This document shows, piece by piece, positions 1-60,756 of a stretch of DNA of 60,756 nt; position 1 is the stretch's first letter; each line of letters begins with the position of its first letter. This DNA is from an uncultured Thermoplasmatales archaeon (lineage in GTDB: Archaea > Thermoplasmatota > E2 > UBA202 > DSCA01). Below the pieces are notes generated by a model, which saw only the letters and a program-made list of their open reading frames with translations, was not told the origin of the DNA and made no database searches. Made by a program: the position numbers and the translations under genes. The stretch is taken from the NCBI GenBank assembly GCA_964514975.1, contig CAZESS010000012.1, positions 1 to 60,756 of the forward strand, given 5' to 3'.

Positions 1-119
1 TTCGGCATCTCAGCATAGCGTTTCCGTTTGTTAAATGTTTTCAGGACAGTACATCTTGTACTCCTGCCCAAAAGCTTTATACAACCAGCAGGTTGGGATT
101 CCTGGTTCAAGGATGGATA

Positions 120-1052
120 ATGCTAGAAAAGAGAGAGGTAAAGCTGGAGGAGATTGATACATGTCCGGAATGTGGCTCCGCCCACATTGCTCATGACTAT
201 GAGCGGGGGGAACTGGTGTGCAAACAATGTGGATTGGTCATCGAGGACCGGTATATTGATCAGGGGCCGGAATGGCGAGCCTATAGCCAGGAGGAACAGA
301 ACAAGCTGGCGCGAACGGGGACACCGGTAAAGGACCCCTCAGATCTTCCCACCGTTATCAGCTGGAAGAATACAGACAGCTATGGACGGGCTATCCCCGC
401 CCGGAACCGCCCAAGCATATACCGGTTGCGGAAATGGCAGCGGATGATCGGCGGAAAAAAGACCCCTGAGCGGAGTATGGCCTCCGCTATGTCCCGGTGT
501 GACCGGATGTCATCGAACATGGAATTGCCCCGGCAGGTCCGGGAGGCAACCGCCATGCTGTACCGGAGAGCAGTGGAACAAAACCTGATACGGGGGAGGA
601 GCATGGAGACGATCACTGCTGCCGCTCTCTATGCTGCGTGCCGTCAATGCGGCGTTCCCCGGACCTTCGAGGAGGTGGCGGATTCCTCCGGGGTGGACAG
701 GAAGGACATTGGCAAAACCTACCGCTTTCTTTCCCGTGAGCTCAAGCTCAAGCTCATGCCCCTCCAGCCACAGGACTACCTGTTCCGTTTTTGCCGGAAA
801 CTGGAACTCGATGAGGACATAGAACGCAAGGCGCTGGAGATGCTTCAACTGATAGAGGAACAGGGATTGACGAGCGGGCGTGGCCCCACGGGGATGGCAG
901 CGGCAATTATCTACATCACATCGCTTTTGGAGGGAGACAACAGGACGCAGAGCGAAGTGGCTACGGTTGCAGGTGTCACCGAGGTGACCATCAGAAACCG
1001 ATACAAAGAGGTGGCGGACCATCTTGACATCGACATCTCGAAGCAGATATAG
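120..1052 (+). CDS. tfb: Transcription initiation factor IIB (TFB)
   Basis: N-terminal Zn ribbon CPECG...CKQCG, B-reader DQGPEWRAY, two cyclin repeats (GRSME, GRGPTG), C-terminal EVTIRNRYKE; ATG at 120 preferred over TTG at 93. Confidence 0.96.
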   Translation: MLEKREVKLEEIDTCPECGSAHIAHDYERGELVCKQCGLVIEDRYIDQGPEWRAYSQEEQNKLARTGTPVKDPSDLPTVISWKNTDSYGRAIPARNRPSIYRLRKWQRMIGGKKTPERSMASAMSRCDRMSSNMELPRQVREATAMLYRRAVEQNLIRGRSMETITAAALYAACRQCGVPRTFEEVADSSGVDRKDIGKTYRFLSRELKLKLMPLQPQDYLFRFCRKLELDEDIERKALEMLQLIEEQGLTSGRGPTGMAAAIIYITSLLEGDNRTQSEVATVAGVTEVTIRNRYKEVADHLDIDISKQI

Positions 1053-1151
1053 ACACGAGATAGAAGGGGTGTTGGTACGGCGGACGGCAATGCGAGGGTT
1101 GCCTAGATACAGGGAATGAGGAAAGGTAGCTACCCAAATACTGCTCTCTGT

Positions 1152-1427
1152 CTACTTGGCGAGCAGGATTTCTATGGAGGAAACGTTGCGGGAATCGCCT
1201 TCCTTTGATTCAACTTTTTCGGTGTCGATTGAGATGTTTTCGACGGTTGCATCCTTCAAAAACCGGTGTCGGGTTATCTCCGCGGCGTCTACGGCCCTGG
1301 AGATAGCTCGACCGCGAGCCTTCAACGTCACATTTTTGGCTCCCTGCTCGAATTCCGTTATCACGGCAATCACGTAGCTCATGGGTCCCTTGGTTCCGAC
1401 ATAGACGATGTGTTCTTCTTCGTTCAC
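1152..1427 (-). CDS. albA: DNA/RNA-binding protein Alba
   Basis: Motifs VYVGTK.PMSYV, KARGRAISRAVD, VSSIEI; GTG start. Confidence 0.96.
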   Translation of the reverse strand: MNEEEHIVYVGTKGPMSYVIAVITEFEQGAKNVTLKARGRAISRAVDAAEITRHRFLKDATVENISIDTEKVESKEGDSRNVSSIEILLAK

Positions 1428-1838
1428 GGTGTCACCACGTCTCCTATTGTCCGATGTTATTTAAAGCTGTGTATGTGTGTATGACAAGGAAAAAAGTCTT
1501 TTTAGACATCGGGCGTTTTCCCCGATACACGCGACAGAATCAATCCATTTCAACCTATCCATCATGCTTTTCACATGTCATTTTTTCAAAAAAACGTGAC
1601 ATATGGTAGCGGGTCGTTTCTGTCCTAGCAACATCTTTTTGTGGCAGGAAATAAACCGTTCAATGGCCCTCGGCCACTGGCCCGTGCGCCACTGCTGTGG
1701 GATGAGGGGAGGCAATAGGTCTGGATAGTAAAAAATGCTTGTGGCGTATGGTCCCGGCGTGGCGTGACGGCGACCCGATAAGTTAAATAATGAAACCAAT
1801 TTCTGACACTGCCTACAGGTACCCTTTAGAGTGAAACC

Positions 1839-2876
1839 ATGAAAGTCATAACCAAGGAACATTTTAACTCGTTTGTCAACCGGCTTATCCATGACGACGA
1901 CCGGGAGATCGTCGGCGTCCAGGAGAAGGGAAACAGGTATGTGTTCGACCGGCTGCGGGACGCCGGGGATTTGCGGCTTGACTACGACGTGACGATTCTG
2001 CCGCCGAAAAAATATTTTCTGCCGCCCCGTGAAATCCTGCTGAAGTTCAAGCGCGGCCGCAACCTGTCGATGGCCGCAGTGAACCGGGTGGTACCCCGGG
2101 CCATCATCGGTGTCCATCCCTACGACCTGGTGGCCATCAGGCAGCTGGACAAGGTCTTCCGGTCCACCTACGCGGACCAGCATTACCTGAAAAAACGTGA
2201 GGCCTCTGTCCTCGTCGGCGTGAACATCCAGAACACGTCGGAGTGGTCGTTCGCCGGGAGCATGGGAACCGCCACCGTGGACGACGGCTACGACCTGATG
2301 CTGACGGACATCGGCGACCGGTATGCCATCGAGATCGGCTCGTCGAAGGGAAGCGAGCTGCTCGCGAGCGGCGATGCGCAGGTGGACGATGCGTCGCCGG
2401 AGGACGTAGCAAGGGTTGAGCGACACAGGGAAACGGTTGCAGAGAAGTTCGAGCGGCATCTGGATTTTTCCCCGCAGGAGCTGCCATGGCTGCTCCGGAA
2501 AAACTATGGCAACATGGAGTTCTGGGAGGAACACGCGGAGCTCTGCTACAGTTGCGGGACGTGCAACCTGGTGTGTCCGACCTGCTATTGCTTTGACGTC
2601 CTGGACAGGATGGAGATAAACATGGAGGGGGGCAGGCGGTACCGGCAGTGGGACGGCTGCCTGCTCGAAAAGTTCGCGGCGGTGGCCGGCGGCGAAAACT
2701 TCCGGGAGGGAAAAGCCGAGCGGTACCGGCACCGGTACATGCGGAAGGGCAGGTACATCTACAACCGGTTCGGCGACATCGCCTGCGTGGGATGCGGGCG
2801 GTGCTCCTCGCAGTGTGTCCCCGACATCGCCGACCCGGCGCGGATATTCAACCTGCTGGAGGAGGAAACAACATGA
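1839..2876 (+). CDS. hydB: Group 3b [NiFe]-hydrogenase (sulfhydrogenase) beta subunit, 4Fe-4S dicluster
   Basis: CYSCGTCNLVCPTCYC and CVGCGRCSSQC; first gene of a coupled 5-gene operon. Confidence 0.9.
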   Translation: MKVITKEHFNSFVNRLIHDDDREIVGVQEKGNRYVFDRLRDAGDLRLDYDVTILPPKKYFLPPREILLKFKRGRNLSMAAVNRVVPRAIIGVHPYDLVAIRQLDKVFRSTYADQHYLKKREASVLVGVNIQNTSEWSFAGSMGTATVDDGYDLMLTDIGDRYAIEIGSSKGSELLASGDAQVDDASPEDVARVERHRETVAEKFERHLDFSPQELPWLLRKNYGNMEFWEEHAELCYSCGTCNLVCPTCYCFDVLDRMEINMEGGRRYRQWDGCLLEKFAAVAGGENFREGKAERYRHRYMRKGRYIYNRFGDIACVGCGRCSSQCVPDIADPARIFNLLEEETT

Positions 2877-3718
2877 ACGAGGCATCGATTTATCTGCCCC
2901 GACCTGCAACGATATCCGGGATGAAGAAGATGACCGAGCGGGAGACGCTCTACGAGATAGCGCTCGATGATGGAACCCGGCTGGAGCATGACCCTGGCCA
3001 GTTCGTCGAGCTGAGCGTCCCGGGCGTGGGCGAGGCGCCGATTTCCGTCAGCTCTTCGCCGACCAGGGAGGATGCGTCGTTTGAGCTGTGCGTCAGGCGG
3101 GTTGGCAATGTCACCCGGGTGCTCCACACGATGGAGGTTGGCGACACGGTCGGCGTCCGGGGGCCGTTTGGCCGTGGCTTTCCGATTGACGTACTCAAGG
3201 GACATGACCTCCTGTTCATCGCCGGCGGCCTGGGCATCGCCCCGCTCCGGTCGCTCATCAACTACGTGTTCGACAGGCGAAATGAGTTTGGCAAGGTCAC
3301 GATTCTGTATGGATGCACGGAGCCCTGCAAGCTGCTCTACACCGACGAGGTGGCACATTGGCGGCGCAGGGATGACGTCGACTACCGGGAAACGGTGGAC
3401 CACTGCCCGGATGACACCTGCTGGGAGGGAAATGTCGGCGTGATAACGACGCTGATACCAGGCGTTGACATCGACCGGGATGATGCGTATGCGGTGGTGT
3501 GCGGCCCCCCGGTGATGTACCGGTTTGTGCTCCAGGAGCTCGAGAAAAAGGAGATGCCGGACGACCGGATCTATCTGTCGCTGGAGCGGCACATGAAATG
3601 CGGCGTCGGGAAATGTGGGCACTGCCAGGTCAACGGGCACAGAGCCGAGTATTATGTCTGCCAGGACGGCCCGGTGTTCAGCTATGCGGATGTCAGGGGA
3701 TTCGAGGAGGCGCTATGA
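2873..3718 (+). CDS. hydG: Group 3b hydrogenase gamma subunit (FAD/NAD(P)-binding, 2Fe-2S)
   Basis: PGQF, RGPFGRGF, AGGLGIAPLRS, CGPPVM, MKCGVGKCGHC; ATGA overlap with upstream gene. Confidence 0.92.
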   Translation: MNEASIYLPRPATISGMKKMTERETLYEIALDDGTRLEHDPGQFVELSVPGVGEAPISVSSSPTREDASFELCVRRVGNVTRVLHTMEVGDTVGVRGPFGRGFPIDVLKGHDLLFIAGGLGIAPLRSLINYVFDRRNEFGKVTILYGCTEPCKLLYTDEVAHWRRRDDVDYRETVDHCPDDTCWEGNVGVITTLIPGVDIDRDDAYAVVCGPPVMYRFVLQELEKKEMPDDRIYLSLERHMKCGVGKCGHCQVNGHRAEYYVCQDGPVFSYADVRGFEEAL

Positions 3719-4479
3719 TGCAGCGGGATGCCAAGCCGCGGGCCGCCTTTTTCGATTTTGCCGGGTGCGAGGGCGACCAGCTGCAGATTGCCAACCTTGA
3801 GGAAAAACTGCTCGAGCTGATAGAGATCGTCGACGTGGTCCGCTTCAGGGAGGTGATGTCTGAGCGAACCGATGACTATGACATCGCCTTCATCGAGGGG
3901 TCGGTGACCACGGATCATGATGCGGAGCGGCTGAAACGGATACGGGCCAACGCCGACGTCGTGGTCGCTCTTGGCTCCTGCGCCACCATCGCCGGGATAA
4001 ATGCCATCCGGAACACCCAGGACCCGCAGGAGATGCGGGGGCGGGTGTACGGCGACGATGCGGACATGATAGAGTCATGGGACAAGGCCAAGCCGATATC
4101 CGCGGTGATAGACGTGGACTACATGGTCCCGCAGTGCCCGATCGACCGGGACGAGTTCATGCACGTGGTTGAATCCATCGTCATGGGAAAGGAGCCCAGC
4201 ATCCCGGATTACCCGGTGTGCGTGGAATGCAAGCTCAACGAGAACGTCTGCGCCTTTGAGCGGGATGCCTTCTGCGTCGGGCCGGTGACCAGAGCCGGGT
4301 GCAACGCCTGCTGTATCAACGAGGGGCAGATATGCTGGGGATGCCGCGGTCTCATCGACAACCCCAACGAGAATGCGCACCGGGAGGTGCTCGAGCGATA
4401 TGGCCTGAGCCCGGAGGAGATCATGAACAAGATGAGCCTGTATTTCAACTGGCAGCGGGAGGAACGAAACGATGAGTGA
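3715..4479 (+). CDS. hydD: Group 3b hydrogenase small (delta) subunit
   Basis: GCEGDQL, IEGSV, ALGSCA, CP, CVECK, CVGPVTRAGC, CWGCRG; ATGA overlap. Confidence 0.9.
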   Translation: MMQRDAKPRAAFFDFAGCEGDQLQIANLEEKLLELIEIVDVVRFREVMSERTDDYDIAFIEGSVTTDHDAERLKRIRANADVVVALGSCATIAGINAIRNTQDPQEMRGRVYGDDADMIESWDKAKPISAVIDVDYMVPQCPIDRDEFMHVVESIVMGKEPSIPDYPVCVECKLNENVCAFERDAFCVGPVTRAGCNACCINEGQICWGCRGLIDNPNENAHREVLERYGLSPEEIMNKMSLYFNWQREERNDE

Positions 4480-5785
4480 AAACATTGACATCAACGTCGA
4501 ATATGTGACCAGGGTCGAGGGACACGGCAACATCGTGGTCAACGCGAAAGATGGAACCATCGATACATGTGAATGGCAGGTCATCGAGGTACCCCGCTAT
4601 TTTGAGTCCATGGTGGTCGGCCGAGGATGGGACGTGCTCCATCATATCACATCACGGATATGCGGCATCTGTTCCATCGGCCACACGCTGGCGTCGTTGA
4701 AGGCAACCGAACATGCGATGGGCATCGAGGTGTCCGAGCAGGACGTGCTGCTCCGGAAGCTGGCGCTCCACGGGGAAAACATGCAGAGCCATATCCTGCA
4801 TGTGGGCTATCTGGCGCTGCCCGACCTGCTCGGGGTCGGCTCGGTGCTCCCGCTTGCAAGCTCGCATCCAGATGAGCTGAAAACCGTCATACGGGTACAT
4901 CGCCTGGCGAACGACCTCTCGGCGGCGATTGGCGGGCGGACGACGCATCCGCAGCGGCTTATCCCGGGCGGATTTTCGAAGCTTCCATCGGAGGAGGAAC
5001 TCCGCCGGCTGCGCGAGCGGCTTGAGGCATCGGTCGACGATCTCCATGCAATTGCCGGGCTGGTGCAGGATGCGGCGGAACGGCTGCCTGACTTTGAGCG
5101 TGAAACCGAGTTTATTTCGCTGACCCATGACGACGAATATGCGCTCTACGACGGCGACATCATGTCCTCCGACACCGGAACGGCGGCTGTCGAAGACTAC
5201 CTGGACATCACCAACGAATACGTGGTTCGACAGTCCACGGCCAAGTATGCGAGGCATGCCCGGGAGTCCTACATGGTGGGGGCGCTCGCCCGGCTGAACA
5301 ACAACTACGACATGCTGGGGCCCAAGGCGAAGGGCGTCGCGGACATGTTCGACCTGAAACCCATGACCTTTAATCCCTACATGAACACGGTGGCGCAGCT
5401 GGTGGAGGTGGTGGACAGCGTGGAGGAATCCGTCGGCATCATAGACAGCGTCCTGGAACGGGGGCTATCACCGCAGCCGGCCTACCATCAGCCCGACGTT
5501 GAGCCAAAGGCCGGGCGGGGCATCGGCGCGGTCGAGGTGCCCCGGGGGGTGCTGTTCCATGACTACACGTATGACGAGGACGGCGTGTGCACCAGCGCAA
5601 ACTGCGTGATACCCACCAACCAGAACCATGCGAACATCCAGCAGGACATGGAGGAACTGGTCCCCCGCATCCTGGATAAACCCGAGGGTGACATCGAGCT
5701 GACGCTTGAGATGCTCGTGCGGGCATACGACCCCTGTATTTCGTGCTCGACGCATTACCTGGACGTCTCGTTTGTCGATGCATAA
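4472..5785 (+). CDS. hydA: Group 3b [NiFe]-hydrogenase large (alpha) subunit
   Basis: TRVEGHG, L1 RICGIC, EVPRG, L2 DPCISCSTH followed by a cleavable 9-aa tail. Confidence 0.95.
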   Translation: MSENIDINVEYVTRVEGHGNIVVNAKDGTIDTCEWQVIEVPRYFESMVVGRGWDVLHHITSRICGICSIGHTLASLKATEHAMGIEVSEQDVLLRKLALHGENMQSHILHVGYLALPDLLGVGSVLPLASSHPDELKTVIRVHRLANDLSAAIGGRTTHPQRLIPGGFSKLPSEEELRRLRERLEASVDDLHAIAGLVQDAAERLPDFERETEFISLTHDDEYALYDGDIMSSDTGTAAVEDYLDITNEYVVRQSTAKYARHARESYMVGALARLNNNYDMLGPKAKGVADMFDLKPMTFNPYMNTVAQLVEVVDSVEESVGIIDSVLERGLSPQPAYHQPDVEPKAGRGIGAVEVPRGVLFHDYTYDEDGVCTSANCVIPTNQNHANIQQDMEELVPRILDKPEGDIELTLEMLVRAYDPCISCSTHYLDVSFVDA

Positions 5786-6230
5786 CAGGGCCGTCATCGC
5801 GCTTGGAAACCCGCTCCGGGGTGACGATGGAATCGGACAGCGCATCCTTGACGTGCTGCGGGAGCGGGAGCTACCACCGGATGTCGTGCTGCTGGACGGC
5901 GGAACGGGCGGGTTGAAGCTGCTGCATCTGCTGGCGGGGCTGGACGAGGTGGTCATCGTCGACGCCGTCCGGTTTGGCGGCGCTCCGGGCGACCATGTTT
6001 TTTTTACGCCCGACCAGGTGACATCGCGGTCTGCACCGGGCAGCATGCATGACCCGGCACTGTTCGAGGTGCTGCGGCTGTCCGGGCAGCTTGACGAGCG
6101 GCCCAATCAGGTGCGTATCATGGGAATACAGCCCGCGTGCACCGACATGGGCGAAGGGCTGTCGGCGGCGGTGGGGCGCCGGGTGGACGACATGGTGGAC
6201 GCTCTTCTGCAAAAACTGTGGGAGCGGTAA
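5778..6230 (+). CDS. Hydrogenase maturation protease (HycI/HybD family)
   Basis: GNPLRGDDGIG, DGGT, IVDA, SMH; overlaps end of large subunit gene. Confidence 0.92.
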   Translation: MHNRAVIALGNPLRGDDGIGQRILDVLRERELPPDVVLLDGGTGGLKLLHLLAGLDEVVIVDAVRFGGAPGDHVFFTPDQVTSRSAPGSMHDPALFEVLRLSGQLDERPNQVRIMGIQPACTDMGEGLSAAVGRRVDDMVDALLQKLWER

Positions 6231-6302
6231 CGGGCAGCGTGTCTGGCTGCCTGAACGGCGGGCATAATTTAAAAATGAGGGACTGATACTGCACATGATA
6301 CA

Positions 6303-8639
6303 ATGCAAAAAACATCGTTTCTGGCCGTCGCCGTGGGCATGCTGTTCGTCGTGTCAGCGCTGTCGTCGAGCGGCACCGTCACATCTGAAGGACATGTCTC
6401 TGCAGGAGTGACAGGGAGGTCACTGGTGCGGGTTCCCGCCGGGCTGCTGGACACCCCGGCGCTCGACGGCCTCGAGGTCGTGGGTCATACTGGCACGGCT
6501 GCGGATGTGCTCGTACCCGGCGGGCATCGCCGCATGCTGCTTGAACGGGTGCCCGGGGCCTCGGTGGTCATCGACAATGTGGCGGTGCACAACCAGCGGG
6601 TCGCCCGGGACTACCACAGCCTGGCCGGGATGGAGCAGGCGTTGCATGACATTGCCGACAGCTATCCCGATATCACGGAGCTGTCCAGCATCGGCACCAG
6701 CTACGAGGACCGGCCGATATGGTGCCTTGAGATCTCCGACAACCCCGGCGTGGACGAGGGCGAGCCCGGCGTGTTTTTCATGGGGCTCCACCATGCACGG
6801 GAGTGGCCGTCGCTGGAGGTCTGTCTGCATCTGGCGCAGACGCTCACCGCAGGATATGCAAACAACGCGACCATCGGCGACCTCGTGGACAGCCGGCGTA
6901 TATGGGTGGTGCCATGCGTCAACCCTGACGGCTATTATTACAGCCATGACCAGGGAAACGACTGGCGGAAAAACCGGCATTATTTTCCGGATAGCAATAC
7001 CTACGGGGTCGACCTCAACCGCAACTATGCGGGCTCCTGCAACGGCAATGCCGCGGGTGCATGGGGCTCGCTCGGCGGGGCGTCGCTGACCCATAATCCC
7101 TCATATAGCACCTACTGCGGCCCCGGATCGTTTTCGGAACGCGAGATACAGGCCGTCCGTGACATGTTCCTCCAAAACGACGTCGACGCTGCTATCTCCT
7201 GGCACACCTACGGCGAGCTCGTCCTGTGGCCATGGGGCTATTCCGGCGACGTGGAAACCCCCGATGCTGCATATCTGTCGCACATCGGCGAGGCCATGGC
7301 CTCCCGGATAGCCTCGCAGGACGGCTCAGGAACATACACGCCGACGCAGGCCGCCGGCCTCTACCCCACGACGGGTGACACCTGCGACTGGGCCTACGGG
7401 AGCGCCCGCTACATACGGGGCACGACCACGTTTCCGTTTACCATCGAGGCCTGCCAGGAGTTCCATCCGCCGGCGTCGGCGCTCGACCAGGTCGTGGCGG
7501 AAAACCTGCAGGGCGCAATGCTCCTGCTGCAAGAGGCCGCGAACATCAGCGAGGTAGCTCCGCGGGTGCTGCCGCCGGATGTCGCCGATCTGTCATCCGA
7601 CCCCGATGGCTCCTACACGGTCTTTTGGACGGAGCGGAATCCTGATGCGAACGCGTCACGCTGGCAGCTCGACGAGTTCTCCGGGGTCTCCTATGACATC
7701 GACCACGCCGAAGAGGAGAGCGAGGCATGGCACTATGACGGCTTCGTGCCGACGGACACGGTGCAGCATTCGGGCGAGCGGTGCTACGGGCCGCGCAACG
7801 AAAACAGCGACGTGTCCTCGATGACCACCGCCATGCCGGTGCCGGTCACCGGGGGGCAGCAGCTGTCGTTCTGGTGCTCCTATGACATCGAAACAGGCTG
7901 GGACTACGCCTTCGTGGAGGTCAGCACGGACGGGCGATGCTACGATGTCATCGACGGGTTCACCGGCAGCTCCGGCGGATGGACATACCGGGAATACGAC
8001 CTGAGCGGCTACGCGGGCGAATCGGTTTTCATCCGGTTCCGGTACACGACCGACGGGCGGACGCTCGGTTCCGGGTTCTACGTCGACGACATATCACCCG
8101 TTGCATCCTTTGCGTCGTCGACGACGCTGGCCGACGACATCACCAACGGGCGCTACGAGATCACCGATCAGCCCGAGGGCGTCTACTTTTACCGGGTGAG
8201 AGGCCACAGCGATGTCAGGGGATGGGGCGACTTCAGCACCCTTGAAAGGATACAGGTTTCCGAGGGTAACAACACGCCGCCCGGGGCGCCATCCATCGAC
8301 GGGCCGCGACGGGGGAAAACCGGCCAGGAGTATACCTACACGTTCCAGGCCACCGATGCCGAGGGCAACGAGGTCTTCTATTATGTCGACTGGGGCGACG
8401 GCAGCGACAGCGGCTGGGAGGGGCCCTACGCGAGCGGCGACACCTGCACCCTGTCCCACACCTGGAACCGGGAGGGCTCATATGACATCAAGGCCAAGGC
8501 GAGGGACACCGGGGGCGTGCAGAGCCAGTGGGAGTCCCTCCAGATAAGCATGCCGCTGGAGCATCAGACGCTCCTGGAAAAAATCATCAGCTGGCTCGTC
8601 GACGTGCTCCACCTGCTCGTTCCGCCAGGCATGTGGTAG
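6303..8639 (+). CDS. Secreted M14 zinc carboxypeptidase (carboxypeptidase T-like) with beta-sandwich and C-terminal PKD-like domains
   Basis: Signal peptide; HHARE (HxxE), RKN, DLNRN, WHTY, FTIE motifs; YYVDWGDG PKD-like domain. Confidence 0.9.
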   Translation: MQKTSFLAVAVGMLFVVSALSSSGTVTSEGHVSAGVTGRSLVRVPAGLLDTPALDGLEVVGHTGTAADVLVPGGHRRMLLERVPGASVVIDNVAVHNQRVARDYHSLAGMEQALHDIADSYPDITELSSIGTSYEDRPIWCLEISDNPGVDEGEPGVFFMGLHHAREWPSLEVCLHLAQTLTAGYANNATIGDLVDSRRIWVVPCVNPDGYYYSHDQGNDWRKNRHYFPDSNTYGVDLNRNYAGSCNGNAAGAWGSLGGASLTHNPSYSTYCGPGSFSEREIQAVRDMFLQNDVDAAISWHTYGELVLWPWGYSGDVETPDAAYLSHIGEAMASRIASQDGSGTYTPTQAAGLYPTTGDTCDWAYGSARYIRGTTTFPFTIEACQEFHPPASALDQVVAENLQGAMLLLQEAANISEVAPRVLPPDVADLSSDPDGSYTVFWTERNPDANASRWQLDEFSGVSYDIDHAEEESEAWHYDGFVPTDTVQHSGERCYGPRNENSDVSSMTTAMPVPVTGGQQLSFWCSYDIETGWDYAFVEVSTDGRCYDVIDGFTGSSGGWTYREYDLSGYAGESVFIRFRYTTDGRTLGSGFYVDDISPVASFASSTTLADDITNGRYEITDQPEGVYFYRVRGHSDVRGWGDFSTLERIQVSEGNNTPPGAPSIDGPRRGKTGQEYTYTFQATDAEGNEVFYYVDWGDGSDSGWEGPYASGDTCTLSHTWNREGSYDIKAKARDTGGVQSQWESLQISMPLEHQTLLEKIISWLVDVLHLLVPPGMW

Positions 8640-8669
8640 CGAGAGCGCATCGCCGGTAACCATCCACGG

Positions 8670-8966
8670 CTACGGTCCCTCATCTTCCCGTTCTGATGCG
8701 TCCTCCGGCACCTCTCTCCCTGGCAGGTTCATACAGCTGCGGAGCTGGCCGATGTTGTGCTCAGCCCGGTAGGTGTGTCGCTCGAGCTCCACGATGTGCT
8801 GGTCCATCTTGGTGATGTGGGCGTCGAGCTTGTCGACATGATCCTCCAGCGTGGTGCTGTGGCTGTCCATGCCGCGCAGATGCGTCAGCAGCAAAAAAAT
8901 CACGACAACCTCGACTGCCAGAACGATGAGCTCTATCAGTATCAGCAGGTTCGTCGGCGAAATCAT
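8670..8966 (-). CDS. Small membrane-anchored coiled-coil protein with His heptad repeat
   Basis: N-terminal hydrophobic helix, then heptads ending in His; TATA-like TTTAAATA about 28 nt upstream on the minus strand. Confidence 0.75.
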   Translation of the reverse strand: MISPTNLLILIELIVLAVEVVVIFLLLTHLRGMDSHSTTLEDHVDKLDAHITKMDQHIVELERHTYRAEHNIGQLRSCMNLPGREVPEDASEREDEGP

Positions 8967-9070
8967 GGTCTCGCCCCGAACATGCCACGGCGGTATTTAA
9001 ACCTGTTCGGTGGGCATGGTTCAGGCGAAGGCACCATCCCCGTCGACAGGATTGCCCCGAAAAAAACAGA

Positions 9071-9144
9071 TGGGCCCGGCCGGATTTGAACCGACGACCA
9101 TCTGGTTATGAGCCAGACGCTCCACCAGCCTAAGCTACGGGCCC
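9071..9144 (-). tRNA. tRNA-Ile2 (CAT anticodon, agmatidine type)
   Basis: Cloverleaf GGGCCCG/CGGGCCC acceptor, TCTGG-CTCATAA-CCAGA anticodon arm, GGTTCAAATCC T arm, A73; GGGCCC acceptor is typical of archaeal Ile rather than Met; CCA not encoded. Confidence 0.9.
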
Positions 9145-9167
9145 GCGAAATCCATAATCGCTGCCGA

Positions 9168-9177
9168 TATATAAAAA
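9168..9177 (-). promoter_or_regulatory. TATA box of tRNA-Ile2
   Basis: TTTTATATAT on minus strand about 25-30 nt upstream of the tRNA 5' end. Confidence 0.65.
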
Positions 9178-9211
9178 TTGGTCGCCGGGCAGCATCACGT
9201 CCGGGGTGTAT

Positions 9212-9589
9212 TTAGTCTATCAGCGTCTTCATCCTGAGCAGGTGGATGGTGACGCCGATGGCGATGACGAGCAGCAACCCTCTGAGCGCCCAGTGGGAGA
9301 CAACGAGCCATGCAGACAGGGAAATGGTCAGCCAGAGCAGCATGATAGCCAGCGCCTTCGTGCGCCAGGGGATGCCCCGCCCCTCCAGATAATTGCGGAT
9401 GTACGGACCAAGCCATCTGTGGTTGACCAGCCAGCGGTGCATGCGCTCCGACCCGCGGAGGTAGCAGGCGGCCGCCGCCAGCAGAAAGGGGGTGGTGGGG
9501 AGAAGGGGCAGTACGATACCAACCACGCCGAGTGCCACCAGCACCGTGCCCAGGGCCACCCAGAAAGTCTTGCGCGCCTGTTCCCACAT
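9212..9589 (-). CDS. YbaN/DUF454 family membrane protein
   Basis: Signature LPLLPTTPFLLAAAAC.RGS.R.H.WL. Confidence 0.9.
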   Translation of the reverse strand: MWEQARKTFWVALGTVLVALGVVGIVLPLLPTTPFLLAAAACYLRGSERMHRWLVNHRWLGPYIRNYLEGRGIPWRTKALAIMLLWLTISLSAWLVVSHWALRGLLLVIAIGVTIHLLRMKTLID

Positions 9590-9625
9590 TTTTACGGGTA
9601 TAACGGGCCCTAAAAAGGGTTTTTC

Positions 9626-10450
9626 TCACGTGGTCTTCAGCTTGCCCAGGATGGGCTCGTAGATGGCGCCCTTGTCCATGAGCGAGGTCAGCGCCTCCTC
9701 GACCAGATGGCGGTCGAGCCCCTGCTTTGCAGCGTGGTCAACGATGTCGTCCCACAGCGCGCCCTCGTCGCCCTCGAGCTCCTGCACCGCCGCGAACACG
9801 CTTTCCTCCGCATCATCCATGTCCTCCTCGTAGTCGATGCGGCCGGAGCTGAAATGCGACAGTGCCTCCCTGAGCAGAAAGCGGTAATGCTCGACATCGA
9901 TGTCATCGTAGGCCTCGATGGCGGTGACAACGCCGCGCGCCAGCGCCGGTGGATAGCCGAGGTCGCGGAGCTTGTACTCCGACGGCGGGTTCATGTCCAG
10001 CCCCTCGGTCATGGCCTCCATTCGCTGCTGTGTCTGCCGCGCCGCCTCCACGATCCAGTAGTCGCGCATTGCCTCGTCGACCTCCCTGACCATCTCGGGG
10101 CGAACCGACACGAACAGGACGCCATCCTCCGGCTCATATGCCCGGGCCTTGCCGGCAACGGCCACATAGCTGGGGGTGTCCGCCTCGGAGAGAAAGGCGG
10201 CCGCCTCGGGTTGATATTCGCCCGCATAGACGGCGTAGATGCCCGTGGGATCGGAGATATGGGCGCGCCACATCTCGCCCTCCTGCGCTACGTTTTCAAC
10301 GTCGGTGAGCACGCCCACCAGGTACAGGCGGTTGACCAATGCGCCGAGCGGCGTCACCACGTACGAGGGCGACATCTGTTCCTCGCCCTCGATATGGTGC
10401 ATCGCGTCGTTGTACTCGCCGGCGAACACGCGCCATGCCGGCTCCCTCAT
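9626..10450 (-). CDS. RPA-associated protein (OB fold plus C-terminal winged helix, RPA32-like)
   Basis: REPAWRVFAGE, YVVTPLG..VNR, DPTG, C-terminal GAIYEP; 4-bp overlap with RPA gene; real start at 10450. Confidence 0.85.
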   Translation of the reverse strand: MREPAWRVFAGEYNDAMHHIEGEEQMSPSYVVTPLGALVNRLYLVGVLTDVENVAQEGEMWRAHISDPTGIYAVYAGEYQPEAAAFLSEADTPSYVAVAGKARAYEPEDGVLFVSVRPEMVREVDEAMRDYWIVEAARQTQQRMEAMTEGLDMNPPSEYKLRDLGYPPALARGVVTAIEAYDDIDVEHYRFLLREALSHFSSGRIDYEEDMDDAEESVFAAVQELEGDEGALWDDIVDHAAKQGLDRHLVEEALTSLMDKGAIYEPILGKLKTT

Positions 10451-11730
10451 GCTTCCCCCTCCAGCTGCGCAAGCAACTCGGCTCCCTGCTGCTGGATGTC
10501 CGGCTCGATGGGCTCGACCCGGTCGACGATGACCGTGACGCCATATTCGTCGGACAGCGCGTTGCCGCTGACATGCACGGGGTGCGCTATCAGCCGGTCC
10601 ATGATGGCCTGCTCGACAGCCTCGTTTCCTTGCTCCTCGGCCATCTCCTGGAACTCCTCCATCGAGGTGTCCATGAGCTTCTCGGTGACCTCGCGGTCCA
10701 TGATGGCGGTGACCGCACCGGTACCATCGTCGACGACGGCCTTGATGCGCAGGTCCGGCGTACCCTCGACCTCGCCGTCGATGACGCAGACCCCGTCCCG
10801 GAGCGCCCGGTTGCACTCGGGGCAGCGCTCGATGAGGCCGGAACCCCGCTGTATCTCGATGACCACGCCCTCCAGGGGCACGTCGACGCCGCCGCCGGTT
10901 TCCACGAGCTTGTACATCGGCTGGATACGGCTGCCAACCTGATCGACCGGCATGCTTTCGTCGAGCTGCTCCACCGATGCGTTTTCGTCGAACACGAGCT
11001 GCGGGGCGCCCTGCCAGGACTTGACGTAGGCACCGCTGATGCCGACGACGTCGCCCTCCGAGATGTCCATGTCCGCCCAGACCGTGTAGCGTATCTTGCC
11101 CGTCGGGTCGCCCAGGATGCCGCTGTACAGCGTTTTTGCCTCATCGTCGACGGTGACCTCCTGCTCCTCCATGCTCATGATCTTGCCCCGCACCGACACG
11201 TTGGACAGACCGGGGCGCAGGTCCGCGATGTCGTAGCGCTGCGGCTGCCGCTTTACCAGGTCGATGTCCTCGTCTGTTTTTTCCACGTCGGTCCATTCCG
11301 ATATGTTGAGGCGGGGCTGGCCACCCCATTCGCCCGCGTAGGCGTTGTCGATGCTGACGACATCGTCCTTTGTCAGATCGAAGTCCTTCCAGGCGGTGAA
11401 CGGCAGCACGGCTGTTTCATCGCCGATGAGACCCTTGTAGATGGTCCGGGTTTCACCCTTGACCTCGACCTCGCGCTGCTCGACCGTCACGATTTTGCCG
11501 GTGAATCGGAGGCGTCGGTCGCCGGGCGTGATGTCGCCGATTTTTTTCTCCGTGGCTGATGGCGCTGTTCGCGTGACACCGAACTTTTTGAGGACGGCCT
11601 GCTTCGCCTGGTCGACGGGCACGCCGTACTCGATGAACTTTTTGAGGTTTTCCTCGACTTCTTCCTTGCTCGCTTCCTCGTCGAGGGCGTTGATAACCTC
11701 GTCAACGGCAGCGTCAATATCCTCTGTCAT
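10447..11730 (-). CDS. rpa: Replication protein A (multi-OB-fold ssDNA-binding protein with Zn finger)
   Basis: Repeated OB folds (GDETA..FTAW, GDPTG..YTVW, DDGTG) and RCPECNR..C knuckle. Confidence 0.9.
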   Translation of the reverse strand: MTEDIDAAVDEVINALDEEASKEEVEENLKKFIEYGVPVDQAKQAVLKKFGVTRTAPSATEKKIGDITPGDRRLRFTGKIVTVEQREVEVKGETRTIYKGLIGDETAVLPFTAWKDFDLTKDDVVSIDNAYAGEWGGQPRLNISEWTDVEKTDEDIDLVKRQPQRYDIADLRPGLSNVSVRGKIMSMEEQEVTVDDEAKTLYSGILGDPTGKIRYTVWADMDISEGDVVGISGAYVKSWQGAPQLVFDENASVEQLDESMPVDQVGSRIQPMYKLVETGGGVDVPLEGVVIEIQRGSGLIERCPECNRALRDGVCVIDGEVEGTPDLRIKAVVDDGTGAVTAIMDREVTEKLMDTSMEEFQEMAEEQGNEAVEQAIMDRLIAHPVHVSGNALSDEYGVTVIVDRVEPIEPDIQQQGAELLAQLEGEA

Positions 11731-11790
11731 GATTCCCCAGAAATGTATCAGCAGATGGCTATAAAGGTTTTGAGGACTGCCCCGCCGTGA

Positions 11791-12739
11791 TTACATGGAG
11801 AGCAGATGCCATACCAGCTCCGCAAGCGTCTCGGCATAAAACTGTTCAGCGGCGACGGTGTCGCTCATCTCCATCCAGTCATGTCCGTCCCCGGTAAACG
11901 ATACCAGGGACACATAAGTGGTGTTGCGACCGCCGGGATATCGGGCGAGATGGATGGCGCCGGAGCTGCTGTTCTCCCGTATCGGCGGCGTGCGACAGCC
12001 GATGGCGTTCACCCAGAATCCGATGGACGTGTTCACCGATAGATGTGCATACGCGCGGGATTTCTCCCCGTGGCCGCCGTCGTAGGGCACATGCATATCA
12101 TGATAGCCATGGACGTGCACGACCGTGCAGGCCTCCGATGGCTCGGGGATGACCCACAGCGGGTCGTCCCTGTACATTTTACCGCCAATCGAGGCGGACA
12201 CCGGGGCGACAGCCGTCAGCATCCCGGGATATTCGGCGGCGAATCGGTAGGCCATCATCCCGCCGTTGGAATGCCCCGTCATATATATTCGGGATGACGC
12301 GACGGGATACCGCTCCTGGAGATGCACAAGAAGCCTACGAAGAAATGCAACATCATCGACATCCTGCTGATGGCTATATGTGTCCAGATACCCCCGAATT
12401 CCAGGTGTGCCGCCGAAACCTGAAACGCCCGACGCCGTCAGGATATGCCACGATGAAACCATGGATGTCGGCGACCGCATCGAAGCCCCGTGTGCCCCGG
12501 AAATGCCGGGCGCTTCCCCCGCCGCCGTGCAGCGCAAGGAGCAGCGGATACGTCTCGTTGGCGTCATAGCCATCCGGGAGATGAAGGAGGTACTGGCGCT
12601 CCCGTCCGTCGACCATGATGTGCCCATATGATGCGGCCATGTCCCGGCGGTGCTGGTATACCGTATACATGCCGGCCAGGATGAGCAGCGCGATGATGAG
12701 CAGGCCGCCAAGGGTGCCAAACGTGGCCTTCCATCGCAT
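11791..12739 (-). pseudogene. PHB-depolymerase/LpqC-like esterase split by a +1 frameshift
   Basis: 5' part (LHGGGG, AYPDG, TWNSG) and 3' part (DDVAF, GHSNGG, HG..D, GH.W) lie in different frames; removing one G of the G5 run at 12391-12395 joins them. Confidence 0.8.
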
Positions 12740-12775
12740 TGACCCGACAACGACGTGCGGGATAAATAGGTTGGG

Positions 12776-13978
12776 CTATTCCGTGGTCACGATTGTCCCG
12801 TTGCGACGGTGCTCAAGCGCCAGCGTCGCGAAGAGCGTCGCGGCAGCGACGCCGAGCAGCAACGCGAGCACCAGGAAGGGCATCTCGAAGCCATACTGCG
12901 TGGCTGCGTAGCCCACGACGGCAGAGGTGGGACTGCCCACCAGGATGTTCACCGAGCGGTAGAATCCGAGCTTTCCGGCGCGGCCCTTGACCTCCCACTG
13001 GTTCATCAGGTAATGGTTGTGCACCAGGAACACGCTGGTGAAGGTGGACAGCAGGAAGCTGACGGCGAGCACCGCCGGAAACATCTGGATGTGGACGATG
13101 GCGACGATAGCGGCGGTGCCAAGAGCGGTGAGCACCCCGACGATGAGCCGCGGGCGGTAGGTATCCGACAGGCTGCCGATGATGGGCTTCCAGATGAACC
13201 CGCCGAAGATGAGAACGGCGAACGAGATGCCGGCCTCCAGGCTGCTGAACATCTTTTCCTCGATGAGATAGGTCGGAAAAAACGAGGTGAAGCCCATCCA
13301 GACGAAGATAACCGTCAGGTTGACGAGGAATACGAACACCGTGGTTTTGTCGAGGAAGACGGAGAATCCATCCTTGAACCGCTCGACCACGTCGACATGC
13401 GAGGGCAGCCGGGTGGACTCGCTGGACAGCAGCCAGAACAGGTAGGCGCTCGCCAGGCTCACCACTGCCCATGCCACAAAGAACAGGCGCCACTGGTAGG
13501 CCGCGATGACCGGCACCACGACGGGCATCAACCCGGCGACGCTGCCGGCGCTGCTCTGGATGCCCAGCGCCTTCCCCCGCTCCTTCCGGTAAAAGTCGGA
13601 TATCATGGCGATGCCCGCGGTGGGAAAGCTGCCGGCGCCGATGCCGAGCAGGACGAGGACGGCCAGGAACATGACCGCGTGGACGGACACGCCGATGAGC
13701 AGGTATGCGATGGCGAAGGACAGCATCGCCAGCGTCAGCGTGATCTTCCGGCCCCGGATGTCCGAGAAGATGCCCGAGGGAAACTGCATCAGCCCGTAGA
13801 AAAACCACATGCCGGTCATCCCTGCCCCTGCTATAGCATGGCTCATCCCGAAGCTGGCCTCGATGTCGACTAGGATGGTGGATATGCCGTACCTGCCGGA
13901 CAGGATGAGAAACCAGCCGATGGAGGCGAATATGAGCGCTATCTGCTCCTTGCCGAGGCGGGTTTCAAGGCGGGACAT
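12776..13978 (-). CDS. MFS transporter
   Basis: About 12 hydrophobic segments; motif A GIFSDIRGRK and GSLSDTYRPR; TATA at about 14001-14009. Confidence 0.9.
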   Translation of the reverse strand: MSRLETRLGKEQIALIFASIGWFLILSGRYGISTILVDIEASFGMSHAIAGAGMTGMWFFYGLMQFPSGIFSDIRGRKITLTLAMLSFAIAYLLIGVSVHAVMFLAVLVLLGIGAGSFPTAGIAMISDFYRKERGKALGIQSSAGSVAGLMPVVVPVIAAYQWRLFFVAWAVVSLASAYLFWLLSSESTRLPSHVDVVERFKDGFSVFLDKTTVFVFLVNLTVIFVWMGFTSFFPTYLIEEKMFSSLEAGISFAVLIFGGFIWKPIIGSLSDTYRPRLIVGVLTALGTAAIVAIVHIQMFPAVLAVSFLLSTFTSVFLVHNHYLMNQWEVKGRAGKLGFYRSVNILVGSPTSAVVGYAATQYGFEMPFLVLALLLGVAAATLFATLALEHRRNGTIVTTE

Positions 13979-14109
13979 GGCGATGGGCGAATAGCCCCTC
14001 ATATATAAATGTGGTGGAATGCCATCGCTGCCCTGTTTTTACGCCTGCCGTCTCGCCGGCCGGGGCTGCATACAGGCAAGTTAATATAAGCAGAGGAAAT
14101 TCCCGGGTG

Positions 14110-15540
14110 ATGGGGCAACAGACGGGACGTATGCGGCAGCTCGTCGGTCGCCTGCGCCGGGTAAAGCGGCCAATGCTGCTGCTGGCTGCGGTATGGCTCG
14201 TGGTGTACGTGCCGCTGGCCGTCGGCCTGAGCCAGGTGTTTCCCGAAAACAGGTATACCACCCGTCTCGAAACCGCCGACATACGAAACGAAACCGCCGA
14301 CATGGTGGTCTACGTCGACCGGGACACGCCGGCCGCTGCCATCCTGACCGTCAACGACACGGTGCAGCAGATGCGCGTGGAGGTGCAGGAGGGCTATGTG
14401 CCCGTCCACCTGGAGCTGCAGGGCTACGGACCCCTGTACAACGCCGCTCGTTTCGACGCCAACCGGACATGGACGCTGCCCCCTGACGCCGTCTCCGTTT
14501 TGAACGTCTCCTCGTCCATCTGGACGGTCAGCGTCGAGGAGAAACGGACCGACGTATTGTTCTACCGCGCCCGGGGCGAGGCGCTGCTGGACGGCAGGCT
14601 GCTCTACCGGGACGTGTTCACGGCCGCGCCCCCGCTCATCAACCTGTTCTGGCTGCTGCCCGTCATGCTCGGCGGCTCGTTTCTGGTGTTCCGCCTCTAT
14701 TTTGCCTGCTTTGCGCTCCTGCTCGGCGTGCTGCTGCTGCACTTCCGGCCCGATGGGAGGGCTCCGGCGGCGGCGCTGTTCGTACTGGTCAACCCGCTCA
14801 CCGTGTATTCGACGCTCCTCGGCGTGCAGGACGACGTCATCGTGGCGCTGTTCTACGGGGCTGCGCTGTACCTGCTTTTGCGGCGGATGATGACCGGGGC
14901 GTCGATGGCTGTCGGCGCGGCCATTGCGTGCAAGCTGTGGCCCGTGCTGCTGCTGCCGTCGCTGCTGCCCGATGCGGCGTCCTGGCCTAAAAAAATCGGG
15001 CGGGTTGCCCTGGCCGGCGGGATAGCCGCCGCGTCCATCGTTCCCTTTGCGGTGCTGGCACCCGGCGAAGTCCTGTCGTTTCTCCGGCTGTACGTGTCGG
15101 GGGACAGCGGCCAGCCGATGGAGGGCATAGCAGTGTGGCGGTATCTGGGCGAGCTCGGGTTTGACCCGGTCTGGATGGTTCCCGTGTTCGTGGCCGCCGG
15201 CGTGCTGCTCGCCTGGCTGGTGGTGCGGCGGCGGGCCGGCCCCGTGCAGACGGCGATGCTGTTTCTGCTGCTGTTTCTGCTGCTGTTCCCCAAGCTCCAT
15301 TCGGGCTACTATCTGCCGTTGCTGCTGTTCGTTCCCCTGCTGTGGCACAAAAAACGGATGGTGGCGGCCATCATGGCTGCTGCGCTCGGAGCCATCGCGC
15401 TCGATGGATGGAACTGGCTCGGCTGGCAGGAGCCGTTACCGGTTCCATTGCTGCTCGCTGGCGGCATGTGGCTGCTGCTCGTCTGGATGCTGGTCCACGT
15501 GCCCGGAAACGCTCAGGGGCTCGCCAGGCAGCGGTGGTAG
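14110..15540 (+). CDS. GT-C type (GT87/PIG-M-like) membrane glycosyltransferase with N-terminal extracellular domain
   Basis: LLYRD...PP, NP, QDD, K.WP motifs, many TM helices; next to GT2 and an epimerase. Confidence 0.7.
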   Translation: MGQQTGRMRQLVGRLRRVKRPMLLLAAVWLVVYVPLAVGLSQVFPENRYTTRLETADIRNETADMVVYVDRDTPAAAILTVNDTVQQMRVEVQEGYVPVHLELQGYGPLYNAARFDANRTWTLPPDAVSVLNVSSSIWTVSVEEKRTDVLFYRARGEALLDGRLLYRDVFTAAPPLINLFWLLPVMLGGSFLVFRLYFACFALLLGVLLLHFRPDGRAPAAALFVLVNPLTVYSTLLGVQDDVIVALFYGAALYLLLRRMMTGASMAVGAAIACKLWPVLLLPSLLPDAASWPKKIGRVALAGGIAAASIVPFAVLAPGEVLSFLRLYVSGDSGQPMEGIAVWRYLGELGFDPVWMVPVFVAAGVLLAWLVVRRRAGPVQTAMLFLLLFLLLFPKLHSGYYLPLLLFVPLLWHKKRMVAAIMAAALGAIALDGWNWLGWQEPLPVPLLLAGGMWLLLVWMLVHVPGNAQGLARQRW

Positions 15541-16490
15541 AGCTCCTGCTGTTTTTGGTACCAGTCAACGTAGCGGTGGAGGCCGTCCTCCAGCGTGACC
15601 TTCGGCTGCCAGCCCAGGAGACGGCGGGCTTTGTCCACGTCCGCCCAGGTGTCGGAGACGTCGCCGGCTATTTTTTCCTGATAGACCGGGTGGGCCGCGC
15701 GGCCGGTGATAGCCGACAGCAGGTCGAGCAGCTCGTTCACCGAGATGTGGCGCCCGGAGCCGATGTTGACCGTTTCACCCCATGGCTGCCGCTCGATGAC
15801 CCGGAGGTTGGCGTCGACGACGTCGTCGATGTAGGTGAAATCCCGTTTTTGCGTGCCGTCCCCGAACACCACGGGCCGTTCCCCGCCGAGTAGTTTCCGG
15901 GTGAAATGAAAGATGGCTAGGTCCGGGCGCATCCGGGGGCCGTAGACCGTGAAATAGCGGAGCGACACCGCCGGCAATCCGTAGACCCGGTGGAAGCTGC
16001 GCACGTATGCCTCGACGCTGAGCTTGCTCGCGCCGTAGGGGGACAGCGGGCGGCAGCACTGCGCTTCGTTGAGCGGCAGCCTGTCCGGCTCGCCGTACAC
16101 CGACGAGGAGGAGGCGTTGACGAAGCAGTCGACCTCGGCCTCCGTCGCTGCCTGGAGGAGATGCAGCGACACGTCCACGTTTTTGTGATGGGTGACAAGT
16201 GGCTCCGCGAGCGAGGCGCGGACCCCGGGGCGCGACGCCTCATGGAACACCATCTCGACCTGGTGCCGCCGCATGAGCGACCGCATGGCCTCGTAGTCGC
16301 CCGCGTCGGCCTGAACGAAAACGACGTCGCCGGTCTGCCGGACCATGTCCAGGTTGCGCTGTTTTATCTCCCGTGCATAGTATGAGTCAAAGTTGTCGAC
16401 GATGATAACGGTGTCGCCACGCTTCAGCAACGCCTCGGCGAGATGGGACCCGATGAACCCCGCCCCGCCCGTAAGCAGCGCAGTTGCCAT
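15513..16490 (-). CDS. NAD-dependent nucleotide-sugar epimerase/dehydratase
   Basis: TGGAGFIGSH, ASSSSVYG, YGASK, LRYFTVYGP, RDFTY. Confidence 0.93.
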   Translation of the reverse strand: MATALLTGGAGFIGSHLAEALLKRGDTVIIVDNFDSYYAREIKQRNLDMVRQTGDVVFVQADAGDYEAMRSLMRRHQVEMVFHEASRPGVRASLAEPLVTHHKNVDVSLHLLQAATEAEVDCFVNASSSSVYGEPDRLPLNEAQCCRPLSPYGASKLSVEAYVRSFHRVYGLPAVSLRYFTVYGPRMRPDLAIFHFTRKLLGGERPVVFGDGTQKRDFTYIDDVVDANLRVIERQPWGETVNIGSGRHISVNELLDLLSAITGRAAHPVYQEKIAGDVSDTWADVDKARRLLGWQPKVTLEDGLHRYVDWYQKQQELYHRCLASP

Positions 16491-16528
16491 TACCCATAAT
16501 ATAAATATTGTTTATAAATATACAGGCC
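16491..16528. promoter_or_regulatory. Compact bidirectional promoter
   Basis: 38-bp AT-rich gap between divergent start codons, with TATA-like boxes for both strands. Confidence 0.65.
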
Positions 16529-17455
16529 ATGCTCTCGGTCATCATTCCCGTCTACAACGAGGAGGCAAACATCGGGCCGCTCTACGACAGCCTGAAGCCC
16601 GTCCTGGACGGGCTGGGCGAACACGAAATCCTGTTCATCGACGACGGGAGCACCGACGAGACGTTTGAACGCATCGCCGCGCTCCATGAAAACGACGGCG
16701 AGGTCAGATGCATCCGGATGCGCCGCAACTTCGGGCAGACCCCCGCGCTGCTCGCCGGCTTCAAGGCCGCCAGGGGCGAGGTGGTGGTGACGATGGACGG
16801 CGACCTGCAGAACGACCCCGCAGATATCCCCCGGCTGCTCGACCAGCTGGACGGCCGGGACGTGGTCAGCGGCTGGCGCCGCAACCGGCGGGACACGCTG
16901 GGCAAGCGGCTCGCCTCGCGGTTTTCCAACTGGCTCGCCCGCCGCCTGACGGGGCTGTCGCTCCATGACTTTGGCTGCACGCTGAAGGCCTACCGGCGGA
17001 AATGTCTGGATGGCCTGGAGCTCTACGGCGAGATGCACCGTTACATTCCGGCGGTGCTCGCCTGGCGTGGATATCGCGTGGGTGAGACAACGGTGCAGCA
17101 TCATGAACGGGAGCGCGGGCAAACGAAATACGGCTTCGCCCGGCTGTTCCGGGGGCTCTTCGACCTCATCAACTTCAAGTTCTGGTCCGGGTTTTCCACC
17201 AGGCCGCTGCATTTTTTTGGCGCCGTCGGCCTGCTGCTTCTCGGCGCCGGGTTCGTCGTCAACCTCTACCTGCTGCTGCTCAAACTGTTGTACGGCACAG
17301 AGCTCTCCGAGCGACCGTTGCTGCTGCTCGGCGTCCTGCTCATGGTCATCGGCCTCCAGATCTTCATCTCGGGCTTCCTCGCCGAGATTATGGTGCGGAG
17401 CTACTATCTCGCCCGGCACGACAAAATGTACTCAATCCGGGAAACGCTCGGCTAG
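16529..17455 (+). CDS. GT2 polyprenyl-phosphate glycosyltransferase (DPM1/ArnC-like)
   Basis: SVIIPVYNE, DDGSTD, RNFGQ, DGDLQNDP, two C-terminal TM helices. Confidence 0.93.
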   Translation: MLSVIIPVYNEEANIGPLYDSLKPVLDGLGEHEILFIDDGSTDETFERIAALHENDGEVRCIRMRRNFGQTPALLAGFKAARGEVVVTMDGDLQNDPADIPRLLDQLDGRDVVSGWRRNRRDTLGKRLASRFSNWLARRLTGLSLHDFGCTLKAYRRKCLDGLELYGEMHRYIPAVLAWRGYRVGETTVQHHERERGQTKYGFARLFRGLFDLINFKFWSGFSTRPLHFFGAVGLLLLGAGFVVNLYLLLLKLLYGTELSERPLLLLGVLLMVIGLQIFISGFLAEIMVRSYYLARHDKMYSIRETLG

Positions 17456-17459
17456 CGTT

Positions 17460-18611
17460 TCAGAGCAGGGCCCGCAATCCCTCGGCGAGGCGGCGCATGC
17501 CCTCCCGCGCCGTGTCCTCGGCAAGGTTGCCGTAGGCGATGCGGAGCGACGGCTGGGCGGCGAAGGCCTCGCCCGGGATGGTCACCACGCCGTAGTCCTC
17601 GATGAGCCGGAGCGCGACGTCCCACGAGGCCCGGTCCGTGTCAAGCCGCAGGAGGAAATAAAAGGCGCCCCGGGTTTCGGGCAGCCGCACGCCGTCGATA
17701 CCTGCAAGGCCGTCGACGAACACCTCCCGAGCTTTCTCCATAGCCGGCAGAAACTGGCGGGGATACGCGCTGCCGACGTGCAGGGCGGCGGTGGCGGCGG
17801 CCTGCGACGGCCCCGACGGACAGATGGCGATGGTGTCCTGCACCTTGAGCACCTCGCGATAGACGTCGGCGGGCACGGCCATCGCGCCGATGCGGTAGCC
17901 CGGCATGCCATATGACTTGGAGAACGAAAACAGCGAGATGGTATGCTCCAGGGCGGCATCATACGAGGCGGGGCTGACATGCCGGGCATCATGGTACACG
18001 AAATACTCATAGGGTTCATCGGAGACATGGTAGATGCCATGGTCGGCGCAGAGCTCGTTGATGGCACGGAGCGTCTCCGGCGGATAGACGGCGCCTGTAG
18101 GGTTGTTGGGCGAAATCGTGACCACCATCCGGGTGTCCCGGCGGAGCGCCATCGCGATGTCGTCGGGGTCGGGAACGTAATCCCGTCCCGCCTGAACGAA
18201 GAGGGGGCGGCAGCCCGCCATCTGCACGGCCATGACATGGTTGAAATAGTATGGGGTGACGATGACGACGCTGTCGCCGACCTCCGTTGTCGCAAGAACG
18301 GCGTTGACGAATGCCTGGTTGGCGCCCGCCGTCGCGATGACGTTGTCATGTCGGCATGCCACAATGTCGTTGTCCCGGCGGAGCGTGTCCGCCATCGCCC
18401 TGCGCAGCGATGGATGGCCGGCATCGTCACCGTACCGGTAGCCATCTGGCGATGAAAGCACATCGGCCGCCGCCGAAATCGCCTCCTCAGGGGGCCCGAA
18501 AAACGGGACACCCTGCCCCAGGGATACGACGTCATCGGGCACGGCGGCCTGCTGAAGCAGCTGCTGGATCGGTGCATCCATCACGTCGGTTGTACGGGAG
18601 CGCTGCGGCAT
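17460..18611 (-). CDS. PLP-dependent aminotransferase class I/II
   Basis: SLGQG, AGANQA, SPNNPTG, SDE.Y, SFSKSYGMPGYRIG. Confidence 0.93.
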   Translation of the reverse strand: MPQRSRTTDVMDAPIQQLLQQAAVPDDVVSLGQGVPFFGPPEEAISAAADVLSSPDGYRYGDDAGHPSLRRAMADTLRRDNDIVACRHDNVIATAGANQAFVNAVLATTEVGDSVVIVTPYYFNHVMAVQMAGCRPLFVQAGRDYVPDPDDIAMALRRDTRMVVTISPNNPTGAVYPPETLRAINELCADHGIYHVSDEPYEYFVYHDARHVSPASYDAALEHTISLFSFSKSYGMPGYRIGAMAVPADVYREVLKVQDTIAICPSGPSQAAATAALHVGSAYPRQFLPAMEKAREVFVDGLAGIDGVRLPETRGAFYFLLRLDTDRASWDVALRLIEDYGVVTIPGEAFAAQPSLRIAYGNLAEDTAREGMRRLAEGLRALL

Positions 18612-18737
18612 GGGGCTGCATCTCGACCCTGCGTTATATGTTTTTTTGTATCCGTGTGGCCCTGCCCCGGCATGCTGTCTCCCGGCCCTGCGGATAAATA
18701 TAAAATTTATTATATACTCCGGGGCATCTCGTTCAGG

Positions 18738-20783
18738 ATGACGGAGCTGGCCATCCTTCCATCGTTCATCACGTCCTTTTTACTGCTGGCCATCGCCGTC
18801 TACCTGCTCGCCCGGGAGACCCGCAAGTCCTACATCATGGTGCTCTCGTTTTTCTGTCTCGTCCTGTGCCTGTGGAACGTCGGCCACATCCTCACCAACG
18901 TCACCGGCGGCGGGCTCCTGTGGGCGAAGGTAAGCACGCTCGCGCTAATCTTCATCCCGCCGGTCGGGTTTCATTTCACGGCGGAGTACACCGGTTTTTT
19001 CAGGAGCCGCCTCTATCTGCTGTTCTATCTGCCCGCCGGGCTGCTCGCGCTCTCCCTGCCGCTGGGGGAATACGTGACCGGGGTCACCTATCTCTCCTAT
19101 GGGTGGGAGCCAGTGTACGACCCGACCTATCTGTCCATCAACTCATGGGTCGGGCTGTTTTTCGTGTTTCTGTCGGGGCTGCTGCTGATACGCCATTACC
19201 GGGAGAGTGTCGGCGTCAAGAAAAAACAGGTGCTGTTCATCCTGGTCGCCATCCCGGCCAACACGCTGTTTTCCTTTCTCACCTACGGCGTCATGGTGGA
19301 GATGTTCAACGTCGCGCAGTTCCCCGTCGGCGCGATGCTGGACATCCTGATGGTGGTGCTCATCGCCTACGCCATCGTCCGCTTCAAGCTGCCCGTCGAC
19401 ACGGCATCGGAGGTCGACTTCCGGGTGCTATCGGAAACGGCCAGCGAGGGCATCTGCATCCTCGACCGGGAGGGCAACATCGACTACGCCAACTCCCACT
19501 GCGCGGAGATGGTCAGCGAGCCGGGCGCAAAGCTGCTGGGCACCCCCTTCCGGGGCTATGTCGCCGAGGGTTCGCGGGCAGCGTTCGACCGGGCGATGGA
19601 CACGACCCTGGCAGGCGACACCATCACCAACTACCCGCTCCAGCTTCAGGGCGGCCAGGACGTGCTCCATGCCGAGATAAACACATCGCCTATCACCTGG
19701 CACGGCCGGACGCTGGGCGCCTTCGTCACCATCCGGGACGTCACCAAGCGCAAGGAGACCGAGAAGGAACTCAAACGCCAGAAAACCTATTTCCAGGCGC
19801 TGTTCGAGGATGCCCCCGAGGCCATCGTGTCCACCGACTCCCGGCACCGGGTCATCGACGCCAACTCGTCGTTCACCGAGATGTTCGGGTACACCGTCGA
19901 CGAGATACGGAACAAAAACATCGATGACTTCGTGCTCCCCGAGGGCAGACAGGAGGAGGGCAGACGGTTCACCCGGATGGTGGTCGGCGGGCAGAGCTTC
20001 GCCGCGGAAACCATCCGGAAACGCAAGGACGGCTCCCTTATTCCCGTCTCCGTTCTGGGCGCCCCCATATTTATCGACGACAAGCAAATCGGGGTGTTCG
20101 GCATCTACCGCGACATCACCGAGCGCAAGGAAGCAGAGGAGGAACGGGAGTTCTACAACTCGCTGCTGCGCCACGACGTCGCCAACAGGAACATGGTCGT
20201 CTACGGCAACCTGCAGATGCTGGAGTCCACCTCGCTCGACCCCGAGCAGCAGGAGATGCTCTCCAACGCGCTGCACGCCATCAGGTCGAGCATCGACCTC
20301 ATCCAGAAGATACGGAACCTCCGGATCGTGGAGGGAGACCGGGAACTGGAGGCCGTGTCGCTCGACGACTGCATAACGCGGGCCATCCGGGGGGCATCCC
20401 ATCAGGCCGACAAGGCGGGCATTGACATCCATTACACGGGCACCGGGGCGGCCGTCATGGCCGGGTCGCTCCTCGAAAACGTGTTTTCCAACCTTATCAT
20501 CAACGCCATCGTCCACGCGGACTGCACACGTATCACCGTCGACGTCGCCAGGGGAGACAACGGCGAGGGCTGCACCGCCACCGTTGCCGACGACGGAAAC
20601 GGCATCGCTCCCGGGGACATGGACGACCTGTTCCGCCCCGGCAAAAAACGGCGGGGCAGCCCGGGCAGCGGCCTCGGCCTCTACCTGGTCAAAAAAATCG
20701 TTGAAAGCTACGGTGGCCACATCGAGGGGCACACGCCCGACGAGGGCGGCACCGTGTTCAGGGTCAGGCTCCGCTGCGCCTGA
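18738..20783 (+). CDS. Sensor histidine kinase: 7TM - 2xPAS - HisKA - HATPase
   Basis: Seven hydrophobic segments, RDVT.RK/RDITERK PAS ends, RHD H-box, NL..NA, DDGNGI, GSGLGL. Confidence 0.92.
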   Translation: MTELAILPSFITSFLLLAIAVYLLARETRKSYIMVLSFFCLVLCLWNVGHILTNVTGGGLLWAKVSTLALIFIPPVGFHFTAEYTGFFRSRLYLLFYLPAGLLALSLPLGEYVTGVTYLSYGWEPVYDPTYLSINSWVGLFFVFLSGLLLIRHYRESVGVKKKQVLFILVAIPANTLFSFLTYGVMVEMFNVAQFPVGAMLDILMVVLIAYAIVRFKLPVDTASEVDFRVLSETASEGICILDREGNIDYANSHCAEMVSEPGAKLLGTPFRGYVAEGSRAAFDRAMDTTLAGDTITNYPLQLQGGQDVLHAEINTSPITWHGRTLGAFVTIRDVTKRKETEKELKRQKTYFQALFEDAPEAIVSTDSRHRVIDANSSFTEMFGYTVDEIRNKNIDDFVLPEGRQEEGRRFTRMVVGGQSFAAETIRKRKDGSLIPVSVLGAPIFIDDKQIGVFGIYRDITERKEAEEEREFYNSLLRHDVANRNMVVYGNLQMLESTSLDPEQQEMLSNALHAIRSSIDLIQKIRNLRIVEGDRELEAVSLDDCITRAIRGASHQADKAGIDIHYTGTGAAVMAGSLLENVFSNLIINAIVHADCTRITVDVARGDNGEGCTATVADDGNGIAPGDMDDLFRPGKKRRGSPGSGLGLYLVKKIVESYGGHIEGHTPDEGGTVFRVRLRCA

Positions 20784-22071
20784 AACGCCGCAGCGGTTTC
20801 GCGAGATGACGACGCGCGACCACGGGCGCCTCGTACCAGCCCGGCTGCAACCCGCGCTCCACCCGCTCAAACAATGCCTCGCTCTCGGCCGCCCGTTGCC
20901 CGCAGACAGCGCAGCGGTATCCCTGGTTGCGGCCATGGGACTTCATGTGCTTGCCGCAGTCCGGGCACACCGGGTTTTCCACCTTGCAATGGCATGGCAC
21001 CAGCCGCCGAACATGGATTTTTTCCAGGTTCACGGTGAGAGGTGAGGGGCGGACGCCTCCGCAGGCGGCGACCACGTCGCCGGGGCGAAGCCGGCGCACC
21101 ACGTCACGGAACTGCTTCGTCGGCTCATAGGCCGCACAGGCGATGCTGCCATCGTCATCGGACAGCGAAAACAGCACATGCCCTCCCTCGAGGGTATGCG
21201 GCACATCCGCGACGGTGCCCCTGACCACAACGGACTCATATGGCTTTATATCTTTGATGGCTCGCTGCCAGAGATGGTCGTCGGTCGCCTGGTTGGTCTC
21301 GAAGAGCAGCCATCGGGCAACCTCGCTGGAGGCAACGCTCTCCATTGCCATGGGGAGCACGGCTGCCTCGTCCCCGCGGATGCCGTATAGGACGGGGCAG
21401 GGTGAATGCGGCGTGATCGCCACGTGCCCGTTTGCATGGTCAATGCTGTCAAAGGTCGACGGAAAACAGCGGTCCATCTCCCGCACCGACGCCCCGTCGA
21501 CCCACCGCTCCCCGCCGTTCCGGTATGTGATGAGCTCATAGGTCACATCACCGGGACGCCACGCGGTCGCGGCGGCAGCGCCGATGATTCCCCGACCGTT
21601 CTTGTAGCCGAGACAGGAGCCATCGGCCATCCCGACGAGCTCACGAACCATCGTTTGCTCGACGATGCCGTGCACCGCCCGCTCGTAGAGCTCTGCGGGG
21701 AGCTGCTCCGGGACGACCACCAGCCCGGGATTCGTTGTTTCGTCGTCGAACATCGCCCGCCGGCGGAGCACCGCATCCGCGGCATCGAGCACCCTGTCCA
21801 TGTCGACGGCATCGTCATGGCATCCCGGATAGCCATGGCGCTCACCATCTACATCACCGAGCAGCAGCGGGTCTCCCCGACCATGGCCAACATGGATGGC
21901 GATGGCGCCGTTGCCCCGTGTCTTCCAGGGAACGTTGGGGTTGAGCCGGACCAGCCGGGGCATCCCGATGACGTCCAGCCCGAGGTCGTTGACCGCCACG
22001 ATAAGGTCTCCTGCCAGATGGGTGGTACACATGCCGGCGCTGCTGTCGGTGTCGTCAACCCCGAGCCACAT
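20764..22071 (-). CDS. tiaS: tRNA(Ile2) 2-agmatinylcytidine synthetase
   Basis: DDTDS..GMCTT, RLNPNVPWKTRGN, GRGIIGA, TNQATD.H, AAYEPT, Zn ribbon, RRHLAKP. Confidence 0.95.
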   Translation of the reverse strand: MWLGVDDTDSSAGMCTTHLAGDLIVAVNDLGLDVIGMPRLVRLNPNVPWKTRGNGAIAIHVGHGRGDPLLLGDVDGERHGYPGCHDDAVDMDRVLDAADAVLRRRAMFDDETTNPGLVVVPEQLPAELYERAVHGIVEQTMVRELVGMADGSCLGYKNGRGIIGAAAATAWRPGDVTYELITYRNGGERWVDGASVREMDRCFPSTFDSIDHANGHVAITPHSPCPVLYGIRGDEAAVLPMAMESVASSEVARWLLFETNQATDDHLWQRAIKDIKPYESVVVRGTVADVPHTLEGGHVLFSLSDDDGSIACAAYEPTKQFRDVVRRLRPGDVVAACGGVRPSPLTVNLEKIHVRRLVPCHCKVENPVCPDCGKHMKSHGRNQGYRCAVCGQRAAESEALFERVERGLQPGWYEAPVVARRHLAKPLRRFRRSGA

Positions 22072-22107
22072 AAATCTTTTATATAAGGGAGCAGTATTTT
22101 AGTTTTG

Positions 22108-23016
22108 ATGAAAAAGGAACTCCTGGAGGACACCAGGGGCCTGCTGGCCCGGGCGGGCTTCTACATATCGGAGGTGTGCACCATCCGCCCGTCGAGCTTC
22201 GACTTCGTGGCCCGCCGGGACAGCGCCCTCCTGCTGGTCAAGGTGCTGAACAACATCGACGCACTGAGCGAGGAGGTCGCTCAGGAGCTCCTTTTTCTCG
22301 CGAAGCATCTCGACGGCATCCCGCTGCTCATCGGCAACCGCACGGGCGCCGGGGCGCTGGAGGACGAGGTGGTCTACTATCGCTACAATGTTCCCATCAT
22401 CACGCTCGCCACCCTCGAAGACTACCTGCACGGCGTGCATCCGCTCATCTGCGCCGCGCCGGGCGGTTTCTATGTCCGGCTGAACGGCGAGCGGCTCCGC
22501 AGGATGCGAGCCGAGCGGGATATATCTCGGGGACAGCTCGCCTGGATGACCGGCGTGTCACGGCGAACCATCCGGATGTACGAGCAGGGAGAACGGGCGA
22601 CCATCGAGATGGCCGAGAAAATCGCCGGGATGCTCGGCGAGGACGTCCTGCAGCCACTCGACCTTGCCTCGTTCCTTCAGGAGCAGGAGGTGGAGGTCAA
22701 CCGTCATTTCAGCGACTGTATGCTCTCGCTGCTCGAGGCACTCAACGTGTCCATCATCCCCACCGACCGTTCCCCGTTCAACGCCATCTCGCGGTTCATG
22801 GACGAGATGCTGCTCATCGCGACGGAATGCCACCGCGTCAGAGAGCGAGCACGCTTGCTCTCCGACGTGTCGCGCGTCGTGGAGCGGCCGTCCGTCCTGT
22901 TCATGGAGTCAACATCGCGGATCAACATCGCCGGCATCCCCGTCATCGGGCGCGAGGAGCTCTCCACGCTGGATGACCCGCTCGGGCTGTTCGAACTCAT
23001 ACGGGAACGGGAATAG
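22108..23016 (+). CDS. Archaeal XRE-type HTH transcriptional regulator (COG1395-like)
   Basis: FDFVARR..LLLVKVL.NID, APGGFYV, HTH GVSRRTIRMYEQG; divergent from tiaS. Confidence 0.85.
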   Translation: MKKELLEDTRGLLARAGFYISEVCTIRPSSFDFVARRDSALLLVKVLNNIDALSEEVAQELLFLAKHLDGIPLLIGNRTGAGALEDEVVYYRYNVPIITLATLEDYLHGVHPLICAAPGGFYVRLNGERLRRMRAERDISRGQLAWMTGVSRRTIRMYEQGERATIEMAEKIAGMLGEDVLQPLDLASFLQEQEVEVNRHFSDCMLSLLEALNVSIIPTDRSPFNAISRFMDEMLLIATECHRVRERARLLSDVSRVVERPSVLFMESTSRINIAGIPVIGREELSTLDDPLGLFELIRERE

Positions 23017-23017
23017 C

Positions 23018-23674
23018 GTGCAGGTGGAACTGCTTTCCAGTACACCTGAGGGCGACCTGCTGTCCGCCATGGCCGCCAAGCTGACGCATTCCAGGAGCAG
23101 CATCGCCGAGCTCCGCGAGGACGACCCGGACATGCTGCGCGGCATGCTCCGCCACGTCATCGACCTCGGACATGACAGCGTCATCGAGCATGCCACCTAT
23201 ACCTTCGGCATCTCCGGCGTCTCGCGCTCGCTGACCCATCAGCTCGTCAGGCACCGCATCGCCTCCTATTCGCAGCAGTCGCAACGCTACGTGGAATCCA
23301 GCCGGGAGTATGTCACGCCGCCATCCGTCGCCGCCTCCGGAAAGGAAAAACGGTACCATGCGGCGATGGAGGCCATCTGGGATGCCTACGAGGAGCTCAA
23401 GGAGGTGGTGCCAAAGGAGGATGCACGCTACGTGCTGCCCAATGCCGCCTGCACCAAGATTATTGTGACGATGAACGCCCGGTCGCTGCACAATTTTTTC
23501 GAGCTTCGCTGCTGTCTGCATGCACAGTGGGAGATACGGGCGCTGGCCTGGAGGATGCTCCGGCTGGTCCGCGATGCCACGCCGGTGATTTTCGACAATG
23601 CGGGGCCGCCCTGCAAGACCAGGCAGCGGTGTCCCATGGACAAAAAGAGCTGCCGCTGGTATCCCAAAGATTAG
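23018..23674 (+). CDS. thyX: FAD-dependent thymidylate synthase
   Basis: GHDSVIEH, RHRIASYSQQSQRY, EDARYVLPNA, AQWEIR; GTG start at 23018. Confidence 0.95.
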   Translation: MQVELLSSTPEGDLLSAMAAKLTHSRSSIAELREDDPDMLRGMLRHVIDLGHDSVIEHATYTFGISGVSRSLTHQLVRHRIASYSQQSQRYVESSREYVTPPSVAASGKEKRYHAAMEAIWDAYEELKEVVPKEDARYVLPNAACTKIIVTMNARSLHNFFELRCCLHAQWEIRALAWRMLRLVRDATPVIFDNAGPPCKTRQRCPMDKKSCRWYPKD

Positions 23675-25404
23675 CCGGGGGAGGGCTGCAGCAGCGGGCG
23701 CCAGTCAAAGTTGAGCCATGGCACCGGCAGGCGAAATCCAACGACCGGCTTGGGCAGCAGGTGTGGTCGGCCCCAGTAGTTGTGGTTCCAGCGGTTGCGC
23801 GGCACCAGCGGATTCCGGTCGGCGGAGATAAAGGTGGCGTGGCGCCGTTCGCTGTCAAAAAAATTGTTATGGCGGATGACGTTTCCGGTGGAACCGATCC
23901 AGACTGCGACCATGTTGCCCGTGAGATTGTTCGCCTCCACGTGGTTGCTGTTGCTCGACGGGCTGATGTCAACGCCGTACTCGCTGCCCCGGATGTCGTT
24001 GTGGCTGATCCGGTTACCCGTGCTGTCATAGTGCAAGGAGATGGCGCGCGTGTTGTCTCTGAACATGTTGCCCGAGATGGTGTTGCCATGGCTTTCCTGC
24101 CAGAGGGAGACGGCCTCGGTGTTGTTGGCCAGCATGTTGCCCGAGATCGTGTTGTTGTCGGAGAGGTCGAGCTGTATCCCGTGCCAGTTGTCACGGATGC
24201 TGTTGTCCGTCACCGTGTTGCCCTCTGACCACATGGAGACGCCGTCGTTGTTACCCCGGATATGGTTGCCCGTAATGCGGGTATGATGGCTGAACGGCCC
24301 GACGTCGACGCCCTCGAACTCGTTGCCGACGACGGCGTTGCCGGCAACCTCGTTGTCCGACGCGTTCCAGAGCATCACGCCCTGGAGGTTGCCCGATATC
24401 TCGTTGTCAAGGATGCGGCAGTCGGATGACCCATAAAGCTGGACGGCAACCGTCGTGTTGGTGAGCTGCAGGCCGCGGACCGTTATCCCGGCGCAGTCGA
24501 CCAGGAACACCTGCCCCGCCTCCACCACCGAGCTATCCGACGCGCCCTCCAGGTAGACCAGCGGCTGGCCGTTGACCGTGTTGTCCCGGACGACGTTGCT
24601 CCGGTATTCATACATGGTTCCCAGCCCGCAGCCGACAAACGTGTTGTTGTCGATGACGTTGCCCGAGGACACGAGCTGCAGGCCGCCATATCGCTGGTCG
24701 CGGATCACGTTGCCCGAGATATGGTTGTCCGTACCGCCGGCGAGCACGCCCTGCGCGGAGGAGCCATTCACCACCCGGTTTCCCATGACAACGTTGTCCA
24801 CGGCGTCCTGCAGCAGCAGGCCCGCTATCTCGTTGCCGTCCAGCACGTTGCCCTCGACGACGCAGCCCCGGGCATCTCGCAGCAACATGCCCTCGGTGTT
24901 CTGCAGCATCATGTTGTCTGCCAGGCGATGGCTGGCTCCCTCGCAGACGACGCCGTACTGGTTGTCCCGCAGCACGACATCCCGGACCGTGCAGCCGTGG
25001 GAGACAAGATGCAGGCCCGCACGGCACGTCCCGTTCGCCCCGCTGTTCCGCAGCGTCATATTTGCAACAAAAACATCCGGGGCGGCGATACAAACGACCG
25101 TTCCATTGCCGCCGCCGTCGACAACCGTCGCATCACGGTGCTCCCCGAGCAGCCGGACGCTCGTCGCAACGACAACATGCTCCCTGTAAGGGGAAGCATC
25201 CTCGTACACATAGACGGTGTCGCCGTCACCGGCGGCGTCGAGAGCCGCCTGAATGCTGCTGTAGTTGCCGGGGCCGGAGCCGCCCACGTACAGCGTGGTT
25301 TCCTGTCCCATCGCACCGTCTCCCTCCCCGTCAAAATAGAGGCCGAACAGCATCAACATCATGACAACACACATGACCAGACCCGCACGTTGCATTGCCT
25401 CCAT
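23671..25404 (-). CDS. Secreted parallel beta-helix (NosD/CASH) protein
   Basis: Signal peptide, LYVGGSGPGNYSSIQAA cap, N.I..N repeats, NYW and DWRP C-terminus. Confidence 0.88.
   Translation of the reverse strand: MEAMQRAGLVMCVVMMLMLFGLYFDGEGDGAMGQETTLYVGGSGPGNYSSIQAALDAAGDGDTVYVYEDASPYREHVVVATSVRLLGEHRDATVVDGGGNGTVVCIAAPDVFVANMTLRNSGANGTCRAGLHLVSHGCTVRDVVLRDNQYGVVCEGASHRLADNMMLQNTEGMLLRDARGCVVEGNVLDGNEIAGLLLQDAVDNVVMGNRVVNGSSAQGVLAGGTDNHISGNVIRDQRYGGLQLVSSGNVIDNNTFVGCGLGTMYEYRSNVVRDNTVNGQPLVYLEGASDSSVVEAGQVFLVDCAGITVRGLQLTNTTVAVQLYGSSDCRILDNEISGNLQGVMLWNASDNEVAGNAVVGNEFEGVDVGPFSHHTRITGNHIRGNNDGVSMWSEGNTVTDNSIRDNWHGIQLDLSDNNTISGNMLANNTEAVSLWQESHGNTISGNMFRDNTRAISLHYDSTGNRISHNDIRGSEYGVDISPSSNSNHVEANNLTGNMVAVWIGSTGNVIRHNNFFDSERRHATFISADRNPLVPRNRWNHNYWGRPHLLPKPVVGFRLPVPWLNFDWRPLLQPSPG
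25204..25299. repeat. 96-bp direct repeat, copy 1 (5 mismatches to 27468-27563)
   Basis: Aligned by eye; encodes TTLYVGGSGPGNYSSIQAALDAAGDGDTVYVY. Confidence 0.9.
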
Positions 25405-25476
25405 AACGGGCGATGTCTTTTAACCGTTGTCGCCCTGCAAAGCATTTATAAGAGAGACGGGTATTTGACCTGAATC

Positions 25477-26448
25477 ATGCACTCCCAGCAGCGACGCCGC
25501 CTCATCAAGGCGGAGGCGACAACCAACCCCCATTACGGCAAAAAACCCGTCCACAGGAGCATGGAGGAACACATCAACAACGGCGTGGTCATCGTTGACA
25601 AGCCAGCCGGCCCGACCTCGCACCAGGTCACAGCATGGGCCCGGGACATCTTCCATCTCGACAAGGCCGGCCATGGCGGCACCCTCGACCCCGACGTCAC
25701 CGGCGTGCTGCCCGTCGCCCTGGCCAACGCCACCAAGACCATCGGGCTGCTGCACGAAGCCGGTAAGGAATACATCGCGGTGATGCGCCTCCACGGAGAC
25801 AAAAACAAAGGGGAGATACGGGACGCCTGCCAGGAGCATATCGGCATGGCCACCCAGATGCCCCCCGAGCAGTCGGCCGTCAAGCGCGAGGAGCGAGAGC
25901 GGGAGATATACGACATCGACGTCCTGGAGACCAAGGAACGCGACGTCCTGTTCCGCGTCTCCTGCGAAGGCGGCACCTACATCCGGGTGCTCTGCGAGGA
26001 CATCGGCACAACACTGGGATGCGGCGCCCACATGCACGAGCTCCGTCGCACCAGAAGCGGCCGGTTCACCGAACAGGAGGCATACACGCTGCACGACATC
26101 CTCGATGCATACGTGTTCTGGCAGGAAAACGACAGCGAGGAGATAAAAAACATTATAAGACCCCTGGAGGATGTACTGCCCCACATCCCGGCGGTGGTCA
26201 TCAGGGACTCAGCCATCGACGCCGTCTGCCACGGCGCCGACCTGGCGGTCACGGGCATCCTGCAGGTGGACACCGGCATCACCCCCGGCGACCAGGTGGC
26301 CGTCCTATCCCTGAAAGGAGAAGGTGTCGCCATCGGCCTCGCCACGATGTCAACACGCGACATCATGGAACAGGACCAGGGCATCGCCGTCGACACCAAG
26401 CGCGTGATCATGCACAAGGGCACCTATCCCTCCATGTGGAAAAAATAA
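25477..26448 (+). CDS. cbf5: H/ACA RNA-guided pseudouridine synthase Cbf5
   Basis: DKPAGPTSH, GHGGTLDP, GTYIR, ELRR.RSG, PUA domain, YPSMWK. Confidence 0.96.
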   Translation: MHSQQRRRLIKAEATTNPHYGKKPVHRSMEEHINNGVVIVDKPAGPTSHQVTAWARDIFHLDKAGHGGTLDPDVTGVLPVALANATKTIGLLHEAGKEYIAVMRLHGDKNKGEIRDACQEHIGMATQMPPEQSAVKREEREREIYDIDVLETKERDVLFRVSCEGGTYIRVLCEDIGTTLGCGAHMHELRRTRSGRFTEQEAYTLHDILDAYVFWQENDSEEIKNIIRPLEDVLPHIPAVVIRDSAIDAVCHGADLAVTGILQVDTGITPGDQVAVLSLKGEGVAIGLATMSTRDIMEQDQGIAVDTKRVIMHKGTYPSMWKK

Positions 26449-26475
26449 CGCCGCCGCATACCCGGTTTACATCAT

Positions 26476-26561
26476 GCTGAGGTAGCCCAGCTCGGAAAGG
26501 CGCAGGCCTGGAGAGCCTGTGGGGCTCACGCCCCTCGAGGGTTCAAATCCCTCCCTCAGCG
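26476..26561 (+). tRNA. tRNA-Ser (GGA)
   Basis: GCTGAGG/CCTCAGC acceptor, CAGGC-CTGGAGA-GCCTG arm, long variable arm GGGGC..GCCCC, GGTTCAAATCC, G73. Confidence 0.95.
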
Positions 26562-26666
26562 CTCTTTTACCGGCATGGTTTATAAAAATTATCTGCGGGA
26601 GGACCAGCCGGGGCGGGCTGTCATGTTGCGTTATCGCGGTCATGCCAGAACAGGAAATGGCCGTAT

Positions 26667-27668
26667 TTAGGTGTAACTGGATGCGATGGATGCGGAGGGG
26701 TATGGCTCCGTTGCCGGGTGCCAGTCGACCTCTATCCAGGGCATGAACAGGCCGATGAGGCTGAACGATGGGATGTAGATGGCGCCGTAGATGATTTTTC
26801 CGCCAACATGGTTCCAATCGTCCCAGTAGTTCTGGCGCCATGTGTTAGGCGTGAGATATCCGGGGCGGAGGAGTTTTATGAATCGTGCATGTCTGATGTT
26901 GGAAATAAAGGTGTTTGACGTGATGGTGTTGCCGGCGGCGTAGGAGCAAAACAGTCCCTCCTGGTTGCCGGCGAAATGGTTGCCGATGACTGCGTTGCCG
27001 GGGCTTCCCTCGAGGTATATGCCCTTGGAGCAGTTGGAGATGGTGTTGTAGCTGATGGTCTGGCTGCCGGCAGCGGCGTAGACGCCCGATATGCCGGGAT
27101 GGATGCGATTGCGGGTTACGGTGTTCGACGGCGAATTCCTGTCGATGTAGACGCCGGTGTACCGGTGGCCCGTGATAATGTTGCCTGACAGGGTGCATGC
27201 CGACGCCGCCGAGAGGATAACGGCGTGGTGTTCGCTGTCGTCGACAACGGTGTCTTTGAGGACGACATGGTCGGCGGAGATGTTGACGCCCGCGGTGTTC
27301 TCTCCGCCACCCGCTCCCGTGACGGTGATGTTGTCCACGACGGTGCCGGCAGCGGCGATGTCGACCACGGTTCCCGCCCGGTCCCCGGCGATGATGGTGT
27401 CATGCCGGTGTTCGCCGGTCAGACGCAACTGGCATGATATGCTGATGGTTTCCCGGTATGTTCCGCTGTACACGTAGACGGTGTCCCCGTCACCGGCGGC
27501 GTCGAGAGCCGCCTGAATGCTGCTGTAATTGCCGGGACCGGAGCCGCCAACGTACAGCGTGGTGTCATTCGCCACGGCGGCGGCGTGCTGCATCCCGATG
27601 TCGGAAAATGGCATTGCCATCAGGCCGATGGATACCACCAGCGCGATGGCGACATGTGTTCCCTGCAT
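26667..27668 (-). CDS. Secreted parallel beta-helix (NosD/CASH) protein
   Basis: Start MQGTHVAIAL.. with signal peptide; same cap motif as 23671-25404; NYWDDW and DWHPA C-terminus. Confidence 0.88.
   Translation of the reverse strand: MQGTHVAIALVVSIGLMAMPFSDIGMQHAAAVANDTTLYVGGSGPGNYSSIQAALDAAGDGDTVYVYSGTYRETISISCQLRLTGEHRHDTIIAGDRAGTVVDIAAAGTVVDNITVTGAGGGENTAGVNISADHVVLKDTVVDDSEHHAVILSAASACTLSGNIITGHRYTGVYIDRNSPSNTVTRNRIHPGISGVYAAAGSQTISYNTISNCSKGIYLEGSPGNAVIGNHFAGNQEGLFCSYAAGNTITSNTFISNIRHARFIKLLRPGYLTPNTWRQNYWDDWNHVGGKIIYGAIYIPSFSLIGLFMPWIEVDWHPATEPYPSASIASSYT
27468..27563. repeat. 96-bp direct repeat, copy 2
   Basis: Matches 25204-25299 with 5 synonymous differences. Confidence 0.9.
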
Positions 27669-27846
27669 TATGTGCCCCGTATCGGGAACGGATATGGCTA
27701 TAAAAAAACTCTGCTGGAGCTCTGCGGTTTGCCGGCGATAATACCACGGGGACCATCCCATTCCTGGGTTTGTGGCCACCGGCGCCTCTGACAGATACCA
27801 ATAAATAAATATACCTGCAGCCAATACTATCCCTGAGGAACCTACT

Positions 27847-28038
27847 ATGGAAGGAACCGTAAAAAGATGGCTCACCTCATACGGGTTTATCGGCGCTGAC
27901 GAGGTCGACGAGGATGTCTTCGTCCATGAATCCGACGTGAAGTCCCGTATGCCGTTGAGCGAAGGACAAAAAGTCTCGTTTGAGTTAAAGGAAGAACCGC
28001 GCGGCCCCAAGGCCGTGAACGTCGAAATCATAGAGTAA
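27847..28038 (+). CDS. csp: Cold-shock domain protein (CspA family)
   Basis: GTVK.W, YGFI (RNP1), DVFVH (RNP2), GPKAVNV. Confidence 0.93.
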   Translation: MEGTVKRWLTSYGFIGADEVDEDVFVHESDVKSRMPLSEGQKVSFELKEEPRGPKAVNVEIIE

Positions 28039-28174
28039 TTTTTCTCTGTTTTTCGAGTGTTCGTGCTGCACGTGACAGGTTGACAATGGATGCCATAGCC
28101 ATGCATCCGTCGTGCCGAACGTGCGGTCGGGATAATCTTTAAACGCGCAGGTGTATGTTGCTTACATAACGGCT

Positions 28175-28945
28175 ATGATATTCAAGCGGCAGGTCGGCAA
28201 GCCAAACAACGGATGGGTCGTGCTGGTGCACGGGCTGGGGGAGCACTGCGGCCGCTATGATGACTTCATGCAGCTGCTCGCCGAGCATGGCTTTTCCGTC
28301 TACGCGTTCGACTGGGCTGGCCACGGGCGGAGCGACGGCAAACAGGGGCATGCGACCGTCGAGGAAACCTTCACGACGATAGACAACATCATCGGGGAAA
28401 TCGGCCAGGTGCCGTTTCTGTTCGGGCACAGCCTCGGCGGGCTCACCGTCATCCGGTACGCGGAGCTGCATCCCGACCGTGCCAGGGGCGTTATTGCTTC
28501 GTCGCCGCTGCTCGCCCGTCGTTCAGCGGTCAGCCGTCTCTCTGTTGCGCTGTCAAGGCTCCTCGGCTCGATAGCGCCCTCGCTGACGATGCACAACCGC
28601 ATCGACCCGTCGGATATCTCCAGGAACGAGGACGCCGTCCAGGCCTATCGGGATGACCCGCTCGTCCATCATCAGGCGTCGGCGGCGCTGGCCAGAAGCA
28701 TGTTCATGCACATGGACAGGGCGCATGACGACGCTGAAAAGGTCACGGTGCCGGTGTTGCTGCTGGTTGGCACGGCCGATGTGCTGGTGCCGCCGCGCGG
28801 CGCACGCCGGTTGATGAAGGAGCTGACGGTTGACGATAAAACCCTCGAGGAGTTCGAGGGTGCCTATCATGAGGTATGTGACGACCCGGAGTGGGGCAAC
28901 GTGTATCATGATGTCATCGTCCGGTGGCTGCTCGGTCACTGCTGA
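28175..28945 (+). CDS. Lysophospholipase/monoacylglycerol lipase-like alpha/beta hydrolase
   Basis: VHGLGEH.GRY, D..GHGRS.G, GHSLGG nucleophile elbow, D..V, YHE. Confidence 0.9.
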   Translation: MIFKRQVGKPNNGWVVLVHGLGEHCGRYDDFMQLLAEHGFSVYAFDWAGHGRSDGKQGHATVEETFTTIDNIIGEIGQVPFLFGHSLGGLTVIRYAELHPDRARGVIASSPLLARRSAVSRLSVALSRLLGSIAPSLTMHNRIDPSDISRNEDAVQAYRDDPLVHHQASAALARSMFMHMDRAHDDAEKVTVPVLLLVGTADVLVPPRGARRLMKELTVDDKTLEEFEGAYHEVCDDPEWGNVYHDVIVRWLLGHC

Positions 28946-29310
28946 CGGACGCTCCGGGATGCGACGACGTCGACGTCGAGACCGGCCACGTTTTCGACGA
29001 TGACGTCGCCTATGCTGACGGGCGCCATGACGGTGACCGTGGCGAGCGCCTGCATCACGCTGCGTATCGCTGCTCGGGGTACCGGCGCCGTGGTTTTGAC
29101 GGCCACCGTGGGCAGGTCGCCTTCGGTGCAGCGGACGACGCTGATGACCGTCCGCCGTGGCTCGGCTATCTCCTGCCGGGCGTATGCTGCCCCGTGCTGG
29201 CATGCGTTTCCGGTGATGGCGGCGATGGCGCCGTCGCGGAGTGTGACCCTGATGGTGCAGCCGACGGGACACATGATGCAGGCGATTTCTTTTTCTTTTT
29301 CCCGGGTCAT
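28936..29310 (-). CDS. DUF1667 family CxxC protein (G3P dehydrogenase complex partner)
   Basis: CIMCPVGC...GNAC..G..YA..E...P.R; start at 29310, coupled to upstream gene. Confidence 0.85.
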   Translation of the reverse strand: MTREKEKEIACIMCPVGCTIRVTLRDGAIAAITGNACQHGAAYARQEIAEPRRTVISVVRCTEGDLPTVAVKTTAPVPRAAIRSVMQALATVTVMAPVSIGDVIVENVAGLDVDVVASRSVRQQ

Positions 29311-30554
29311 CGTGCCACCTCCACGGTGAGCGCTCCCTGGAGGCCGGCGAGCATGTCCGGTTCGAGCTCGATGGTGAGCATCTCTCCGGGGGTGACACCC
29401 TGCCGGGGCAGCTCGATGTCGATGTCGGGCAGCCGGACGACCGCTCGGGGCTCGGGGCGCTGCACCCGGAGGTAGAGCGTGACCGGGCGCTGTCCGCTCA
29501 CCCGCTGTGGCAGGACGAATCTGACGTTGCGACCCCGGTGCACGGGATGCCATGTGTCGGCGGGGATGTGGCCGCGCTTGATGTATCGAGCAGCTCCGAC
29601 GGCGGCGCGTTCGCCCTGCCGCGCTGCAGCGTCCACGTAGTCGTTGATGGCGAGGGCGTTGCCCGCGGTGAAAACCCCGGGCTGCGTGGTTTCGAGGCAG
29701 TCGTTGACCACGGGCCCATGGGTTGCGTCATCGATGTCTATGGTGATGTCCTGGAGCCGCGTGACGTTGGGGATGAGTCCGGTGGCCAGGGCGACGGTGT
29801 CGCATTCAATGCGGCGTGCTGTCCCCGGCACGGGTTCCATGCCGGGGGTGACGGCCACGGTGTCGACTGCGGTGACACGGTTGCTTCCATGGATGGCGGT
29901 GACCATGCGCCCCGTGTGCAGCGGGATGTCATAGTCGTGGAGGCACTGGACAACGTTGCGGGTCAACCCGCCCGGATAGGGCAGCATTTCGATGACCGCT
30001 TTGACCGTGGCGCCCTCGAGAGCCAGGCGGCGTGCCATGATGAGGCCGATGTCGCCGGAGCCGACGATGACCGCGCTGCGGCCGGGCAGTGCGCCGTCTA
30101 TGTCCATGAGCGTCTGTGCCTCCCCGGCTGTGAAGACGCCGGCTGGCCGGTCGCCGACGATGCCCGTTTCGTGGCGGTGGCGTTCCCGTGCCCCGGCGGC
30201 GTAGAGGATGCATGCAGCCGTTGTTCCCCTGACGCCGTCGGACGTTATCGTGACGATTTGTTTCCGCCCGTCGGGGAGCATCCGGAGATTGGTGACATGC
30301 GCGCCGGTGGATACGTCGATGTCCCGCTGCGCTACCCGGGCGACAAGGCGCTCTGCGAACTCGGGCCCGGTGAGGTCCTCGCCGTGGTAGGTGAGACCGA
30401 AGCCGGGGTGGATGCATTGCAGCGGGATGCCGCCCAGGCGCTTGCCTGCCTCTATCAGCAGGACGCCCATGTCATGGTCGTGGGCCATGGCGGCGCCTGC
30501 CAGCCCGGCCGCCCCGCCCCCGATGACCGTGAGGTCGTATGCCGCCCTGCTCAT
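29307..30554 (-). CDS. FAD/NAD(P)-dependent oxidoreductase of the glycerol operon
   Basis: GGGAAGL, GGIPLQCIHPGFG, LTGPE, GSGDIGLIMARR; start at 30554. Confidence 0.9.
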   Translation of the reverse strand: MSRAAYDLTVIGGGAAGLAGAAMAHDHDMGVLLIEAGKRLGGIPLQCIHPGFGLTYHGEDLTGPEFAERLVARVAQRDIDVSTGAHVTNLRMLPDGRKQIVTITSDGVRGTTAACILYAAGARERHRHETGIVGDRPAGVFTAGEAQTLMDIDGALPGRSAVIVGSGDIGLIMARRLALEGATVKAVIEMLPYPGGLTRNVVQCLHDYDIPLHTGRMVTAIHGSNRVTAVDTVAVTPGMEPVPGTARRIECDTVALATGLIPNVTRLQDITIDIDDATHGPVVNDCLETTQPGVFTAGNALAINDYVDAAARQGERAAVGAARYIKRGHIPADTWHPVHRGRNVRFVLPQRVSGQRPVTLYLRVQRPEPRAVVRLPDIDIELPRQGVTPGEMLTIELEPDMLAGLQGALTVEVAR

Positions 30555-32038
30555 GGGTCGTCCTCCTGGAGCGTTTTGATGTCGCCGGCGACGTAGGGCG
30601 TCGTTCCATGCTCCATGACCTTCCAGAGGGGTATGTCGAGTTCCCGGGCGATGAGGCGGGCGACCTGGACGCGGCAGAAGGAGCCCTGGCAGAACCCGAA
30701 CATGGCCAGGGTGCGGAACTTTATGCCGTCGAGTGACACGTTGCCGTCGAGCTGCTGGATGCGCCTGATTGCCCCGGTGATTTCTGCCTCGGTGACCGTT
30801 TTGCACCGGCAGACCACGCGGCCATATCCAGGCTGCCGTTTGATGAGCCGGTGTTGTTGCTCCGGGGATAGCGCGGCAAGGCGGGTGGTGCGCTGCCGGC
30901 GCGGCTGCCATCCCTGTTTCTCCTGGAGCTCAACGTCGAGCTGTTCCTGCAGCAGCCGTGCGACGTGTTCGGCAATAGCCGGCGCCGCCGTCAGTCCCGG
31001 GGAACGGATGCCGGCTGCGTTCACAAACCCCCATGGGCGGCCATATGCCCGGATGACATATCGGCCGTCCGGCGGCTCGGGGCGAAGGCCGGCGAAGGTT
31101 TTGACGACGCTGCCATGCGGAGGCATCCGGCGGAGCAGCCGGGCAGCCTCGTGCCAGATGGCGGACAATCCATCCTTGGTGGTCGCTTTCTCGGTGAACG
31201 CGCCGGGTGGCAGGTCCTCCGCCGTCGGCCCGAGCATCAGGTTTCCCTCCGCCGTGGTCACGGCGTAGACGCCCTTTGTTTTCTCCGTCGGCGTGGGATG
31301 CACGATATGCATGGGCCCCTTCACATTCTCGTTGAACAGGATATATTCCCCCCGCCGCGGCGTGATGGAGGGCTCGGCGATGCCGGCCATCGCAGCGACC
31401 CTGCCCGCGTGCAGTCCGGCGGCGTTGACAGCCACGTCGGCAGCGATGTCCCCCGTGGTCGTGGACACGCCCGCGACGGCGTCGCCGTCCACCATGACAT
31501 CGGTCACCTCGCAGTCCAGATGGACATGCACGCCGTTGGCATGAGCGTTTTCCACCACGCCGATGACAGCCTCCCAGGGTGCAATCATGCCCGCATCGGG
31601 TGACCACAGCGCCGCCACGACGTCGTCGTGCAACAGCGGCTCCCGCTCGTGCAGCTCCCCGCCGTCGAGGACGCGGAGGCCGTCGACACCGTTGCGCTTG
31701 CCGAGACAGCGATAGTGCTCCAGCGTCTCCCGCTGCCCCCCGTCCGTGGCGACCATGAGCTCGCCGGGCCACCGTGCGGGAATGTCGAGCTCCCGTGTCC
31801 AGCGGCGCCAGCGTATGTTGCCGGCAAGGCAGAGCCGCGCCCGCAGCGGATGCACGGCCGGGTTTTCCTCATGACCGGGATGGATGATGCCGGTGTTGGC
31901 CTTGCTGGCACCCCAGCCGACGTCGCCCGCTTTTTCGACGAGATGCACGTCGAGATGGTAGCGGGACAGCTCGCGGGCGATGCAGCCGCCGACGATACCC
32001 GCCCCGATAACGACGACGGTGGTATCTCTTTCAGCCAT
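30551..32038 (-). CDS. glpA: FAD-dependent glycerol-3-phosphate dehydrogenase with BFD-like 2Fe-2S domain
   Basis: IGAGIVG, SKANTGIIH, FAGLRP, GIRSPGLTAAP, CRC...CQG.FC; downstream of glpK. Confidence 0.82.
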   Translation of the reverse strand: MAERDTTVVVIGAGIVGGCIARELSRYHLDVHLVEKAGDVGWGASKANTGIIHPGHEENPAVHPLRARLCLAGNIRWRRWTRELDIPARWPGELMVATDGGQRETLEHYRCLGKRNGVDGLRVLDGGELHEREPLLHDDVVAALWSPDAGMIAPWEAVIGVVENAHANGVHVHLDCEVTDVMVDGDAVAGVSTTTGDIAADVAVNAAGLHAGRVAAMAGIAEPSITPRRGEYILFNENVKGPMHIVHPTPTEKTKGVYAVTTAEGNLMLGPTAEDLPPGAFTEKATTKDGLSAIWHEAARLLRRMPPHGSVVKTFAGLRPEPPDGRYVIRAYGRPWGFVNAAGIRSPGLTAAPAIAEHVARLLQEQLDVELQEKQGWQPRRQRTTRLAALSPEQQHRLIKRQPGYGRVVCRCKTVTEAEITGAIRRIQQLDGNVSLDGIKFRTLAMFGFCQGSFCRVQVARLIARELDIPLWKVMEHGTTPYVAGDIKTLQEDDP

Positions 32039-33536
32039 CGGCAGCCTCCATATCCTGCGTCATCGCCCAGCTCCGGGCCCGCTCCACGGCCCGTCTCCAG
32101 CCCCGGAGACATGCATCGCGATGTTCCCCGTCCATCACCGGCGTGAAACGGATGTCCTCCCGCCAGAGCGCGTCGAGCTCATCCCGGGAGCGCCAGATGT
32201 CCGCCTCGAGGCCTGCAAGCATCGCCGCGCCGAGCGCCGTTGTCTCCATCACCGCCGGGCGGAGCACCACGTGCCGGGACAGGTCCGCCTGGAACTGGAG
32301 CAGAAACTCGTTGCGGCTGCCGCCGCCGTCAACCCGCATTTCCGTGACATCCATGCCAGCATCGGTTTCCATCACCTCGATGACATCCTGCGACAGATAG
32401 GCAATCGCCTCGAGCGACGCCCGGGCGAGAGACGCTCTGCCCGTACAGCCGGACAGCCCGACGATGGCGCCCCGCGCGGCGGCATCCCAGTAGGGGGCAC
32501 CAAGGCCGGCAAACGCTGGGACGAGATAGACGCCATCGGTGTCATCGACCGTGGATGCCAGCGCCTCTATTTCGCCGGGGTCATCAAACAATCCGATACG
32601 CTGCAGCCACCGCACACCGGCACCGGTGGCGAACACGCTGCCCTCCAACGCATAGGTCACCCGGCCGTCGAGGCTCCAGGCGATCGTGGACAGCAGCCGA
32701 TCCGAGCGGCAGGGCTCCTCCATGCACATCAGCACAAAGTTGCCCGTTCCATAGGTGTTCTTCACCATGCCCGGCGTGGTGCAGCGCTGCCCGAACAGCG
32801 AGGCCTGCTGGTCGCCCGCACAGCCGGTTATGGGTATCCTTTGACCCTCGATGGTGGCGTGACCGTAGCGATGGCTGCTGTCGTAAACAGCGGGCAGCAC
32901 CGCCGGGGGGACGTCGAACTGTATGAGCAGCTCGTCGTCCCACCTGCACCGGTGGATGTCGTACAGCATGGTCCGGGATGCGTTGCTCCGGTCGGTCGCG
33001 TGGACCGCGCCATCGGTGAGCTGCCAGATGAGCCAGGTGTCAACGGTGCCGCATGCCAGGTCTCCACCTTGTGCTCGCTCTCGCGCTTCCGGCACCCTGT
33101 CGAGCAGCCATTGCAGCTTGGTGGCCGAAAAATAGGCGTCAGGTATCAGCCCCGTTTTCCGGCGTATCATCTCCCGGGCGTCCTTGCTCATCTGCTCGAC
33201 GATGGGGGCGGTGCGGCGGTCCTGCCAGACGATGGCGTTGGCGAGCGGAGTGCCGCTGTCACGGTCCCACAGCATGACGGTTTCCCGCTGGTTGGCAATG
33301 CCGATGGCCGCGATGTCGCGGGATGCTGTGGCGCCCTGAATTGCTGTCCGTATCGCGCGCTGCATCGCCGTCCATATCATCATCGGGTCATGCTCGACCC
33401 AGCCAGACCGGGGATACTGCTGGGGCAGCCGGCTGCGGCCCTCGCCATGCAGCCCGCCGCGGCGGTCGAACAGGAACGCCTTCGCGCTCGACGTCCCCGC
33501 GTCCAGTGCCAGGATGAGCTCGTCGTCATGTGCCAT
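32031..33536 (-). CDS. glpK: Glycerol kinase
   Basis: DAGTSS, GWVEHDP, NQRET, WQDRRT, YFSATK, GDQQA.LFGQ, KNTYGTG, GLGAPYW. Confidence 0.96.
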   Translation of the reverse strand: MAHDDELILALDAGTSSAKAFLFDRRGGLHGEGRSRLPQQYPRSGWVEHDPMMIWTAMQRAIRTAIQGATASRDIAAIGIANQRETVMLWDRDSGTPLANAIVWQDRRTAPIVEQMSKDAREMIRRKTGLIPDAYFSATKLQWLLDRVPEARERAQGGDLACGTVDTWLIWQLTDGAVHATDRSNASRTMLYDIHRCRWDDELLIQFDVPPAVLPAVYDSSHRYGHATIEGQRIPITGCAGDQQASLFGQRCTTPGMVKNTYGTGNFVLMCMEEPCRSDRLLSTIAWSLDGRVTYALEGSVFATGAGVRWLQRIGLFDDPGEIEALASTVDDTDGVYLVPAFAGLGAPYWDAAARGAIVGLSGCTGRASLARASLEAIAYLSQDVIEVMETDAGMDVTEMRVDGGGSRNEFLLQFQADLSRHVVLRPAVMETTALGAAMLAGLEADIWRSRDELDALWREDIRFTPVMDGEHRDACLRGWRRAVERARSWAMTQDMEAADG

Positions 33537-33649
33537 GATGATGCCCCTGTGGTTCAGATGGCGCTACAACCGGAAAAAATTACTTAACGTTTTCCCGTCG
33601 ACGACGCTTTAAGATTTAAAAAGTGCTGCCGGTTACGTCTGTGACACTG

Positions 33650-35302
33650 ATGGACAAGACGGCCTTTGAGCGCTTCTATTCAAAAATATTCACCATCCCG
33701 AAAAAGCGGATATCGGTGACGCTGGGCGTCGTCACCATCGCGATTGCGTCGCTGCAGTATGGCATCGCCCGGGCGTTTTTCGCGCAGCGGTATTTTTTTC
33801 TCGGGCTGCTGCTCATCGTGCTCATCCTGGCGGTGGGGCGAACCATCAACCTTGCCTTCAACGGGCGGCGGGTGTTTTTTCTGGCGCTGCTCTTGCTCAT
33901 CTTCATCGAGGCGTTCGACTTCGTCGTGTACCATCTCGGGTTTCCCTATCTGATTTCGCTGACGCCGGCGGTTATTTCCTCGTTTTTGACGATCATCCTG
34001 TATTTTTCCTCGGAGGCGGAGGAGATAAGCGTGTATGTGCTCAGCCTCAGCATGGTCCTCCTGCTCTATCCCTTCAGCTTTTTTTATTTCGACCTCTACT
34101 ATGACCTGCCGGCGCATTTCGAGGTGCATGGCCTCACCGCTGGTTACGTGTTCATCGCGGTCGTCGGGGTTATCGCCGGGCATGGCTACCTCCGGTTTTT
34201 GGACACCGAACGGGGCTTCAACGTCAAATCGTTTTTCCGCGCGTTTTTGCTGTTCTGGCTGACGGCCAACCCGGCGTATTTCGAGAACCGTCTCATGGAG
34301 GTGGCGATCAGGATGCGGGGATGGGTCAGCTGCCTGTCTATCGGGGATGTCAGGCTGGTGGCGAACGCGTTTCATCCCGGCCCGCTCCGGAACGTCGGCG
34401 GCGCCCGCCTCGTCCACCGCGTGCTCGAGGAGCCGAAGACCATGTATCTGCATTCGGCGAGCACCCATGACCGGAACGTTGTCAGCGGCGAAGACGTCGA
34501 GGCCATCATCGATGCCATCTCCTGCGGCGACGAAACGCTGCATGCCCGTCGGCCGTTTTCGGTGGAGGGGGACGAGTTCACCGTCACCGCATTCCCCTTC
34601 GATGATTTCAGGCTGCTGGTAGTATCCGGCCATGAGACCATAGACGACCTGCCGCCCGAGGTGCAGGAGTACGCCGACGGGCTGGGGGATCTGCTGGTCG
34701 TCGACGGGCACAACGCCTACAGGAAGGAATACGATGTCACGCCGGCGCAGGTAGCGGAGATTAAGTCGCTCATCCGCCGGGCGGCGGAAACAGACGGGGA
34801 GCCCGCCTCGCTGCGGTATTCGTTCACCCGGAAAAACGTCTCCTCGCAGAACATCTGCGGCTACCTGGCGCTGCTCGTGCTGGACTACGACGGGGAGCGC
34901 TACGCCCTGTTCATGATTGATTCGAACAACATCGACCTGTCGTTCCGCCATCGGGTCGAGCGGTTTTTCCGGGAGCGGGACGTCCATCCGGTGGTGGTGT
35001 CGACGGATGACCATGCGAAGACGGGGATGCCGCCCGGCATGGAATATCAGCCGGCGGGTGCGCATGAAAGCGACGTGTCGGCCGTGTTCGATTTTCTCGA
35101 GGGATGCAGCCTACGCGCCACCGCCGACGGGGATGTCAGCTACAGCCGGCGGCCGGTCGCCATCAACGTCATCGGCGAGCGGTTTTTTGATGACCTGGAG
35201 GTGGCGGTGCGGACCGTGGGCAAGCAGGCCGTGTTGCTGTTTTTCCTCGTTATTTCGCTGCAGCTCGTCCTGGCGATGCTGACCGGGTTCGTGCTCATAT
35301 AA
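33650..35302 (+). CDS. DUF2070 family membrane protein
   Basis: N-terminal TM helices; HPGP...GG, H..STH, D.HN, DSNN, TDDH motifs; C-terminal TM. Confidence 0.8.
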   Translation: MDKTAFERFYSKIFTIPKKRISVTLGVVTIAIASLQYGIARAFFAQRYFFLGLLLIVLILAVGRTINLAFNGRRVFFLALLLLIFIEAFDFVVYHLGFPYLISLTPAVISSFLTIILYFSSEAEEISVYVLSLSMVLLLYPFSFFYFDLYYDLPAHFEVHGLTAGYVFIAVVGVIAGHGYLRFLDTERGFNVKSFFRAFLLFWLTANPAYFENRLMEVAIRMRGWVSCLSIGDVRLVANAFHPGPLRNVGGARLVHRVLEEPKTMYLHSASTHDRNVVSGEDVEAIIDAISCGDETLHARRPFSVEGDEFTVTAFPFDDFRLLVVSGHETIDDLPPEVQEYADGLGDLLVVDGHNAYRKEYDVTPAQVAEIKSLIRRAAETDGEPASLRYSFTRKNVSSQNICGYLALLVLDYDGERYALFMIDSNNIDLSFRHRVERFFRERDVHPVVVSTDDHAKTGMPPGMEYQPAGAHESDVSAVFDFLEGCSLRATADGDVSYSRRPVAINVIGERFFDDLEVAVRTVGKQAVLLFFLVISLQLVLAMLTGFVLI

Positions 35303-35327
35303 AAAGGGGAGAGAAAGGGGAGGGGAT

Positions 35328-35359
35328 GAAGGAGGGTGGAGGAAAAAAGACCCTCCTTC
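35328..35359 (-). terminator. 10-bp perfect hairpin followed, on the minus strand, by a pyrimidine tract
   Basis: GAAGGAGGGT (35328-37) / ACCCTCCTTC (35350-59). Confidence 0.5.
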
Positions 35360-35617
35360 TGGAGTGCGTGTGCCCGCGTGTGCCCGTTTTAGGGCGCTAT
35401 ATTGACACACGGGCGTTCTTCTCACCATCTATATCAGCCGGGAGATATATAAGCGAGGAGAGGGGGGGCGCTGCGGCGGTTTTTTAAGCTTTGTGGTTTT
35501 TTGTGCGGCCTTGTGGGTCATGCGGGATGGCCCGGGGGCATGTTCCGGGTGCAACATGGTTTCCGGAGCGGTCACCAATAGTTTTATATCACGTGGACGT
35601 TTGCCCGTCGAGAAACA

Positions 35618-37423
35618 ATGAAAATCGTACCGGATACATCGGTCATCGTGGATGGCCGGGTCACCAGTCTCATCGAAGAGGGCGAATTCACGGGGGCAGA
35701 GATCATAATCCCCGAGGCCGTCGTCGCCGAGCTCGAATACCAGGCCAACGAAGGCTTCGAAAGCGGCCTCAGCGGCCTCGACGAAATCGTCCGCCTGCAG
35801 GGATTCCACAAGAAAGGCGACATCGACCTGCGCTTCACCGGCGAACGGCCCACCATGGAGGAGACCCGCCCAGTCGGCGAAATCGACGCCATCATCAGAA
35901 ACGTATCGGAGCAGGAGGGCGCGACGCTCTGCACCTCGGACCGATTGCAGGCGCACGTCGCCGAGGCAAAAGGGCTGAAAACCCATTACATGCGCCCTGC
36001 ATCTGTTTCGGCTGAGCAGGAAATCGAGTCGCTCCGCTTCCAGAAATATTTCGAGGAGGACGTCATGAGCGTCCACCTGCGCGAGGGCTGCCGCCCCTAC
36101 GTCAAACGGGGCGTGCCCGGCAACTTCACCTTCGAGCCGGCGGGCCATCGCAGCCTGTCTGAGCGGGACATGGAAACCATGAGCCGGCATATCATCGAGG
36201 CGGCCAAGCGCGAGAAAAACAGCTTCCTGGAGATAGAGCGCAAGGGCGTCACCGTCGTGCAGCTCGAGGCCATGCGGGTGGTCATCGCCCGGCCGCGCTT
36301 CTCCGACCGCTTCGAGATCACGGCGACCAGGCCCGTTGTCAAGCTCGACCTTGACGACTACGGACTCGACGAGGAGACCAAGAGCCGGCTGTCGAACTTC
36401 CGCCGCGGCGTCCTCGTGTCGGGACCGCCCGGCTCCGGCAAGTCCACGTTCGCGCAGGCCGTCGCCGAGTATCTGCACGAGCAGGGCGCCGTGGTGAAGA
36501 CCATGGAGAGCCCCCGCGACCTGCAGGTCAACGAGGAAATCACGCAGTATGGGCCGCTTGAAAACGATATGGAGCTCACCTCGGACATCCTGCTGCTCGT
36601 CCGGCCGGACTTCGTGGTGTTCGACGAGGTGCGCAAGGGAGAGGACTTTCGCATCTTTGCGGACATGCGCCTCGCCGGCATGGGCCTCATCGGCGTCACG
36701 CACGCAAACCGGGCCATCGACGCTATCCAGCGGCTCATCGGCCGCGTCGAACTTGGCATGATACCGCAGGTGACGGATACCATCATCCACATCAACGGCG
36801 GCGAGATAGAGCAAATCCTGGAGATGGAATTCACTGTTAAATTGCCGGCGGGGATGGAGGAAGCCGACCTGGCACGACCGGTCATCATGGTCAAGGACTT
36901 CAACACGCAGAAGGCGCTCTACGAGATATACACCTACGGGGAGCAGGTCGTGGTCATGGCCATCCAGGACCGCGAGGAAAAAACCACGGGATCCGGCAAG
37001 CTGGCTGAACGGCAGCTGCGCCACATCGTCAGCCGCTGGATCGACGGCGTCGTCGACTGCGAGATCACCTCGGACAACTCGGCCAACGTCTACGTCGAAG
37101 AGGAAAACATCCCCCACATCATCGGGAAGGGCGGCAAGACCATCGCCAGCATCGAGGACGAAGCGGGCATCAAGCTCAACGTGAAACCACTCAAGAAGTC
37201 GGAGATACGGCCCAACGTCATCAAGCAGAAAAACAGCGTTGTCCTCGATGCAGGGCCGGGCCATGCCGGCAAAGAGGTCGACATCATGGGCGGCGACGAG
37301 CTCCTGCTGGCCGGCACCCTGTCACAGGAAGGCACCATCAAGGTGCGACGGCGGAGCACCCAAGGCAAAGCCATCATGAACGCCATCGCCTCGAAACAGG
37401 ACATCACGATGCGGCCGCGCTGA
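35618..37423 (+). CDS. PINc/VapC-ATPase with KH domains (PINA-type Holliday junction ATPase)
   Basis: PIN start VPDTSVIVDG, Walker A GPPGSGKST, ESPRDL, FDEVR, KH IIGKGGKTI. Confidence 0.92.
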   Translation: MKIVPDTSVIVDGRVTSLIEEGEFTGAEIIIPEAVVAELEYQANEGFESGLSGLDEIVRLQGFHKKGDIDLRFTGERPTMEETRPVGEIDAIIRNVSEQEGATLCTSDRLQAHVAEAKGLKTHYMRPASVSAEQEIESLRFQKYFEEDVMSVHLREGCRPYVKRGVPGNFTFEPAGHRSLSERDMETMSRHIIEAAKREKNSFLEIERKGVTVVQLEAMRVVIARPRFSDRFEITATRPVVKLDLDDYGLDEETKSRLSNFRRGVLVSGPPGSGKSTFAQAVAEYLHEQGAVVKTMESPRDLQVNEEITQYGPLENDMELTSDILLLVRPDFVVFDEVRKGEDFRIFADMRLAGMGLIGVTHANRAIDAIQRLIGRVELGMIPQVTDTIIHINGGEIEQILEMEFTVKLPAGMEEADLARPVIMVKDFNTQKALYEIYTYGEQVVVMAIQDREEKTTGSGKLAERQLRHIVSRWIDGVVDCEITSDNSANVYVEEENIPHIIGKGGKTIASIEDEAGIKLNVKPLKKSEIRPNVIKQKNSVVLDAGPGHAGKEVDIMGGDELLLAGTLSQEGTIKVRRRSTQGKAIMNAIASKQDITMRPR

Positions 37424-37821
37424 TGACCGACGTGGTGACCGCCGTGGTGATGCACGACGGCGAGGTGTTGCTGCTCAGGCGGAGCGACCGGGTGCGCACC
37501 TACCGGGGCAAGTGGGCCTGTGTCTCCGGCTACCTCGAAAAGGGGGACGAGCCGGAGGAGCGGGCACGCATAGAGGTAACGGAGGAGACCGGTCTGGGCC
37601 GCAGCGACGTCAGACTGGAAGCGGCGGCGGAGCCTGTCGCGTTTACCGATGACGCATCGGGCATTAGGTGGCGGGTGCATCCGTTTTTGTTTGTCGCCAC
37701 GCATCGCGACGTCACGATTGACTGGGAGCACCAGGAATATCGGTGGGTCGCTCCCTCCGAGGTCGGGCGCTATGACACGGCCCCCCGGCTGGAGGAGGTC
37801 GTGGACCGGCTGCTGGCCTGA
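37423..37821 (+). CDS. NUDIX hydrolase
   Basis: Nudix box GYLEKGDEPEERARIEVTEETG; TGATG coupling to the PINA gene. Confidence 0.9.
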   Translation: MTDVVTAVVMHDGEVLLLRRSDRVRTYRGKWACVSGYLEKGDEPEERARIEVTEETGLGRSDVRLEAAAEPVAFTDDASGIRWRVHPFLFVATHRDVTIDWEHQEYRWVAPSEVGRYDTAPRLEEVVDRLLA

Positions 37822-37944
37822 TTGCCCCCATTATGCATCGTCTGCCTCGAGAGTGGGTTGTCGGCATAGCACAATTTTGTCAACCGTATGCAATATATAC
37901 AACTTCGAATATTATAAATACCAGCAGGCCAATATTGGGTCTGC

Positions 37945-38766
37945 ATGGGGAGGAAGAGTTACGACGCCCACGATGCGGTAGGCGGAACGCTCAAGTTCAT
38001 AACTTCTTCCAAGGTGAGGACGAAAATCATGCTCGGTCTGCAGCAGGAACCAAAACCGTCCGGCGTGCTGCGCGACGAAATCGGCGCGAGCGCGTCGAGC
38101 GTCATCCATGCCGCCCGCGACCTTGAAAAAAAGGAGCTGCTAGTCGAAAAAGAGGACGGGTATCATCTTACGCCCGTCGGGGGCATCGTCGCGGGCAAGC
38201 TGCACGACATCATCCACACCATGGACGTCCTCGAGCGGGCGAGGGATTTCTGGCTGACACACCAGGTCGACGGCATCCCGCAGTCATTTCTCGACCGCAT
38301 CCACGAGATCGGCGAATACGACATCTTGTCGTCGAGCGTGCGCAACATCTTCAAGACCTTCACCGTGTACCGCGAGCTCACGAAACGGGCCCGCACATTC
38401 CGGGGCGTTTCCCCGGTCTTCGTGGACGCCTTCGTGCCCATGGTGAAAAAGCTGCTGCAGAACGATGCGACGGTGCAGCTCGTGCTGACGGAGGAGGTGC
38501 TGGAGGAGCTGGTCGATCTGGACAGGGAGGAATTCCGGACGCTCCTTGGAAACAGGGAGCTTTCCATCTGGCGGCTGGACGAGGAGGTGCGGGTGGCGTT
38601 TACGGTCACTGATTCCGTGCTGGCTTTGGGGCTATTCGGCCAGGACGGGATCTATGACGCGTCTCACGACCTCGTGAGCAAAACCAAAGGGGCGATAAAT
38701 TGGGGTAGAGAGCTGTTCAAATACTACAAGAGCCGGGCGCGGCCTGTGGTATTGGAGGATATCTGA
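37945..38766 (+). CDS. Winged-helix transcriptional regulator (DUF1724/FilR1-like)
   Basis: N-terminal wHTH (S.VR.KI...YHLT..G), FWLTH...IP, VTD....GLF...G.YD, AI.WG.ELF.YY. Confidence 0.85.
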   Translation: MGRKSYDAHDAVGGTLKFITSSKVRTKIMLGLQQEPKPSGVLRDEIGASASSVIHAARDLEKKELLVEKEDGYHLTPVGGIVAGKLHDIIHTMDVLERARDFWLTHQVDGIPQSFLDRIHEIGEYDILSSSVRNIFKTFTVYRELTKRARTFRGVSPVFVDAFVPMVKKLLQNDATVQLVLTEEVLEELVDLDREEFRTLLGNRELSIWRLDEEVRVAFTVTDSVLALGLFGQDGIYDASHDLVSKTKGAINWGRELFKYYKSRARPVVLEDI

Positions 38767-38806
38767 GCGCGCTGCGGCGTGGCTCGATGTATTCATTTCG
38801 CTGCTG

Positions 38807-39622
38807 GTGTACTCACCGCTCATCGTAGCTGTGAGCAGCATGGCGGTCGCCGGCGTAGCGTGTATGCTCTATGGCATTGGGTTTCATCCGGCGCTGCTCG
38901 CCGGCGCATTCCTGGCCACCATGGGCGTGTATACGTTTAATATGGTGACGGACAGGGGCGAGGATGCGGTGAACATGCCGGGGCGGGAGCGGTATTTTTT
39001 CAGCGATACCCGACATCTGGTGGCCGTTGCCCTCGTCTCGTATGGCCTCGCCCTGGGTGTCGGCGCGATGGTGAGCTTGTTTGCCGTGCCGGTGTTGCTC
39101 GTACCGCTCGTCCTGGGCATCTTGTACAGCGTGCCCGTCGGCGTCCGACGGTTCAAGGACTGTTTCGTGGGGAAAAACGTGACGGTGTCGCTGGCCTTCG
39201 GGCTGGAGGCGGCGCTGCTGCCCGCGGTGCTGGGGTTCGACTGGCTGTTTTTCGGGTTGGTGTTTTCGTTTATCTTTGTGAAGGGCATGGTGAACACCAT
39301 CGTGTTCGACGTGCGGGACCGGCGGGGGGATGCGGCGATGGACGTCGGCACGGTTCCCGTGCGCCTTGGCTCTCATGGCACGCTGCTGCTCCTGCTGGCG
39401 CTGAACTCGCTGCTGGTGCCCTGGCTGCTGCTGGTACTGCATGCCGGGGTGTTCACGCTGTATGTGCCGGTGCTGGTGTTCAGCATCCTGTACAGCTACG
39501 GGTATGTTGTGTATCTGGGCCGCGGGGTGGAGGTGCCGAAGAGCCATTACGGGTTTTTGGTTGACGGTGAGATGGCGGTGTTGTTCGTGCTGTTCCTGGC
39601 GACGGCATGGCTGGCGGGGTAG
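38807..39622 (+). CDS. UbiA prenyltransferase family protein
   Basis: Asp-rich motifs NMVTDRGEDAVN and NTIVFDVRDRRGD, YS.P, many TM helices; start uncertain. Confidence 0.85.
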   Translation: MYSPLIVAVSSMAVAGVACMLYGIGFHPALLAGAFLATMGVYTFNMVTDRGEDAVNMPGRERYFFSDTRHLVAVALVSYGLALGVGAMVSLFAVPVLLVPLVLGILYSVPVGVRRFKDCFVGKNVTVSLAFGLEAALLPAVLGFDWLFFGLVFSFIFVKGMVNTIVFDVRDRRGDAAMDVGTVPVRLGSHGTLLLLLALNSLLVPWLLLVLHAGVFTLYVPVLVFSILYSYGYVVYLGRGVEVPKSHYGFLVDGEMAVLFVLFLATAWLAG

Positions 39623-39662
39623 CCCGAAATAATAAAATACGGGGAGGCATTCCCTGTGGTGT

Positions 39663-39755
39663 GGCCCGGGTAGTGTAGCGGCAACATAGGGGACTGTGGA
39701 TCCCCTGTCTCGGGTTCAAAATCGCTTCGAGCGTATGAAAATCCCGGCCCGGGCC
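39663..39755 (+). tRNA. tRNA-His (GTG) with encoded G-1 and a 21-nt intron at position 59/60
   Basis: GCCCGGG/CCCGGGC acceptor, GGGGA-CTGTGGA-TCCCC arm, C73 and G-1; T-loop TTCAAAT restored by removing 39721-39741. Confidence 0.9.
39721..39741 (+). other. BHB-type tRNA intron in the T-loop
   Basis: TTCA/TGAA 4-bp central helix with 3-nt bulges AAA and AAT, closed by the T-stem and a CGC-TTCGA-GCG hairpin. Confidence 0.85.
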
Positions 39756-39912
39756 TCTCTTTTCCATTTTGCCAGGTGGAGCGCTGGCTCCGGCATGGCG
39801 TTGTATCAGGAAACGTTGTATCATGGAGATATGAGAAGGGGCGGGGGGAGAGGTGGCGGGGTACGCCACCCGGGGTAGAGAGCTATTCTATTGTCCTCCC
39901 CCCAAGTTGTTT

Positions 39913-39931
39913 TGATAGCACTTTGCTATCA
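39913..39931. promoter_or_regulatory. Perfect inverted repeat TGATAGCA-N3-TGCTATCA (operator or RNA hairpin)
   Basis: Read directly; about 20 nt from TATA-like TATATAAA at 39953-39960. Confidence 0.5.
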
Positions 39932-40049
39932 TTATGTCTATAGGCAAGGCAATATATAAACGCTTCGGTTTTTCCGCCGCGCTGTCAACGCAAGAAACCA
40001 TGGACGCTGCCATCCGAAAAATAATAGTAGGGCGGCGGCATATGCCACC

Positions 40050-40922
40050 ATGAGCGACACAAAAACCCTGATGCGGAAGGGAAAAGTCAAGGAGGCATAC
40101 GACCTGCACGACGGCACGCTCGAGTTCGTGTTCACCGACAACGTCTCCGTGTTCGACAAGGTCATCCCCACCACCATCGACCACAAGGGCGAGGTGCTCT
40201 GCCGCATCTCCGCCTTCTGGTTCCAGCGGTGCGAGGACCTCGGGGTCAACACGCACTTCATCAGCGCCGAAGGAAACCGGATGCAGGTCAACAAGTTCAA
40301 CATCATCACCGACTACGACAAACTGGATGCTCGCAGCACAGGATGCATGATACCCCTCGAGGTCATCGCCCGCTACTACGTGGCCGGCTCCCTCTACGAG
40401 CGCTTCAAGGACGAGGGCATGGACTACGGCGACGAGCTGCCCGAGCCCATCGTCGAGTTCACCACCAAGTTCGAGGAATACGACCGCAAGCTCACCGAAC
40501 AGGAAGCGATGAACATCGCCAGCCTGACCCGGGAGGAGCTCGAACACATCAAGCAAACCGTCCTGGACATCGACCAGCACATGAACGACACCGTCAGACA
40601 GCGGGGGCTCATCCACGTCGACGGCAAAAAAGAGTTCGCGTTCAACGACCAGCGAAACCTCGTGCTCGTCGACACCTTTGGTACCCCCGACGAGGACCGC
40701 TTCTGGGACGCCAAAAAATACCGGCAGGGCGTGTTCGAGGAGCGCAGCAAGGAGTTCGTCCGCGCCCACTACCGCGACAGCGGCTACTACGACCGGCTCA
40801 AAAAAGCGCGCGAGCAGGACAAGCCGGAGCCGGAAATACCGCCGCTGCCTGACGACGTCGCCAGAGAAGCCAGCGAGCTCTACATCGACATCTACGAGCA
40901 GATAACCGGCGAATCATTCTAA
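40050..40922 (+). CDS. purC: SAICAR synthetase
   Basis: GKVKE.Y, D.VSVFD, IPLEVI.R.Y..GS, TTK.E, VDGKKEF, DTFGTPDEDRFW, SKEFVR. Confidence 0.95.
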   Translation: MSDTKTLMRKGKVKEAYDLHDGTLEFVFTDNVSVFDKVIPTTIDHKGEVLCRISAFWFQRCEDLGVNTHFISAEGNRMQVNKFNIITDYDKLDARSTGCMIPLEVIARYYVAGSLYERFKDEGMDYGDELPEPIVEFTTKFEEYDRKLTEQEAMNIASLTREELEHIKQTVLDIDQHMNDTVRQRGLIHVDGKKEFAFNDQRNLVLVDTFGTPDEDRFWDAKKYRQGVFEERSKEFVRAHYRDSGYYDRLKKAREQDKPEPEIPPLPDDVAREASELYIDIYEQITGESF

Positions 40923-41621
40923 CCGCTGATCGCAGATATCCTCCAGCGGGCACTCCGGGCAGCGCGGATTGCGGGCGCTACAGGTATGCCGCGCCAGAAA
41001 CCAGAACAGCTGCACCACGCGGTTCCGCTCCCCATCAGGAATACTGTTCCAGGGAAACAGGGCGGTGAGACAACGCTGCACCTCTCCGTAGGAGGCACCA
41101 TGCTCGACGAGCCCCAGCCGGAAGGCGATGCGATACATGTGCGTGTCGACCACGAAGGCCTCCCGCTGGCCGTGCACGCTGGAAAGCAGCACGTCAGCCG
41201 TCTTGGGCCCGACGCCGGGCAGCTCCAGCAGCCGCTGCCGCGCGACATCCCTGGGCAGCTCGTACACCCAGCCCAGGTCGCCGTCATACTCGTGGATGAC
41301 AAAGGCGGCGAGCTCTCTGATGCGGGCGGCCTTCACGTGATGGAGACCACCGGGCCTGATCGCTTCCGCCAGCGCCGCCTCGTCGGCGTCACGGAGCACC
41401 CCGGGCGTAACCCTGAACGCGGCGGCGAGACCACGGTAGGCGCTACGGGTGTTCGCCGATGACGTGTTCTGGGACAGCAGGGTGAACACCAGCGCGCTGA
41501 ACGGCCGTGACATCGCCTCGCGGTAACGCCGTTCGTCGTCCTCGTTCCACCAGAACTGCTCGTAGGGCTCGAGCTGCTCGAGATGGCGGCGTCCGAGCTG
41601 TTTATCCGTACATGATGCCAT
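40914..41621 (-). CDS. nth: Endonuclease III family DNA glycosylase
   Basis: LLSQNT, HhH LPGVGPKTA, VDTH, C-x6-C-x2-C-x5-C 4Fe-4S motif; start approximate. Confidence 0.88.
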   Translation of the reverse strand: MASCTDKQLGRRHLEQLEPYEQFWWNEDDERRYREAMSRPFSALVFTLLSQNTSSANTRSAYRGLAAAFRVTPGVLRDADEAALAEAIRPGGLHHVKAARIRELAAFVIHEYDGDLGWVYELPRDVARQRLLELPGVGPKTADVLLSSVHGQREAFVVDTHMYRIAFRLGLVEHGASYGEVQRCLTALFPWNSIPDGERNRVVQLFWFLARHTCSARNPRCPECPLEDICDQRLE

Positions 41622-41916
41622 GGTCTTCCTCATCGTCGTCGCCCGCGACAGGCTGCTGCTTTTTCCGCTTGATAAACGTTTCCTGATGACGCCGCCCGAC
41701 GAAGCGGATGTCATGGCGCTCCAGGCGGATATAGGTCGCATCCGGCAGTGGCTCCAATGACACGATGCCCCGTGACTGCAGCCGACGCAGCTCGAAGCGC
41801 ATCTTATCTTTGGAGAGATGCAGCTCGCGGCAGAGCTCCTCCAATGTTATCGGATAGCGCTCCTGCACGGCCCTGATGATTTTTTCCTCGATGCTGCCCG
41901 TGGTGATGTCAATCAT
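41602..41916 (-). CDS. Small winged-helix protein with acidic tail ending MYG
   Basis: wHTH pattern PITLEELCRELHLS..LRRLQSRGIV; overlaps the hypD stop codon. Confidence 0.75.
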   Translation of the reverse strand: MIDITTGSIEEKIIRAVQERYPITLEELCRELHLSKDKMRFELRRLQSRGIVSLEPLPDATYIRLERHDIRFVGRRHQETFIKRKKQQPVAGDDDEEDHGIMYG

Positions 41917-42982
41917 GGCTATACCTGAACGCGATGTTGCACGAGCCCTCACGGGAGACCATGCACGGCCCCACGGGATGACGCGGCGTACATTTTGTGC
42001 CAAACAGGGCGCATTCCTCCGGCGTGCACACGCCCCGCAACACGTCGCCGCATATACATCCTGGAGGCTCCTCGAAATCCATGTCCACCACGGGCGCCAG
42101 GATGTCCTCGTAGCGACGCGCTGCATCATGCCCGGCAAAGCGGGGGCGGAGCGCCAGTTTCGAATCAGGAATGACCGGGAAGCCGCGCCACGAGGCATCG
42201 ACGGGCTCGAAGACCTCGCCGATGGCCTGCAACGCCCGGGGGTTTCCCTCCGGGGAGACGGCACGCCGGTACTCGTTTTCCACCTCGGCACGGCCTTCAT
42301 CGACCTGCCGGGCGAGCATCCAGATGCCCATCAACACGTCGACGGGCTCAAACCCGGCGACGACCTGAGGGATGCCATGCCGGCGGGATATCTCCTCGTA
42401 GGGCGAGGTGCCGATGATGACCGAAACGTGCCCCGGGTCGATGATGCCGTCGAGGGCGACCTCGCCCGCCGCAAGGATGGCCTCGACAGCCGGCGGGATG
42501 ACCCGGTGGCAGCTCAGCACCGAAAACGTGTCCGGCAGATCGCGGAGCAGCGCAGCGGCGGTCGTCGGCGCCGTTGTCTCGAAACCGACAGCGATGAACA
42601 CAACCTCGGTCCCCCCTGTCGCTATTTTTATGGCCTCGTTGATGTCGTAGACAACGCGGACGTCGCCGCCCCCGGCCTTCACCGTCTGAAGCGACCCGGC
42701 AGCGCCGGGCACCCGGAGCATGTCCCCGAAGGTGGCGACGGTTATCCCGGCCTCGGCCAGCGCAATCGCCATCTCTATCTCCCGGGGCGTGGTCACACAG
42801 ACCGGGCAGCCCGGCCCCTGCACGATGCGGACGTCGCAGTCCTCGAGCAGGCCATCCAGGCCATGCCGGACGATGGTGTCCTGATGCGTCCCGCAGACAT
42901 GCATCGCAACCAGCGGCTTGTCGCGCTCGCGGAGCCGTTCCACCACGGTGCGGGCGAGCGCTTTATCCCTCAGCTGGAACAT
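41909..42982 (-). CDS. hypD: Hydrogenase maturation protein HypD
   Basis: HVCGTH, GPGCPVC, GFETT, PGHVS, C-terminal CICG...C..F...C.P..PVGPCMVS.EG.C. Confidence 0.96.
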   Translation of the reverse strand: MFQLRDKALARTVVERLRERDKPLVAMHVCGTHQDTIVRHGLDGLLEDCDVRIVQGPGCPVCVTTPREIEMAIALAEAGITVATFGDMLRVPGAAGSLQTVKAGGGDVRVVYDINEAIKIATGGTEVVFIAVGFETTAPTTAAALLRDLPDTFSVLSCHRVIPPAVEAILAAGEVALDGIIDPGHVSVIIGTSPYEEISRRHGIPQVVAGFEPVDVLMGIWMLARQVDEGRAEVENEYRRAVSPEGNPRALQAIGEVFEPVDASWRGFPVIPDSKLALRPRFAGHDAARRYEDILAPVVDMDFEEPPGCICGDVLRGVCTPEECALFGTKCTPRHPVGPCMVSREGSCNIAFRYSHD

Positions 42983-43352
42983 CGTCCCTCTCAATCTCGA
43001 TGTGCTTTATTAAACATTCCCGGCCCTGCCGGACATCAACGGGGCCGCCGCATTCCGGGCAGCGGAGCACCGGAAACCGGATGTGGAACTCCTTTTTTTC
43101 CTCGTAGCCGACGTCGCCCGTATACCCACAGGAGCAGGCTACCTGTGGTGCGACCCGGTTGATGACGAGATCCGCGCCATCCAGCAGGGTGCCCTCCCGC
43201 AACACCTTGAAGGCAAAGCGGAGTTGCTCCTCACCCAGAAACGTCAGCTCGCCGATGTCCAGCACCACGCGGGTGATAGCCGATGCGCCATGTTTTTTTC
43301 CTTCCTCGAGCACCGTTGCAACGATACTTGACATCGTTGAAAACTCATGCAT
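42963..43352 (-). CDS. hypA: Nickel metallochaperone HypA
   Basis: MHE start, IGELT, CSCG and CPECG, GREC. Confidence 0.93.
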   Translation of the reverse strand: MHEFSTMSSIVATVLEEGKKHGASAITRVVLDIGELTFLGEEQLRFAFKVLREGTLLDGADLVINRVAPQVACSCGYTGDVGYEEKKEFHIRFPVLRCPECGGPVDVRQGRECLIKHIEIERDDVPAEG

Positions 43353-43569
43353 GCTCTGCCTCGAGCATCTCCCGGAAAAGCTGCAGCGTCTCCTCCGCCT
43401 CCTGTTCGTCGAGAATCTGTATGGCGAAGCCGGCATGAACGATCACGTAGTCGCCCACCTCCACGTCGACCAGCGACACATCGGCCCGGCGCGTGGTGCC
43501 TTGCCCGTAGTCAACGACGGCCGTCGTCCCGTCGACGGAGCAGATCCTTCCCGGAACGGCCAAACACAT
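43345..43569 (-). CDS. hypC: Hydrogenase chaperone HypC
   Basis: MCLAVPG, VGDYVIVHAGFAI. Confidence 0.95.
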   Translation of the reverse strand: MCLAVPGRICSVDGTTAVVDYGQGTTRRADVSLVDVEVGDYVIVHAGFAIQILDEQEAEETLQLFREMLEAEHA

Positions 43570-43599
43570 GGTGGCCTCCAATATGGAGGTGGTATAAAA

Positions 43600-44067
43600 T
43601 CACTTCCATCGCACACGCCTCACCGGACCGCCGCACACCGGGCATTGCTCCGCCCCGGCATCAGCCCAGCGGCCGCACGACCTGCAGCGATACCGCCACG
43701 ACCACTGCTCGTCGATGCCCTTCTCCACCACCGCCTCATACTGGAGGGTGAGCTCGCGGGCCACGTTCTGCATCGCGTAGTCATCAGTGACCACGGTCGC
43801 ATTCCCGAGCATGGCAGCCAGGGCTAGAAGCTCTATGTCGGTGTCCGACAGGACGGGAAGGTCGCCGGTCCTGCGGGCGGCATCCCGCACCTTCTGCACC
43901 GCGCTATCAGATGGAAGCATCACGTCCAGGCCTGCTTCGCGTGCATACTGCAGCATCCGGAACGAATGACCGCCCTCCTCGAACTCGTCGATGACGCCGG
44001 GTGCCGTAACGACATTGCCGGCCTGCCATCTGCCCGAGAGAATCGCCGAGGTGTCAAGCACGCGCAT
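43600..44067 (-). CDS. nob1: Nob1 rRNA-processing endonuclease (PIN plus Zn ribbon)
   Basis: VLDTSA, TGD...LS.TD, TDDYAMQNVA, CRSCG..CPVCG. Confidence 0.92.
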   Translation of the reverse strand: MRVLDTSAILSGRWQAGNVVTAPGVIDEFEEGGHSFRMLQYAREAGLDVMLPSDSAVQKVRDAARRTGDLPVLSDTDIELLALAAMLGNATVVTDDYAMQNVARELTLQYEAVVEKGIDEQWSWRYRCRSCGRWADAGAEQCPVCGGPVRRVRWK

Positions 44068-44105
44068 GCACACAAGTATTTTAAATCACATTGATATAGA
44101 TTTGT

Positions 44106-44570
44106 ATGCAGGTCAGGATAGACGGATGGCGCAGCCACATCATGTTCTCATCGGCGCATTTCATCCCGGAATACGAAAAGTGCGGGCGGCTGCACGGGCA
44201 CACCTACGCGATTCATGCCGTCATGGAGGGCGAGCAGGACGAGATGGGCATCGTCATCGACTTCAGCCTGCTCAAAGAAACGTTGTGGGACATCGCCGAC
44301 GAGCTCGACCACTACCTGCTCATCCCCGAACGGGCGAACATCGAGCTGACACGACGCGACAGCAGCATCGAGGTCATCTTCCACGGTAAACGATACGTCC
44401 TGCCGGCCGAGGACTGCCTGCTGTTGCCGCTGCATGCGACATCGGCGGAAAACCTCGCAGCATATATCCTCAAACGGCTCCACAAAAAAATGGACATCCC
44501 GCCAGCCGTAACTGCAGTCTCCATCGGCGTCGACGAGGGCTACGGACAGGGCGCCTGGACCACGGGGTAA
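44106..44570 (+). CDS. queD: 6-carboxytetrahydropterin synthase
   Basis: FSSAH, CGRLHGHTY, DF, LDH, SAENLA. Confidence 0.92.
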   Translation: MQVRIDGWRSHIMFSSAHFIPEYEKCGRLHGHTYAIHAVMEGEQDEMGIVIDFSLLKETLWDIADELDHYLLIPERANIELTRRDSSIEVIFHGKRYVLPAEDCLLLPLHATSAENLAAYILKRLHKKMDIPPAVTAVSIGVDEGYGQGAWTTG

Positions 44571-44571
44571 C

Positions 44572-45234
44572 ATGAACGCCATCTGCCTGCTCTCCGGAGG
44601 ACTCGACTCATGCGTCACCGCCGCCATCGCCGCCAGCCAGGGCTACGAGCTCCACGCGCTCACCTTTGACTACGGGCAGCGCAGCCGGAAAGAGGTCAGA
44701 TGCGCCCGGGCGGTCGCGGAAGTGCTCGACGTGGTGGACCACCGGATAATCGACATCGACCTCCGGAGCATCGGCGGCTCCGCGCTCACAAACGACATCG
44801 ACATCCCCGAGGAAAGGCAGGAGGGCATTCCCGCGACGTATGTGCCCGCACGAAACACCATCTTTCTCAGCTACGCGCTCGCCCATGCAGAGGTAACCAT
44901 CGCCGCGAGTATTTTCATCGGCGTTACGGCGGTGGACTATTCCGGCTACCCGGACTGCCGCCCGGAATACATCGAGGCGATGCAGCGGGTCGCCGAGCTC
45001 GGAACAAAGCGAGGGATCGGAGGAAACGCCCCCCATATAGAAACGCCGGTCATCGACATGGCCAAGCACGAGATAATCCGGTGGGGCATCGAGCTGGACG
45101 CGCCATTGGAGCGCACCTGGTCATGCTACCGTGACGGCGACGTGGCATGCGGCAGATGCGACTCATGCCGGCTCCGGCTTGAGGGCTTCGCCCGGGCGGG
45201 CCTGGAGGACCCGATAGCCTATGCAGATAAATGA
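44572..45234 (+). CDS. queC: 7-cyano-7-deazaguanine synthase
   Basis: SGGLDS, YGQR, TYVPARN, YPDCR, TWSCY..CGRCDSC. Confidence 0.96.
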   Translation: MNAICLLSGGLDSCVTAAIAASQGYELHALTFDYGQRSRKEVRCARAVAEVLDVVDHRIIDIDLRSIGGSALTNDIDIPEERQEGIPATYVPARNTIFLSYALAHAEVTIAASIFIGVTAVDYSGYPDCRPEYIEAMQRVAELGTKRGIGGNAPHIETPVIDMAKHEIIRWGIELDAPLERTWSCYRDGDVACGRCDSCRLRLEGFARAGLEDPIAYADK

Positions 45235-45844
45235 AATTTTTTTCTCGCTGCAGGGCGAGGGACAAAACGTCGGATTGCCCACGATTTTCGTCCGCACCGC
45301 GGGATGCAACCTCCGGTGCCGCTACTGCGACACCACCTACGCCTACCACGAGGGAGACGAAATGACACCCGCCGGCGTCGTCGCGGCGATACAGCGATGG
45401 AGCTGCCCACGGATATGTATCACGGGCGGTGAGCCCCTGCAGCAGGATGGGTTGCTGGAGCTGGTCGACGTGCTGCTCGCCCACGGATATGCCGTCGAGG
45501 TGGAAACAAATGGCAGCCGGGACATCTCGTGGCTTACCACAAAAGAGGTCTCTGTTTCCATGGATATAAAATGCCCGTCGTCCGGCATGCATACGGAGAT
45601 GGAGATGGACAACCTGGCGCTGCTCCGTTCCCGGGACCAGCTCAAGTTCGTCATCGGCACCCGGGAAGACTACGACTACGCCCGGGATGTCCTCGAGAGA
45701 TATGCACCGGAATGCCGGGTGGTGATGCAGCCCGTCTGGGGGAGCAGCATAGCGCTTGCGGACTGGATCCTCCGGGACGAAATCGACGTTCGTTTCTCCC
45801 TGCAGCTCCACAAGATTCTGTGGGGCAATAGGAAGGGCATATGA
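45221..45844 (+). CDS. queE: 7-carboxy-7-deazaguanine synthase (radical SAM)
   Basis: EIFFSLQGEG, CNLRCRYCDT, TGGEP, ETNG, QLHK. Confidence 0.95.
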   Translation: MQINEIFFSLQGEGQNVGLPTIFVRTAGCNLRCRYCDTTYAYHEGDEMTPAGVVAAIQRWSCPRICITGGEPLQQDGLLELVDVLLAHGYAVEVETNGSRDISWLTTKEVSVSMDIKCPSSGMHTEMEMDNLALLRSRDQLKFVIGTREDYDYARDVLERYAPECRVVMQPVWGSSIALADWILRDEIDVRFSLQLHKILWGNRKGI

Positions 45845-45858
45845 TAGAAAAGCACAAT

Positions 45859-45870
45859 GTTTATATAAAA
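45859..45870 (+). promoter_or_regulatory. TATA box of the putative S-layer gene (long 5' UTR, GGAGG SD at about 45974)
   Basis: TTTATATAAAA about 115 nt before ATG; GGAGG 5 nt before ATG. Confidence 0.6.
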
Positions 45871-45983
45871 TGACGCCAATTCCATGCTAACCCCGTCTCA
45901 TAGAGGGACACCACAATGGAAAAAAAGAGAAAAGATTAAAAAAGGGGATACATTTTAGATGGCAAACCTAAAAGGAGGAAACA

Positions 45984-48900
45984 ATGTATAAAAAAAGCGC
46001 AATTAAAAAGATTGGAAGCATCGTCGTGGTAGCAGCGCTCATAGCGAGCGCCTTTACCATGATTTCAGTGGGAGAAACCGAACCGGTCAGTTCGGACACC
46101 GTCACGATAAATGAGATAATGTATGACCCGGCATCCGGCAACGACGAATGGGTTGAACTCTACAACCCGGGAGACAGCGAAGTCAACGTGTCCGGATGGA
46201 CGCTCATGGATGAAGGCAACCAAACATTCGGCAACCTCACCGACGTGGTTATCCCCGCCGGCGGCTATCACGTCGTTACGGACGCCGCAGCGATACTCAA
46301 CAACGACGGGGACACCGTCACCCTGTACGATGGCGAAACCGTCGTTGACACCGTCACGTATCCCGGGGATGGCACCCAAAACCACTCGCTGGAATACAAC
46401 AGCGGCACACCTGCCTGGCATGAAAGCCGTGTCGAAGGCGGCACACCTGGGGCACGGAACAGCGTTCTCTGGCCGGAGGCAACCATTGAATACCCGACCG
46501 GCGGCGAAGTTATCGGCGGCATGATTCCCATCCAGTGGAACGCATCCAGCCCTGCAGGGCTCAACCTCGCCATCGACCTTCACTACAAGAACGACAGCGC
46601 CACCACGTGGAAAGAAATCACCACCAACGAGGAGAACGATGGATTGTACCGCTGGGACGCGACCGGTCTCGCTACCACCGACCAGTACATGGTAAAGGTA
46701 ACCGCAGCGGACACCATGAGCGACACCTGGCACGATGCATCGGAAGCGTTTAACAGCACCACGATGAGTGCCACGCCCCTAACGACTCCGTTCAACTCCA
46801 CCAAAGACGTGAGCGTTGACGGGACGAGCGGCACCGTAAAGCTGTACAACACCGACGGCAGCATGGTCGACCACCAGGATGGTTCACCCGGAGACGTGAT
46901 CTTCTATGGCGTCACATTTGACGACACCGGAACCTGGTGGGTGAACGACACCAACGAGGGCACCTTCTACCTGCAGGTCACGCCCATCGACCTCAACGTC
47001 ACCGCCAGGCCAGCAGAAGTAGAGTTCGCAAAAAGCGGCTCGGCTGGCTACGTCGAAGTAAACGGGACCGTATCAAACCCCGACGGTACGGCTGCCTCCG
47101 GAGCCCATGTAGAGATATGGGCACCCGGCGTCACACCGTCGTCGGCCACGGACCCCATCAAAACAGTAACCACCAACACGACCGGGCATTACGCCTTCAC
47201 AACGAGAATCCGAATCAGCCTGCACGGCGCCGGCATCTACAACGTGACAGCCCGGAAGGGACCGATCGGTGACGCCAATGCATTTGGATATGCCCACATG
47301 ACCGTGACCGAGGATGACGCAAACGTCTCCCTTGACAGCATGAAGGACGTATCCGGCGGCTTCTCGACCGGAGAAATCGCGTTTTCAGTCACCGGCCCCG
47401 ACGGCGACAGGTTGCTCCCCAACCAGGACTATAACCTCTCCGTCTGGAAGGGCAACACACTGTATTCCTGGCATAACACCACCGGTACGACGGGCGGGAA
47501 CATGACATTTGAGACATACGGAAAACTCCTGAACATCTCTACCAAAGACATCTGGGAGCAAGGCGACTATACCCTAAAAGTCCACGTGGACTACGCCGGC
47601 AACAGTGACTGGGAATATACGGGCGAAGGAGATTTCACCATTCCCGCACCCGCCCCGGTAAACGTCTACGTCACACAGGACTCAATCGATGTGCTTTCAC
47701 CAGAGGAAAACGCGCAGAACATCACCATTCAGGTACTCGGAAACACCAGATATACCTATGGCAACCGTAGCAACCTACATGTTGAGGCCGACAACAAGAA
47801 CATAACCAAGCGCATCTCGATAGAGGGGCACGTACTCTATACTCCGAAGAAAGAAGCATACGCATATCTCGGTAATGGCACATGGAATGTGACCGTGTTC
47901 CCAACCATGGGAGGAGGCATGATTTATATCAACGTCTCTTGGCCTAGAAATGACACCGTGACAAAGAACGTCACCATCGACAAGGGCGGCATGGCAACGA
48001 TTTCGCCGACTTCTGTTATCGTTGATGACCCCACAAATTTAACAGCTGTGGTAACCTACAACAACAATAATGTGTTCAATGCCAACGTAACGTTATACTA
48101 TGAAGAAGGCATATATGGATTGGGCAACATGGTTACCAATGGAACAATCGACGGTGACTACACTCCTGGTAAAGGTTCTGGCGGAGAATACATATTCGAC
48201 AACATCGTATCTAAGCAGGCAAATACCAATATTATTGTGCGCGTAAAGTTCACTTCAGGCACTCAGGATGTATATGCCTATGCCAACATCCGCTCAGAGG
48301 CAGCACACGACCTTAACGTTAATGTGACGCCCAACGAAGCGCTGCTAGGCGAACAGACAACCTTTGAATTCAACGTAACACGGGACGGCGACGCCTATGG
48401 CGACACCAATCTGGAGTTCTACCTGATGAATCAGACAGAACTGGACAAGTTCCATGATGATTACACAGAGCTACCAGCCACAAGAGAAATAACACCCACG
48501 ATGGATAGCACCGGCAACTTCACCTATGAAGGCCATATAGATATGCCCGGAACGTGGCACCTTTATGTCAGAACTGATAACGAGAAACATGACAACTTGG
48601 ACAACGAGACGAGCATACAGGTAACAAAGGCAACTGTCACAGCAGACCCATCAATGCTGGTGAAAAACGTTGACGTGAACAAAACCGTCGTTTTCACGGT
48701 CGAGCGGAACAATGAAGCGGTTAACGGCACACTGCATGTTACGGGCATCCAAGAAGTTGGTAGCTACGAAGCCTTCGTTAACCACACCATCGACGTGGAA
48801 ATCGTCAACGGTGAAGGAAACATCACCAACGTCACCGCCACGGAAATAGGCAATGTTACCTTCAAGTTCACACCCGCAGCATCCGGCAGCGTTGAAGGCG

Positions 48901-49529
48901 AAGCAGACGGAACACTTGAGGTTGTCACCCCAACCATCGACGTTTCACCCGAGAAGGTACATCTCGGCGAACAAAACGTGATCACCCTGACGGTAAAACA
49001 TCCGCTCACCAACAATCCAGTACCGGGCTTAACCGTCTCTGGTAAATTCCCTGCTGGCAACATGACACTCGGCAAAACCGACAGCAACGGCGAAATCGTC
49101 ATCGGCATCATCCCGGACATGACCGGCACCATCACGCTGTTCGTCGAGGGAGACAAAGCCGGCGAGATCACCATCGATGTGGGCGGCCTGAAGATACACG
49201 TCATCGGTGAGCGCTACTTCTATGTCCTGCCCGAGCTGGAGAAGGGCAAGGAGTACACCATCAAGGTGACCACCAAGGGCGACAAGGAGATCCAGGGAGC
49301 AACCGTGGAGGTAGCCGGCAACACCTACACGACGAATGCCGACGGCGAAGTGACATGGAAGCCCGACAAGACAGGCGATTTCACCATCACGGCCACCATC
49401 GGCACCTACGAAGACGGCAGCCGCGACGTGAAGGTGAAGGAAGGCCCGAGCACCCCAGGATTTGGGTTCGCCGCCCTTGTCATCGGTGTGCTGGGCGCGG
49501 CGCTCATCCTGTGGCGACGGCGCCACTAA
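45984..49529 (+). CDS. Cell-surface glycoprotein, probable S-layer protein (lamin-tail domain, Ig-like repeats, PGF-CTERM-like anchor)
   Basis: Signal peptide, INEIMYDP..EWVELYN lamin-tail domain, many N-x-S/T sequons, C-terminus TPGF-TM-RRRH. Confidence 0.8.
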   Translation: MYKKSAIKKIGSIVVVAALIASAFTMISVGETEPVSSDTVTINEIMYDPASGNDEWVELYNPGDSEVNVSGWTLMDEGNQTFGNLTDVVIPAGGYHVVTDAAAILNNDGDTVTLYDGETVVDTVTYPGDGTQNHSLEYNSGTPAWHESRVEGGTPGARNSVLWPEATIEYPTGGEVIGGMIPIQWNASSPAGLNLAIDLHYKNDSATTWKEITTNEENDGLYRWDATGLATTDQYMVKVTAADTMSDTWHDASEAFNSTTMSATPLTTPFNSTKDVSVDGTSGTVKLYNTDGSMVDHQDGSPGDVIFYGVTFDDTGTWWVNDTNEGTFYLQVTPIDLNVTARPAEVEFAKSGSAGYVEVNGTVSNPDGTAASGAHVEIWAPGVTPSSATDPIKTVTTNTTGHYAFTTRIRISLHGAGIYNVTARKGPIGDANAFGYAHMTVTEDDANVSLDSMKDVSGGFSTGEIAFSVTGPDGDRLLPNQDYNLSVWKGNTLYSWHNTTGTTGGNMTFETYGKLLNISTKDIWEQGDYTLKVHVDYAGNSDWEYTGEGDFTIPAPAPVNVYVTQDSIDVLSPEENAQNITIQVLGNTRYTYGNRSNLHVEADNKNITKRISIEGHVLYTPKKEAYAYLGNGTWNVTVFPTMGGGMIYINVSWPRNDTVTKNVTIDKGGMATISPTSVIVDDPTNLTAVVTYNNNNVFNANVTLYYEEGIYGLGNMVTNGTIDGDYTPGKGSGGEYIFDNIVSKQANTNIIVRVKFTSGTQDVYAYANIRSEAAHDLNVNVTPNEALLGEQTTFEFNVTRDGDAYGDTNLEFYLMNQTELDKFHDDYTELPATREITPTMDSTGNFTYEGHIDMPGTWHLYVRTDNEKHDNLDNETSIQVTKATVTADPSMLVKNVDVNKTVVFTVERNNEAVNGTLHVTGIQEVGSYEAFVNHTIDVEIVNGEGNITNVTATEIGNVTFKFTPAASGSVEGEADGTLEVVTPTIDVSPEKVHLGEQNVITLTVKHPLTNNPVPGLTVSGKFPAGNMTLGKTDSNGEIVIGIIPDMTGTITLFVEGDKAGEITIDVGGLKIHVIGERYFYVLPELEKGKEYTIKVTTKGDKEIQGATVEVAGNTYTTNADGEVTWKPDKTGDFTITATIGTYEDGSRDVKVKEGPSTPGFGFAALVIGVLGAALILWRRRH

Positions 49530-49577
49530 GCCCCCTTTTTCCCCTTCTTTTCCCCTTTCTTTTTTTTGCTGCTTTTT
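49530..49577 (+). terminator. Oligo-pyrimidine terminator
   Basis: Long C/T tract with several T runs right after the stop codon. Confidence 0.7.
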
Positions 49578-49672
49578 GAAAAGAGAGCGTTATTCAACCA
49601 CAATTAGCACTATATTTGATATTTTTGGCACATTATTTTAAATACAAAATAGTTACCTATTGAGGTTTAAAT

Positions 49673-52600
49673 ATGCAAAAAACTACACTAACCGCGCTCT
49701 TTTTTGCAGCTATTTGTTTGGCAGCTGTCTCGTTTATAGCCATTGGCATCGAAAGCGGCATAATGTATGCATCAGCCGACGGCGAGACCGCCACCGCCGA
49801 GATCTATGTGGACGACGATGCTGACCCAGGCTGGTATGATGCCACGCATGTTAGAAATGTTCAAGAAGGGATAGACAACGCAACGGTTGGCGATACCGTT
49901 TTTGTGTACAATGGTACATATCAGGAAAACGTGATTGTAGACAAGTCGATTAATCTCGTTGGAGAAGATAAAAACAATACAATCATTGACGGCAGTGAAA
50001 GTGGGGATGTTGTAAACATTAATTCAGATACTGACTTTGTAAATATTAGTAAATTCACAATCCAAAATAGTGGCGGGGAATGGGATTCTGGAATTATTAT
50101 TAGTCATTCCAGCAACAACATGATAAAAAATTGTACTGTTGTCGATAATGGTTTAGGAATCAGTGTTTATTATGGCCAGCAAAATATAATCTCAGATTGT
50201 CGCATATCTAACAACTATCGGTATGGCATTTTGCTAAGTTGGTCGATGAACTGTACCGTATGTAACAACGAGTTGAACCCAGATGAGTTGTCGATAGATG
50301 GGGACAGTATAGTACATTACAGCCATTTTGTTCACAACAACACAGTAAATGAAAAACCATTATACTACTTTGAAAATGTCAATAATGTGGTTAAAACAGA
50401 TATAGAATTTGGAGAGATTATACTGGTAAATTGTAGTAACTTCACCATACAAAATATTTCTGTCAGAGGACATAACTCTGGTCTAATAGAAACAGCATAT
50501 TGCAATAATATTCACATATCTAATAGTACATTTTATTCTGGCGGGATTGTTTTAGCCTACACGAAAATGAGTAATATTTTTGACTGTGTACTAAATGAAA
50601 CATCTCTTGTATTGTACAGGTATAGTAGCAACAATTCTATAACTGCTTGCGATTTCGTTAATCAAAGCCATCTTAACCTAAATGCTTATTCAAGCAACAA
50701 TACAATTTCACAATGCAACTTCTCAAACAATCACCAAGATATAGAGATATCAGATGATTGTGGCAACAACATTATCTACCATTGCAATTTTATTAATAGT
50801 GGTTCTCCATCTTATGATTGGGGTGGCAACTTATGGTACCGCCTAGACCTCCAACAAGGCAATTATTGGTCAGATTTTGATGAAACCAGTGAGGGGGCCT
50901 ATGATAATGACAGCGATGGCATAGTTGATGCAGCCTACAATATTTCTGGCGGTGACAGTCAAGACTTGTATCCATTGATTTACCCATGGAATGAGACAGG
51001 ACAAGCACCCTCTGCCGATATCTATGTCGATGATGATGCTGATGCTGGCTGGTATGATGCCACGCATGTTAGAAATGTTCAAGAAGGGATAGACAACGCA
51101 ACGGTTGGCGATACCGTTTTTGTGTATAACGGCACGTATAACGAGAATGTGATACTAAACAAGACCGTTGAGTTAATTGGTGAACATGGAAACAAGACGG
51201 TTATTGAGGGTGACCGAAGCTGTGCCGTTATTGATGTTTCCACGGATGGGGCATATGTTTCCGGACTTTGGATAAAAAATGGCAGTGACGGAATCAAAAT
51301 TAACGGAGTTCATTTGTGCACTATCGAGGATACCATATGTTCTAATAATACCCACAACAATATCTTGGTATACAACTCAAGCGATAGTACCATTAGCGGA
51401 AACACCGTCATAAACAGTACACAGGGTATAACTTTAGGTATATCCGAAAACATTATCCTCGTAAACAACACGATTTTGGACAATAGCCGGGGATTGAATC
51501 TAGCTTCGTCAAATAAAAACAACATACAAAACAATACACTTACTGACAACAACCTCGGTGTTCATTCGTCAGCTTCTAATAATAATATAATGTCAGAAAA
51601 CAAGGTTACTAACAATTTTTATGGCATTAACGTATACAATTCAGATAAGAATACAATTTGTTGTAATAACATTACAAATAACAATAATAACGGTCTAACT
51701 CTTTCTTCCAGCAACGACAGTACTATTGCAAAAAACATGATTTCTGGCCATTATATGTGGGGCATTCATTTATCTTCTTCAGATAACAATACAATTTCAT
51801 CGAACACTATTCTTGATAACTTATACGGCGATATAAATCTGAGCGCGTCAAATAAAAACCTCATCTATAATAATATTATCAGTAACGCTAATTCTGTTTC
51901 TGATGATGGTGAAAACAACTGGAATATCAGCAAAACCCTGGGAGAAAATATTATTGGAGGACCATTCATTGGTGGCAATTATTGGCTCGATTATCCTGGC
52001 TCCGATATAAACGGAGATCGTATTGGGGATACATCTATTCCATATGGGGCCAAGGATTACCTGCCCCTCATAGGACAGAGAGCTGTCTATATCGATGATA
52101 ATTATAACGCCTCAACGCCCGGATGGCAAATCGACCATTTTGACAATATACAGGCCGGAATGGATATTTTAGCAAATAACGGCTCAGCATTTATTTCAAA
52201 TGGGATATACCAAGAGAATATCCACATAAATAAAGGGATAAATATCTATGGCGAAAATGTGGAAGATACAGTTATCGACGGATGCAATACAAGATACGAC
52301 GTAATTGAAATTAATAGTCACAATGTAACTTTACGTAACTTAACAATAAAAAACGGAGAGTATGGGATTAAGTTGTCTTCAAATAATTCAATTACCAATT
52401 GTACTTTTAGGAATAACTCCAAAGCAATATTTGGAGATGGCGCGAGTAACAATAATATAAGTTGCTGCGATTTTTTTGGTAACCAAATGGGAATAAATCT
52501 GGGATGGAATAGTGTTAAAAATTCTATCGAAAATTGCAACATCTTTGCTAACGAAAACAGCGGGATTTACATCTATCGACATAGTAATATCACCGTTTCA

Positions 52601-55600
52601 AACTGCCAAATTTACGATAATAACGGTACAGGAATCTTGTTTTCAGAATGGTCACATGGTAGCAAAATATACAATAATACCGTATTCGACAATTTTGGAG
52701 GAATCGGTATGAACCAATTTTGTCAAAACATTACTATGAGAGATAATACTTTGTATGATAACAAGTATAATTTTGGGGTTTCAACTGGCGGTGAAACTCA
52801 CTATTTTAACAACGATATTGACACCTCCAACACCATCAACGGAAAACCAATTCATTATCTCATAGGAAAAAACGACACTATGATAGATAATTCCGTAGAA
52901 CGAGGGTATCTAGCTCTTATATCATGTAATAATATGACGCTACAAAATATCTCCCTAAACGAAAATATGGACGGTGTCTTACTTGTAAATCTCACAAATT
53001 CGGAAATCAAAGACTGCCGCTGGAAAAATAACTCGATAGGTATGTTGCTGGTAAACTCCAAAAATAACAGTGTCCACAACTGCACCATCAAAGACAACAT
53101 CTACGGAATAGGGGTTCAAGATTCAGCAAATAATACCTTCTATCATAATAATATAGAAAATAATCTTGAGCTCCAAGCAGGATGGGATTACTGGAACAAT
53201 ATATGGTACAATATGGCACTGAATGAGGGCAACTACTGGAGCGACTACAACGAAACCGACAGCGACGGTAATGGCATCGGCGACGGCCCGTACAATATTT
53301 CTGGAGGGAACAACCAAGACCTCTACCCGCTCATGCATCCATACGGCTCCATCACAAACCTTGATACAGGCGAAGTGTTCTTGACGATTCAAGACGCCAT
53401 CGATGACAACGATACACTGGATGGGCACACGATATATGTCAAAAATGGCACCTACCCTGAAAACCTTGCTGTGGACAAGTCCATTAATATTGTAGGGGAA
53501 GAGAAAAACAATACTTTCATAGACGGCGGAGGAAATGGAACCGTTGTGAATATCACCGCTGACCATGTGAACCTCAACGGATTTAGCATTAAAAACGGGG
53601 GTTATGCAATCCGTCTATTCTCTATCAACAACTGCGTAATAAAAAACAATATCATTTTGGATAATCAGTACGAAGCCATATACATAAGAAACACGACCGA
53701 ATCGATAATAGAGAAAAATATAATCCAAAATAACAGCGGAGAGAGTGCCATCGGATTAAGAAATTCACATAACAATACTATCGCTGAAAACGAGATACAT
53801 CATCCTTGGTGGGGAACGATATTATTTAACTCTGGGAACAACCAATTTATGGATAACATGTTTTATAATTGTAGTTTTTACATATTCTCACAAGATATAT
53901 CCAACCTCTATCATACCATCACCCCCACCAACAAAGTAAACGGCAGGCCAATATACTATTATGCCAATCAATCCAACATACAAGTGCCAACCGATGCAGG
54001 CCAAGTCATACTTGTAAACTGTAGTTCAACCAATGCCTCCAATCTCCAACTCACAAATGGCTCCATCGGAATAGAAATATACGCCTGTAACAACACCCAA
54101 ATCCATGGAAACAACATCACGAATAACATATACGGAATCGTTTCTTTCATCTCGAACAACACAATGATAAAGTTTAATAATATCTATGGCAGCCATGGAT
54201 ATTATGAATGGTACGGCGTTGCCGCCCTTGGCCAAACAGTCAATGCACCTTATAACTACTGGGGCGTCCCATCTGGCCCCTATCATCCTGACCTGAATCC
54301 TGATGGAACTGGTGACAACATAAGCGACAACGTCCTCTTTGAGCCATGGCTGACCACCCCAGTGAAAGGTGCAAAAGAGGCAACATTAAAGCAGGGCAAG
54401 CAAGAAGTCGATGCTACTCAAGAGACAGATACGTCTGCCACGGTAAACGCTACGCAGAACAACAGCGTCAGGATAATATCCTACGAGGAATCACCTGTTA
54501 ACGAGTCAGATGTCGTCAAGTCAGTGGGGAAACACGTTGAGGTTGAAGTTGAGAATACAAGCAACATCAAATGGCCAATCAGCCTCAACATCTACTATAC
54601 ACAAGCGGATTTAGACGAGCGGGGTCTGACTGAGAATCAACTCATGGGTATCTACTTCTACAACGAAACCAGCGAAACATGGGAACTCTACAATGACACG
54701 GGTATCAACACCACCGACATAACCAAGGGCAGCAAGCAGTATGCTGGCTATGCATGGGCCAACGCATGGCATCTCACCCATCTCACCGTAGCAGGCGACA
54801 ACCAGCCGCCAGCCATCACCAATGTGGCTGCCATGCCAGAGAGTCAGCAGCAAGGTGGCACAGTCAATGTCACCTGCACAATTACGGACAACCTTGGGGC
54901 GGATACCGTCATGGTTAACATCTCGTATCCAGATAGCAGCACCGATAGCAGCCCAATGTCAAAAATCTCTGGGATGCACACCTATTATTATGAGACAACG
55001 TACTCTATGTCTGGCGATTATCAGTTCCATGTCTGGGCGAACGACAGCAAAGATAACGTGAATACATCGGCAGAGAAAACCTTTACAATATCGTTCCCCC
55101 AATACACTCTTGACACCGATGTTTCTCCTTCAGGTGCTGGCTCCATTTCCCTCAGTCCTTCCGGTGGCACATATGAAGAGGGAACGGTGATCACCGCTAC
55201 GGCAAGTCCAGCGAGTGGCTACCAGTTCGACTACTGGGGTGGCGATGTCAGCGGAACGAGCACATCCATACAAGTTACGATGAGCGAGGACAAGAACATC
55301 GTTGCATATTTCAGTACAAAGCCCTCGCCGCCAGAAAACGAGCGTCCCACTATTTCCCTCGCTTCTCTCGCCGCCGGCAGCACCGTCAATGGCACCGTCA
55401 CCATTTCAGGCACGGCGAGCGACAGTGATGGTACGGTGCAGAGCGTCGAAGTCAAGATTGATGACGCCTCATGGCAGACAGCGACAGGTACAGATTCATG
55501 GACATACGATTGGGGTACCACAACGGTGGGCAATGGCAACCACACCATCAGTGCACGGAGTTATGACGGTGAAGACTACTCGGATGTTGCCTCGGTCATC

Positions 55601-56020
55601 GTCGAGGTGTTCAACAATCATCCGCCCTCGGTGTCGATTACGTCGCCGGAGGACGGGGCAACGGTCAACGGCACCATTAATATCACTGGGACGGCGAGCG
55701 ACATAGATGGCAATGAGACGCTCCAGATTCCTGAAATACAGATAGAACATGACGGCGGAATCATTGAATGGATGCCTGTAAACGGGACCACTTCATGGAA
55801 CTACATATGGAACACGACAGAGCACGAGGATGAAGCATTCACGATAAAGGTACAAGCGTTTGATGGCCATAGCTTTTCTAACACCACAACAATCACCCTC
55901 ACCGTCGACAACGAGAAAAAAGATGGGGATGACACCGCTGGCTTCGAATTCATGCTGCTGGTTCTGGCTACCCTTACTATGGCAGCGATTTTTAGAAAAA
56001 AAAGCAGAAAAAAGGTGTAA
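49673..56020 (+). CDS. Giant surface protein: four NosD/CASH beta-helix modules, Ig-like domains, (A)GF-TM-basic C-terminal anchor
   Basis: Signal peptide; repeated IQEGID/IQAGMD/IQDAID caps and GNYW..D.YPL ends; tail TAGFEF-TM-RKKSRKK; visibly AT-rich. Confidence 0.88.
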   Translation: MQKTTLTALFFAAICLAAVSFIAIGIESGIMYASADGETATAEIYVDDDADPGWYDATHVRNVQEGIDNATVGDTVFVYNGTYQENVIVDKSINLVGEDKNNTIIDGSESGDVVNINSDTDFVNISKFTIQNSGGEWDSGIIISHSSNNMIKNCTVVDNGLGISVYYGQQNIISDCRISNNYRYGILLSWSMNCTVCNNELNPDELSIDGDSIVHYSHFVHNNTVNEKPLYYFENVNNVVKTDIEFGEIILVNCSNFTIQNISVRGHNSGLIETAYCNNIHISNSTFYSGGIVLAYTKMSNIFDCVLNETSLVLYRYSSNNSITACDFVNQSHLNLNAYSSNNTISQCNFSNNHQDIEISDDCGNNIIYHCNFINSGSPSYDWGGNLWYRLDLQQGNYWSDFDETSEGAYDNDSDGIVDAAYNISGGDSQDLYPLIYPWNETGQAPSADIYVDDDADAGWYDATHVRNVQEGIDNATVGDTVFVYNGTYNENVILNKTVELIGEHGNKTVIEGDRSCAVIDVSTDGAYVSGLWIKNGSDGIKINGVHLCTIEDTICSNNTHNNILVYNSSDSTISGNTVINSTQGITLGISENIILVNNTILDNSRGLNLASSNKNNIQNNTLTDNNLGVHSSASNNNIMSENKVTNNFYGINVYNSDKNTICCNNITNNNNNGLTLSSSNDSTIAKNMISGHYMWGIHLSSSDNNTISSNTILDNLYGDINLSASNKNLIYNNIISNANSVSDDGENNWNISKTLGENIIGGPFIGGNYWLDYPGSDINGDRIGDTSIPYGAKDYLPLIGQRAVYIDDNYNASTPGWQIDHFDNIQAGMDILANNGSAFISNGIYQENIHINKGINIYGENVEDTVIDGCNTRYDVIEINSHNVTLRNLTIKNGEYGIKLSSNNSITNCTFRNNSKAIFGDGASNNNISCCDFFGNQMGINLGWNSVKNSIENCNIFANENSGIYIYRHSNITVSNCQIYDNNGTGILFSEWSHGSKIYNNTVFDNFGGIGMNQFCQNITMRDNTLYDNKYNFGVSTGGETHYFNNDIDTSNTINGKPIHYLIGKNDTMIDNSVERGYLALISCNNMTLQNISLNENMDGVLLVNLTNSEIKDCRWKNNSIGMLLVNSKNNSVHNCTIKDNIYGIGVQDSANNTFYHNNIENNLELQAGWDYWNNIWYNMALNEGNYWSDYNETDSDGNGIGDGPYNISGGNNQDLYPLMHPYGSITNLDTGEVFLTIQDAIDDNDTLDGHTIYVKNGTYPENLAVDKSINIVGEEKNNTFIDGGGNGTVVNITADHVNLNGFSIKNGGYAIRLFSINNCVIKNNIILDNQYEAIYIRNTTESIIEKNIIQNNSGESAIGLRNSHNNTIAENEIHHPWWGTILFNSGNNQFMDNMFYNCSFYIFSQDISNLYHTITPTNKVNGRPIYYYANQSNIQVPTDAGQVILVNCSSTNASNLQLTNGSIGIEIYACNNTQIHGNNITNNIYGIVSFISNNTMIKFNNIYGSHGYYEWYGVAALGQTVNAPYNYWGVPSGPYHPDLNPDGTGDNISDNVLFEPWLTTPVKGAKEATLKQGKQEVDATQETDTSATVNATQNNSVRIISYEESPVNESDVVKSVGKHVEVEVENTSNIKWPISLNIYYTQADLDERGLTENQLMGIYFYNETSETWELYNDTGINTTDITKGSKQYAGYAWANAWHLTHLTVAGDNQPPAITNVAAMPESQQQGGTVNVTCTITDNLGADTVMVNISYPDSSTDSSPMSKISGMHTYYYETTYSMSGDYQFHVWANDSKDNVNTSAEKTFTISFPQYTLDTDVSPSGAGSISLSPSGGTYEEGTVITATASPASGYQFDYWGGDVSGTSTSIQVTMSEDKNIVAYFSTKPSPPENERPTISLASLAAGSTVNGTVTISGTASDSDGTVQSVEVKIDDASWQTATGTDSWTYDWGTTTVGNGNHTISARSYDGEDYSDVASVIVEVFNNHPPSVSITSPEDGATVNGTINITGTASDIDGNETLQIPEIQIEHDGGIIEWMPVNGTTSWNYIWNTTEHEDEAFTIKVQAFDGHSFSNTTTITLTVDNEKKDGDDTAGFEFMLLVLATLTMAAIFRKKSRKKV
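49829..49908 (+). repeat. 80-bp exact direct repeat, copy 1
   Basis: Identical to 51047-51126. Confidence 0.92.
51047..51126 (+). repeat. 80-bp exact direct repeat, copy 2
   Basis: Identical to 49829-49908. Confidence 0.92.
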
Positions 56021-56185
56021 TACAAGAACCATAATAGGACACCAATAACCGTTAAGATTCACAAATCAAATTGTGGAAACCCAGCATATGAGGATGCCAA
56101 CTCTGTTACAACACCGGCCATCAGAATTGTGGAATAAAGGATAATGTTTTAATACACGTATTCGGTTAAATTGTTGCAGGGAAAC

Positions 56186-56659
56186 ATGATGGATGACGAG
56201 AGCGAGGATGAAAAAAATCCCTTCAACGACGAGGAATTCCAGCGTATCCTCCAGGAGATGGAGCGGCTGGTGGAGGATGCGTTCAAATCATCGCTTGAGG
56301 AATGGAAGTCCGGCAAGACCTTCGTAAAGGGATTCTCGGTCAGGATGGGGCCCGACGGCGAGCCGCAGATAGACGAGTTCAGCCAGGACGCCGCCGACGA
56401 GGAGGAGATGGAAACCGACGTGATGGAGGGCGTTGACAGCATCGCCGTCACCATGGCGCTTCCCTACCCCGTTGCTCCTGAAAACATCGATGTCTATGTC
56501 GAGCGGGAGACCCTGGAGGTCGCCGTTGACAGCCCGGAGCGGACGATGTACAGGGCCATTGCGCTGCCCTGCCCGGTCGTGGAGGACAGCCTGTCGTATA
56601 CCTACCGGAACAGGGTGCTGGACGTCGAGATGCAGAAGCGGGATGCCCTGCAGCTATAG
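56186..56659 (+). CDS. Archaeal Hsp20-like small heat shock protein
   Basis: GFSVRMGPDGEPQIDEF and alpha-crystallin end LP..V....YRNRVLDV. Confidence 0.8.
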   Translation: MMDDESEDEKNPFNDEEFQRILQEMERLVEDAFKSSLEEWKSGKTFVKGFSVRMGPDGEPQIDEFSQDAADEEEMETDVMEGVDSIAVTMALPYPVAPENIDVYVERETLEVAVDSPERTMYRAIALPCPVVEDSLSYTYRNRVLDVEMQKRDALQL

Positions 56660-57964
56660 CGATATGTAGCGGTCCAGGTTTTCGCGGGCGGTAGCTCGTT
56701 TTTCGTGCAGGTGCTCCAAAAATGTTGTCATGAGCTCCGCCGCTCGTTTTTTGCATGCCCCGCAGAGCTGGTCGCCGGCCCGGCAGTCCCGGTAGACCTG
56801 TTCGAGCTCTGCATCGCTGTCGATGAGATGGTAGAGGAACAGCTCGTAGAGCACGCATTGCTCGGGGTTGCCACCATGTTTTTTGTGTTCCTCCAGGGAC
56901 ACGGCACCGCCGGTCTTCGCGGACATGATTTTTTTCCGTGCTTTCTCGGGTGTGTCGGTGAGGAAGATGGCTGACTCGGGCTTGCTGCTGGACATTTTGC
57001 CGCCGGTGATACCGGTCATGAAGCGATGGTAGGTCGATGCGGGGGCGACGAAGCCGTAGCCGCCCTGTCGTTGCTCCTGCCCGGCCAGGGCGAGGTCGAC
57101 GGCGTCCATGTCATCCGGCGTGGCATCGTCGAGGTAAAGGGCCTTGTATGCGTCGTTGCGCTCCGACGTGTAGCCAAGATCCATCGTGGTCTGCTCTGCC
57201 AGGTCGAGCAGCCGTGTGACATTGCTGTCAGGTTTGACGAACACGGCAACCATGTCGTCTTTTGTGGTGGTGACGTTGTAGAGGCGGTGGGCGTTTGCGA
57301 TGCCCCGGGTGAAGCGGATGTGTGGGTCCTGGTCGACGCCGACGGGCACCAGGACGGGTTGTGCGCCGCCATGCTGCTCGAGCTGCGGGTGCAGGATGTC
57401 GCCGGCCTGGATGAGCGGGGATAGCACGTGCGCCATGTTGGTGGCGCCCTCGAAGCCGTAGATGGCGTTGACCTCCGACAGGTTTGTTTTTCTGCCGAGC
57501 AGGTAGCCGAGGTCCTTGACGTCGCTGTTCCGTGACTGGAAGTAGATGGTGCATGGCTCGAGGCCGAGAGCGAGGTAGTTGGTGATGTATTCCTCAACGG
57601 CGAGCCGCTCCGCCTCCTCGAGGCTGTAGCCGCGGGTCGCGTAGGCCTCGATGTCGGCGACGGCTATGAACACGTCGGCGCCGATGGCCTGATAGTACAG
57701 TATCTGGTCGAGCACCATTTTGTGGCCGAGATGCATTCGCCCGGATGGCATCAGACCGGTCATCAGGGCCCAGGGCTCATTGTGCATGGCTGCATGGATG
57801 ATGCGGTGGAAATCCCGGTGGCCGAAGACGATGCCCCGCCGGAAAAAATAGGGTGGCTCGGGCATGTCCTGCCAGAGGTCGGATGTGAGCTCCTGGATGC
57901 CGAACTGTTCACGGAGGCGGTTGTAGTCCTGGTACTGGGCCGAGCTCCACGGGTTTATCTGCAT
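56654..57964 (-). CDS. trpS: Tryptophanyl-tRNA synthetase
   Basis: PSGRMHLGH (HIGH), Q.GDILHPQ, PVGVDQDPH, KMSSS. Confidence 0.96.
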   Translation of the reverse strand: MQINPWSSAQYQDYNRLREQFGIQELTSDLWQDMPEPPYFFRRGIVFGHRDFHRIIHAAMHNEPWALMTGLMPSGRMHLGHKMVLDQILYYQAIGADVFIAVADIEAYATRGYSLEEAERLAVEEYITNYLALGLEPCTIYFQSRNSDVKDLGYLLGRKTNLSEVNAIYGFEGATNMAHVLSPLIQAGDILHPQLEQHGGAQPVLVPVGVDQDPHIRFTRGIANAHRLYNVTTTKDDMVAVFVKPDSNVTRLLDLAEQTTMDLGYTSERNDAYKALYLDDATPDDMDAVDLALAGQEQRQGGYGFVAPASTYHRFMTGITGGKMSSSKPESAIFLTDTPEKARKKIMSAKTGGAVSLEEHKKHGGNPEQCVLYELFLYHLIDSDAELEQVYRDCRAGDQLCGACKKRAAELMTTFLEHLHEKRATARENLDRYISL

Positions 57965-58006
57965 TGGGGCGTTTATCGCCCGTCGCTATATGTAGTTTTT
58001 GAAATG

Positions 58007-59173
58007 CTACTGCTTCGTCGTTGCCTCGGTCAGCCGGGTGACGTTGCTCCGGGTGAAGAAGCCGTCGAAGTCGCCGTAGCGGTGGATGTATTCGTTGACC
58101 AGCAGCGTGTGCTCCGACGGCGTGGTGAACGTCTGCCGGAGCCCCTCGTCGGGCGAGCCGACGAGCTCGAGGAGGTATTCCATGCCGTCCTCTTTGAGGG
58201 CGGCGAAGGTATCCGGGATGTTTTCCGTGTGAAATGCCATGTGGTGGACGCGCCGGCCATAGTTGTGGATGAACCGCTCGGTCGGCCCTGATGTCTCGTC
58301 GTCTTTGTAGGGCGCGATACCCGAGGTGAAAACCATGGCAAAGGCGTCGCTGCTCAGGCGGGCGACGTTGGTGATGGAGTTGAACTGTTTGACGTAGATG
58401 GCGAAGTCGAAATGATAGTTGGTGAGCTCCAGAAATTCGATTATGGCCCTGTCGCGCTGCCCCGCGGTGACCCTCGTCGCCGTGTGGTCGAGCCTGCCGA
58501 TGTTATCCAGATATGATCGGTCGGGCGTGGATGGCTGCCAGTCGATTGGCACAGCGCCTTGCGGCGAGAAATCACGCTGCCCGTGTTTCCATTCGATGAA
58601 CCCGAGGGCGTTGCCCGTGTATTTGGATGGCAGGGTCTGGATGTAGCGGCAGGCATCCGTTTCCTGCGGCATGTCGGTCATGAACGTGATGCCGCGCTGC
58701 TGCTGGATATCATGGTAGCGCTGCAGGTCCTTTGTTTCAAATATGAAGGTTTCGAGGCGCGTGTTGGGCAGATGTTCCGATTTTGGATGAAGGTTGTGCT
58801 GCCGGAACGGGTTGTCATCCGTTTGTGAGCGAACCAGGAAATCTGCTCCATCGGGTGCCTCCAAAACGTGCATTGCACCGCTGTTGGTTTCGTACCCCTG
58901 GCCATGTCGAAGGCCGGTGGTGGCGAGGAGTTCCTGCATGGCGGGGCGCAGCCGTTCTGGCTCGACATTGATGATGACGGCTGCGAGGTCGCCGACGAGT
59001 CCTTCAAGCCCGTTCTCTTTTCGTTCCCTGACGATGCGCTCTGCCTCCTGCTGCAGGTATTCGTCGCTCCGGTCGAAGTCGTAGACCTGTTCTCCCTGTG
59101 CGTTGCACCGGGGGCATCGCTCCCCGTCGGTCTGGTAGACGGCCTTGCAGTTGCTGCACACGAGCTGTGACAT
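58007..59173 (-). CDS. VOC-fold HPPD-like metalloprotein with N-terminal CxxC-x10-CxxC knuckle
   Basis: LDH, VHHMAF.T.NI, L.Q.FT, E.I.R...GF..SN pattern parallels 4-hydroxyphenylpyruvate dioxygenase. Confidence 0.7.
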   Translation of the reverse strand: MSQLVCSNCKAVYQTDGERCPRCNAQGEQVYDFDRSDEYLQQEAERIVRERKENGLEGLVGDLAAVIINVEPERLRPAMQELLATTGLRHGQGYETNSGAMHVLEAPDGADFLVRSQTDDNPFRQHNLHPKSEHLPNTRLETFIFETKDLQRYHDIQQQRGITFMTDMPQETDACRYIQTLPSKYTGNALGFIEWKHGQRDFSPQGAVPIDWQPSTPDRSYLDNIGRLDHTATRVTAGQRDRAIIEFLELTNYHFDFAIYVKQFNSITNVARLSSDAFAMVFTSGIAPYKDDETSGPTERFIHNYGRRVHHMAFHTENIPDTFAALKEDGMEYLLELVGSPDEGLRQTFTTPSEHTLLVNEYIHRYGDFDGFFTRSNVTRLTEATTKQ

Positions 59174-59318
59174 GTGGTTAACAGTGGTAAAACACGTTTA
59201 AGTGTTTGCCCTATCCAGCCTTTCTCTGAATGCTGAACGAATGGAAAGACTGACCCCGTTTACCCGTGTACCGCAACTTATAAATTATAATCCTTATTGG
59301 AAATAGTGAGATGATGGG

Positions 59319-60506
59319 ATGGAAGAAAAAAAGATAGGAGTATTTGTTATCGGTTTTATTCTTGTCACGGGAGGGCTTGTCGTCCTCGCCGACATGAACT
59401 CAGAGCGGCAATCACCCACTGACGACGAGGAGGCAGGCAGCATCGGGAAACCGGTCGCCCGGTGGACGTTCGACGAAGGAAGCGGAGCCGTCGTTCATGA
59501 CGTCTCCGGCAACGGCTTCCACGGCACCCTGCACGGCGGAACATGGATTTCCGGGCCGCTGAACGGCGCACTGGCATTGGACGGCGATGACGACTATGTG
59601 GAGATAACGCAGAATACCTCTGCAATGCGCAACCGGCTCGCGGAGCTCGGCCAGGGCTCGATATCGGTATGGTTCAGAGTCAACCACATCCCGACGGGTC
59701 ACGGCATCGCGCCCATCTTTTACTATGGCGCCGAGGAGCCCTGCACCAACTTTTTCGATGCAGCCAACCAGGGGCTCATCATCGAAGCCGGGCACAGCCC
59801 AATCCATCGCGGCTCGCAGCGGCTGTATTTCACCATCTGGGCGAACGGCTGCACCTATCCCTCGTTTTGCTATGACTCATGGCATCCGCTCAGCGAGAAC
59901 GAATGGTATCATTTCGTTGCCGTCGTCGGCGAAAACTACAACACCGGCTACCTGAACGGCGAAGAAATGGTCGACCGCAACTACAACTTTGGCACCTCCT
60001 CGTATTCCCAGTTTTTCGAAAACGCCGTGAAGCATGAAGCACTGTGGATGGGCCGTGGATACTGGGACGCCGTGGATGACCCCACACCGCTCTACACCGA
60101 AGGAGCAATAGACGACATCCGGATCTATGACCAGCCGCTGTCATCCCAAGAAATCAGTGACCTGTACAGTGAGCGAAATGACAGCGAGAACAGCCCGCCG
60201 GACGCCCCGTCCATCACCGGCCCCTCATCCGGGAAAAAAGGGCAGGAATACATCTACACGTTTGCAGCCGCTGACCCCGACGGCGACAAGGTCTACTATC
60301 AGGTTGAATGGGGCGGCGGATGCCCAGGCATCGAATGGAGAGGGCCCTATCCCTCCGGCGAGCCGATGACGTTTTCCAACACCTGGCAGACCGTCGGGAT
60401 TTACGTTATCAGAGCGCGGGCAATGGACACGACCGGGGAAAAAAGTCCATGGGAGACACTGTCGGTGAGCATGCCGAAATCATTCTCCGTCGGCAGCGAC
60501 AATTGA
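59319..60506 (+). CDS. Secreted LamG/concanavalin A-like protein with C-terminal PKD-like domain
   Basis: N-terminal TM, W.FDEGSG...D.SGNG, ALDGDDDYV, WYH, G.IDDIRIY, PP..PSITGP domain. Confidence 0.85.
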   Translation: MEEKKIGVFVIGFILVTGGLVVLADMNSERQSPTDDEEAGSIGKPVARWTFDEGSGAVVHDVSGNGFHGTLHGGTWISGPLNGALALDGDDDYVEITQNTSAMRNRLAELGQGSISVWFRVNHIPTGHGIAPIFYYGAEEPCTNFFDAANQGLIIEAGHSPIHRGSQRLYFTIWANGCTYPSFCYDSWHPLSENEWYHFVAVVGENYNTGYLNGEEMVDRNYNFGTSSYSQFFENAVKHEALWMGRGYWDAVDDPTPLYTEGAIDDIRIYDQPLSSQEISDLYSERNDSENSPPDAPSITGPSSGKKGQEYIYTFAAADPDGDKVYYQVEWGGGCPGIEWRGPYPSGEPMTFSNTWQTVGIYVIRARAMDTTGEKSPWETLSVSMPKSFSVGSDN

Positions 60507-60756
60507 CAGTAGCCTCTCCGTCATATTGAACGAGCTGGAAAAGGACATCCACGCCCTGCCCAGCTCCCCCTGTGGCCTCGATACTCGCCTGCACGCCGTG
60601 CCTCTCAAGGGGAACATGGACTTCTCGGAGATGGCCTCCCGCAGGAAACCAAACGGATTCGTCGGCAAGGATGCAGAACAGCCTCCGTCCCGGCCATATA
60701 TCCCAAGTTTGACACTTTGCACAGCTAATTTTGCCGGGAAAATAAGTTTGACAGTA

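Follow-up and report, generated by a model that had tools for sequence, protein, structure and literature searches.

Among the known non-canonical positions of tRNA introns is 59/60, within the T-loop, which has been described in Crenarchaeota (PMC4090602, citing Sugahara 2008 and Fujishima 2010). An intron at this position in ARMAN-2 is cleaved in vitro by the splicing enzyme EndA in its epsilon2 form (PMC3239211). EndA proteins of the alpha4 and alpha'2 types need a strict hBHBh' bulge-helix-bulge (BHB) motif with 3-4-3 geometry, and the euryarchaea that carry these types have single canonical introns, with M. kandleri and M. thermautotrophicus as the multiple-intron exceptions (PMC3239211, PMC4033280, PMC5829648).

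Here we describe a computational analysis of a tRNA-His(GUG) gene from an uncultured Thermoplasmatales archaeon, in which the T-loop is interrupted by 21 nt at position 59/60. The gene lies in a 60,756-nucleotide stretch of DNA (hereafter called the window), which is contig C12 of a 1.96-Mb metagenome-assembled genome (MAG) that comprises 66 contigs and is 98.9% complete. Our analysis indicates that this is very probably a functional single-copy gene whose insert is a protein-spliced BHB intron.

The ARMAN-2 tRNA-Cys intron occupies the identical T-loop site and is likewise BHB-type, although cleavage by EndA has been shown in vitro for ARMAN-2 and is predicted here. Furthermore, ARMAN-2 combines a relaxed hBH/BHL structure with a three-unit epsilon2 EndA that has a specific loop, whereas the present gene has a 3-4-3 core in a genome whose two-unit alpha'2-type enzyme is without the insert (PMC3239211). 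Thermoproteales and Crenarchaeota share with the present lineage introns at 59/60, near-identical introns across isoacceptors, and tRNAs with multiple introns, as in tRNA-Asp(GUC) of this genome. However, these organisms use an (alpha-beta)2 EndA with a Crenarchaea-specific loop and carry introns at many positions, whereas 59/60 is the only non-canonical site found in the present member of the Thermoplasmatota (PMC4090602).

Two euryarchaeal systems are also relevant. The alpha'2 EndA of A. fulgidus and its 37/38 introns (PDB 2gjw and 1r0v) are alike in enzyme architecture, 3-4-3 motif, and predicted chemistry, but at canonical 37/38 introns the anticodon loop supplies the exon half of the central helix (H), whereas here the T-loop UUCR would do so. 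The pre-tRNA-Glu(UUC) of M. kandleri carries a relaxed D-loop intron in addition to one at 37/38, and thus M. kandleri is also a euryarchaeon whose loop-less EndA faces a non-canonical intron. Unlike the enzyme and the T-loop intron described here, M. kandleri EndA is a natural heterotetramer and its intron forms an HBh' motif in the D-loop (PMC5829648).

We found no report of T-loop introns in Thermoplasmatota in the literature, although such introns may be listed in supplements, for example Table S7 of tRNAscan-SE 2.0 or the figure and tables that PMC5829648 gives by species. The main text of a paper on Thermoprofundales has no occurrence of either 'tRNA' or 'intron' (PMC9585477), and the only intron mentioned in a paper on Methanomassiliicoccales is a group II intron (PMC4153887). 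The tRNA-His intron is therefore of a known kind and at a known site, but we found no report of it from this phylum or alongside this type of enzyme.

Architecture of the tRNA-His gene

The 93-nt precursor encodes both G-1 and C73 and includes a D-arm, an anticodon arm, and a T-arm whose loop is interrupted between A59 and U60 (Table 1). In its minimum free energy (MFE) fold (-41.5 kcal/mol, z = -2.80, a stability matched by 1 of 200 shuffled sequences), the T-stem leads into a UUCA:UGAA helix, which is followed by the hairpin CGCU-UCG-AGCG. The BHB core consists of the 3-nt bulges AAA and AAU, which lie on opposite strands and flank the 4-bp UUCA:UGAA helix. The 5-bp T-stem serves as the outer helix h. 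Throughout the window's genus, the helix h' inside the intron is imperfect, with one U:A pair, a bulged U, and then 4 bp, which the MFE fold draws as a 4x2 internal loop. In the orthologue from genome G006, by comparison, h' is a strict 4 bp.

When the exons are joined by script, ARAGORN reports a tRNA-His with an 8-bp acceptor stem (including G-1:C73), a 5-bp T-stem, and the T-loop TTCAAAT. This joining follows the rule that BHB motifs are cleaved after the second base of each bulge, which is taken from the literature (PMC3239211). A run of A residues allows both cuts to slide by 1-2 nt with the same product, and therefore the designation '59/60' rests on BHB geometry and not on sequence alone.

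These observations agree with the original prediction regarding the identity of the tRNA (GTG anticodon, G-1, and C73), the 21-nt insert with its TTCA:TGAA helix, AAA and AAT bulges and hairpin with one bulged base, and the restoration of TTCAAAT when each bulge is cut after its second base. The same prediction called the BHB motif canonical, which is true of its 3-4-3 core and does not extend to the imperfect h'.

An AT-rich box noted by eye 24 nt upstream of G-1 is a possible archaeal TATA element, and the T-rich trailer, which is similar in genomes of the same genus, is a possible oligo-T terminator.

Table 1. Locations of the tRNA-His(GUG) gene, its parts, and other tRNA genes and introns. 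Coordinates without a prefix are those of the window; C prefixes denote other contigs of the same genome.
Feature	Location	Strand	Basis or remarks
Pre-tRNA-His(GUG)	39663..39755	+	G-1 = 39663, C73 = 39755; sequence, ARAGORN, Rfam, fold
5' exon, tRNA positions 1-59	39664..39720	+	Anticodon GTG 39696-39698
BHB intron (putative), 21 nt, T-loop position 59/60	39721..39741	+	Sequence, fold, comparison with relatives
3' exon, positions 60-73	39742..39755	+	Sequence, in-silico splicing
Acceptor stem, 7 bp	5' strand 39664-39670; 3' strand 39748-39754	+	Sequence
T-stem 5' strand TCGGG	39710..39714	+	Pairs with CCCGG 39743-39747; outer helix h of BHB
Central helix H, exon half TTCA (T54-A57)	39715..39718	+	4 bp with intron TGAA 39736-39739
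5' bulge AAA (A58, A59, first intron base)	39719..39721	+	Predicted cut after 39720
Intron-internal helix h' TCGCTTCGAGCGTA	39722..39735	+	U39722:A39735, bulged U39734, CGCU:AGCG stem, UCG loop
Central helix H, intron half TGAA	39736..39739	+	Sequence, fold, relatives
3' bulge AAT (two intron bases and U60)	39740..39742	+	Predicted cut after 39741
AT-rich box AAATAATAAAATA	39627..39639	+	24 nt upstream of G-1; by eye
T-rich trailer TCTCTTTTCC	39756..39765	+	Similar in same-genus genomes
tRNA-Lys(UUU)	C4:87037-87143	-	33-nt 59/60 intron, strict motif, 9-bp h'
tRNA-Ala(CGC)	C3:56171-56280	-	38-nt 59/60 intron
tRNA-Asp(GUC)	C2:144665-144790	-	31-nt 59/60 intron and strict 37/38 intron
Near-identical or identical T-loop introns	G058: L058, L063, L068, L072, L080; G068: L064, L069, L081, L083

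Copy number and support from DNA runs

No second tRNA-His was found in this genome by ARAGORN with or without introns, by Rfam, or by a blastn search with the gene, which returned 1 match. For reference, ARAGORN lists 35 tRNA genes without introns and makes 46 calls with introns, and the Rfam tRNA model gives 43 matches at E<=1. The gene in the window is the sole copy found, although in a MAG of 66 contigs a second copy could lie on unassembled DNA. The only anticodon missing from the set is that of tRNA-Ala(UGC), which was not found by any method used and may reside on unassembled DNA. Euryarchaea often keep this gene in the rRNA spacer.

Window positions 39300-40100 were compared with contigs from four public DNA runs of four studies (X1, X2, X4, and X5), all of which contain the insert. 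Contigs from X1, which is possibly the source sample, and from X5 span both intron junctions, and contigs from X2 and X4 hold the entire insert and extend 25 nt past it on the 3' side. None of the four runs lists a joint that skips the insert. The X4 contig carries three variants (T>G at 39726, G>A at 39729, and A>T at 39730) that match the hairpin variant of the same-genus genome G001. An intronless tRNA-His-like contig in X1 was set aside because it belongs to another organism, as judged by 5 differences, 2 gaps, and different flanks. Separately, in the X2 and X4 contigs, 69 bases just 3' of the tRNA (39766-39836) are replaced by 68 others, which marks this region as a strain-variable spacer.

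Conservation among tRNA-His genes of relatives

We compared 30 tRNA-His loci, drawn from this genome and from relatives. In 18 of them the T-loop contains a complete insert, 18-49 nt in length, and a further insert is cut by a contig end. Ten loci are intronless, and one, in G015, has a 37/38 intron instead. In all 18 complete inserts, four bases pair with U54-A57 and are followed by the AAU bulge, which the script did not impose. The recurrence of this architecture in 18 of 30 loci is far above chance.

The strongest single result is the exact match between in-silico spliced products and natural intronless genes. Specifically, splicing of loci L007-L010 yields exactly L011, the intronless gene of their own genus, and splicing of L024 and L025 yields exactly the intronless L027.

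The insert interiors are unrelated between genera, and what stays constant is the ends that form the BHB motif. The tRNA-His insert is also carried by four other genomes of the window's genus or family, and the exons and intron stems are conserved across genus and family. Within the genus, differences in the 21-nt intron are confined to the loop of the hairpin and the pair that closes it, which is U-A, but G-U in G001. Shorter orthologous introns occur in G005 (19 nt) and in G006 (18 nt, with a perfectly strict h'), and h' at this site is also fully strict in L024, L046, and L049. Among 44 distinct inserts, tRNA position 57 and its partner form A:U in 36, G:C in 4, G.U in 2, A.A in 2, and A.C in none. 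The retention of structure while insert sequence varies, position 57 included, is supportive of a maintained BHB motif, and these are related sequences that do not amount to statistical proof.

A different arrangement is seen in L030, a tRNA-His gene on contig C61 of genome G015, which has no T-loop insert and carries 19 extra nt directly after anticodon-loop position 37. Read from its sequence, the tRNA-His intron position thus appears to differ between genera of one family.

Other interrupted tRNAs and their detection

Three more single-copy tRNAs of this genome (Lys-UUU, Ala-CGC, and Asp-GUC; Table 1) carry an insert at exactly 59/60. These genes were found through low-scoring Rfam hits and a loose T-arm scan, with candidates sorted by the presence of an AAT bulge and a cloverleaf. 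A stricter T-loop-insert pattern recovers the same four genes with no control matches. The T-loop introns of tRNA-Asp and tRNA-Ala are more relaxed than that of tRNA-His, the former having an extra A opposite the bulge and the latter a 2x2 loop after one pair.

The remaining tRNAs are uninterrupted or have a 37/38 intron, and hence 59/60 is the only non-canonical site found. There are approximately 11 introns at 37/38, and the strict hBHBh' motif fits 8 of the 12 intron calls made by ARAGORN. Of the other four calls, one is a false gene. This false positive is a 157-nt 'tRNA-Ala(cgc)' at C9:37917-38073 (-), which is GC-rich, coding-like sequence without a cloverleaf. No strict-motif fit was obtained for the 37/38 calls in Leu-UAA, Trp, and Pro-CGG, for which the anticodon index or the motif may be at fault.

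One further tRNA-like sequence, 63 nt in length, lies in an AT-rich stretch at C6:89094-89156 (+) and scores 34.3 bits with Rfam. It has an acceptor stem, a D-arm, and a T-arm, and the place of the anticodon arm is taken by a 4-bp stem with a 5-nt TTTTT loop. This sequence may be a tRNA-like remnant of a mobile element or virus.

Standard tRNA finders perform poorly on the genes with T-loop inserts, as had been foreseen. The ARAGORN call for tRNA-His (39663-39734) stops at 39734 and has a poor T-arm and acceptor stem. The Rfam score for this gene is 29.6 bits versus a cut-off of 29, compared with 61-64 bits for intronless orthologues and 31.7 and 33.3 bits for two other insert-bearing orthologues. 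Moreover, neither ARAGORN nor Rfam lists tRNA-Asp(GUC), and tRNA-Ala(CGC) falls below the Rfam cut-off at 27.4 bits. The window's other tRNA genes, Met(CAT) at 9071-9144 (-) and Ser(GGA) at 26476-26562 (+), are uninterrupted and have normal scores of 65.9 and 54.5 bits, respectively.

Distribution of T-loop introns in the lineage

A search of a genome collection with a pattern for tRNA-His plus a T-loop insert matched 20 species records. By label, 16 are Thermoplasmatota, Thermoplasmata, or Thermoplasmatales MAGs, two are Micrarchaeota, one is Hadarchaeum, and one is simply an 'archaeon'. One matched record (L033) is a contig of the same-genus genome G002. By these labels the lineage is euryarchaeal in the old sense, as the original prediction implied. 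Another matched record, Thermoplasmatales archaeon JdFR-43 (L035), has an insert identical to that of L007 from the sister family f2. JdFR-43 is placed in subgroup B of Thermoprofundales, formerly MBG-D, by one paper (PMC9585477).

We also applied a generic T-loop-insert pattern to 401 genomes sampled from the phylum and used its reverse as a control. In family f1 all 11 other genomes were matched, as were 13 of 14 genomes in f2 and 3 of 3 in f24, at 1-9 matches each. Thus, in f1 and f2, two families of the same order, 24 of 25 other genomes are matched 1-8 times each. The control gave no match in the window's genome or in 23 of these 25 genomes (G021 gave 2 and G024 gave 1). Elsewhere the matches are sparse, and approximately 30 control matches occur among the other 375 genomes. 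In combination with the four genes of the window's genome, these counts support the earlier proposal that a non-canonical site is used, and probably spliced, in this lineage.

When the insert was removed in silico from loci in five genomes, ARAGORN recognized a complete tRNA in 28 of 29 rows, and many isotypes are represented (the rows count two sites twice and omit 3 of the 30 loci, namely L056, L062, and L065). Some introns are shared between different tRNAs. In G023, an identical 44-nt intron is present in His and Gly-GCC genes (L071 and L075), and Leu, Ala, Glu, Asp, and Arg genes of G058 and G068 carry introns of a single family (Table 1). The presence of identical introns in different isoacceptors suggests that introns may have spread between tRNA genes. 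Real T-loop introns are also found in families f49 and f50 (Arg-CCU, Lys-UUU, and Gln-CUG), each accompanied by a second intron according to ARAGORN. The pattern matches in family f10 (G172, G216, and G279) were rejected as false because they have no complementary T-stem and yield no tRNA call.

It is tempting to speculate that an order of the Thermoplasmatota hosts mobile BHB introns that colonize only the T-loop 59/60 site, and that its alpha'2 EndA, although loop-less, accepts an imperfect 5' site. We consider this broader proposal to be tentative, and somewhat more doubtful than not.

Splicing enzymes and proposed mechanism

EndA in this genome is encoded by a single ORF (C3:10892-11914) of 341 aa with the Pfam domain order N-C-N-C, a layout that, as typed from its sequence, is of the two-unit alpha'2 type. 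Among proteins of solved structure, the closest to it are the fused enzyme of M. kandleri (5x89, the best PDB match) and the A. fulgidus alpha'2 EndA. Residues 181-336 align with residues 6-166 of M. jannaschii EndA with gaps of no more than 2, and the protein is also collinear with the loop-less A. fulgidus enzyme. The sequence alignment revealed none of the traits of broad-specificity EndA proteins, namely separate alpha and beta subunits, a three-unit protein, or a Lys-bearing loop insert. No second EndA-like gene was found in the genome, in which both Pfam domains match the single ORF, twice each. RtcB is encoded at C15:28510-29814 (598.6 bits).

Full-length EndA homologues are present in 36 of 41 genomes searched. 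Two full-length matches occur in G007 (contig C75) and in G038 (on two contigs). The two in G007 share a contig, face opposite ways, and score identically, and either a duplication or an assembly repeat could be the cause.

Given these components, the following pathway can be proposed. In the precursor, the T-stem would serve as the outer helix, and U54-A57 would pair with the 3'-proximal UGAA of the intron to form the 4-bp central helix. One 3-nt bulge would then comprise A58, A59, and the first intron base, and the other would comprise the last two intron bases and U60, with the short intron hairpin closing the BHB motif. Cleavage by the two-unit alpha'2-type EndA dimer is predicted to fall between the second and third bases of each bulge, and subsequent joining of the exons by RtcB would restore the normal T-loop UUCAAAU. 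The site is one where an alpha'2 enzyme could work, because the core has 3-4-3 geometry and because the archaeal enzyme reads the motif and not the tRNA body. Likewise, the universal UUCRAAU T-loop and the T-stem would supply half of the splice motif, such that an intron ending in YGAAAA might fit any tRNA. This contribution of the T-loop probably accounts for the presence of introns at one and the same position in many tRNAs of the lineage.

Cleavage and ligation of the tRNA-His precursor, as well as the exact bonds involved, are what we infer from conservation, essentiality, and the existence of intronless alleles. Several observations count against splicing by EndA, specifically the imperfect h', the loop-less enzyme, and the relaxed Asp and Ala introns, which stand apart from the strict motif that fits 8 of the 12 ARAGORN calls at 37/38. 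Indeed, the 5' sites of the His, Asp, and Ala introns should be poor substrates on the basis of published assays of other alpha'2 enzymes. Either the imperfect h' of tRNA-His and the relaxed 5' sites of tRNA-Asp and tRNA-Ala are tolerated, or the EndA of this organism is broader in specificity.

Alternative explanations

The insert might have inactivated the tRNA-His gene and left a decaying pseudogene, with a working copy elsewhere. Genes could be unassembled in a genome of 66 contigs, as may be so for the missing tRNA-Ala(UGC), but no other tRNA-His was found at 98.9% completeness, and the exons are fully those of a tRNA and vary little from genus to genus. BHB geometry is kept in every one of the 18 complete inserts, with changes that fall in loops or are compensated, and similar inserts reside in three other single-copy tRNAs. 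Decay of this kind is therefore very improbable. Still another concern is that the insert is foreign to the organism's DNA or that the contig is chimeric, given that the genome is a MAG and that X1 also has an intronless tRNA-His-like contig. However, the latter contig represents another organism, the contigs from four runs of four studies carry the insert in its native flanks, and four other genomes of the genus or family have it as well. We consider an assembly or binning artefact to be scarcely credible.

An RNA that retains the insert, and functions with an enlarged T-loop or an extra arm, would be compatible with a data set that consists of DNA only. However, the insert locks U54-A57 into a helix and would thereby destroy the T-loop, a feature kept by every other tRNA of this genome. 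In addition, its interior varies freely in length (18-49 nt) and sequence while only the BHB-forming ends are fixed, and the intronless alleles of sister species differ in nothing else, as expected for a spliced intron. Retention thus also seems very improbable. The last alternative is that the insert is removed in some way other than the standard EndA reaction at both sites, perhaps with EndA acting only at the well-formed 3' site and another factor or register being needed at the imperfect 5' site. This is suggested by the imperfect h' of tRNA-His, the greater irregularity in tRNA-Asp and tRNA-Ala, and the poor in vitro processing of a relaxed HBh' intron by A. fulgidus alpha'2 EndA and the fused M. 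kandleri EndA (PMC5829648). Against it, both bulges are 3 nt and lie 4 bp apart, which is the core measured by the enzyme, h' is strict in the orthologues of G006, L024, L046, and L049, and no second EndA-like gene was found in the genome. Non-standard removal is consequently unlikely, and we favor standard splicing of the tRNA-His intron by EndA and RtcB.

Implications

In this lineage, essential tRNAs, which here include His, Lys-UUU, Ala-CGC, and Asp-GUC, are missed or mis-called by common tools, and MAGs therefore seem to be without them. The part of these findings that deserves follow-up is the lineage-wide yet site-restricted spread of introns under a loop-less alpha'2 EndA. This clade combines an alpha'2-type enzyme with as many as 8 T-loop pattern matches in a sampled genome and with two-intron tRNAs, and it offers a natural experiment on whether such enzymes are limited by position or by the strictness of the motif. 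If the proposed colonization of the T-loop is true, the link of non-canonical and multiple introns to (alpha-beta)2 or epsilon2 enzymes would not be general. The identical introns in different tRNAs, together with the intronless alleles of sister species, provide a series of recent gains and losses at one defined site.
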